Below, in pieces: positions 1 to 32,000 of a stretch of 32,000 bases of DNA. This DNA is from Trichodesmium erythraeum IMS101. GTDB lineage: Bacteria > Cyanobacteriota > Cyanobacteriia > Cyanobacteriales > Microcoleaceae. Where the stretch lies: the NCBI RefSeq assembly GCF_000014265.1, contig NC_008312.1, positions 3,300,001 through 3,332,000 on the forward strand. Direction: 5' to 3'. The notes under the pieces are model-generated. The model had not been told where the DNA came from. It searched no databases and saw only the letters and a list, made by a program, of their open reading frames with translations. Both the position numbers and the translations under genes were made by a program. Numbering within the stretch: position 1 is the first letter of the stretch; every line of letters starts with the position of its first letter.

Positions 1-223
1 CAAAATAATCAACTTACCATCTTTACCACTGCTAATGAGCTTGCTATCAGGAGTAAACGCTACCGAAGTTATAGCTCTTGTATGTTCCTTACATATAGAA
101 ATAGGTGTTAGCCTTTTCAGACTCCAAACTTTAATATTTCTATCACTGTCTTTACTCACAATTAACTTTCCATCGGAGCTGAAAGCTAGCGAGTTAAAAA
201 CAGCTGAATGTGTTCTACGGTAG
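1..223 (-). pseudogene. WD40-repeat protein fragment (no N-terminus; continues past window start)
   Basis: The minus-strand frame ending at nt 1 reads YRRTHSAVFNSLAFSSDGKLIVSKDSDRNIKVWSLKRLTPISICKEHTRAITSVAFTPDSKLISSGKDGKLIIL, which is two WD40 units (FSxDGK...IKVW). The frame opens directly after a TAA at 256-258, has no ATG before the repeats, and overlaps the 3' end of the MscS gene. It therefore looks like a 5'-truncated remnant. Confidence 0.6.
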
Positions 224-226
224 TTA

Positions 227-1936
227 TCATGTTGCCGATCTGTTTGAGGATGCCATTACCTTTACTCCTGATGTCTCGAGAAGCTTGTTAATTTTGAGCA
301 GTATTTCTTGTTGGACTAAAATAGATTCAGCTAAATCTCTAGTTAGGATATATGTGAAGATATCAATATCAACGATTTCATGACTCAAACTGCTAATACC
401 AACACTTTCTTCGGAAAGTTTTGGATCTTGAGCGAGGACATTTCGTAGCTTCTCCATGATTTCTTCTAAGTCTTCGTGAACACTGTCATAGCTCAATGAA
501 AGTGTCTTGTCAAAATAATAGTTGTCACGCTTACTATGATTGACAATTTGCGATGTGGATACTACTGTATTAGGGACAGAAATGAGGTAGCGTTCTGGCG
601 TGCGAATCAATGTTGAGTGTAAACTGATGTTTTCTACTGTACCGGTAACACCACCTAATTCACAAAAATCGCCAATCTTTATTGTGTCAGTTAACAATAA
701 GGTTAAACCACCTACTACATTTTCTATATATGGTTTAACTCCAAACCCAACAGCAACACCACTAATTCCGAAGCTAGCTATTATTGGTCCAACAGCTATG
801 CCAATTTCTTTGCTGGTAATATAAAAAACTATTAATCCTGTTACAGCTCCTAGTAAACGAAATCCATTGTGAATCATTACTTTTTTCAAGTCTCTATTCT
901 GTTCAGCCATTCTGAAGATAATAGTAGAACTAATGGCATTGAATACCATAAAAGCGAGCCAAGCTAAAACAAGACCTTGCAGAACAGTTGATAATGTCAG
1001 TAGATTTTCTAGGAGTTTGCCCGTGATATTAATAGATTGATCTATGATATATTTCCAAAAAGTAATCAAGCAATATGTGAAAACTGGTATAAATAATCCC
1101 AACCATGATTTTTTCTGGGGATCAGTAATTTTTCCTTTGTGCGAGACTTTGAATATCAATTTGTCGGCAAAAAAAACGGTAGGGAATATTATCAAGGTTA
1201 CTATAGCTAGACTAAACCATTGCCAGAGGGTTTGGCCATACAACAATATAATATTTTTCCCCCTTGGTAGCCATGTATTCCATTTGGGAGGTAGGAGATG
1301 GCCAGGTGTACTGATATAGAATTTGTAGAACCCTGGAGATGTTTTCCAGTAATTCGATTCATTATAGGGATATTTCTTGATCAATTGATAATATTTTCTG
1401 ATCCGCTTCACTGTTTCAGGGGTAAAGAGAAATTGATTGGCATTGAAACCTTTCTCAACTAACTGCATTTTAATCTCAGTTTCTGGAACTTCCCAGCGTG
1501 TTAGGGATCTAGAGAAAACATCTTCTTGACTAGGAATCATACTGGGTCTAGGTAATTTAAGGCGGTCTAATATCTCTTTCAGCATTAATGCAGATTGTGT
1601 ACCAAACTCTTGAATAGTAACTGGGGAAACATCTACAAGATTTAAGGCCTTAATCGCCCGGTTAAGAGCTAAGTTTGCTTCATCGGCTTTTTTTAGCACT
1701 GCCTGAGAATGCCATAATCCCCCGTCTTTTTTTGACTGCTCTTCAGCTTCCATAATCAGTGTATAAGCCTGATTCATATTATTCATAAATCCTGACATGG
1801 TAGCACGGGGACTATTAGTGTCAGGTGGCCTAAGTGGGTTAAAGTTTGAGCTTATGCTAATAACGGCATGCTGAGTCAGCAGAATTATTATTACAACAGT
1901 GAGAATTTGTAAAAAGAGTTTTTTTATGAGTTTCAT
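227..1936 (-). CDS. mechanosensitive ion channel, MscS family, with long N-terminal extension
   Basis: 569-aa ORF with an N-terminal signal/anchor (LFLQILTVVIIILL) and several TM helices. These are followed by the MscS pore-helix/beta-domain signature GPIIASFGISGVAVGFG...IKIGDFCELGGVTGTVENISLHSTLIRTPERYLISVPNTVV. Confidence 0.85.
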   Translation of the reverse strand: MKLIKKLFLQILTVVIIILLTQHAVISISSNFNPLRPPDTNSPRATMSGFMNNMNQAYTLIMEAEEQSKKDGGLWHSQAVLKKADEANLALNRAIKALNLVDVSPVTIQEFGTQSALMLKEILDRLKLPRPSMIPSQEDVFSRSLTRWEVPETEIKMQLVEKGFNANQFLFTPETVKRIRKYYQLIKKYPYNESNYWKTSPGFYKFYISTPGHLLPPKWNTWLPRGKNIILLYGQTLWQWFSLAIVTLIIFPTVFFADKLIFKVSHKGKITDPQKKSWLGLFIPVFTYCLITFWKYIIDQSINITGKLLENLLTLSTVLQGLVLAWLAFMVFNAISSTIIFRMAEQNRDLKKVMIHNGFRLLGAVTGLIVFYITSKEIGIAVGPIIASFGISGVAVGFGVKPYIENVVGGLTLLLTDTIKIGDFCELGGVTGTVENISLHSTLIRTPERYLISVPNTVVSTSQIVNHSKRDNYYFDKTLSLSYDSVHEDLEEIMEKLRNVLAQDPKLSEESVGISSLSHEIVDIDIFTYILTRDLAESILVQQEILLKINKLLETSGVKVMASSNRSAT

Positions 1937-2073
1937 ACTGAGAAAGTCTCCATAACTTGCAGATTAGTCTATTTATTTAAGTCTTAAGAGTCCATTTTTC
2001 CTGATCAATTCTGGCTTTGTCAGTAGGAAATGTGAGAAATTTTCCCTCAATTTATTTCTAAAATTTGTAAGGA

Positions 2074-3507
2074 ATGTATGATTTGTTTGCTATAATTTCC
2101 CAAAACACTAACATTTTCCAATCTATGGATATTAAAGAAGTTTTGAAGTTGGTTGAGGAGCTAATTTATGACCATACCGGAGAAAATTTAGACTATCTGC
2201 CAAAAACTATATTGCAAGGCACTTTAGAAGGTCAGACTTACAAAAAAATTTCTGAGGAAACTTACGCTAGCGAAACCCATGTTAGGTATATTGGTGCTAA
2301 ATTATGGAAAACTTTATCGGAAATACTCGGTGAAAATATTACCAAAGCAAATTTTAGAACAATTTTAGAAAATACAAATATTTACAATTTTGTACCTGTT
2401 GTTTGTAGAGATAATGCAACAAATAACATTAATATCTGTCCGTCAAACCCTCACGCTTCCGCAATAAAAACCAACTCTGAACAAACACCAACTCAACATA
2501 TTATTGACCTAGACAAAGCGCCAGAAATTATCAACTTTTATGGGCGCACAGAGGAAATATCAACCATGACAAAATGGATAGTGAGCGATCGCCTCCGTGT
2601 CATTTCCCTTTTAGGAATAAGTGGTATCGGCAAAACGACCCTTTCTCTAAGATTAATTCAACAAATAAATGGGTTAGAAAACCAAACCCCTACCTTTAAC
2701 TACATCATTTATCGGACCCTACGCTTTTCTCCCACCCTCACCACAACCCTCACTAACCTCCTGCAAATTTTCGCACCAGAAACAGAAGTTTCCCACAATA
2801 TCGACATCCTATTATCACAACTACAAAAATACCTAGCAAAATATTCTTGCTGGATCATATTTGATGACGTACACAAATTATTTACTCCGGGAAAACTTGC
2901 TGGTCAATACAAATCTGGTTATGCAAATTATCGGGATTTTTTTCAACTATTTGCCACAGTCTCCCATCAGAGTTGTCTACTATTAATAAGTAGAGAAAAA
3001 ATAGCAGAAATTTTCAAATTAGAAACAGAAAATTATCCAGTGGAAACTTTAATTTTAGGAAGTTTAGGAGCTTCGTCTAAAGCAATCTGTCAAAGGCACA
3101 AGTTAGTAAATCAAGAATCCTGGGAAAAATTGATTAATAATTATCAAGGAAATCCGCAATGGTTAGATATAACAGCAACAATAATTCAAGAATTATTTAG
3201 AGGTAAAGTAGCAGAATTTATGGAATATAAAACCCTAATTTTACCAGAAGCATTACAAGCCGAATTAGAACAACAATTACAAAATTTATCCCCTCTTGAA
3301 ATCAGAATGATGAAGCAAATAGCCAACCAAAGCCAACCTATTTCAATAGCGGAAATAAGTAGACAATCACAACTATCTATTCAGGAAAATATTAACTTAA
3401 TTCAATCCCTAAAGAAGCGGTTATTATTATATGGGCAGTTAGAGAATAATTTGACAGTATTTACTCTGAATTCAATCTGGAATCAATACTTAAAAAATAA
3501 AAATTAG
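2074..3507 (+). CDS. STAND (NB-ARC/NACHT-like) P-loop NTPase with N-terminal HTH-like domain, no C-terminal repeat sensor
   Basis: 477 aa. The N-terminus (LQGTLEGQTYKKISEETYASETHVRYIGAKLWKTLSEILGENITKANFRTILE) is the HTH-like module that heads many cyanobacterial NACHT/NB-ARC-WD40 proteins. It has Walker A LLGISGIGKTTL (nt 2614-2640), Walker B CWIIFDDVH, LLLISRE and GNPQWL motifs, then a winged-helix-like tail. The ORF ends without WD40/TPR repeats. The ATG at 2125 is an alternative start. Confidence 0.75.
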   Translation: MYDLFAIISQNTNIFQSMDIKEVLKLVEELIYDHTGENLDYLPKTILQGTLEGQTYKKISEETYASETHVRYIGAKLWKTLSEILGENITKANFRTILENTNIYNFVPVVCRDNATNNINICPSNPHASAIKTNSEQTPTQHIIDLDKAPEIINFYGRTEEISTMTKWIVSDRLRVISLLGISGIGKTTLSLRLIQQINGLENQTPTFNYIIYRTLRFSPTLTTTLTNLLQIFAPETEVSHNIDILLSQLQKYLAKYSCWIIFDDVHKLFTPGKLAGQYKSGYANYRDFFQLFATVSHQSCLLLISREKIAEIFKLETENYPVETLILGSLGASSKAICQRHKLVNQESWEKLINNYQGNPQWLDITATIIQELFRGKVAEFMEYKTLILPEALQAELEQQLQNLSPLEIRMMKQIANQSQPISIAEISRQSQLSIQENINLIQSLKKRLLLYGQLENNLTVFTLNSIWNQYLKNKN

Positions 3508-4072
3508 TAGGATAAAATTTTTATTTTTTCTACATGTCAACTTTTTTTCATTATCACCTTAAATAATATCATTATAAATAATATTTTCAACTAAAAATTA
3601 TGCGATATCATGCAACAAGGAGTTATATTATATCTATTGAAATAGTTAGAATGAAAACTTGAAGTAAGACTTGAGCAGTAAAACATATATAGAAAATTCT
3701 AAGTATATAAAGTTGAAATATTAAGAATAAATATTTTGTAATTTCGCTATATTAACTGTCATAGCTATACCTAAAATTTGATCAAATATTCTGTATTTTA
3801 TAGGCTAAATCCCTACTAAAAACAAAAAAAATATCAAAATTTATCACTTGTTATCCAGATATAATATTACTTATCAATAGATTTATAAGAGTAAATTTCC
3901 TGATTATAAAAACAAATAATCATCAATAAAAATCTAGTTTATTGTTTAATATCAGACAATTATTAGCAACAAAATCCACTCAAAAAATATGGCTCAAAAT
4001 ATTCCAGCTAAAAATATCAACATTCTCTAAATAATAAATAATTCAGGAATTAAAAAAAACAAAGGTAAATAA

Positions 4073-4627
4073 TTATTCCGGGAATTGCAAGATAATTTAC
4101 TAGAAATTACTGACTTATAAAAAAACTCCTATAACAAGCAAAAACCGGTTTTTTTAAACCTAATAGATTATCCGCCATTGCTAGAAAATATTGTTAGGAT
4201 GTCAGTAGTTAAACCCATCTTATTTATTGGTAATTTTTGTCTGTATCCATTGTATATTCGTAAGGAAATTACAGTTAATTTAGCTCTTGACAATGAGGAT
4301 ATTATTATTAAAGGTAAGATTGATAAATTAGCGTTAAAAGACCAATTTTAGAGAATAGTAATTGAGTCTAAAAAAGCTGAATTTTCTCTAGAAGCTGGGC
4401 GGGGTCAAATTCTTGCTTATATGTTAACAAATCCTCATTCAAATCGGCCTAATTATGGAGCGATTTCTACAGGTGACGGTTTTATGTTTATTAAATTAGT
4501 TAATGGAGAAATACCGCAATATGCTCTTTCTCAAGGATTTTTTACTTTTCATCCTGGTAATAAACTTTATGATGTACTTCCCATTCTCAAACCCTTAACT
4601 GAAATTGTCTTAAAAAGAATTGAATAG
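4073..4627 (+). pseudogene. HsdR_N-like PD-(D/E)xK nuclease-domain gene, disrupted by two in-frame stops
   Basis: A single frame reads FRELQDNLLEITDL*KNSYNKQKPVFLNLIDYPPLLENIVRMSVVKPILFIGNF...IIIKGKIDKLALKDQF*RIVIESKKAEFSLEAGRGQILAYMLTNP... It shows the D...ExK core and overall pattern of the cyanobacterial 'type I restriction enzyme HsdR N-terminal domain' family. The frame is interrupted by TAA (4118-4120) and TAG (4349-4351). ORF-track entry 4421..4627 is its tail. Confidence 0.6.
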
Positions 4628-4646
4628 AGTATAGCTGAAGTCATTT

Positions 4647-4674
4647 CAGTTATCAGTTATCGGTTATCAGTATC
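4647..4674. repeat. heptamer microsatellite (STRR-like)
   Basis: Four tandem heptamers, cagttat cagttat cggttat cagtatc, lie immediately after the pseudogene. Confidence 0.7.
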
Positions 4675-5145
4675 TCTGGGTTCAGCTAAAGGCTTGAAAT
4701 GCTGAAGTTTATTTTTTTCCGAACCTTGAAACGGAAAGCTTGAGACCTAATTTTTTTGTGAGAAGTAGAAACCCTAAATTCTTAGGGCGAACTAAATTTG
4801 AGAGCTGCGATAATTTCCTAACCATCTAAGCGACTGCCATAAGAACTGATACCAAATTTGCTGCTGCTTTTGGAGTATTACAGTACTTTTCCAAACTAGA
4901 AAACCACAAATAGTGAGTGTTGTATCCAACATTCCTATAAAGTTATCGCAGTCGAAGTATAAGTTAAGACATCAACTTCAGCTTGTCTCCAAAATTGGGA
5001 ATAATTCAGCGTCGTAAACCTTTATTCAATTGCTATATCATTTCTTTGATGTGGTTCATTGGCAGAAAAATACTGTATAAAAAACTAGGTTTATAGGATA
5101 CAGATGTTAGTATAGTAGAGCATTTAATATAAAATTGATATCAAC

Positions 5146-6342
5146 ATGACTACTTTCAATTTGACAAACCAAAACCTAGAAACAAACCTGGAGACAATTT
5201 TAAACCGTGCTCTCCAAGGTTATGATCTATCTCCAGCAGAGACACTTTTATTGTTATCCCCAACTACGAAACCTAATTTGGGAAAACTTGCCTTAACTGA
5301 ACTTCCAGCAGAAATAACCGCTATCCAGAAAACAGCAGACCAACTCCGACAACAACAAGTAGGTGATACGGTAACTTACGTGATCAACCGTAATATAAAT
5401 TTCACCAATATCTGTGAACAACATTGTAGTTTTTGTGCATTTCGCCGAGACGACGGGAAAACAGGTGCATTTTGGTTAGACATCAATCAAATTTTAGCAA
5501 AAGCTAACGATGCGGTGCAACGTGGAGCCACAGAAATTTGTATGCAGGGAGGATTAAATCTTCAAGCTAAAGTTGCAGGAAAATCTTTACCTTATTATTT
5601 GCAACTGGTAAGAGAGATTAAAAATGAGTTTTCCCATTTGCACTTACATGCTTTTTCTCCCCAGGAAGTTCAGTTTATTGCTAGGGAGGATGGGGTGAGT
5701 TATGAATATGTAATTGCTGCTTTACGGGATGCAGGGGTACATTCAATGCCCGGTACTGCTGCAGAAGTTTTGGATGATGCAGTCAGACGAATTATTTGCC
5801 CGGAAAAAATTGATACAGGAACTTGGTTAGAAATAGTGGGTACAGCCCACCGGTTGGGAATGCCAACCACAAGTACTATGTTATGCGGTCATATTGAAAC
5901 CCCTAAACAGCAGATTTTACATTTAGAGAGATTGCGATCGCTACAACAAACTGCTATTGAAAAAGATTATCCAGCAAGAATAACAGAATTTATTTTATTA
6001 CCATTTGTGGGACAAGAAGCACCTGCACCTTTACGTCGGAGGGTAGGGCACGACCAACCTATTTTGTTAGATGTTTTATTGTTAACAGCGGTGTCGAGAA
6101 TATTCTTAGGAAATTGGATTATTAATCATCAACCCAGTTGGGTGAAAATTGGTTTAGATGGAGCAAAAGAGGCATTAAAGTGGGGTTGTAATGATATTGG
6201 TGGGACTTTAATGGAAGAACATATTACTACAATGGCTGGTGCTATTGGAGGTACTTTTATGGAAGTCAAAAATTTACAGGAAGCTATTACAAGTTTGGGG
6301 AGAAACTATCAACAAAGAGATACTCTTTATAAATATTTGTAG
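5146..6342 (+). CDS. cofH: radical-SAM enzyme, FO (7,8-didemethyl-8-hydroxy-5-deazariboflavin) synthase subunit 2 CofH-like
   Basis: 398 aa with Fe-S cluster motif [17 protein letters not shown] (CxxxCxFCAF). Length and layout fit CofH. The look-alikes are MqnC/MqnE, but cyanobacteria make phylloquinone by the Men route. Confidence 0.7.
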
Positions 6343-6360
6343 GTTTGGTTGAGGTACCGA

Positions 6361-6407
6361 AACCCAACAAAAAAAGTAAAAGTTATATACAGATTTTTTG
6401 TTGGGTT
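6361..6407 (+). terminator. hairpin downstream of cofH-like gene
   Basis: aacccaacaaaaaa (6361-6374) and ttttttgttgggtt (6394-6407) form a perfect 14-bp inverted repeat with a 19-nt loop. It starts 19 nt after the stop codon. The stem is A/U-rich, so its strength is uncertain. Confidence 0.4.
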
Positions 6408-8006
6408 GCTCTGTCATTGATAGCCTACAACTATATTTTGATATTTTGATATTTAGAATTTACAAATATGAATGTTAAGATGCCTCTAGGTAGATCACAT
6501 CAGGAAATTATAAAGTCTCCAAGAAGAAAACAAAAGTCATCTCAATATTTTTAAGGTGTTGTTGACATCCTCTCGGGCTTTTAAGAGTAGGGATATAGCC
6601 GAGCTATAGCTACTCAGCGAGTTTACCTTCAGAAGCTGTCACTACTTTGGCACTGGTCTCGAATTACTTCTACCTCCTTTTTTGTCTCCGTTTAGCTTTC
6701 CCTTCGCGATATAAAACGCTATATAAAAAGTGAAGTTCCTCCGAAGGACGCATGCCCAAGGAGCCAGCAAATTAGCAACATGCAGAACTTATGTATTGAA
6801 AAAAAATCAGCTAAAAAGTTTTTCTTTTCCTACAAGGCTTTTTTTAGGAATATTTTGTGCTATAATTAAAAAACTTTTTTCGTATGAAACCGCTCTCAAA
6901 ATAAGCGGCTACCTAATTTTAGGTTTTGTAACTATTAAACTAGAATTATGGGTTTCGATAAGTAATGCTTCTAGTAAGAATTTCTCTAGGCAACAAGTAC
7001 CCGAGAACCAAAGTTTTTTAAAGAAAGAAGCTGTATCCTAGGGCATGGAGGAATATATTTAAGGAAAAGAGCAAACTTTTGGGGAGAAAAAAAAGAACTT
7101 GATATATATTGTTTTGAAAATTCAATAAGCACCATAAGTAGAAAATATATTGTCAATAAGCGCAATAAACTACCGTTTATCAAAAATTTACCCTAGTTTA
7201 TTGAAAATATACGTTTGCCCTATTCAAGCATAGTGGAGATAAGTTATACTAATTCCCATAAATAATGCTTTACTTGGGTAAAACTTCAGTGATTAAATAA
7301 CTCATATAAGAAACAGAGTTTTTTTACTTTCTTTAGGTAAGTTAATGTTAATTATTTGTTTACTTATTCTCTACTTTTTGACTTAATAAAATGTAGAAAA
7401 ATTTTTGAGAAATGATCTTAAAAGTCAGAGGTTCAAGGTGATGAGTCAGGCTTCTACCTCTATGTACTCGCTAATTATTAGAGCCTTCAATATTTGAAAC
7501 ACTTGCCAAATTTGAGATGACTGGGATAGTTTTTTCTCTGCATACTAGCGACATCATTACTATGATCATTTTCTCACTGAAGCGTTATAGATTGTGTTAC
7601 AAAAATTTACAAAATCAGAGGTATTTTAATGATTACCACTATATCTAGTAATGAATGCTCTACTTTTTCAGACCAACTTTATGGGAAAATTAATAGCAAT
7701 TTTAGAGAAAAAAATCAGTATCAAACACTGCAAAATATTGATTAACACTCTGTCATACTGAATTATAGTCGATCTTAAGATATTATTATTTCTGAAAAAC
7801 ACTTAGAGAAAAAAGTCAATATTTATTCTGTAAACTGAAATCTATCTTAACTATTTACATAGAATTATCCCTCCGATAAAACAGTAATTTATCAGGGGAT
7901 ATTACAGCTATTTGAAAAGAAGCAACAACAATTGGTTATCATCTTTCTCCAAAAATATTAAGAGAAAGATGAAAAGTTATTTATTAATTATAAGGGGTAA
8001 TTAACC

Positions 8007-9710
8007 ATGGAAAAAGTAGCTCAAAAAAACAACAACCTTACAAGTAATTATTATGGTTTGAGCCGTTGGTTAAAATCTCTAACTCTAGGCATAATTCCTG
8101 CTATTTTAACTGCTTTACCAGTGAATGCAGCCAAGCATATTTCTGTTGGTCACGAAGGTTTAAATACTTTGATTTCAGTATCAGCATTAGAAAGTTATGT
8201 TCAAAATGGAGAAATTAACTATGAACTAGCTAGCTATATGCTACTTTTAGAAGCTGAAGACGAACAGGAATACCGAGACTTCTTGCAAACTCGCTACAAT
8301 TTTCCACCTCAAATAGTTGCTCAATTTCTTCACTCACCTATGGGAAAATTATTCCTCAACAGTTTAGGAGAAGTAATTAAAACTCATTCAGTTAATAGTG
8401 GTTCATCCTCTATTGAAAATGGTGCAGAAGCAATTAAAACAGCCTTATTAAAATCTGCAAATGACTCTGCAGGCTTAAGTATTATAAATTTTGTCCGTCA
8501 TTTTCCCAGTGATGTTATGTGGCTAGAAGCAAAAAAAATTGTAGCTGTGACTGAAAAAATTTCTACTGTAGAACAAGAGACAAAAGCTTTGGTTGAAACA
8601 GTAGCAGAACTAACATTAAAAGAAGCTAATCAAGAAAAAAGAGTAGATTTCTCGCAATTACCGGATATTAGGAAAAAGGGAAAATATAGCTTTTCACAAC
8701 AAAAAATTACTCTAGAAGATACCGGACGTAATCGCAATTTTTCAGCCCAATTTTATTTGCCAAATATATCTTCAGAAGAAACCTCAATTCCTGTAGTAGT
8801 TATTTCTCATGGTTTAGGTTCTAATGGGGTAAACTTCCAGAGCTTGGCCGAACATTTAGCCTCTTATGGATTTGCTGTTGCCCTACCTCAACATAGAGGT
8901 AGTAATTATGAATATATCCAGAAATTCTTAGCAGGTAAAACTCAAGATATGTTTCAAGGGAATGAGTTTATCGATCGCCCTTTAGATATTTCTTTCTTAT
9001 TAAATGAATTAGAACAGTTAAATAAATATCAATTACAAGGTCAGTTAAACTTAGAAAAAGTTGGCATATTTGGTCATTCTTTTGGAGCCTCTACGGCCTT
9101 TGCCTTAGCAGGTGCAGAGATTAACTTTAATCAGCTCCAACAAGACTGTGGTCCACAAATGGAAATTTTGAATATGTCGCTGCTGCTACAGTGCCGTGCT
9201 TTGGAATTGAAACCACAAAAATATAACTTGAAAGATGATAGAATTGGAGCAATATTTGTACTTGACCCAGTGAATAGTAGTTTATTTGGAAAAGCTGGTA
9301 TCAGTCAGATTAAGTTACCTGTTTTATGGGGAAGTGGGAGTGAAGATAAAATTACTCCCATAGTTTTAGAACAAGCAAACTCTTTTACTTGGTTGCCAAC
9401 TACCAATAAATATTTGGTATTAACAGAGGGAGCAGATCATATTAATATTAATCTGGGTGCAGTTAACAAAAATGCCTTTACTTCTTTAGAAGAGTTAATT
9501 AAGCCAGACCCAGAAGTAGTAGTTGGTTATGCTAATGCTTTTGGTTTAGCATTTTTCCAAAGCCACGTTGCCGATCGCCCTGAATATCATTCTTATTTAC
9601 AAGCATCTTATGCTAAGGCGATCAGCGAGCGACCTTTTAATCTGAGTTTAGTGCGTTTTTTGCCAGAAACTCAGTTAAACAAAGTATCAAAACAAGCAAG
9701 GAAAGACTAA
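8007..9710 (+). CDS. secreted alpha/beta hydrolase with N-terminal DUF1400-type domain
   Basis: 567 aa with an N-terminal signal/anchor (LTLGIIPAILTALPVNA). A DUF1400-like segment follows (ISVSALESYVQNGEINYELASYMLLL...). The hydrolase core has HG (VVVISHGLGS) and nucleophile elbow GIFGHSFGAST. Confidence 0.8.
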   Translation: MEKVAQKNNNLTSNYYGLSRWLKSLTLGIIPAILTALPVNAAKHISVGHEGLNTLISVSALESYVQNGEINYELASYMLLLEAEDEQEYRDFLQTRYNFPPQIVAQFLHSPMGKLFLNSLGEVIKTHSVNSGSSSIENGAEAIKTALLKSANDSAGLSIINFVRHFPSDVMWLEAKKIVAVTEKISTVEQETKALVETVAELTLKEANQEKRVDFSQLPDIRKKGKYSFSQQKITLEDTGRNRNFSAQFYLPNISSEETSIPVVVISHGLGSNGVNFQSLAEHLASYGFAVALPQHRGSNYEYIQKFLAGKTQDMFQGNEFIDRPLDISFLLNELEQLNKYQLQGQLNLEKVGIFGHSFGASTAFALAGAEINFNQLQQDCGPQMEILNMSLLLQCRALELKPQKYNLKDDRIGAIFVLDPVNSSLFGKAGISQIKLPVLWGSGSEDKITPIVLEQANSFTWLPTTNKYLVLTEGADHININLGAVNKNAFTSLEELIKPDPEVVVGYANAFGLAFFQSHVADRPEYHSYLQASYAKAISERPFNLSLVRFLPETQLNKVSKQARKD

Positions 9711-9899
9711 TTAAGGTTTATTGAAAAAGTCTTTTTGGGGAATAGGGAATAGAGATAAATAGAAATTATAGAGCAGGTGGTTGGATATATTTGTCCTTTG
9801 CGAACCTCTACCATAGTCAAGCTAAAATGATAAATTTTTGAGCTTGAGCAAGGGAAAAGAATGAACCAGATCAAAAAAAAATGATCGTCCGCTCTGGGA

Positions 9900-10506
9900 G
9901 TTGACATTCAACGTTCCGCTCTTCCTGGTTTAATAATAATGAAAAGCATTGAAGGTCTCTAGTGTGGTCGACCGAGGCAGGTCCTATTAGACTTCTCCAA
10001 AAACACCGATCAAAGAAAAAACTCCCTGCTCCCTAACCCCAAAAACCATTCTGCTTCAGGAACACCTATTATTTTTTGACTAATTTAGTCTTTAACTGAT
10101 ACTTAACAGTAGCATAAACTGCTTTGTAAGAAGCATTAATATTATACTCCTTTTGTAACCATGTTTGAATTTCTCCATAACTTTCAAAACCGTTATCAGG
10201 ATCATTCAGTCGTTTTTCCAACTGATCTCGTGCCTCTTCTGGAATTGCTGGTTTGCGTCCCCCATTTTGTTTAACGTGCAATAGTCCTGGAAGTCCTTCC
10301 TTGCGATATTGTCTTAACCACCGTTGCACTGTAATTCGATTTACTCCTAGAGTAATTGCCAATTCTTTAACAGTTGCTACTTGACCAATTTTAAATAAAT
10401 ACAATGCTTGAATCTTCTGAAAACCACTAACGGTCTTTTGATGATTTAACAATGTTTTGAGTTCTGGAACTGTTTCTGTAATTTCTATTTTACATACCCC
10501 GGCCAT
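9900..10506 (-). mobile_element. IS630-family insertion sequence remnant (OrfA intact, DDE part degraded and truncated)
   Basis: The intact HTH ORF at 10069..10506 is followed on the minus strand by shifted-frame traces (..KIIGVPEAE.., ..FFFDR.. resembling the FFFDE start of the DDE domain). Only about 350 bp remain before the 3' end of the hydrolase gene, so no full transposase can fit. Confidence 0.5.
10069..10506 (-). CDS. IS630-family transposase N-terminal (OrfA, HTH) protein
   Basis: 145 aa: ...VATVKELAITLGVNRITVQRWLRQYRKEGLPGLLHVKQNGGRKPAIPEEARDQLEKRLNDPDNGFESYGEIQTWLQKEYNINASYKAVY... This is the typical paired-HTH part of IS630/Tc1-like transposases. Confidence 0.8.
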   Translation of the reverse strand: MAGVCKIEITETVPELKTLLNHQKTVSGFQKIQALYLFKIGQVATVKELAITLGVNRITVQRWLRQYRKEGLPGLLHVKQNGGRKPAIPEEARDQLEKRLNDPDNGFESYGEIQTWLQKEYNINASYKAVYATVKYQLKTKLVKK

Positions 10507-10983
10507 ATTTATTTCCTTTTACCTTTGTACTACTGTTCTAAGATTAAAACTTTTTCCATAATATCTGTAGCATACAAAATAATAAATTACTACTATAATA
10601 TTTTATGGTAGATTTTTAGCATAAAAAGTACAAATCTTCATGATCAATCAAACCTTTGTAATGCGATAATTTTGCTTGATACAGCTATACCTCAGGTTTG
10701 ATGATATACAGCAAATTTAATTGACTTAGTATTTAACCAATTGATTGGTTTAAGGTAGAACAGGATATCCTAAATGATTAGCAATTGAGCTTTGAGAGAC
10801 AGATATCAGAGTCTAGACTAGTGAATTTAATAATAATATATCAGAACATCGTTTTACTACTAAACTAAACTTGTTGAACCTCCGCCATTACCCTAAATTT
10901 TTTTTTAATTTACAGCTAAATGAAATTTGTGCAGCATTCCGTCAAAAAAAAAGCTGATAGCCAGTTAATGAAAAATTAAGATC

Positions 10984-11595
10984 TCAACAAATAGGTTGTT
11001 TTCCTGGTTTGACAGCATGAATATACTCACTACCAGAATTAGGCCAACCTCTCCGATAAGCTGCTGACTCTGGTTTTCCCCATCCCAATTGTAGAAGCAT
11101 CTCCAAAAAGCTTGATTTTTCCCATTTCAGCATATTGACCCATTCTGTACGTTGAGCGATCGCCTCTACCTCATATATCTCTATTTGGCGAAAGTCTCGA
11201 CCATGACTCACACTTAAATACAAATCCATTCCTATCGTCACTTGGTTCCAGAAATCTAACACAGAAACCTTTGCTCCCTGCAAAATTTCTAAGTCATCGG
11301 ACAAAGCAATTAACTGTTCATGCACAACAGGAAAACTAATAGTTCTACCATTAACCATAACTTGTCGCCAAACAATACCAGAGACCAAATATTCTCTTTG
11401 GTAGCGATGAATAGCAGCTTTAAAATCTTGATAAGCAGTAAACTTTTGGAAAGCTTCTGGTTTGAGAAATTGGTCAACCACTGGGTTTCCAGTATGGGGA
11501 GTTGCAGCCAAATTAAGACGTTGCCCTAGAAGACAAGCTTGGCGCTCTGTAGCTAAGATATCTATTAGCTCGTTAGTGCTGTAGACCTTTGACAT
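10984..11595 (-). CDS. hypothetical protein (no motif recognised)
   Basis: 203-aa ORF with balanced, non-low-complexity composition and higher G+C than its flanks. It contains a HIP1 site. I recognise no catalytic or domain motif. Confidence 0.6.
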   Translation of the reverse strand: MSKVYSTNELIDILATERQACLLGQRLNLAATPHTGNPVVDQFLKPEAFQKFTAYQDFKAAIHRYQREYLVSGIVWRQVMVNGRTISFPVVHEQLIALSDDLEILQGAKVSVLDFWNQVTIGMDLYLSVSHGRDFRQIEIYEVEAIAQRTEWVNMLKWEKSSFLEMLLQLGWGKPESAAYRRGWPNSGSEYIHAVKPGKQPIC

Positions 11596-11797
11596 AAGAA
11601 CACAAATTAGTCAGGGTTCAATAATATCCTTTTATTTTGACACATTTTTAGCTAGGGAGTAGAGAATCAATCAATCAGAGTAAGTTTTTTTTCTTTCTGG
11701 TTGTAAGGAACAATAATTAGCTAAAAACTAAGGGTTGTGCATCAAGAAAGTGTAGAAATGGTAGTATAATTACAGTCCTTCAATACCTTTAATTCTT

Positions 11798-11924
11798 GTG
11801 GAATGTCCTCTGTGTGGCCATCACAGAACTCCAGTCTTATAGAAAGACAAGCATTGTCACTCAGGGATATAATTGTCCCAAATTCCTGCAAATTTTCAGT
11901 GACACTTTCAACGCTCTATACTAA
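11798..11924 (+). pseudogene. possible transposase zinc-ribbon fragment (IS1595/IS1-like N-terminus)
   Basis: It reads VECPLCGHHRTPVL* and, in a shifted frame, GYNCPKFLQIFSDTFNALY*. This resembles the CPxCG...(R)YxCxxCxxxFSxTxGT zinc-ribbon N-terminus of some transposases. It is broken by a stop and a frameshift. Confidence 0.3.
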
Positions 11925-12267
11925 AGTAGACAAGCTCAACCTGAACAAATATACTTCTCATACTTCCAAAGAAAATACTGTTGCACAAAGAGCTAGATTC
12001 TGGTTTCGCTGCGCTACATAGGTATATGCAGTAAGTGTCGCAGCTATATCGCTCCTTGGGGTGGGAGAGACCTAATTACTCATCCCGAATTTTGCTGACG
12101 CACCACTTTTTTATCACTTTAGTAAATAGAGTTGTTAGGAATTAAGCCCAAAAAATTCCTTAAACCCAAAACAAGTTCAGGTTTAAGCATAATTTTAATT
12201 ATTAAAAGTCTGAAAACCTTATATAGTAAACTTTTGACTATTTTACATTTTCCCAGACCCAACAAAT

Positions 12268-12419
12268 CTAATAGAGATCAGCAAACGCTTCAAAATACTC
12301 CTGGTCATTAACTTTCAGTGTTTCTCCCCTACCCCCTCCCATACCAGAGCCACATCTCCCTTTTCCTCTAGATGTTTTATCAACAGGTCACAAAGCATTG
12401 CGACTAATGTCAAAAGCTC
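12268..12419 (-). pseudogene. possible second IS630-type OrfA fragment
   Basis: The minus strand reads ELLTLVAMLCDLLIKHLEEKGDVALVWEGVGEKH*KL.. and, frame-shifted, KVNDQEYFEAFADLY*. This resembles the ..RYEETGDV.PK.RGGG...KL.. segment of IS630/Tc1-like OrfA. Confidence 0.3.
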
Positions 12420-12611
12420 TACAAACATCAATCTTTCCCTAACCTTAATCATAGGTAGCTACAGATTTCTTTCAATATATCTATACTATAAGCAGATAGC
12501 ATAATCAGCGATCGCTACTTTAACCCATTTTGTATTAGATCCTGAGTTTTTCTTACTCTTGAAATCTTGAAAATATCTTAATTCATAGCTTAGTTCACCC
12601 ACACCACTAAA

Positions 12612-13734
12612 TTAAGTAGACTGACTTTCGACCATTTGATTTTCCTGGCGTAAATAAGCCTCAATAAATTGGTCTAACTCACCATTCATCACATCATTAA
12701 TAGCAGTAGTTTCCTTCTGAGTCCGTAAATCTTTAACCATTTGATAAGGATGGAAAACATAGTTACGAATTTGATTACCCCAAGCAGCTTCTACCATATC
12801 ACCGCGAATTTCATTAATTTCTTGAGCACGTTGCTCTTGAGCAATTATCAGTAACCTAGCTTTCAATAATGCCAAAGCTTTATCCTTATTTTGTAACTGA
12901 CTACGCTCTTGGGTACAACGCACAGAAAGACCTGTAGGAATATGAACTACTCGCACCGCCGTTTCTACTTTATTCACATTTTGACCACCCTTACCCCCAG
13001 AACGAGAAGTTGTAATTTCGAGATCCTTCTCTGGAATATCCAATTCTACAGAATGGTCTAATATGGGCATCACCTCCACACCAGCAAAACTAGTTTGTCG
13101 TTTGCCATTAGCATTAAAAGGTGAAATTCTGACTAAGCGATGAGTACCTTTTTCCGCCTTCAAGTAACCATAAGCATACCGACCAATAATTTCTAAAGTT
13201 GCAGACTTAAGACCTGCTTCATCCCCCTCAGAAATTTCGGCCAACTGCACCTTATACTTATGCTCTTCTCCCCAGCGAGTATACATCCGCAACAACATTT
13301 CTGCCCAATCTTGAGCATCTGTACCTCCTGCCCCAGCATTAATAGTCACCACTGCTCCATTTTGGTCATATAGACCAGATAATAATTGCTGCAACTCCCA
13401 TTGGTCTAACTCCTGGTTGAGATTAGCAATTGTTAAATTAGCTTCTGCTAGTAAAGATTCATCTGTTTCTAGTTCCAATAACTCAACGATCGCTCTAGTA
13501 TCTTCCAGATTATTTTGCCATTGTTGATATTGCTCAAGATGGGATTTCAGATCATTCAGTTGTTGCAGAATCTTTTGTGCCGTCGTTTGGTCATCCCAAA
13601 ATTCCGGTTGAGCTGCAATTTGTTCTAAATCTTGGATTTTAGCTTTTAATGCAGGAATGTCAAAGATAGTCCTGGGTTGTGCCCAGGCGAAAGGACAAAT
13701 TTTCTATTTCTCGTTTAATGGCTAATACTTCCAT
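12612..13734 (-). CDS. prfB: peptide chain release factor 2, requires programmed +1 frameshift
   Basis: The long ORF 12612..13478 carries the RF2-specific SPF motif ([15 protein letters not shown]) and GGQ ([11 protein letters not shown]). Frame-0 ATG at 13734 gives [24 protein letters not shown] followed by TGA. A +1 shift at CTT TGA C continues [25 protein letters not shown]... in frame with the long ORF (13661 to 12612 = 350 codons). The total is about 373 aa. Confidence 0.95.
13659..13665 (-). other. prfB: prfB +1 recoding site CTT TGA C
   Basis: On the minus strand CTT = 13665-13663 and the in-frame TGA = 13662-13660, followed by C. The upstream purine-rich CAGGAC sits at the position of the stimulatory SD-like element of the classical AGGGGGTATCTTTGAC site. 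Confidence 0.9.
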
Positions 13735-14001
13735 AGAGATCTCTCCTAAATTTAAAACTAGACTTAGTACTATAATCAAAATTATTTGTAGTATAGCATT
13801 CAGCTATAAGCTATCAAATCAAGTAAAAACTATTGGCTCTCAAGGACTTCAATTTTCTCAATATCTTAATAATTTTAGGACTTACCCAGGTGCGCGACCA
13901 ACTTCTCAGATAAATTATTGTTTTTGAGAAAAGACTTTACAAAAGAATTGACAAAAGACTTGGGCAAAAAAACTTAGTTTCTGGATTAGCCTGGGTAAGT
14001 C

Positions 14002-14030
14002 TTGACTTTTTTGTAGTGTTATAGGATAAT
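14002..14030 (+). promoter_or_regulatory. near-consensus sigma70-type promoter-like element (TTGACT-17-GATAAT)
   Basis: TTGACT at 14002-14007, a 17-nt spacer, and GATAAT at 14025-14030. No plus-strand ORF lies downstream. AT-rich DNA produces such matches by chance fairly often. Confidence 0.3.
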
Positions 14031-14316
14031 GTAACTGAAGTTAAAACTTTTTTTTGCAATTGGCGTAATCTGAAAAGTTGATCATTATACTTCCATAATT
14101 ACTAACTTTGTTGACAAATCTACTCAAACTTTATCAGGCTTTAACCTTACAAAACTAAATAGAAACCTCTTGATCAGCTTTCCATCAAAAACGGAGTTAC
14201 CAGCTTGCTCGTGGGTAAAATCTTCAAGAAACCATTCACATCTCCATTGTATTTGATACCTTGGGATGATTAGAATAAACCACATAGTTCTTAAATTTTA
14301 GATAAAATGCCCAGAG

Positions 14317-14343
14317 GTAGGGGTTTAGTAGCGAAACCCCTAC
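14317..14343. terminator. strong hairpin downstream of the BI-1 gene
   Basis: gtaggggttt (14317-14326) and aaacccctac (14334-14343) form a perfect 10-bp G/C-containing stem with a 7-nt loop. It lies 47 nt beyond the stop of the minus-strand gene 14390..15124. On the minus strand it is followed by cucugggcauuuuauc. Confidence 0.5.
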
Positions 14344-14389
14344 AGCAGCAGTAGAGTTATTTCATCAACTGCTCACTGCTATTAACAAC

Positions 14390-15124
14390 CTAGTCGCGAC
14401 TACCACCACTAATTGCAATTAGAAGTCGTAGAATAAATATGAATAGGTTGATATAAGTTAAGTACATTGAGAGAGCTGCGAGAACATACTGATCGTCGCG
14501 ATAAGTACGGGGCATAATATAGAAATCTACTACTGCAGCACCAGCAAATAAAAATACACCAATACCAGAAATGGCAATTTCTAACCACCCTGCAGTATAG
14601 ACACCAAAAAATCTCAAAATAACTTGGCCGATAACCGCCACCAATAATGCAGTTATTCCTAGGCTCACAGTTCTTGTTAAAGCCATTCCATCTTCTTCAG
14701 ACAAATTTGATCCTATTTGACGAGCTGCAATAAAGGTGACACCACAACCACCAGCTGCAAAACCTAGTCCCCCAAGACCTACTCCTTGCGTATTTAAAGC
14801 TATATATACTAAACCAGCCAGGGTATATCCTGATAGCAAGCTATAAGTAGCTAATAAAGGTAGAGCCACATTATTATTACCCTTTTCCGCAATTGTACGG
14901 GCAACAAAAAATAGGGCTAATTCTGCTACCAATGCTATCCAGAAGGTAGTTTGAAATAGACCAGGGTTAGATTTTAAGACTCCTAGGCCACCAAATATAC
15001 CTACTGCTGTAAGAACGAGGCCACCGCCTACAAAAGGTAAAGCATTAACAATGACATTAGGGCCAACTAACGATTGGCCTTTGGCATCACGCATTGCTTG
15101 ACGGAAATTACTGGTATTAGCCAT
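14390..15124 (-). CDS. Bax inhibitor-1/YccA family membrane protein
   Basis: 244 aa with about 7 TM helices and the characteristic C-terminal stretch LSMYLTYINLFIFILRLLIAISGGSRD (compare LYLDFINLFLxLLR in BI-1/YccA proteins). Confidence 0.8.
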   Translation of the reverse strand: MANTSNFRQAMRDAKGQSLVGPNVIVNALPFVGGGLVLTAVGIFGGLGVLKSNPGLFQTTFWIALVAELALFFVARTIAEKGNNNVALPLLATYSLLSGYTLAGLVYIALNTQGVGLGGLGFAAGGCGVTFIAARQIGSNLSEEDGMALTRTVSLGITALLVAVIGQVILRFFGVYTAGWLEIAISGIGVFLFAGAAVVDFYIMPRTYRDDQYVLAALSMYLTYINLFIFILRLLIAISGGSRD

Positions 15125-15926
15125 AATTTTTTCTCTTAGTTAATCAAAAAGAATTTCTATTTATAATATTGTGACACTGGAGTTGATTTTGTGCATATAC
15201 CAAATCCACTATTATGTGAAGTTGACGTACAAGCAAATTTAGGATTCGATGGCTCAGTAACAAACGTTGATATTAGACTTCTCCTCCAAAAAGCTTCTCA
15301 AACCCTTATACTCCTTTTCCAAAATCAGTATTTTTGGATATATATATTATAATGAAACCTGACGAAACATTGCTTGAAATAACGACATTATTTAAGTTTT
15401 GGTGTAGTTGTTACAGGTTTAGTTGCTACCCATCCTCAGAAAAACTCCTAGGCAAAATTTCATAAGACAATTTGATTATTTTTGCAGTTCTTTTAACATA
15501 GTTAAGTTATTTGATTTTTTTTTCGTTATGGTCAAACAATAGACGTTTTTGTATTTTTTTTAAAATTATATCTGCTATATTATATCTGTGAATTAATATT
15601 AGTTATTGTTCAGTTTTTCATTTATATTTTTACTTTTTTGTCAGAGCAAGATTTTTCTATTCATCATTATTATCTAGCCTATATATATTTCATTATGTAC
15701 TATAAAAATCGTAAATTATATTAGATAAAGTATGATATATATTCAAATTAGCTACCCTTAACAATTGTACTTTTCTATGATACTTTATTTACATTCAAAA
15801 TTATTTAGGATTAGTATATATATAATCAATTATTGTTTTGTTATAATTTATTTATTGTGCCCATAAATATTCATTTTTTTATCATAATTGTTCTGACAAA
15901 CTCGATAGCAATAATTATTGCAATAT

Positions 15927-16064
15927 TTATATCAAATAATCAAATATATTGTTGATAGTGAACTCACCTACACCAAAGTTAATTCCTAGTATTAGCAAAT
16001 GTGGGTATATGATGTAAATAGTATGTATAAAGTTAAAATAATTTGCTCTTCTACTTTTAGTCAT
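15927..16064 (-). CDS. candidate small hydrophobic protein (45 aa) with canonical Shine-Dalgarno
   Basis: The ATG at 16064 is preceded by AAGAGGAGGT (GAGGAGG = 16074-16080), an unusual G-rich heptamer in very AT-rich DNA. It encodes MTKSRRANYFNFIHTIYIIYPHLLILGINFGVGEFTINNIFDYLI*. I recognise no homology, and 45 open codons could arise by chance. Confidence 0.25.
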   Translation of the reverse strand: MTKSRRANYFNFIHTIYIIYPHLLILGINFGVGEFTINNIFDYLI

Positions 16065-17629
16065 TTATTTAGACCTCCTCTTAATTTAATTATTTCTTTT
16101 TTTATTTGAGCTATTTTTAGCTTTTTTATTTTTATCTATAATTTTAGCATTTTTTACTAATTTTTTTCCATTTCTTATCAGTAAGATTAACAATTATTTT
16201 TCTTTGTTTTGGATAGTGATTAATATTTTCTAATATTTGATTCATTAGGAGATATTTTTTACAAAATATTCACTACGATTATAGCTTAATTTTTATTTTA
16301 GAGATATCTATTATGTAAAAAGTACTTAATACTAATTGCTATAAATAATGCCAAGTTTGGTAAAAGTTTAGTTATTCAAGAATTCAGAGAAAATCAACAA
16401 CTTTTTTACTACTATTACTTCAATTAATATTAATTTTTAATTTTACTTATTGTCTATTATCCCGCTAACCTTACCCTACTTTTATACTCAATAAAATGTA
16501 GATTTTTTTTTATAAATGTCATAATATAGGGCTACGCAGTATTATTAATGCAATGATATAATGATAAAAATTAAACAAATAATGGAAAAGAAATTCTTCA
16601 GCCTTATAGTTATAATTTACACTCCTTCAAATTAGTATTCTCAAGCATTAAATAACTTACGCAGTCACCATAATATATACTAGGGGGCAACAACCTTAAT
16701 ACTGATAAATAGTATATGATTTAATATTACTGAGTAAGTATATATCAAGTCTAAATAATATCAAAATGACTTACACAAAGGCAATAAATATAGTGCAAAT
16801 ATATCAAATAATCACCATTATTAATAATAAAAATGTCAGATAATTTTAAGATAAATTTAGAGAGAATTTGTCTAGATATATAGATAGCAATTATCCCTCA
16901 AGACTCAATTATAAAGAGTGATAATTTAATTAAAAAGCTATAAAAATGAGAGCAAATAAATTTCCACATTTTTGGGTTGCCTAATTAATCAATTAAGAAA
17001 AACTTAATTGAGACTCTCAGGAAATTTATTAAATATGAAAGGATTAAATTTGATGCTTATGAGAGTTTGCAAAGTTTACTATGGTAATTTTCAGTTAAAA
17101 ATATATCATTAATTTTGTTTAGCCACTTAATTTTCCTTTGGTTAAAAAGCTAAACTCTATAACAAGACAAGAATCAACCCATAGAACATGTAATCAATTC
17201 TATGATTCTACAAGAATTGTAGCCCGAATCAATCAAGTAAAAAAGGTGCTCCAAATCCCCAAATTCAATTATCTAGTAGAGTACAAAATAACTAGTTATC
17301 AAGTATTTCCAGAACAAAATACAATTGAGTTGCAAAATAGTTTTAAAGCTAGTGTCTTTGACTTATGAACTAACCATGATTTAGTCTAGTGCTCAGAATA
17401 GTAAATAAGTCGTATTAGAGTTATTAGATTTGAGGCGAGGTTATTCTGCTCAGTTTTTAGTAAACCTTGAGAGAAAAGAAACTCATAATTTTGAAGAAAA
17501 TTTAGTAGGAATTAATTTAAGTTTAAATGCTGTTTATACTGATAATAATAATAATATTAAAGTAATTATATAATTATAAATATATACTTTATAATAAATG
17601 CTAAAATTTTGTAATAAAAATCGTAAATT

Positions 17630-18853
17630 ATGTTGCCAAACGACTTACTTTCTCATCGTCAAATTGGAGAAACAATCATTCCTCAAAAGCTAAAAATAGA
17701 TGCCAAAAATTTAACTATTGCCATGGAAATGATTAATTGTTTCCAAGAAACATTGGGAAAAACCCAAGGAAAACTTGATAAACGTTTACAGTCAATTGAA
17801 GGGGATGACACTAATTATCGCTTTAAACGAGGATTAGCACATATTCTCAGAGGCAGTTTTTCTACTTTTGAAATAATGAGTCCTCTTGAACCGATAGAAT
17901 TAAGAAATCGTGTTTTTGCTATGGCAGCAGAAGTTGCTCCTAGTATTAGAGCGACACAATTAACTTTAGAGAATTTAGCAACTAAATTAAGTCAGGAGTT
18001 AAACCAAGAAGTTGTACCTGATGAAATTAAAAAAGGTCTCTATGCAGACTTACAAGAAAATCGAATTTTGACTCAATTTGATGCTCCTAAACCAGAAGAT
18101 TTATTACATAGATATAACCTTTCTCAAGTTCAAGGTATTTTTTATAAAGCTAGTCATATTAAATTAAATGCTTATCGCAACGATCCAGGAGAATATAAAC
18201 TGTTATTTAGATATGTGAAATTATTTCAATTAATGACTTATATTGAAGGAGATGCCGACAAAGGTTTTACTCTTACAATAGACGGTCCCTATAGTTTATT
18301 TAAACCTAGCATTCGTTATGGTTTAGCATTAGCAAAAATGTTGCCGGCATTATTGCATGTTACTAAATGGAATTTACACGCAACTTTACAAAATCGTGAC
18401 CCTTTTAGTGGAGCTTGGAAAACAGGTATATTTAGTCTTAATTCTGATTGTGATTTAGTTAGTCATTATCCACCAGGAAAACCTTATGATAGTATGTTAG
18501 AAGCATCATTTGCAGAACGTTGGGCAAAGTTAAAAACTAAGTGGAAATTAGAAAGGGAAGTTGATTTAATTCCTATTCCTGGTAGTGTCATGATTCCTGA
18601 TTTTAGACTAATTCATCCTAACGGAGTATCATATTTATTGGAAATAATTGGATATTGGCGACCAGAATATTTAAGAAAGAAATTTGCTCAGGTGCGTAGT
18701 GCTAAATGTGATAATTTAATATTGGCTATTTCTGAACGATTAAATTTAGAAAAGGCGGGTGTAAATGTCAAAGATGTATCAGTGCCTATTGTGTGGTTTA
18801 AGAATAAGTTATTACCTAAGTCAGTGTTGGAAATTTTAGACTCTATTGAGTAG
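17630..18853 (+). CDS. DUF790 / Bax1-type endonuclease family protein
   Basis: 407 aa. The N-terminal pattern (LLSHRQIGETIIPQKLKIDAKNLTIAMEMINCFQ...) and the C-terminal nuclease-like block IPDFRLIHPNGVSYLLEIIGYWRPEYLRKKF...NLILAISERL match the DUF790 family, the Bax1 partner of XPB-type helicases. Confidence 0.8.
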   Translation: MLPNDLLSHRQIGETIIPQKLKIDAKNLTIAMEMINCFQETLGKTQGKLDKRLQSIEGDDTNYRFKRGLAHILRGSFSTFEIMSPLEPIELRNRVFAMAAEVAPSIRATQLTLENLATKLSQELNQEVVPDEIKKGLYADLQENRILTQFDAPKPEDLLHRYNLSQVQGIFYKASHIKLNAYRNDPGEYKLLFRYVKLFQLMTYIEGDADKGFTLTIDGPYSLFKPSIRYGLALAKMLPALLHVTKWNLHATLQNRDPFSGAWKTGIFSLNSDCDLVSHYPPGKPYDSMLEASFAERWAKLKTKWKLEREVDLIPIPGSVMIPDFRLIHPNGVSYLLEIIGYWRPEYLRKKFAQVRSAKCDNLILAISERLNLEKAGVNVKDVSVPIVWFKNKLLPKSVLEILDSIE

Positions 18854-19075
18854 ATTATATAACCCTAAAGATAAGTCAAAATTTCTCTTTTTCAAGTTGA
18901 TAAAATTAACATAATTCGATACTTTTAATTGTTAAAAATATTAAGCACCTAAACAGAATTATTTACATTAAAACTAGGGTTCAGCTCCTATAAAAGTAAC
19001 CTGGATAAAAGTCTAAATCTCACTTTTAACTATCTTTGATTAAAACTATTACATACTTATAATTAAATTATTATA

Positions 19076-19420
19076 TACCATCCTCGAATCCTAGGATTAG
19101 GTCTATGCTTATTCGGTGGACGATGATGAAAGTATCTCTTTCTACACTGTCTTTCTCTATTACTTCTTCTACCTCCATTCAAGGTATAATATCCCGTACC
19201 ACCTCTAAGGATTTCATCAACATCCTTACCCAATAGTTGATTATTACCTCAGTTTTTATAGGGTGTATTCTTGCCTTCACCTTTATCTAAGACGTCGTTA
19301 TTTTTACTGCTACTTACTTTCCCTTCCATACAATGTATTTTCTCTAGGGTTGCCGTCTACTTTATTACCTAATAATGCTGAGTAAATTTCTGTACTGCTG
19401 CTCTCTGCAAAAATATTGTT
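19076..19420 (-). pseudogene. decayed RTX (hemolysin-type calcium-binding repeat) gene fragment
   Basis: The minus strand, across shifting frames, reads GNKVDGNPRENTLYG / NNDVLDKGEGKNT / GNNQLLGKDVDEILRGGTGYYTLNGG / RDTFIIVHRISIDLILGFEDG. These are degenerate GGxGxDxUx nonapeptides followed by the D.F.....G.D.I.DF..G tail seen in cyanobacterial RTX-type proteins. Stops and frameshifts are numerous. Confidence 0.5.
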
Positions 19421-19523
19421 ACCAATAGTTTCTTTTATTATGTTAATATAAACAGTTATTTATTGGCAACTGCTTCCCAAAAAATAATTCTAATATTTTT
19501 GTAGTTTAGGATATACTTCTTGT

Positions 19524-20183
19524 ATGAAAAAGTTAGTAATAAAAACTTTAAAATGTGAAAATATTATTTCAACCTATATAAAATTTAGTAATTTATACAG
19601 ACTAATATTTTTAAGTTTAGGAATAGTTCTTGTAATCAGTTGGACACAGCAACAAGTTTATGGCTATACTCCAATCAAAAATAAATCTGTAGTTGATACA
19701 AATGGGAAAAAATTAATCGCAAAAACTCCCAAGATAAAGCCAAAATCAATAACTATAAAAAAAGCACTAAATAAACTTTATATTAAACCTAATGAAACAA
19801 TTTCTTTAGTCATAAAATTAAGCGATCGCCGTGTCTATGTCTATAAAAATGACCAATTAAAAACCAGCTACCCAATAGCTATTGGTAAAGAAGGATGGGA
19901 AACTCCCACAGGAACCCATAAAGTTATCCAAAAAATACCAAATCCTTCTTGGACACATCCCTTTACAGGAGAAATCATACCTCCTGGACCAGAAAATCCT
20001 TTGGGGGAAAGATGGATTGGTTTTTGGACAGATGGCACGAATTATATAGGTTTTCATGGAACCCCTAACGAAGAAACTGTAGGACAAGCAGCCTCTCATG
20101 GTTGTGTGAGAATGTTCAACCAAGATGTGCTAGATCTATTTGAAAAAGTAACCATTGGTACAATTGTCGTAGTAGAACCTTAA
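19524..20183 (+). CDS. L,D-transpeptidase (YkuD domain) family protein
   Basis: 219 aa with an N-terminal membrane anchor. The YkuD domain has the catalytic motif GFHGTPNEETVGQAASHGCVRM. Confidence 0.9.
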   Translation: MKKLVIKTLKCENIISTYIKFSNLYRLIFLSLGIVLVISWTQQQVYGYTPIKNKSVVDTNGKKLIAKTPKIKPKSITIKKALNKLYIKPNETISLVIKLSDRRVYVYKNDQLKTSYPIAIGKEGWETPTGTHKVIQKIPNPSWTHPFTGEIIPPGPENPLGERWIGFWTDGTNYIGFHGTPNEETVGQAASHGCVRMFNQDVLDLFEKVTIGTIVVVEP

Positions 20184-20293
20184 AAAAATACAAGTAAAGT
20201 TTAATTAAAACATTTTTAATATCCGAATTGTATTAAAATATTATCTCACTAGTTTTCAGCTAACTAATTAAGTGGGATATTTGAGGAGTCAAA

Positions 20294-20944
20294 ATGATAC
20301 AATCTACTACAAATAAATGGCTATATTTTATTCGCAAAATCATCCAGGGAAAATATAATTTAACAGCTATTGTCCTGACCACAGCAATTATTTTATTTAG
20401 TAAAAGCTTCGCTATAGCTTCTACCCCTACTACTGAGACTAGCAATAATAATCAACAAACACAGATAGATACCAATTTACCATCTGATAGCTTAATGCCC
20501 AAATTAGATCAAGCTATCAAAGACTTTCAAAAATATTTGGGTATAAAAGCAGAAGAGTTAGTTCGTGTCGTACTCCGCATCGGTGAGAGGCGGGTATATG
20601 TATACGAGGGAGAAAAAGAAGTTGCTAGTTATCCTGTAGCAGTGGGTAAACCAGGTTGGGAAACTCCCAAAGGCAATTTCAAAGTTATTCAAATGGTAGA
20701 AAATCCTAAATGGCAGAACCCCTGGACGGGTGAGGTAATGCCAGCCGGACCAAATACTGCCCTGGGACTGAGATGGATTGGTTTTTGGACAGACGGTAAA
20801 GACTCCATTGGCTTTCATGGTACTCCAACTGTAGGATCAATTGGATCTGCGGCTTCCCACGGTTGCGTGCGGATGTATAATGAGGATGTGATTAAGTTAT
20901 TTCAGAAAGTACAAGTAGGTACCGAGGTGGTGGTAGAACCATAG
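20294..20944 (+). CDS. L,D-transpeptidase (YkuD domain) family protein, tandem paralog
   Basis: 216 aa. GAGGAG lies 6 nt upstream of the ATG. It has an N-terminal anchor and the motif GFHGTPTVGSIGSAASHGCVRM, and is colinear with the upstream paralog (RRVYVY...SYPVAVGKPGWETPKG...LGLRWIGFWTDG). Confidence 0.9.
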   Translation: MIQSTTNKWLYFIRKIIQGKYNLTAIVLTTAIILFSKSFAIASTPTTETSNNNQQTQIDTNLPSDSLMPKLDQAIKDFQKYLGIKAEELVRVVLRIGERRVYVYEGEKEVASYPVAVGKPGWETPKGNFKVIQMVENPKWQNPWTGEVMPAGPNTALGLRWIGFWTDGKDSIGFHGTPTVGSIGSAASHGCVRMYNEDVIKLFQKVQVGTEVVVEP

Positions 20945-21602
20945 TTTATAGGGAATGTAAGGTATTGACTATAATCTGGTATTATCTATCTCTATCTGTA
21001 GTTACAGCAGCAGCACCGGAACAATGATGTATAAAGTAAGCTTTAAAAATTATTTGGTGTGGGCATTTTGTCTGGGTGGGCATATATCATGACAATGGAA
21101 AGCGCTGTATCTTTATTCATGCTAATTGGACTTAAAACTGAACTGTACCCAAATAACTAGCCCAAAACATTGCTGGTTCAACATGATATCTGTAGCCTGT
21201 CATGTAAATAAATTGGGGTTTGTGGTTAAGGAAAAATGTCCCTTTTTTATAGCTTCTCAAATCTCTGAAGTGTAAAATGAAATTTATCACTACCATTGAC
21301 TTATATTACATAAGCTTTTGGTTGAAGTTAAACCGAAAAATTACTGGCCTGTCTGAGGTATTATTATCTGCTCAGTAGTATGTGTTCTTCAAGTGTGAAG
21401 ACTGTAGTTTGAGTTGTGAAGCGAGGCTTAAATGCCAGTTTAAACCTAACGATGGAGTTCAGTTTCAAGAGTATCCTAGGGGAGCTTGATAATCTTAGGT
21501 AGCCAAGGTAAGGCGCCGAATAGAACTAATATAAGCGAGTATCTTCAGAGATCTATATAGATAATTGTAGGTTTATCAGAATAGTTTTCATAATCACCCG
21601 TT

Positions 21603-21634
21603 ATGGGACGTTGCATAAAACGTCCCATTTTTTA
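21603..21634 (+). terminator. Rho-independent terminator with no annotated gene upstream
   Basis: atgggacgtt (21603-21612), loop gcataa, and aacgtcccat (21619-28) are followed by a T5 run (21629-21633). The orientation fits the plus strand only. The nearest plus-strand CDS ends 660 nt upstream at 20944. Confidence 0.7.
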
Positions 21635-21809
21635 TATTCTGCTAACATGAAAACGCTGTCAGCTATTTTTAAATAGTTGAAAGATATGGTGTGGGCACTG
21701 CTAAAAATTGAAACCACCTCAGAAATTACTTCTAATTTTTGACTCCTGTACCTCGCCCATCTAACTGCTATCCTATCTTACTTGCTCCTAGCCCTATAAC
21801 TTAGAATAT

Positions 21810-22571
21810 TCAACTAGCTAAAGTCTTCAAAAGTTTGTTTGCTATATCGAAATTAGCAGTAATATTCTGCACATCATCAAGATCGTCAAGAGCATCCATT
21901 AACTTGAGAAGCGATCGCGCCTGTTCCGGATCACTCACCTCAATAGTATGAGCAGAAACCCACCGAAATTCTACCTCACTAATATCAAAGCCCTTCTCTT
22001 GTAATACCTGACTCAAATTTTCTAAATTAGTAGTTTCCGTGAAAACCTCCACACCTTGAAAATCATCTTCTGCAATTACTTCATAATATTCCGCTTCCCC
22101 TTCCACAGATGCTTCGAGTAACTCATCCTCATCATAACTTCCTGTAATACTAACCACACCTTTTTGGTCAAACATCCAACTCACGCAACCAGTCTCACCT
22201 AAATTACCACCATTTTTGGTAAACGCACTTCTTAGGTCTGCTGCTGTACGGTTGCGGTTATCTGTCAAGGCCTCAATTATAATTGCTATACCTCCAGCAC
22301 CATAGCCCTCATAACGAATCTCCTCCAATTGACTGCCATCATTTAATTGGCCTGAACCTTTAGCGATCGCTCGTTCAATATTATCATTGGGAATACCTAC
22401 TGTCTTTGCCTTCTCTATCGCCGTGCGTAACTGAAAATTACCAGCAGGATCAGCTCCACTGCGAGCAGCAACAATAATTTGCCGAGATACTTTAGCGAAA
22501 ACTTTTCCTTTAACAGCATCAACTCTTGCTTTTTGGCGTTTAATATTGGCCCACTTACTATGTCCTGCCAT
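21810..22571 (-). CDS. yebC: YebC/PmpR family DNA-binding transcriptional regulator
   Basis: 253 aa starting with the family hallmark MAGHSKWANIKRQKARVDAVKGKVFAKVSRQIIVAARSGADP. Confidence 0.95.
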   Translation of the reverse strand: MAGHSKWANIKRQKARVDAVKGKVFAKVSRQIIVAARSGADPAGNFQLRTAIEKAKTVGIPNDNIERAIAKGSGQLNDGSQLEEIRYEGYGAGGIAIIIEALTDNRNRTAADLRSAFTKNGGNLGETGCVSWMFDQKGVVSITGSYDEDELLEASVEGEAEYYEVIAEDDFQGVEVFTETTNLENLSQVLQEKGFDISEVEFRWVSAHTIEVSDPEQARSLLKLMDALDDLDDVQNITANFDIANKLLKTLAS

Positions 22572-22623
22572 AAAATCAAATCTTGTAAAAAATATATCCT
22601 AACTTCAGTAATTTTCATAACTA

Positions 22624-22851
22624 GTTACACTTGACATACTCTGTACCGGGAGCTGAAACAATGTACTCAGACTCAATAGAGCAGCGATAAATCCGGTATT
22701 TTTAGGAGTTAGTCCAGTCTTTCCTCTCTCTAAGTGCATAGTTATACACAAAGTGATAAATATCTAGCCATCTGTCAATGGCAGAAGTTTCCTCAATAAT
22801 AGGTATCAACCTATCCTGATAATTGAGAGTTAGCACAGGAGAGAAAATTAA
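22624..22851 (-). pseudogene. TnpB (IS200/IS605-family OrfB) N-terminal fragment
   Basis: The minus strand reads LTLNYQDRLIPIIEETSAIDRWLDIYHFVYNYALRERKDWTNS*KYRIYRCSIESEYIVSAPGTEYVKCN. This matches the conserved TnpB N-terminus (..VWNYALRERKDW..SRK....CSI.SEYI...). It has an in-frame stop and is truncated after about 75 codons, just upstream of yebC. Confidence 0.6.
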
Positions 22852-23298
22852 CTATTTTTTTCTAACTATAGCATAGAAATGTAAAGCCCTCCTAGAAGGA
22901 CATTCCTCTAGACCCAGGATTTTCAGTAAAAAAATGTTCTAAAATAGTTACTAAATTGTTAACCACAATTATCACATCTCTAACTCAAAATTTATCTAAA
23001 ATTTATCTAGCTTCGGTCTTAGGGTCTTATTAAAGAGGACTTAAAAAGAGACTTAGGATTTAGTTTTTCCCATACTTTTAACTCATAATTATAGAATCCT
23101 GTTATCACTTCCTGCACTTCCTACTATTGATAAGGGATCCCATTAAATGGGCAAAATGCTTATAATACAAGAGTTATACCCTTCAACCCTTGTAAATCAT
23201 TTGTGGAATCCCCGCTAATCATTGTTTATAATTATGCCTATAATTTCAGTATTTAACCTTCCCTAATTTCTAATCTCTACTCCTTATTCCCCAATTCA

Positions 23299-23946
23299 CT
23301 AAACAAACCTGACAGTAGTTTCTCTATTATCTAGATGGGAAGTATCCCCACTTAATTCCATTACCCACTGCTCTTCTTGCAAAACAATTTTGACCAAACA
23401 ACAAAGAGGAGCCTTGAGTTCAGTTTCCGCAATTTCACCAACTAATCCAGCAGCAGTACCAATAACTGAGACACCGTGCCCCACCAATAAAATATTTTCT
23501 GTAGGAAACTCTTTCACCAAACCCTTAGAAACTTCTCCTGTGCGTTTCATACAATCTTTCCAGGTTTCGGGATATTTGGGAGTACCTCTATCGTAAGAAA
23601 GGTCGATTCTAGGATAAGTTTGGGCAAGATTTTCTCTAGACAGGGTTTCTGGCATAGCAGGCATCCATTTTGGATTTAACCATTCACATAAACCCCAATC
23701 TAATTTGATGGCTAAATCAAGAACTTTTGCTATTTCATTGGCAGTTTGTACAGTTCGTAAAAAGGGAGAAGCAAAAATTTGGGTGATATTTTCCCCAATT
23801 AAACGTTTTGCTAGTTGTTGTGCTTGAACAACGCCATCATCTGAAAGATGGGGATCGTATGGTCTTTTGGCAGTGTTAAACCATTCAGGGTTAACAAAGT
23901 CGATACGGTTTCCGTGTCTTGCTATCCAGACTGTTTGTTGAAACAT
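23299..23946 (-). CDS. histidine phosphatase (phosphoglycerate mutase-like) family protein
   Basis: 215 aa with an N-terminal RHG motif (WIARHGNRIDF) and a later LLVGHGVSV histidine motif. Confidence 0.85.
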   Translation of the reverse strand: MFQQTVWIARHGNRIDFVNPEWFNTAKRPYDPHLSDDGVVQAQQLAKRLIGENITQIFASPFLRTVQTANEIAKVLDLAIKLDWGLCEWLNPKWMPAMPETLSRENLAQTYPRIDLSYDRGTPKYPETWKDCMKRTGEVSKGLVKEFPTENILLVGHGVSVIGTAAGLVGEIAETELKAPLCCLVKIVLQEEQWVMELSGDTSHLDNRETTVRFV

Positions 23947-24343
23947 AAATTTATTTGTGACAGGTTGTCACCTTAATATATAGTAATTAACATATCTCAA
24001 GGAATTAAATTTTCAGACAGTAGCCATAAATCTGCTGTTGCTCTACCAAAAATTTATTAAATTATTGAATATCTTTACCAAATCTTTACAACACCAACAG
24101 GTAAGGAAAGGAATATTATCCATAAATTCCTCAAAAAAATATCTCATTCTAAAACTTACTTTAGTTGCCTTGGGAACTGCTATTTTTTTAACAACTTTAA
24201 TTAAAATAGAACATTCTGCAAATTCTTTTTCCCTTGAACTTGCAGAAAAAATTGCTCAACTCAGAAATGCAGAAAAATTTTAGGGTGCTAACCTTTCAGA
24301 TCTATATACCACTGAAAACCATCAAGAAAATGACCAAGAATAG

Positions 24344-24523
24344 GATCTTATTAAGCTACAGACTAATTTAAAGCAAAAAGGTTACTATCTAGGAACTGAT
24401 AATGGAACTTACGGAAAAGAAACAGAGAAAGCAGTGTATATATTTTAAAATTAGTTTGGTATTTCTAATAGCAACAGGAATGGTCTATCCGGGAACCTAG
24501 GCTTTTATTGAAAGCGGTATCTG
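24344..24523 (+). pseudogene. decayed peptidoglycan-binding (PG_binding_1) domain fragment
   Basis: It reads DLIKLQTNLKQKGYYLGTDNGTYGKETEKAVYIF* and then, frame-shifted, IATGMVYPGT*AFIESG. This fits the LQ..L...GYY.G..DG.FG..T..AV..FQ......TG.VD..T...L pattern, with stops and a frameshift. Confidence 0.5.
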
Positions 24524-25009
24524 ATAGTTTTCCTCCATAACCTCCTGTTGTAGTTGTGAGTATAATAGTCAGTGTAATCACAGTTAATCTCAAAACATTT
24601 AAGCTATTGTTATACAGCTTAGCTGGCAATATTCCTGTTTCTGCCAAAACACCAATAAGGTGATACTTAAGAATATAGGATAAGAATTTTTAATAAAATT
24701 CATGAGCTTTATTACAGGTAAACACAAAAAAATTTGCTCCTACCATATTGTAACATTTTTCCATATTTAACTATCTCAGGAGTACAGTCTGGCAGTTTTC
24801 CCAATAAGCTTTGAGTCGAATATCGAATATCAGTAGCATTAATTAAAACCCAAATAGCATGGAGGCATCGTTAACAGCTCCTCGCTCCCCTCCCTATTAA
24901 AGGAAATTAACCAAGGTTCAAATTTCATAGCCATCCGTGGGCCGACTCCCCGGATAATTCCTGGAATTGCTTTTTGCTGAATCTCTTGTTTTATAATTAA
25001 GATGCCAGC

Positions 25010-25507
25010 TCATGAACAGCCTAGACTCTCGCGAGTTTCTACTCCTGTTGTCTTATTCTTTCCTGAAGCTGTTTCACACATTAATTTTATCTGATAGCGG
25101 TCTACCATTGCTCCAGAAAAATCTGTTCCTATCACTGTTGCATCACGGAAGGTGCTACTCATTAACATGGCATCTGTGAAAATAGCATTAGTTAAGTCAC
25201 TTTTATCAAAGCTAACTCGGTCTGCAAAAGTCCCAGTAAAGTCTGCTTCTGTTAAATTAGCTCTTAAAAAATCTCCTTTGGTAAGAATTGTGTTTTGTAG
25301 ATTTGCACCTTGAAAATTTGCCTTCCACATTGTTGCACCTGCAAAGGAAGTACCATGTAAATCTTTATAAGAAAAATCCCGGTTGTTTAAATCTGTAAGG
25401 GTATAGTTAACATTATTTTCTACTGCTTGAACTGAATAGATATTCATTACCCAAAAACCAGCAACTGTCAAAATTAAGATAAATGTCCAAATTCCTTTTT
25501 TTAACAT
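25010..25507 (-). CDS. pentapeptide-repeat protein with signal anchor (thylakoid-lumen TL15-like)
   Basis: 165 aa with an N-terminal hydrophobic signal (IWTFILILTVAGFWVMNIY). Tandem A(D/N)LXX pentapeptides follow (ANFQGANLQNTILTKGDFLRANLTEADFTG...), then a C-terminal Cys pair (LMCETASGKNKTTGVETRESLGCS). Confidence 0.85.
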   Translation of the reverse strand: MLKKGIWTFILILTVAGFWVMNIYSVQAVENNVNYTLTDLNNRDFSYKDLHGTSFAGATMWKANFQGANLQNTILTKGDFLRANLTEADFTGTFADRVSFDKSDLTNAIFTDAMLMSSTFRDATVIGTDFSGAMVDRYQIKLMCETASGKNKTTGVETRESLGCS

Positions 25508-26113
25508 TACAATAACTACTCCACAAATTGAATCTAACTGAATTAGGACTTATGCAAAGAAACCGGGTTTCTCGGATCAATTGTTATTTTAAGAATAGAC
25601 TAAAAAATCAGGTTTCTGGGTTGACCCACGTCAGTCATTAGAATGATAAGTATAGCAAATAATATATGAATTCTGAGAATTCAAAAGTTAGCTCCTATTA
25701 TATCATATCTCTTTGAATAACTAATGAATGTCTGTGAGAAAATTTTTGGGAATGGAAATTGAAAGTAATTGATGTAATCAAAGAATTTTTTATTATGGCT
25801 AATTAATAGGAATTTATTTAAGTACCTAGATAAAATTAATTACTATTATTTATTGATTTATTACCAAATCACAAAAAATATATGTTTTTCAGCTTGAAAG
25901 TATGTGTAATTAATTCTACATATATAGTTATAATTTAAAGCCAAAAAGTTAGGGATAATTATTTTGATAGTAGTACAAAAAATCATCAAATAAGACATTT
26001 AACTATAGTCAAAATTACCACAAACAACTGACAACTGGAAACTGGAAAATATTTATTTAATCTATAATTTTTATTGATTTTTATAAGGTTTTATTGTTTA
26101 ATTTAAGCTATTA

Positions 26114-26209
26114 TTAATGATGCTGTTGATTACTCCCAAAATATCCAACAAAAACTTAAACTATTCTTGATAATGCTATTGATTATTCCGAAAATATTCA
26201 ACAGAAAAA
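26114..26209. repeat. imperfect tandem duplication, about 53-bp period
   Basis: ttaatgatgctgttgattactcccaaaatatccaacaaaaa (26114-26155) and ttgataatgctattgattattccgaaaatattcaacagaaaaa (26167-26209) are about 34/41 identical. The differences are mostly transitions. Confidence 0.6.
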
Positions 26210-27001
26210 AGAATATTAAAAATAGAATAACTTTGAATTAACTAACTTCAGCGATCGCTTTTCCCTACAGTGGAACCATTGTACAAACGAGACATGGAAA
26301 TAGACAAAATAGTCCTACTTCCTAGTTACTCATCCCTTACCATTGGCCTCAATAATCAGGCTTTATGACAGCAAACATGGAGCAAATGATGTACAGAATA
26401 AATAGTAAAAATTATGTAGTGTCGACATCTTGAGCATTTGGGTGTACCTCACCAGTAACGGAAAGCCCTGGATATTCTTATCAAAAGAGATACAAGGTAG
26501 TGGAACTATTGCATAAATAAGTACTGAAGATTTTTGAGGAGAAATTAGGTAGAAAAAATTATTATACTAAGACTATAGAATAAAATTCCTAATATTATCG
26601 GCAACAAAAATACAACTAGAAAGGGATTGAGGGATTTGGCCACGGATGTACGGATAATATAAAATATTAATTTGTTGATAATATTTTTCTATTAGATGAG
26701 GTACACCTGTAATTCCAATATTATGAGCACTAAAAATTATGAACAATGCACAGCAAAATTAACCGGGTTTGGAGGTATCTCTCAATATCTACTGTAAAAA
26801 CCTGTAGATAGTTTTCAGTACTAGCCTCGCCTTGGTGCCTCAGTGTTCACAGAAGCTTCAATTACTTGACCATATTATTCCTCTTGTCCAGGGACCTGTT
26901 AAAAAGGGCAGTAGGGCGAATAAAATATCTCAAAAGAGCATATTCAAGAATTGCTATATCAGTGCCAAAAACTGTTTTTATATCTGAACTTTATCAAAAT
27001 C

Positions 27002-27271
27002 ATGGAAGAAACATTTATAAATTTATTATCCCATAAAAACGTCAAAATTAACAAAATAATTTCACCCCCAAATTTTATCAGTGAGGAGTTTATCCAAGAC
27101 GAAGATGAATGGGTAATATTACTTCAAGGTTCCGCTATATTGGAAATTAATCAAAAAACAAAAAAATTAGTCAAAGATAGTTATATTTTTATTCCGGCAA
27201 AAACTCCACATAAAATTATATCAACAGATCCAAATATAAAAACAATTTGGCTAGCAATTCATATTTATTAA
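27002..27271 (+). CDS. small cupin-domain protein
   Basis: The ORF track starts at TTG 26951, but the ATG at 27002 is more plausible. MEETFINLLSHKNVKINKIISPPNFISEEFIQDEDEWVILLQGSAILEIN...YIFIPAKTPHKIISTDPNIKTIWLAIHIY matches the ~100-aa cyanobacterial cupin family (..IERIVS.G..SP..WYDQ..EWV.+L.G.A.L...GD.I.IPA...HRV..T....T+WLAV.Y). Confidence 0.75.
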   Translation: MEETFINLLSHKNVKINKIISPPNFISEEFIQDEDEWVILLQGSAILEINQKTKKLVKDSYIFIPAKTPHKIISTDPNIKTIWLAIHIY

Positions 27272-27721
27272 TAGCTTATATTATACTGTATTAATTAACT
27301 ACAATATAATAAAGATAAGATATATAATTAAGTGATATAAATATCACTAAAACTAGCTAATTTATTATGACTAATGAATGATTATTTATAGTTATTTTCA
27401 TTATAGGGATAAAACTTTTAGGTAATTCTCTTAATTTTATATAATTACCTAATTTTTAAATATTAAAAATCAGCATTTAGCAGTCATATATCAGCTATCA
27501 GCTATGAGTTATTAACTCATTATAAAACAAGAATGCGTTTGGATAGTAAAGGGAATAAAAAAAATTACAGAATATGTTTAATTGAGCAAAAAAGATGATT
27601 TACAAATTAAAAATTGTCTTGAGTTTACTCCTTATGAATTCTGAATCATAAATTCTGAGGTCTAAAAATTTGCGTAGCTTTTTGTAATAAAAATTTATCA
27701 CGCTAATTGATCACGCTTGGT

Positions 27722-27850
27722 ATAAAGCCCAGACTGCAAATTGAGCACTAGTTTATAGTAGGCTAAAACCTCAATATTAGGAAGAGGAATAAAGCCCTAA
27801 TATAAGTTTAGCACTTGTTAGTAGTAGGGCAAAATCCTAAGATAAACACA
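27722..27850. repeat. about 67-bp imperfect tandem duplication upstream of the CHAT operon
   Basis: Copy A is 27722-27780 (ataaagcccagactgcaaattgagcactagtttatagtaggctaaaacctcaatatta). Copy B is 27789-27846 (ataaagccctaatataagtttagcacttgttagtagtagggcaaaatcctaagataaa). Both start with ataaagccc, and identity is about 70% with one indel. Confidence 0.6.
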
Positions 27851-27913
27851 AGACTAAAGTTTAACTACAAACTATAATATAATTATATCACTCATGAATT
27901 ATATTGTTGTTAT

Positions 27914-28837
27914 TTGGCTTACTCAAAAAAATTAATGAATACTAAATTCGATTCACCTGACTTTATTCAAGCAGAAAGTTTGCTACAAGAATTATTTGAA
28001 GAGTTACAAAAACAAGAAGGTTTATTGGCTGGGGGTCAAAAGCTGGGAATTACTACCAGTATAATTAAAGATTTACAGGAGACTAAAGTTAGTTTTGGCA
28101 ACCCTAAAAATGAGTTAATTCCCTTAACAGAAGAAATATTTAAAGAGGCTGAGATAGAGTTAAATCATCTAATCAAGCAACAAATGAAGGATGATTATAA
28201 TTTTTATTATTTGACTCTAAATGTTAATTTGCTTCCCCAGCCAGGAGCTAAATTTTGGCGTTTAACTTGTAAACTTAAGTTAAGTGAAGAAAAAACAATC
28301 ATTCAAAGTATTTTTCCTGAACATAAATGGCAACCAGTTATCAAAATTGGTGTGGGTATGGATATAGGAATTAATCAGAATTTAACTTGGGATGCTGGTA
28401 TTGACTCTTCCATGATAACAGAGGTCTTGAAGTTTGTTCCAGCTAATTTGAAAGCTAATATTGTAAGTAAAAATAAATTTAAAGCTTTTGCTGTTATTCC
28501 TGACTGTAAATATGAGTTAGGTCGTCCAGAAATTGTAGCTGAAGGAATAGGTTCACCAGAGTGTTATTGGCGAATTCAAGACAAGAACATACAGAAAGTT
28601 GGTACGGTTAAGTTTGGAGTTATTTTCAAAGTTCCTAAACAAACAAAATCTATTACTTTAACTGGAATAACTTTGGCTAATATAGATATTAATTTGTTGA
28701 CAGATAATATTAGCGATATTGTTTTAGCTAGGCTTCCTGAAAAAATTCAAGAGTGGTTAGGTTTGGATGCAGAAGAGTCAGCTAAAAAATTTTTCAGAGG
28801 TGACAATGAAAAGTGGGATTTAAAGCTGCCACAGTAA
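27914..28837 (+). CDS. uncharacterised protein (helical N-terminus, beta-rich core, charged helical tail); first gene of CHAT operon
   Basis: 307-aa ORF from TTG 27914, or 300 aa from the more likely ATG 27935. I recognise no motif. The core has alternating hydrophobic strands (YYLTLNVNLL, WRLTCKLKLS, VIKIGVGMDIGIN, KFKAFAVIPDCKYELG, VGTVKFGVIFKVP, SITLTGITLANIDINLL). It lies 54 nt upstream of the CHAT gene on the same strand. Confidence 0.7.
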   Translation: MAYSKKLMNTKFDSPDFIQAESLLQELFEELQKQEGLLAGGQKLGITTSIIKDLQETKVSFGNPKNELIPLTEEIFKEAEIELNHLIKQQMKDDYNFYYLTLNVNLLPQPGAKFWRLTCKLKLSEEKTIIQSIFPEHKWQPVIKIGVGMDIGINQNLTWDAGIDSSMITEVLKFVPANLKANIVSKNKFKAFAVIPDCKYELGRPEIVAEGIGSPECYWRIQDKNIQKVGTVKFGVIFKVPKQTKSITLTGITLANIDINLLTDNISDIVLARLPEKIQEWLGLDAEESAKKFFRGDNEKWDLKLPQ

Positions 28838-28891
28838 ATGTATCTTGTTGTTTAGTTTGATATTTATTAATTTTTAAATAAGTGTTGACTG

Positions 28892-30991
28892 ATGTCTAAT
28901 AGTTATTATATTTATCGTATTCATCTGAAAAATCATCATAATGTGGAAATTGAAAGATATAATCATAAAAAAAAATTGCCAGGAAGCTCGTCTGGAAAGT
29001 TTTGTTATCAAGAAAAAGAAAAAGAAATTCAAAAGCTTTTGGAAGTTGCTATTAATAATGAACTAAATGCAGAACAAACCAGTCAGTTGGGGGAAGCTTT
29101 ATTTAATAGTTTATTTGATTCTAGATTATGCCAAGATTTTATTAATTTTTACTTTGAAGTTGTACAGAAAAAAAAGCAAAAATTACGAATAGAATTAGAT
29201 ATTGATGAAAAAGAAATGCCAGAATTTGCTGCTTTACCTTGGGAATTTTTATGTATTCCTGAAGAAGTTAATCAAGGTACGATTTGGTTAGGAACAGATC
29301 CTAATTTAATATTTTCTCGCCGTCGTGCTTTATGGAATTCTGCTAAGACAATACAATTAGAAAAAGATGAAAAATTGAGAATTGCTTTAGCTATTTCTGC
29401 ACCTGAAAATGAAGGTCCTGTCGAATATGCAGAAGTACAAGAGTATTTAGAAGAGTTGGCTAAGAAACAATCTGAACAAATTGAATTATTACCTATAATA
29501 AATCCAGCTACAAAAATTGAAATTGATAGATTATTAGAGAAAAAACCTCATATTTTTCATTTTATTGGTCATGGTCGTTTTGAGGATGAAGCAGAGAAAA
29601 AAGTAGGAAAAATTGCTTTAGGAAAAAAAGTTGGAAAAAAAATATTAGCTAGATGGGTTAGTGAGAAATTCTTTGCTCAATTATTTGTTCGTCATCGTCC
29701 TGGTATTGTTGTTTTACAAGCTTGTGAAGGAGGAAAGCAGTCTGCATCTGAAGCTTTTAAGGGAGTTGCTTCTAAAATTGTGGCTCAAAGTATTCCTGTG
29801 GTAGTGGCAATGCAATATAAGGTACAGAATGCTACAGCTAATGCTTTTTCTACGGAATTTTATAGGAGATTAGCAAAGGGTGAACCTGTTGATATTGCTG
29901 CTCAAAATGGTCGTCATGATGTGGCTTTACAAACTGATTATTCAGGTAATGATTTTGCTACACCTGTTATTTTTATGAGTGTAGAAGATGGTTGTTTATT
30001 TCAAAAGGAAGAGGTTCAAAAAAAAATAGTATCTGATTCTTTTTCGTTATCTGAAATAAACCCCAACCAAACGTTTAATATTATTGATGATAATGTTGTG
30101 GAAAATCAGAAAAATCAGTGTCTTGATGATAATAATTATGTTTATTTGGCGATAGATTTAAAATTAGAAAGCACAAAAATTCAGAAAAATGATGCAGACA
30201 AATTCCTGGTTAATACATGGTTGGCAATTCCTCAATCTTCTCAAAGTTTTTATCATAAAAATTTGTTAAATACTTTTGAATATAATCGAACTTATAGTCA
30301 GGCAGAGGTTGAAGAAAAAATTATGAAACTAATTGCAGAATGTAATGAAGAATTAGCAAATATTTTCCCTCCAGAAAAAGATTGGGAGATTGCTATAGAA
30401 TGGGTTCTTCCTAATAATTTATTATCTCTACCTGTTGACTGTTGGGAGTATCGAAAAAATGAAAGGATAGGACGTGGTAAATTTCTTTCTGTTCATATTC
30501 GTTCATCTCAACGTTTACACATAGCTTATAAACATTATCATAAATCATGGAAAGATAAATGGAACTATCTTCAGGGAAACATACAAAATATTAATTTGGG
30601 TAACTATATTTTAGCTTGCCAATGTCAAAATATTAATGATAATTATTTGAAAAATATTGATAATAAAAAGAAGATTCTGGGGATTAATTTCCCCTTCAAA
30701 ATAGAAGAGTTAGAAAATATTACTTATGAGTTAATGATAGAAACAGGAATTCCTATAGCTTTGTGGTCTAGATGTAAAGAGTCTAATGTGAATCACCTTA
30801 TAGATTTAGATACATTGATAAACCCCAATAATGAAAATGTTTTAAATCTACAAAATTTACCTGAATATGTGGAACAGAAGAGGTTAGACTCTCATTCAAA
30901 TGACCCTCATCATTTAGGACATCATCTTTGCTTTTTATGTGAAAATCCTTATAATTATCCAATAAAAAGAAAATTAAATTTTGGGTATTAA
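28892..30991 (+). CDS. CHAT-domain (caspase-fold) cysteine protease with uncharacterised, VMAP-C-like C-terminal domain
   Basis: 699 aa. The CHAT core spans about aa 95-370 (LRIELDI...LPWEFL). The catalytic His is in HIFHFIGHG (H227, nt 29570-29572) and the catalytic Cys in VVLQACEGG (C278, nt 29723-29725). The C-terminal ~285 aa carry IEWVLPNNLLSLPVDCWEY, VHIRSSQRL, SWKDKW, GIPIALWSRC and HLCFLCENP. Confidence 0.85.
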   Translation: MSNSYYIYRIHLKNHHNVEIERYNHKKKLPGSSSGKFCYQEKEKEIQKLLEVAINNELNAEQTSQLGEALFNSLFDSRLCQDFINFYFEVVQKKKQKLRIELDIDEKEMPEFAALPWEFLCIPEEVNQGTIWLGTDPNLIFSRRRALWNSAKTIQLEKDEKLRIALAISAPENEGPVEYAEVQEYLEELAKKQSEQIELLPIINPATKIEIDRLLEKKPHIFHFIGHGRFEDEAEKKVGKIALGKKVGKKILARWVSEKFFAQLFVRHRPGIVVLQACEGGKQSASEAFKGVASKIVAQSIPVVVAMQYKVQNATANAFSTEFYRRLAKGEPVDIAAQNGRHDVALQTDYSGNDFATPVIFMSVEDGCLFQKEEVQKKIVSDSFSLSEINPNQTFNIIDDNVVENQKNQCLDDNNYVYLAIDLKLESTKIQKNDADKFLVNTWLAIPQSSQSFYHKNLLNTFEYNRTYSQAEVEEKIMKLIAECNEELANIFPPEKDWEIAIEWVLPNNLLSLPVDCWEYRKNERIGRGKFLSVHIRSSQRLHIAYKHYHKSWKDKWNYLQGNIQNINLGNYILACQCQNINDNYLKNIDNKKKILGINFPFKIEELENITYELMIETGIPIALWSRCKESNVNHLIDLDTLINPNNENVLNLQNLPEYVEQKRLDSHSNDPHHLGHHLCFLCENPYNYPIKRKLNFGY

Positions 30992-31080
30992 TTTAGTACT
31001 GTTTATTAGCTGACCTTGTGGGAAAAATTAATGGATTTGGTAGTAACATTTTATCAGTTTATTAATTTTGAAACCTGAAA

Positions 31081-32000
31081 CATAACACCTGAGAAAAAAA
31101 AGAATGAATTTTGTTAATTCTTACACCTAATACCTAACACCTGAAACTTAAAATTTTAGAAAAAAGAAAAAATTTTGTTCCTTTTTAAACCTCAAACCTA
31201 AAGCCTAAAGCCTAAAAACTAAAGCCTAAAACCTAAAACCTAAAACCTAAAGCCTAAAACCTAAAACCTAAAACCTAAAACCTAAAACCTAAAGCCTAAA
31301 ACCTAAAACCTAAAGTAACACCTAAAACTCATGAGTAAAAAGAACAAATTTTGTTAATTTTTAAACCTAAAACCTAAAGCCTAAAACCTAAAACCTAAAA
31401 CCTAAAGCCTAAAACCTAAAACCTAAAGTAACACCTAAAACTCATGAGTAAAAAGAACAAATTTTGTTAATTTTTAAACCTAAAACCTAAAGCCTAAAAC
31501 CTAAAGCCTAAAACCTAAAACCTAAAACCTAAAACCTAAAACCTAAAGTAACACCTAAAACTCATGAGTAAAAAGAACAAATTTTGTTAATTTTTAAACC
31601 TAAAACCTAAAACCTAAAACCTAACACCTAAAACCCAATACCTAAAGCCTAAAACCTAACACCTAAAACCTAAAACCTAAAGCCTAAAACCTAAAACCTA
31701 AAGCCTAAAACCTAAAACCTAAAGTAACACCTAAAACTCATGAGTAAAAAGAACAAATTTTGTTAATTTTTAAACCTAAAACCTAAAGCCTAAAACCTAA
31801 TACCTAACACCTAAAACCTAAAGCCTAAAACCTAACACCTAAAACCTAAAGTAACACCTAAAACTCATGAGTAAAAAGAACAAATTTTGTTAATTTTTAA
31901 ACCTAAAACCTAAAGCCTAAAACCTAACACCTAACACCTAATACCTAAAGTCTAATACCTAAAACCTAAAACCTAACACCTAACACCTAAAACTTATGAG
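31081..32000. repeat. nested tandem array: 50-bp constant units separated by 9-18 CCTAAAR heptamers (runs off window end)
   Basis: The constant unit taacacctaaaactcatgagtaaaaagaacaaattttgttaatttttaaa occurs at 31316, 31429, 31549, 31725 and 31852, with a partial variant at 31981. Two degenerate units lie at 31081-31125 and 31147-31189. The heptamer blocks between units contain 18, 9, 10, 18, 11 and 11 copies, so unit spacings are 113, 120, 176 and 127 bp and differ by multiples of 7. Confidence 0.9.

Follow-up and report, generated by a model that had tools for sequence, protein, structure and literature searches.

A conserved partner gene of a CHAT protease in a Trichodesmium erythraeum VMAP operon encodes a candidate protease-activated pore former

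Bacterial operons that pair a gasdermin with a protease were reportedly described by Johnson et al. in 2022. Experiments have shown that EACC1 and Pepco form pores once activated by a protease (Evans et al. 2025 preprint, PMC12642450); like gasdermin, which is activated and forms pores in the same manner, they are encoded 5′ of their protease (PMC12642450). VMAP ternary systems were surveyed by Kaur, Burroughs, Iyer & Aravind (Kaur et al. 2020, PMC7159879). In that survey, the classical system comprises a protein with a caspase-fold peptidase at its N-terminus and VMAP-C at its C-terminus, and an adjacent MoxR whose N-terminus bears the motifs WxhapG and PsWRxa. A cyanobacterial type is linked to FGS and diversity-generating retroelements (DGRs), and DGR diversification of FGS is given there for about 80% of cyanobacterial VMAP systems.

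The locus considered here, from T. erythraeum IMS101, is a classical cyanobacterial VMAP ternary system in the sense of Kaur et al. 2020, since a MoxR gene starts at the edge of the window (the whole 32,000-nucleotide stretch of DNA that was analyzed) and a vWA-FGS gene comes next in matching public contigs. Tery_2131 (ORF1) and Tery_2132 (ORF2) are the first two genes of this conflict operon, whose type is already known. Set against the survey, the locus shares the peptidase and VMAP-C architecture, the adjacent MoxR with both motifs, a vWA protein with C-terminal FGS, and a filamentous cyanobacterial host; a DGR link is probable. The locus differs in having an extra conserved 5′ gene, ORF1, which is absent from the Pfam families derived from the survey and of which no mention was found in the parts of its text consulted, and in that the IMS101 operon is split by a 1-kb heptamer array. 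The order is ORF1, CHAT-VMAP-C gene, heptamer array, MoxR ATPase gene and vWA-FGS gene, and the part within the window is as follows:

27935–28837, + strand: ORF1 (Tery_2131), 300 aa; AF2 model with pLDDT 88.4 and pTM 0.86.
28892–30991, + strand: ORF2 (Tery_2132), the VMAP component, 699 aa, with an N-terminal CHAT caspase-fold protease and a C-terminal VMAP-C domain (Pfam).
31187–31993, no strand assigned: AAACCTA heptamer tandem array, ~0.8 kb, ~115 copies, with higher-order units of 113–127 nt.
31996–32000, + strand: start of the gene for a MoxR-type AAA+ ATPase (315 aa, ABG51367.1); five bases, ATGAG, fall inside the window and the rest beyond it.

A first-pass annotation of this DNA had described two same-strand ORFs separated by 54 nt, one running from 27914 (TTG) or 27935 (ATG) to 28837 and the other from 28892 to 30991. 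Both are real genes, deposited as Tery_2131 and Tery_2132, and the IMS101 accessions are consecutive (ABG51365, ABG51366 and ABG51367). The TTG start at 27914 would lengthen ORF1 by 7 aa and is probably unused; the true start is the ATG at 27935, because homologues are all ~300 aa long and the deposited Tery_2131 has 300 aa. The module was also said to be more A/T-rich than housekeeping genes, and its GC content is indeed 0.30–0.32, versus 0.37–0.40 in the yebC region, with flanks at 0.25–0.29. An Rfam scan of the whole window returned zero matches, and promoter and terminator scans gave signals no higher than those in shuffled sequences.

Identification of the protease is straightforward. Its domains and catalytic codons are located as follows:

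29090–29926, + strand: CHAT domain, aa 67–345, Pfam E 1.3e-16.
30200–30949, + strand: VMAP-C domain (PF20028), aa 437–686, E 1.2e-19, profile positions 2–226 of 226.
29570–29572, + strand: codon of catalytic His227, within FIGHG.
29723–29725, + strand: codon of catalytic Cys278, within LQACEGG.

The initial CHAT call with an intact dyad is thereby confirmed, as is the proposed VMAP-C tail, which covers the full Pfam profile. H227 and C278 are invariant among 24–45 partner proteases.

The first reading had also held that MoxR, vWA and STAND genes were missing in cis. This was an artefact, because the window closes five bases into the MoxR gene (ATG at 31996–31998). That reading had named MoxR and vWA genes just past the window as evidence against itself, and comparison with matching public contigs placed them there, the vWA gene further downstream. 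With both genes present at the locus, the suggestion that ORF1 replaces MoxR-vWA falls away. The MoxR start was placed by aligning the window with a near-identical public contig (L004), in which all unambiguous aligned bases, covering the 3′ end of CHAT, the opening units of the array and the stretch just before MoxR, are identical; the two differ only within the repeat array. Each higher-order unit of the array closes with a copy of the MoxR start region (ACTCATGAGTAA...), and many public draft contigs break at the array. The MoxR protein has AAA_5 and AAA_2 domains with weak bpMoxR matches, and its N-terminus (MSNWQIFKG...PPWRNF) fits the two VMAP-type motifs. In a second contig (L010), with an ORF1 locus 93% identical, a 1088-aa protein is encoded downstream. 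Its C-terminal domain is an FGE-sulfatase domain (E 7e-59), and its N-terminal domain is homologous to CoxE-type vWA across the MIDAS motif (hhalign 90%, E 1.7e-6); for this region Pfam makes no vWA call, and PDB sequences yielded only integrin I-domains at E 0.44. From locus-tag order (2131–2133), Tery_2136 is probably the vWA-FGS gene of this locus. It is one of 12 VR-bearing DGR targets, and it is reported to be frameshifted and the DGR to be inactivated in the culture strain (PMC4143802).

The frameshift bears on the state of the IMS101 copy. CHAT-MoxR spacing is 1004 nt, by repeat expansion, versus 164–275 nt in relatives, and in L004, the contig resembling IMS101, MoxR is followed by an IS630-like HTH fragment and then by a vWA gene whose 5′ end is partly duplicated as a preceding fragment. 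Given the repeat expansion, the IS630-like fragment, the duplicated vWA 5′ end and the Tery_2136 frameshift, the downstream half of the locus may be decaying. The same features, with the inactive DGR, would suit a reading in which the IMS101 locus is a decaying remnant, its ORF1 and CHAT genes intact but uncoupled from MoxR/vWA, and its two-gene look due to erosion rather than design. This is quite improbable in our judgment. ORF1, CHAT and MoxR are full length, 90–93% identical to field MAG copies and in the same order, while the catalytic dyad and MoxR motifs are intact; moreover, erosion of the IMS101 copy would leave the nature of the module unchanged.

ORF1 is taken here as the founding member of an unnamed family that consistently accompanies, on the 5′ side, a single subfamily of CHAT proteases. 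The family was initially called unknown, and searches of Pfam, NCBIfam and PADLOC bear this out, with zero matches at E≤1. An ORF1 profile is matched by 339 representative clusters; against PDB sequences it gave nothing below E 1, the sole match, to phosphoribulokinase at E 1.4, being noise. No literature was found on a hemolysin-like or CHAT-coupled pore former, or on Tery_2131 to Tery_2135, a silence that is weak evidence of novelty because literature coverage is incomplete. Counting ORF1 homologues beside proteases, as the first-pass annotation had proposed, shows that the pairing is conserved in both directions. A CHAT gene lies directly 3′ of ORF1 in 46/49 genomic loci with enough downstream sequence, and ORF1 lies directly upstream in 24 of the 25 metagenomic loci whose CHAT relatives have at least 39% identity and at least 900 nt of upstream sequence. 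CHAT relatives at ≤35% identity mostly have no ORF1 upstream. Of the suggestion that this may be an undescribed module, the part concerning the whole does not stand, as it is a known ternary VMAP system, while the unknown ORF1 family and its conserved protease pairing do. In one exceptional locus, next to a pPIWI_RE defence island, ORF1 has a Peptidase_C14 caspase neighbor instead of CHAT. A 295-aa protein upstream of another CHAT (L029) was considered as a divergent ORF1 and rejected (hhalign probability 0.1%).

The ORF1-linked protease is conserved over its N-terminal 370 aa and variable at its C-terminus, where VMAP-C (5), EAD10 (6), EAD7 (5), EAD1 (3), FGS (3) and NB-ARC/NACHT-TPR domains are found. 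EAD10 and STAND domains also occur in genes adjoining the pairs, and ORF1 domains are fused to EAD2, EAD7, TIR and NACHT...CHAT. It is proposed that ORF1 and the one CHAT subfamily act together as a portable protease-executioner cassette of two genes, which elsewhere would be wired to iSTAND ternary systems, to STAND/NLR-like NTPases (through EAD10/EAD7/EAD1 adaptors) or to fused FGS sensors. A constant small 5′ partner with a highly variable protease C-terminus also characterizes EACC1-caspase and Pepco-protease pairs, as do enrichment in multicellular bacteria and coupling to FGS/DGR, Avs/STAND and EAD adaptors (PMC12642450; Kaur 2020, PMC7159879). EACC1, as defined in PMC7159879, was nevertheless rejected as the identity of ORF1, which has no Pfam EACC1 match and no TM helix; Pepco/Trypco and CATASP were rejected on the lack of Pfam matches alone. 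EACC1 is a small domain with one TM helix, and the 117 aa of Pepco make up a pre-assembled barrel, whereas ORF1 is soluble, has three parts and is 300 aa long.

Strict adjacency and co-divergence with one CHAT subfamily would be equally expected of an obligate regulatory partner. ORF1 could then be a constant sensor, scaffold, chaperone or inhibitor that keeps CHAT inactive or presents substrates, with death resulting from CHAT cleavage of other proteins or from vWA-linked domains. Such a lethal output was the original proposal for VMAP systems and EACC1 in Kaur et al. 2020 (PMC7159879), where the analogous 5′ partner EACC1 was predicted to be a sensor, and the helical N-terminal domain of ORF1 could be an interaction module. 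EACC1, however, later proved to form pores upon cleavage and not to be a sensor (PMC12642450), and the ORF1 domain is fused to EAD2, TIR and EAD7, the last belonging to an effector-recruiting adaptor group in Kaur 2020 (PMC7159879). A regulatory role is regarded as fairly unlikely.

The reading of ORF1 as an effector draws on its predicted structure. Its parts are as follows:

27935–28195, + strand: N-terminal acidic helical domain, aa 1–87, pI 4.6.
28196–28684, + strand: basic beta-rich core, aa 88–250, pI 9.4, with similarity to the alpha-hemolysin/leukocidin-like fold.
28346–28405, + strand: conserved Gly-rich amphipathic beta-hairpin IGVGMDIGINQNLTWDAGID, aa 138–157, a candidate membrane-inserting (pre-stem-like) element.
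28685–28837, + strand: acidic C-terminal segment, aa 251–300, pI 4.5, with four short helices and then a conserved strand (W294, L298).

Predicted secondary structure (helices at 10–86, beta core at 88–250, short helices at 252–283 and a strand at 287–297) agrees with an earlier sketch of a helical N-terminus, beta core and helical tail. The motif KVSFGNPxNELIxLTEE is conserved within the N-terminal domain. In the hairpin, hydrophobic residues alternate strictly with Gly/Asp/Asn, a pattern kept across 26 homologues, and the strands are short at ~9 residues each. Across the family, indels are most frequent in the C-terminal segment, a candidate autoinhibitory or cleavage region; in distant relatives the alignment stops at profile position ~278, and no cleavage site is predictable in ORF1. 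When the N-terminal domain is left out of the model, confidence for aa 254–285 falls below pLDDT 50, and this domain appears to pack against the C-terminal helical linker. ORF1 has no TM helix or signal peptide, its N-terminus being polar and helical, and its maximum 19-residue hydropathy is 0.97.

Foldseek searches of the PDB gave hemolysin-family toxins for all of the best 50 matches to the full-length ORF1 model and for 49 of the best 50 to the core model, the leading ones at E 1e-6 to 1e-5, probability 1.0 and rmsd 4.5–5.9 Å. These toxins include alpha-HL, PVL, NetB/NetF and delta-toxin. TM-scores are 0.25–0.40 for the full model and 0.45–0.51 for the core at 6–11% identity, a borderline match, and neither Pfam (no Leukocidin match) nor the profile search of the PDB provides a sequence-level link to toxin families. 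ORF1 appears to share a beta-sandwich core with alpha-hemolysin/leukocidin toxins, and like them it has a mid-sequence, Gly-rich amphipathic hairpin, in ORF1 a candidate counterpart of the stem. In contrast to these toxins, which are secreted and act on foreign cells, ORF1 is cytoplasmic, coupled to a protease, and would target the membrane of its own producer; its core is ~80 aa shorter with no obvious rim domain, and it carries added helical N- and C-terminal segments.

Gasdermin was rejected as the identity of ORF1, there being no Pfam or PADLOC match at E≤1 and no gasdermin among the best 50 Foldseek PDB matches of either model; ORF1 also differs from gasdermin in its 87-aa helical N-terminal domain plus C-terminal tail. 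The analogy with gasdermin operons drawn earlier holds in its logic of a protease beside a latent membrane-active protein, but not in fold, the structural neighbors of ORF1 being hemolysin/leukocidin toxins. Common to both are a ~300-aa soluble beta-rich protein directly 5′ of a caspase-like/CHAT protease, a protease fused to variable sensor domains and, for ORF1 presumptively, a latent, autoinhibited membrane effector.

The low TM-scores (at or below ~0.5), lack of sequence homology and shorter core would also fit a protease-released effector that kills without pores, by binding or sequestering targets or by forming non-membrane assemblies, its hemolysin likeness being that of a generic beta-sandwich. 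According to PMC7159879, many effectors of such systems are domains without enzymatic activity that serve in assembly or as decoys. This alternative seems improbable, given that a single toxin family supplies 49–50 of the best 50 structural matches in two independent models, that the core is basic, and that the conserved, alternating hairpin has a glycine-rich face. The toxin neighbors (every one of the best 50 for the full-length model and 49 of 50 for the core) and a conserved hairpin for which a soluble regulator would have no evident use speak against the regulatory reading as well.

The preferred reading, which we give about an even chance of being right, is that ORF1 is a CHAT-activated pore-forming effector in a four-component abortive-infection or programmed-death operon. 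ORF1 may be the cell-killing component because it nearly always precedes such proteases and has a predicted pore-forming-toxin fold; counted toward pore formation are the toxin-family matches, the alternating Gly-rich hairpin, the basic core between acidic ends, the lack of a TM helix or signal peptide and the apparent packing of the two helical ends, with gasdermin, Pepco and EACC1 as precedents; the domain fusions count toward an effector role. In the proposed sequence of events, the vWA-FGS protein, probably the DGR target Tery_2136, would sense a foreign ligand via its C-type-lectin-like FGS tip, and the MoxR/vWA pair would serve as an ATP-dependent switch acting on the VMAP-C platform, thereby activating the CHAT protease. 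The protease would then cut soluble, autoinhibited ORF1, removing or loosening its acidic N-/C-terminal helical cap. The freed basic core would bind the cytoplasmic membrane from inside and oligomerize, and the hairpin would insert as a beta-barrel pore, leading to cell death. Gene content, domain identities, two-way adjacency, fusions and the fold similarity are observations, whereas ORF1 cleavage, pore activity and the signaling direction are inferred. More tentatively, and with some doubt, the Tery_2131 family might represent a cytoplasmic, protease-gated alpha-hemolysin/leukocidin branch and an independent, non-gasdermin executioner of CHAT death pathways in multicellular bacteria, here meaning filamentous cyanobacteria and Chloroflexota.

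Cyanobacterial VMAP and STAND systems with DGR-diversified FGS are now reportedly read as sensors (Doré et al. in 2024). The conserved, strictly protease-linked, toxin-like ORF1 is a direct candidate for the agent that kills the cell, and, if the proposal is correct, its family would supply the terminal effector that these systems lack. To our knowledge, the hemolysin fold is known only from secreted toxins, and it would gain an intracellular suicide use (or origin). The set of protease-activated effector modules that Evans et al. 2025 surveyed (PMC12642450) would also grow by another, structurally distinct family. The two-gene cassette is small enough for testing in E. coli. The collapse of Trichodesmium blooms, an event of ecological importance, proceeds by caspase-like programmed cell death, and ORF1 would be a specific molecular candidate for this caspase-associated, bloom-ending death.

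The module consists of two plus-strand genes separated by 54 nt, which were identified by exact-sequence look-up as follows.

27935-28837 (TTG alternative at 27914), plus strand: ORF1, Tery_2131, 300 aa, annotated as 'hypothetical protein'.
28892-30991, plus strand: ORF2, Tery_2132, 699 aa, the CHAT gene.

Since ORF1 homologues are all ~300 aa long and begin at the second methionine, the ATG at 27935 is the start, not the TTG at 27914. ORF2 comprises a CHAT domain at aa 67-345 (Pfam, E 1.3e-16) followed by a complete VMAP-C model at aa 437-686 (Pfam, E 1.2e-19). Its His/Cys dyad, H227 in FIGHG and C278 in LQACEGG, is invariant among related proteases. With the cut-off relaxed to E<=1, ORF1 still matches nothing in Pfam, NCBIfam or PADLOC. 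The flanks of the module are AT-rich, and its GC content of 0.30-0.32 is somewhat below the 0.37-0.40 of the yebC region. A first-pass annotation, made from the sequence alone, had described two adjacent ORFs, a CHAT core with a VMAP-C-like tail, the H227/C278 dyad, an ORF1 of no known family and a relatively AT-rich module; this descriptive part is therefore correct.

The same annotation was wrong in stating that MoxR and vWA genes were lacking in cis. The CHAT protein recurs on a contig of T. erythraeum GBRTRLIN201 (L004), where a 315-aa AAA+ gene lies 975 nt downstream. When the last 1.1 kb of the window was aligned to L004, every unambiguous aligned base was identical in the 3' end of the CHAT gene, in the first repeat units and just ahead of the MoxR start; differences are confined to the interior of the repeat array. 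The ATG of the MoxR ATPase occupies 31996-31998, so that the window stops after ATGAG. In IMS101, the accessions of ORF1 (ABG51365), the CHAT protein (ABG51366) and the ATPase (ABG51367) are consecutive. The ATPase matches AAA_5, AAA_2 and, weakly, bpMoxR, and its N-terminus (MSNWQIFKG...PPWRNF) fits the WxhapG and PsWRxa motifs, which Kaur et al. (PMC7159879) give as diagnostic of MoxR in these systems. Further downstream in L010, a field Trichodesmium MAG with an ORF1 93% identical, is a protein of 1088 aa that ends in an FGE-sulfatase (FGS) domain at its C-terminus (E 7e-59). Pfam did not recognise a vWA domain in its N-terminal half; in hhalign, the N-terminal region aligned to CoxE-type vWA proteins of the system as found in Anabaena and Chloroflexota (90%, E 1.7e-6, 161 columns), including the MIDAS DxSxSM strand. 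Given the MoxR start, its motifs and the downstream vWA-FGS protein, the locus is a classical cyanobacterial VMAP ternary system, a type already known, and the apparent absence of MoxR and vWA is a window-edge artefact. The first-pass annotation had itself named this outcome, with both genes just past the window, as one that would refute its reading. A second, paralogous ORF1/CHAT-VMAP-C/MoxR/vWA system, with ORF1 ~49% identical and an extra 579-aa gene between VMAP and MoxR, occurs in Trichodesmium MAG_R02/R03 (L033 9959-19699, L042 3150-7092).

CHAT and MoxR lie 1004 nt apart in IMS101; in Okeania and other Trichodesmium the spacing is 164-275 nt. A heptamer array makes up the additional DNA, and the repeats of this interval are as follows.

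31073-31217: degenerate 64-nt units.
31187-31993: heptamer array with ~115 copies of AAACCTA (TAGGTTT on the opposite strand), built of higher-order units of 113-127 nt.

Every higher-order unit is closed by a copy of the region around the MoxR start, together with a mini-ORF (ATGAGTAAAAAGAACAAATTTTGTTAA), and the array looks as though the MoxR 5' end and leader had been duplicated in tandem several times. Relatives possess just two short units (L010 8010-8263), short-read assemblies often break at the array, and no second AAACCTA array was found within the window. Between MoxR and vWA-FGS is a 168-aa HTH_32/HTH_23 ORF, an N-terminal fragment of an IS630-like transposase (L004 14289-15466, L010 9477-9983). 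L004 also carries a 142-aa duplicate of the vWA gene 5' end, the SSQQNSTAVEDSK tail of which is common to the HTH ORF; this shared sequence suggests a local duplication or insertion event. Tery_2136 is one of 12 targets of the IMS101 diversity-generating retroelement (DGR), and a frameshift has been noted in it (Pfreundt et al., PMC4143802). Based on locus-tag order, Tery_2136 probably corresponds to the operon's vWA-FGS gene. That the IMS101 copy is eroding, a reading compatible with the others considered below, is judged quite improbable.

Several other features of the window merit description. A 44-aa HTH_OrfB_IS605 fragment, an IS200/IS605 remnant, lies at ~22702-22836 on the minus strand (placed from L004 3811-3945) and adjoins the yebC-like gene (21810-22571). 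At 25010-25507 (minus strand), opposite to and 2.4 kb from ORF1, is a repetitive 165-aa protein with a signal-peptide-like N-terminus and no Pfam family on record. By eye it is pentapeptide-repeat-like. Fusions of pentapeptide repeats to the ORF1 domain are known from proteins elsewhere (P0056, P0243). Stretches at 3000-4500 and 15000-17500 are of very low GC (0.21-0.27) and without ORFs of at least 90 aa; such ORF-free regions are typical of the low coding density of the T. erythraeum IMS101 genome.

ORF1 and its protease constitute a conserved pair of genes. An initial homologue search yielded 36 ORF1 clusters, all ~300 aa, unnamed and from filamentous cyanobacteria, and a profile search of 1.84 billion representatives recovered 339 of them at E<=1e-3 (233 at E<=1e-10). 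A one-genome-per-species scan gave 57 loci, which belong to filamentous cyanobacteria, to several members of the Chloroflexota (Ardenticatenaceae, Leptovillus, Thermoflexales) and to one of the Sericytochromatia. ORFs were labelled with HMMs built from the window and its relatives, and the 49 loci with a near-complete ORF1 and enough downstream DNA were scored. A CHAT gene came next on the same strand in 46 of these 49 (gap -98 to +325 nt), and the three exceptions all remain in conflict-system contexts:

L045 8850-19829 (Hormoscilla): Peptidase_C14 caspase directly upstream of ORF1, no CHAT after it, and a complete pPIWI_RE three-gene defence island downstream.
Second exception: ORF1 with an NB-ARC-TPR gene, ParA and an integrase as neighbours.
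Third exception: ORF1 after a pentapeptide-repeat protein.

In the reverse direction, a metagenome scan was seeded with the CHAT domain, and relatives with at least 39% identity and at least 900 nt of upstream sequence were considered. A full ORF1 homologue was immediately upstream in 24 of 25, the 25th having a fragment there, and five further relatives had an ORF1 3' end at the contig edge. CHAT relatives at <=35% identity were mostly without ORF1. The conserved ORF1-protease neighbourhood that the first-pass annotation had proposed looking for is thus observed from both sides. In L029 (4307-6507), a 295-aa protein without a Pfam match lies 62 nt upstream of a CHAT gene that belongs to the same subfamily; an orphan copy of ORF1 is 5 kb away. 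It was rejected as an ORF1 relative (hhalign probability 0.1%), and the locus may exemplify effector displacement before the same protease.

What surrounds this pair varies considerably. The partner proteases share a conserved N-terminal ~370 aa and then diverge. For instance, Pfam assigned CHAT to all 45 examined, EAD10 to six, VMAP-C and EAD7 to five each, NB-ARC to four, and EAD1, NACHT (TPR arrays in 2-3) and FGE-sulfatase to three each. EAD10 occurs in 16 of 53 downstream genes, others being NACHT, NB-ARC or nSTAND5 NTPases with TPRs, and 12 of 46 ORF1-CHAT loci have a detectable MoxR gene no more than 9 kb away. In Anabaena cylindrica, the order is ORF1, CHAT(-EAD9-like), iSTAND, MoxR, vWA, FGS. 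Fusions of the ORF1 domain to EAD2, EAD7, TIR or pentapeptide repeats occur elsewhere, and in giant proteins this domain is N-terminal to CHAT, once with a NACHT-type STAND module. According to Kaur et al., EADs couple stand-alone effector or signalling domains to an NTPase core, EAD7 being among the effector-recruiting ones. A constant gene set beside a swapped sensor or switch is the signature of an output cassette. Alternatively, ORF1 could be a regulatory or sensor partner of the protease, a role that we consider possible but doubtful.

An AlphaFold2 model of ORF1 (26-sequence alignment; pLDDT 88.4, pTM 0.86) has three parts:

aa 10-86: helical N-terminal domain.
aa 88-250: beta core of ~11 strands.
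aa 252-297: four short helices (252-283), then a closing strand (287-297).

Foldseek searches of the PDB with the full model returned 95 matches at E<=1e-3, the top 50 of which were all beta-barrel pore-forming toxins of the alpha-hemolysin/leukocidin family (NetF, Epx, delta-toxin, PVL, gamma-hemolysin, alpha-HL, LukAB/GH, CytK and VCC), at TM scores of only 0.25-0.40. When the core was modelled by itself (aa 85-300, 52 sequences; pLDDT 81.7), the same family took 49 of the top 50 places, with TMq 0.45-0.51 and rmsd 4.5-5.9 A against monomer or prepore toxins. Gasdermins were absent from both PDB lists, and profile searches against PDB sequences found no toxin link. The likeness of the predicted fold to hemolysins is reproducible but borderline, and homology is not proven. 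An effector acting without a pore is rather unlikely in our estimation.

The pore-forming reading draws on further features. The family-conserved hairpin at aa 138-157 (IGVGMDIGINQNLTWDAGID) alternates strictly between hydrophobic residues and Gly/Asp/Asn, resembling the glycine-rich stem of hemolysins. Neither a TM helix nor a signal peptide was found in ORF1, and the predicted pI is 9.4 for the core, 4.6 for the N-terminal domain and 4.5 for the C-terminal segment. Once the N-terminal domain is removed, confidence in aa 254-285 of the model collapses, which suggests that both acidic helical parts pack against each other and cap the core. Indels are most frequent in the C-terminal segment, and distant relatives match the profile only to about position 278. 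The alternating hairpin, the basic core with acidic ends but no TM helix, and the cap packing fit a latent pore former.

In the scheme of Doré et al., the DGR-diversified vWA-FGS is the sensor, and the VMAP protease is activated by the MoxR/vWA pair acting as a switch; on this view, ORF1 is most economically explained as protease substrate and executioner. Cleavage by the CHAT protease would release the basic core from the acidic cap, the core would oligomerise on the inner side of the cytoplasmic membrane, and the hairpin would then insert into that membrane. We infer the cleavage, its site and the pore activity alike, and give about an even chance to ORF1 being both substrate and pore-forming executioner. 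Bacterial gasdermins are encoded 5' of their proteases, and Pepco and EACC1, small constant partners whose genes precede those of proteases in systems of the same class, were shown to be protease-activated pore formers in the preprint of Evans et al. (2025; PMC12642450). These three constitute strong precedent for ORF1 as a protease-activated executioner.

No description of the Tery_2131 family was found in the searched text of Kaur 2020/2021, or in Evans 2025, the DGR papers and full-text literature searches. Evans et al. treat ten families (Csx30, CalpT, gasdermin, PCaspase, MBL, alpha/beta-hydrolase, Pepco, EACC1, CATASP and MPE; PMC12642450), and since ORF1 is without any Pfam match, it matches none of their Pfam models. 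Tery_2131 founds a sizeable, unnamed family that is nearly always the 5' partner of a CHAT subfamily; the family occurs in filamentous bacteria from two phyla, and its predicted fold is toxin-like. The module would belong to the protease-gated executioner kind, which is already known, with the ORF1 family as its new part.

Follow-up and report, generated by a model that had tools for sequence, protein, structure and literature searches.

The 1004-bp spacer that leads from Tery_2132 to Tery_2133 of Trichodesmium erythraeum IMS101 closes the window, by which we mean the whole stretch of 32,000 nucleotides that was analysed. The repeat array makes up this spacer, of which about 915 bp are repeats. 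The upstream gene, Tery_2132, encodes a protein identical to ABG51366.1 in which Pfam recognises a VMAP-C domain (1.2e-19) and a CHAT protease domain (1.3e-16). The last five nucleotides of the window, ATGAG, are the start codon and the beginning of the second codon of Tery_2133, whose product (315 aa, MSNWQIFKG...) matches ABG51367.1 exactly. The full MoxR ORF lies at 13076-14023 of L001, an assembly that reads through the end of the array. The protein scores above the Pfam cut-offs for AAA_5, AAA_2 and AAA, and reaches 24.3 bits against a cut-off of 27 for bpMoxR. Gene names are taken from exact protein matches and from PMC9366434; a literature search returned no mention of Tery_2131 to Tery_2134.

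As in a VMAP ternary system, a VMAP-C protein with an effector domain here adjoins a MoxR-type AAA+ ATPase. Tery_2132 and the MoxR gene thus appear to form a VMAP (vWA-MoxR) "ternary" conflict operon, with Tery_2132 as the putative effector/adaptor of the vWA-MoxR-type system. In orthologous operons, TIR or PNP effectors are paired with VMAP-C and MoxR. The operon probably includes the DGR target Tery_2136. For the large downstream protein Pfam gives a C-terminal FGE-sulfatase (CLec) domain alone, with no vWA match; the N-terminal regions of some cyanobacterial DGR targets are uncharacterised (PMC10907252). The neighbours of the array in the operon are CHAT/VMAP-C, MoxR, an IS630 remnant, and the FGE-sulfatase protein, and an intact 168-aa HTH ORF derived from IS630, two genes downstream, is kept in all Trichodesmium loci. 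In L001 the same operon carries a second, perfect tandem duplication of 671 bp that repeats the opening 128 codons of the sensor gene, which shows that the locus is prone to duplication.

Anatomy of the array

The features of the locus, all on the forward strand, are as follows.

28892..30991, + strand: CHAT/VMAP-C gene Tery_2132 (699 aa), upstream neighbour of the array
30992..31085, + strand: non-repetitive head of the spacer, from sequence comparison
31086..31122, + strand: degenerate unit 1, an old box lacking ATG, with core AAGAATGAATTTTGTTAATTCTT at 31100-31122
31123..31142, + strand: short interrupted heptamer run, ACACCTA ATACCTA ACACCT
31143..31186, + strand: degenerate unit 2, an old box, with core AAGAAAAAATTTTGTTCCTTTTT at 31164-31186
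31187..31314, + strand: heptamer block 1, 18 copies, AAACCTA/AAGCCTA
31315..31362, + strand: chimeric unit 1, 48 bp, GTAACACCTAAAACTCATGAGTAAAAAGAACAAATTTTGTTAATTTTT, with a mini-ORF at 31331-31357
31363..31427, + strand: heptamer block 2, 9 copies
31428..31475, + strand: chimeric unit 2, identical to unit 1
31476..31547, + strand: heptamer block 3, 10 copies
31548..31595, + strand: chimeric unit 3, identical to unit 1
31596..31723, + strand: heptamer block 4, 18 copies, with ACACCTA/ATACCTA/AAACCCA variants
31724..31771, + strand: chimeric unit 4, identical to unit 1
31772..31850, + strand: heptamer block 5, 11 copies
31851..31898, + strand: chimeric unit 5, identical to unit 1
31899..31995, + strand: terminal heptamer block, 14 copies
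31996..32000, + strand: start of Tery_2133 (ATGAG), which opens the MoxR-type AAA+ ATPase; the remainder lies past the window

The initial annotation had described a non-coding, hierarchical array in which a constant unit alternates with a variable microsatellite, and that description holds. Five identical units alternate with AAACCTA/AAGCCTA runs after two degenerate boxes, and no ORF of 20 aa or more is found in the array on either strand. The repeats do begin about 90 bp past the end of the CHAT/VMAP-C ORF at 30991, and the counts given for the first five heptamer blocks (18, 9, 10, 18, and 11 copies) are reproduced; the last block contains 14 heptamers, not 11. A constant unit of 50 bp with nearly identical copies had been proposed; the constant unit is present, but the full identical unit measures 48 bp. 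Both reported palindromes and the 8-codon ORF are found (ATG at 31331 and at equivalent positions). The CHAT-proximal copies, with boxes at 31100-31122 and 31164-31186, are degenerate and older, as had been thought, and among the heptamer blocks the ACACCTA/ATACCTA variants are indeed confined to the distal ones.

The regularity of the units is strict. The 35-mer CTCATGAGTAAAAAGAACAAATTTTGTTAATTTTT occurs five times with no mismatches, where shuffles lead one to expect 0.00 occurrences, and the identical 48-bp units start at 31315, 31428, 31548, 31724, and 31851. Their spacings of 113, 120, 176, and 127 bp each leave a remainder of 1 on division by 7 and show no helical phasing. Tandem Repeats Finder, a check that had been recommended, detects 114.6 copies of a period-7 repeat at 31187-31993, together with higher-order periods of 113, 120, 127, and 176 bp (91-95% matches) and an older 64-bp period made by degenerate units 1 and 2. 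Degenerate unit 1 is found in every Trichodesmium spacer, that of Trichodesmium sp. MAG_R01 included. The spacer as a whole is G-poor (5.5% G). Its non-repetitive head is 82% identical to that of MAG_R01, and the flanking genes are 99-100% identical.

The array had been supposed to run past the end of the window, leaving its full size unknown. The L001 read-through and about 20 other contigs show that it stops at 31995/31996, with the MoxR ATG directly after, and that the 1004-bp spacer is complete. The MoxR ATG takes its A from the last heptamer, AAACTTA, and an independent contig, L154, has the same terminal heptamer block in front of MoxR. What had been offered as a possible 3' regulatory region of the CHAT operon is instead an internal intercistronic spacer of that operon. 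Short-read contigs break within the first heptamer run.

Origin of the unit and variation among lineages

The 48-bp unit is a chimera, its 5' half coming from the MoxR start context (ACACCTAAAACTCATGAGTAA) and its 3' half from the older A/T-rich box (AAGAAYRAATTTTGTTAATTYTT). Against the MoxR start context of IMS101 this 5' half agrees at 23 of 24 positions, one base being different, and in the form TAACACCTAAAACTCATGAGTAA it equals the start context of MoxR in MAG_R01 (AAACTCATGAGTAATTGG). The 3' half matches the old boxes at 31100-31122 and 31164-31186. Symploca, Crocosphaera, and a metagenome contig whose MoxR is 80% identical all keep the MoxR start MSNWQIF / ATGAGTAATTGGCAAATTTTT, which is ancestral. 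The duplication junction would lie 8 nt inside MoxR. The mini-ORF is best read as that junction, with MoxR codons 1-2 fused to the box, and not as an independent gene. The CTCATGAG palindrome derives from the copied MoxR start (CTC + ATG AGT), and both it and the mini-ORF would be by-products of a tandem duplication with its junction inside MoxR. A 13-bp palindrome, AACAAATTTTGTT, is also present in each chimeric unit; it is perfect only in these young units, the old boxes reading GAATGAATTTTGTTAATTC or AAAAAATTTTGTTCC.

More than 20 independent assemblies share the architecture of the array at the Tery_2132/2133 locus. The comparison of copy number between strains that had been called for gives 0, 1, 3, at least 3, or 5 units across assemblies, counts that come mostly from short-read (metagenome) assemblies in which repeats may be collapsed. 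The complete spacer of MAG_R01 is 241 bp long and has no chimeric units; complete spacers with one unit measure 427, 468, 476, and 482 bp, that with three units 723 bp, and the five-unit spacer of IMS101 1004 bp. Partial Trichodesmium contigs hold at least three. Two unit alleles, CTCATG and AATCATG, occur among Trichodesmium, and the block adjoining MoxR is steady, with 13-14 heptamers in nearly all lineages. The spacers between VMAP-C and MoxR in outgroup genera (55, 181, and 61 bp) contain neither heptamers nor the box. The anatomy of the array and its variation in copy number are directly observed, and the array is a strain marker (VNTR) of practical use for Trichodesmium populations.

We assign a probability of roughly 0.6 to the reading that the array is a nested minisatellite/microsatellite (VNTR), filling the complete Tery_2132/Tery_2133 spacer, that arose from slippage and unequal recombination and most likely has no dedicated sequence-specific function. 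The spacer would have grown from about 60 bp, as in other genera, to 1004 bp, probably in the following order. An A/C-rich heptamer tract (AAACCTA and variants) would have arisen before the MoxR start codon and grown by replication slippage. An old duplication would then have produced the two A/T-rich boxes, which are present in all Trichodesmium lineages examined. In a later tandem duplication, a segment comprising the 3' part of a box, the heptamer tract, and the MoxR start context up to ATGAGTAA would have been joined head-to-tail; its junction would have created the 48-bp chimeric unit and, by accident, the 8-codon ORF, along with the CTCATGAG palindrome. The unit number, 0 to 5 between lineages, would then have changed through unequal homologous recombination among the units, and slippage would alter the heptamer count of each block, always in steps of 7. 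Recent duplication at one end of the array had already been suspected, and the end in question is the MoxR-proximal part.

One observation counts against this history. All five units share 100% identity, but the intervening blocks differ, which may reflect selection on the unit and not recent amplification or conversion. With MoxR 97-100% identical among them, the lineages have diverged too little to separate the two.

Possible functions and their likelihood

The functional consequence of this growth may be a loss of coupling. A spacer that is long, G-poor, unstructured, and filled with stop codons would break the link between VMAP-C and MoxR that is tight in other genera. MoxR would need fresh initiation at an AUG that has no Shine-Dalgarno sequence, and the same decoy initiation site would recur in every unit. 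If MoxR dosage is affected at all, the effect would be incidental and would vary with copy number. It is possible that the array tunes MoxR expression, or that it acts as the slippage-prone switch that had been suggested.

The idea of a structured or sponge RNA is not borne out by folding. For the unit hairpin the MFE is -2.8 kcal/mol, and none of its shuffle z-scores (-0.5 to +1.9) is significant. The best Rfam matches, with E-values of 0.21 and 0.81, fall far under the gathering scores, and none lies below E = 0.2. In a fold of the entire spacer, palindrome copies mostly pair with one another, which makes it uninformative. Consensus scans for promoters and terminators found 0 sites each, the promoter scan requiring both hexamers. 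The box hairpin is nearly all A-U, lacking the G+C-rich hairpin and U tract of an intrinsic terminator. An AU-rich hairpin 3' of the CHAT stop was also considered as a terminator and rejected, as it is not conserved in MAG_R01 and has a z-score of -0.3. A Rho-utilisation site was dropped as well, since cyanobacteria, to our knowledge, lack Rho. A telomere-like role does not fit an array that is internal to the chromosome and ends at a gene start.

Searches for copies elsewhere bear on whether the array is a generic dispersed repeat. The unit is absent from every unrelated locus searched, in answer to the question of uniqueness that had been raised. Its core has 0 exact matches in 185,579 representative genomes, which weighs only weakly against dispersal because unit-bearing Trichodesmium assemblies are also unmatched, and 0 matches in viral contigs. 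A scan of JGI metagenomes for box plus heptamer gave a single chance match, in an unrelated AT-rich contig. The box is not found outside the array in the 32-kb window or in L001, and the 31 kb of the window outside the array contain no other heptamer run. A MITE was rejected on these grounds, there being no dispersed copies in the window, L001, or the genome and viral collections. The AAACCTA-type heptamer is itself a common microsatellite, with more than 119 simple-run stretches in many phyla; the longest has 18 copies among the matches listed. No Trichodesmium appears among the matches listed in that scan of representative genomes, which is silent on dispersal within a genome.

Set against these results, it is scarcely credible that the array is a generic STRR- or MITE-like dispersed repeat or an artefact of assembly. 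The heptamer motif does occur in many genomes, and at many loci in Chamaesiphon, but the unit holds locus-specific sequence, the MoxR start. Block order differs among short-read assemblies and L001 holds a 100-N gap, yet the matching architecture of the independent assemblies at one locus argues against an artefact. It is also highly improbable that each unit starts its own transcript, as part of a promoter array or a repeat-derived ncRNA. Such ncRNAs are very abundant in T. erythraeum, in which an array of seven repeats yields the organism's most abundant RNA (PMC4143802), and the unit's TGtTAATTT looks by eye like an extended -10 motif, which a two-hexamer scan would miss. The older boxes, however, carry TAATTC or TTCCTT at the position of TAATTT, so that the invariant final T is lost; the consensus scan is empty, the predicted RNA has neither a stable structure nor an Rfam match, and the Tery_2132/2133 locus is not mentioned in the main text of the dRNA-seq paper (PMC4143802). 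We think it very unlikely that the array is a binding platform to which a regulator is recruited, through single-stranded RNA or DNA of the heptamer run or through duplex DNA of the palindromic boxes. Candidates would be S1, cold-shock, or RRM-type proteins for RNA and an HTH protein for DNA, for example the product of the IS630-derived ORF that all Trichodesmium loci keep intact. In favour of this reading are a G-poor RNA with no predicted structure, the 13-bp palindrome of each unit, and the proposal that heptamer repeats abutting start codons serve Beggiatoaceae and cyanobacteria as regulator sites (PMC4679880). A protein-binding array of palindromes had been suggested earlier, but the CTCATGAG palindrome is accounted for by the copied start codon, the perfect form of the other is confined to young units and missing from the old boxes common to all lineages, and the spacing is irregular and not helically phased. 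Moreover, MAG_R01 and other genera have no units, and in a crude ORF analysis of other genomes, CCTAAAR runs had no clear preference of orientation relative to gene starts. It also counts against the preferred reading of a VNTR with no dedicated function that a heptamer tract abutting a start codon is the kind of post-transcriptional regulator site that MacGregor (2015) proposed for TAACTGA repeats (PMC4679880).

The array could also act as an expression rheostat or contingency locus, in which heritable numbers of units and heptamers tune or switch MoxR, with the downstream sensor, relative to the CHAT effector, so that filaments in a population would receive differing settings of a defence or cell-death system. 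This we regard as unlikely. In its favour, lineages differ in unit copy number, the array runs right up to the MoxR start codon, every unit repeats the start context, and the operon is that of a conflict system, probably with the DGR target Tery_2136. A precedent exists in a heptamer repeat upstream of hmw1A in Haemophilus influenzae, which controls a phenotypic switch in adhesin expression (PMC8262952, PMC12721329). On the other hand, bacterial ribosomes initiate internally, and upstream decoy AUGs need not reduce initiation at MoxR; no promoter was found at a place where spacing could count. The stability of the MoxR-adjoining block is unlike that of a fast switch, and the operon has other, obviously non-adaptive insertions and duplications. 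The more specific proposal of a strain-variable dosage control in a DGR-linked immune or cell-death operon, with decoy starts and heptamer number setting the amount of MoxR and sensor per CHAT effector, is decidedly unlikely. Were it true, trigger thresholds would differ among the filaments of a population, and this contingency locus would set operon stoichiometry instead of switching a reading frame ON or OFF.

None of the tests shows a dedicated function of the array. On the VNTR reading, slippage and unequal recombination would have stretched an operon spacer of about 60 bp to 1 kb, making five copies of a gene start along the way. This history would explain the palindromes and the mini-ORF without function, and also the breaks in short-read assemblies. 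On this reading the array exemplifies the growth of the large non-coding fraction of Trichodesmium. If copy number does tune the VMAP/MoxR system, which appears to include one of 12 DGR-diversified sensors, repeat instability would bear on how an immune or cell-death module is controlled in a nitrogen fixer of global importance.

Comparison with known repeats

The array resembles the VNTRs of bacteria. Its outer units of about 113-176 bp are arranged head-to-tail and number 0 to 5 between strains, its inner 7-bp repeat changes independently by slippage, and it is non-coding and breaks short-read assemblies. It differs in that the outer unit captured the first 8 nt of the downstream gene together with their 5' context, and because of this capture every unit carries the MoxR start codon.

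The short tandemly repeated repetitive (STRR) heptamers of cyanobacteria were reportedly described by Mazel and colleagues in 1990. The STRR1-3 motifs are CCCCAGT, TTGGTCA, and CAACAGT. Like the STRRs and other long SSRs, the array is a tandem heptanucleotide between genes of a filamentous cyanobacterium. Its motif, however, is AAACCTA/AAGCCTA, Trichodesmium has no heterocysts, and the runs sit inside a higher-order repeat. Heptamers are the commonest class of long SSR in prokaryotes (Mrazek et al. 2007, as cited in PMC4679880). The TAACTGA repeats of MacGregor (2015) resemble it in position, being heptamers with stops in all frames that lie a few nucleotides upstream of a start codon (PMC4679880). 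Here the motif differs and the last heptamer overlaps the ATG, and about 80 copies are present; the Guaymas 'Maribeggiatoa' genome has 2-6 in each set, and some Bacteroidetes and Cyanobacteria have arrays of up to 43 (PMC4679880). A regulatory role is hypothetical in both cases. The heptamer SSR of hmw1A is likewise a 7-bp repeat in an upstream or 5'-UTR position with strain-variable copy number (PMC8262952, PMC12721329). It offers a possible model of how the number of repeats might govern expression, an effect demonstrated experimentally in H. influenzae. The Tery array lies inside an operon, not behind a mapped promoter.

The alternation of constant and variable segments had been called CRISPR-like, and the constant segment does carry a short palindrome. 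The 'spacers', however, are slippage runs of 9-18 copies of one heptamer and not unique sequences, and the repeat comes from the start of the neighbouring gene. T. erythraeum lacks cas genes (PMC4143802), and none is found among the neighbours of the array. A parallel exists in the same genome, where the Tery_0080 tandem array extends over more than 6 kb (Pfreundt et al. 2014, PMC4143802). In that array, too, each repeat contains a partial duplicate of the adjacent gene.

The array and its borders

The spacer that follows Tery_2132 (ABG51366.1), a gene encoding CHAT and VMAP-C domains, is largely filled by heptamer runs interrupted by a constant segment. This gene and the YebC gene of the window (Tery_2125) were identified by exact matches to proteins of T. 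erythraeum IMS101. Tandem Repeats Finder, applied to the window, describes a period-7 array at 31187–31993 (114.6 copies, consensus AAACCTA), with higher-order periods of 113, 120, 127, and 176 bp (91–95% matches) and an older 64-bp period at 31073–31217. The alternation of constant units and heptamer runs proposed in the initial annotation is real, and the identical stretch measures 48 bp. A 35-nt core of this unit occurs in five copies with zero mismatches, where shuffled sequences lead one to expect 0.00.

Features of the array (forward-strand coordinates)
31100–31122: degenerate old box, resembling the 3′ part (box) of the 48-bp unit
31164–31186: degenerate old box, as above
31315, 31428, 31548, 31724, 31851: starts of the five identical units, GTAACACCTAAAACTCATGAGTAAAAAGAACAAATTTTGTTAATTTTT
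31995/31996: end of the array

Inter-unit runs of 18, 9, 10, 18, and 11 heptamers were counted correctly at the outset; the terminal run has 14, not 11. The distances between units (113, 120, 176, and 127 bp) are all 1 modulo 7 and so differ by whole heptamers only. As had been noted, degenerate copies lie nearest CHAT, and variant heptamers (ACACCTA and ATACCTA, annotated as CCTAACA and CCTAATA) are limited to the distal runs. Elsewhere in the window the box is absent. The array is indeed non-coding, with no ORF of at least 20 aa on either strand, and its plus strand is 49.5% A, 23.3% C, 21.7% T, and 5.5% G.

The array had been thought to run past the window. Its far side is carried by a contig of the IMS101-like T. 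erythraeum GBRTRLIN201 (L001; the JAGGDU prefix denotes this species, PMC9366434), which is 100% identical to the window as far as a 100-N gap within the array. In L001 the window end ...ACACCTAAAACTTATGAG continues as ATGAGTAATTGGCAAATTTTTAAGGG, the start of a 315-aa MoxR-type AAA+ ATPase, Tery_2133 (ABG51367.1). The array thus closes at MoxR, whose ATG takes its A from the final base of the fourteenth heptamer, and the spacer totals 1004 bp. An independent metagenome scaffold (L154) has the identical terminal block ahead of the same MoxR protein, and the CHAT-side short-read contigs all break within the first heptamer run. Logan assemblies of SRR324660xx runs (L007, L156–L163) include many short contigs that extend from ORF1–CHAT to 257 nt into the array, and others that extend from 33 nt before the MoxR ATG to variable ends 30–550 nt past the MoxR stop. 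Should the runs prove to be RNA-seq, transcription would cover both edges of the array.

The conflict operon

The operon is best read as a vWA-MoxR/VMAP “ternary conflict system” (Kaur et al. 2020, PMC7159879). Its uncharacterized first gene is an ORF of 300–307 aa (27914–28837) that lies 54 bp 5′ of CHAT, is kept in all Trichodesmium loci, and has no Pfam or NCBIfam match. In all these loci two more genes lie 3′ of MoxR. Between MoxR and the sensor gene lies an intact 168-aa ORF (L001 14289–14795; also L128–L148) that corresponds to the N-terminal HTH portion of an IS630-family transposase; its DNA-binding domain may have been domesticated, or may just have been left behind there. The second gene encodes about 900–1100 aa with a C-terminal FGE-sulfatase (C-type-lectin-fold) domain. 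DGR-diversified CLec proteins have been proposed as sensors of the VMAP system in multicellular cyanobacteria (Doré et al. 2024, PMC10907252), and Tery_2136, with a frameshift reported in its variable region, is among the 12 DGR targets of IMS101 (Pfreundt et al., PMC4143802). Its gene number and its domains together make Tery_2136 the likeliest candidate for the large sensor of this operon (L001 15709 onward).

Orthologous operons in a metagenome contig (80% MoxR identity), Symploca, and Crocosphaera have the order effector (TIR/PNP), VMAP-C, MoxR, large FGE-sulfatase protein. Their VMAP-C–MoxR gaps are 55, 181, and 61 bp, and only 5–6 bp separate MoxR from the sensor gene.

Origin, variation, and distribution of the unit

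Comparison of orthologous spacers resolves the anatomy of the unit. The 241-bp spacer of Trichodesmium sp. MAG_R01 has both old boxes and about ten heptamers, without a 48-bp unit. Nucleotides 1–24 of the IMS101 unit (GTAACACCTAAAACTCATGAGTAA) equal the MAG_R01 MoxR start context (ACACCTAAAACTCATGAGTAATTGG) at 23 of 24 positions, and the other 24 (AAAGAACAAATTTTGTTAATTTTT) correspond to the old box (box 1 of IMS101 reads AAAGAATGAATTTTGTTAATTCTT, box 2 of MAG_R01 AAAGAATGAATCTTGTTAATTCTT). Since distant orthologues keep both MSNWQIF at the N-terminus of MoxR and the underlying DNA, ATGAGTAATTGGCAAATTTTT, the gene start is ancestral and the ATGAGTAA of the units was copied from it. Judged from these comparisons, the unit marks the junction at which a segment made up of the 3′ part of the box, the heptamer tract, and the MoxR start was duplicated in tandem, with the copies joined 8 nt inside the MoxR ORF.

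Such a junction explains, without invoking function, three features noted in the initial annotation. The mini-ORF MSKKNKFC is MoxR codons 1–2 running into the box; the palindrome CTCATGAG, suggested as a binding site, is CTC plus ATG AG(T) of the copied MoxR start; and the degenerate proximal units stem from an earlier duplication without the gene-start part.

Complete spacers, by lineage; all but the finished IMS101 genome come from short-read assemblies, in which repeats may collapse
241 bp: L131 (MAG_R01), 0 chimeric (48-bp) units
427 bp: L133, 1 unit
468 bp: L132 (T. erythraeum 21-75), 1 unit
476 bp: L142–L144, 1 unit
482 bp: L128, 1 unit
723 bp: L141, 3 units
1004 bp: IMS101 (window), 5 units

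Partial or gapped contigs have at least three units (L134 and L129) or at least four (L001). Two unit alleles, AAAACTCATG and AAAAATCATG, are variously combined among lineages; heptamer block sizes also vary, and the block order around the gap of L001 differs from that of the window. IMS101 and MAG_R01 are 99–100% identical over ORF1, most of CHAT, and MoxR. Identity falls to 78–91% at 29990–30130, 30430–30575, and 30876–31190 (the VMAP-C half of CHAT and the spacer head), and to 61% at the repeat onset; the mosaic points to recombination with a divergent allele, or to a locally hypervariable region.

Exact searches with the unit core came up empty in the representative-genome collection, which also gave no match to the other unit-bearing Trichodesmium assemblies, and in viral contigs; JGI metagenomes yield one chance match only. 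The unit is thus likely, though only likely, to be specific to this locus. In contrast, (CCTAAAR) is repeated at least four times in tandem in more than 119 stretches, drawn from many very different phyla; among the matches listed, carriers include Chamaesiphon (many loci), Moorena, Bacteroidales, Acidobacteriota, and Patescibacteria, and the runs (L009–L127) are all intergenic, simple, and of at most 18 copies. In a crude ORF analysis they often abut the end of an opposite-strand ORF, which may simply be due to the stop codon that the run supplies. Small CRESS-like viral contigs also carry such runs. L164 (IMG/VR, about 2.5 kb, apparently circular), an unrelated replicon, bears at least 17 tandem copies of AAACCTA between genes; one of its ORFs resembles a rolling-circle Rep, with HFHV and GKT motifs by eye, and another a capsid protein rich in arginine; L166 and L172 (IMG/VR, about 2.5 kb) share the layout, with heptamer runs at both contig ends.

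Other small repeats lie in the window. At 4646–4671 are 3.7 tandem copies of TCAGTTA (TAACTGA on the minus strand), a heptamer known as direct repeats in Beggiatoaceae, Cyanobacteria, and Bacteroidetes (PMC4679880). The 2.5 kb or so at 15124–17630 (no ORF of at least 100 aa, about 25% G+C) contains several small AT-rich tandem repeats (16105–17595), a make-up typical of the extensive non-coding DNA of IMS101. A non-coding 53-bp unit is tandemly duplicated 5′ of a cupin gene (26103–26208, 83% matches), and CHAT itself has an in-frame, imperfect 27-bp duplication (29597–29648, KKVGKIALG/KKVGKKILA).

Mechanism and meaning

We favor, with a probability of about 0.62, a nested VNTR produced by STRR-like heptamer slippage and by unequal recombination after microhomology-mediated tandem duplication. 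Replication slippage would lengthen the heptamer tract; microhomology-mediated duplication would create the first units, and unequal recombination among them would follow. Genome and operon are demonstrably prone to tandem duplication. In L001, 3′ of the window, a further 671 bp are perfectly duplicated in tandem (14752–15422 and 15423–16093). The copied stretch runs from the 3′ end of the IS630-remnant ORF across the following spacer to codon 128 of the sensor gene and leaves a 142-aa fragment ORF before the full-length gene; the other Trichodesmium lineages are single-copy here. Partial gene duplicates also occur in another T. erythraeum array (PMC4143802).

Readings that give the array a dedicated role fare less well. 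An expression rheostat, which could draw on the differing unit numbers among lineages, is unlikely. A protein-binding platform is improbable: the palindrome recurs in each unit, but unit spacing is irregular and without helical phasing, which argues against a cooperative DNA-binding array. Slightly less probable still is an array of promoters or noncoding RNAs. By eye the unit contains an extended −10-like TGtTAATTT, where the old boxes read TAATTC or TTCCTT, and a consensus scan finds zero sigma-70-type promoters and zero terminators. The structured RNA once suggested is not borne out, as the sole Rfam matches to the array (E = 0.21 and 0.81) are far under gathering scores and fold stability on both strands lies within the shuffle range (z of −0.5 to +1.9, none significant). 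For the unit hairpin the computed MFE is −2.8 kcal/mol; the old boxes adopt other folds, and only palindromes of separate copies pair together in the whole-spacer fold. A hairpin 3′ of the CHAT stop is not conserved in MAG_R01, and shuffled sequences fold equally well. Least probable of all is a dispersed element or artefact.

With the nested VNTR as the preferred reading, we infer that the functional consequence is passive and any dosage effect incidental. The spacer would passively uncouple MoxR from VMAP-C, supply a long, predicted unstructured A/C-rich leader, and offer five decoy initiation sites, each the same as the real MoxR start. The array matters more only if copy number proves to tune a DGR-linked conflict system.

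We found no prior description of this repeat locus in the literature. The array does not qualify as a CRISPR, which it had been likened to, nor, within the collections scanned, as a MITE, nor as a known RNA family or an intrinsic terminator. The defining features of a VNTR are present, as are those of an intergenic heptamer SSR. Were it to have a function, the closest parallels would be the TAACTGA repeats that lie 5′ of start codons (PMC4679880) and, in H. influenzae, the heptamer repeat of hmw1A (PMC8262952, PMC12721329).
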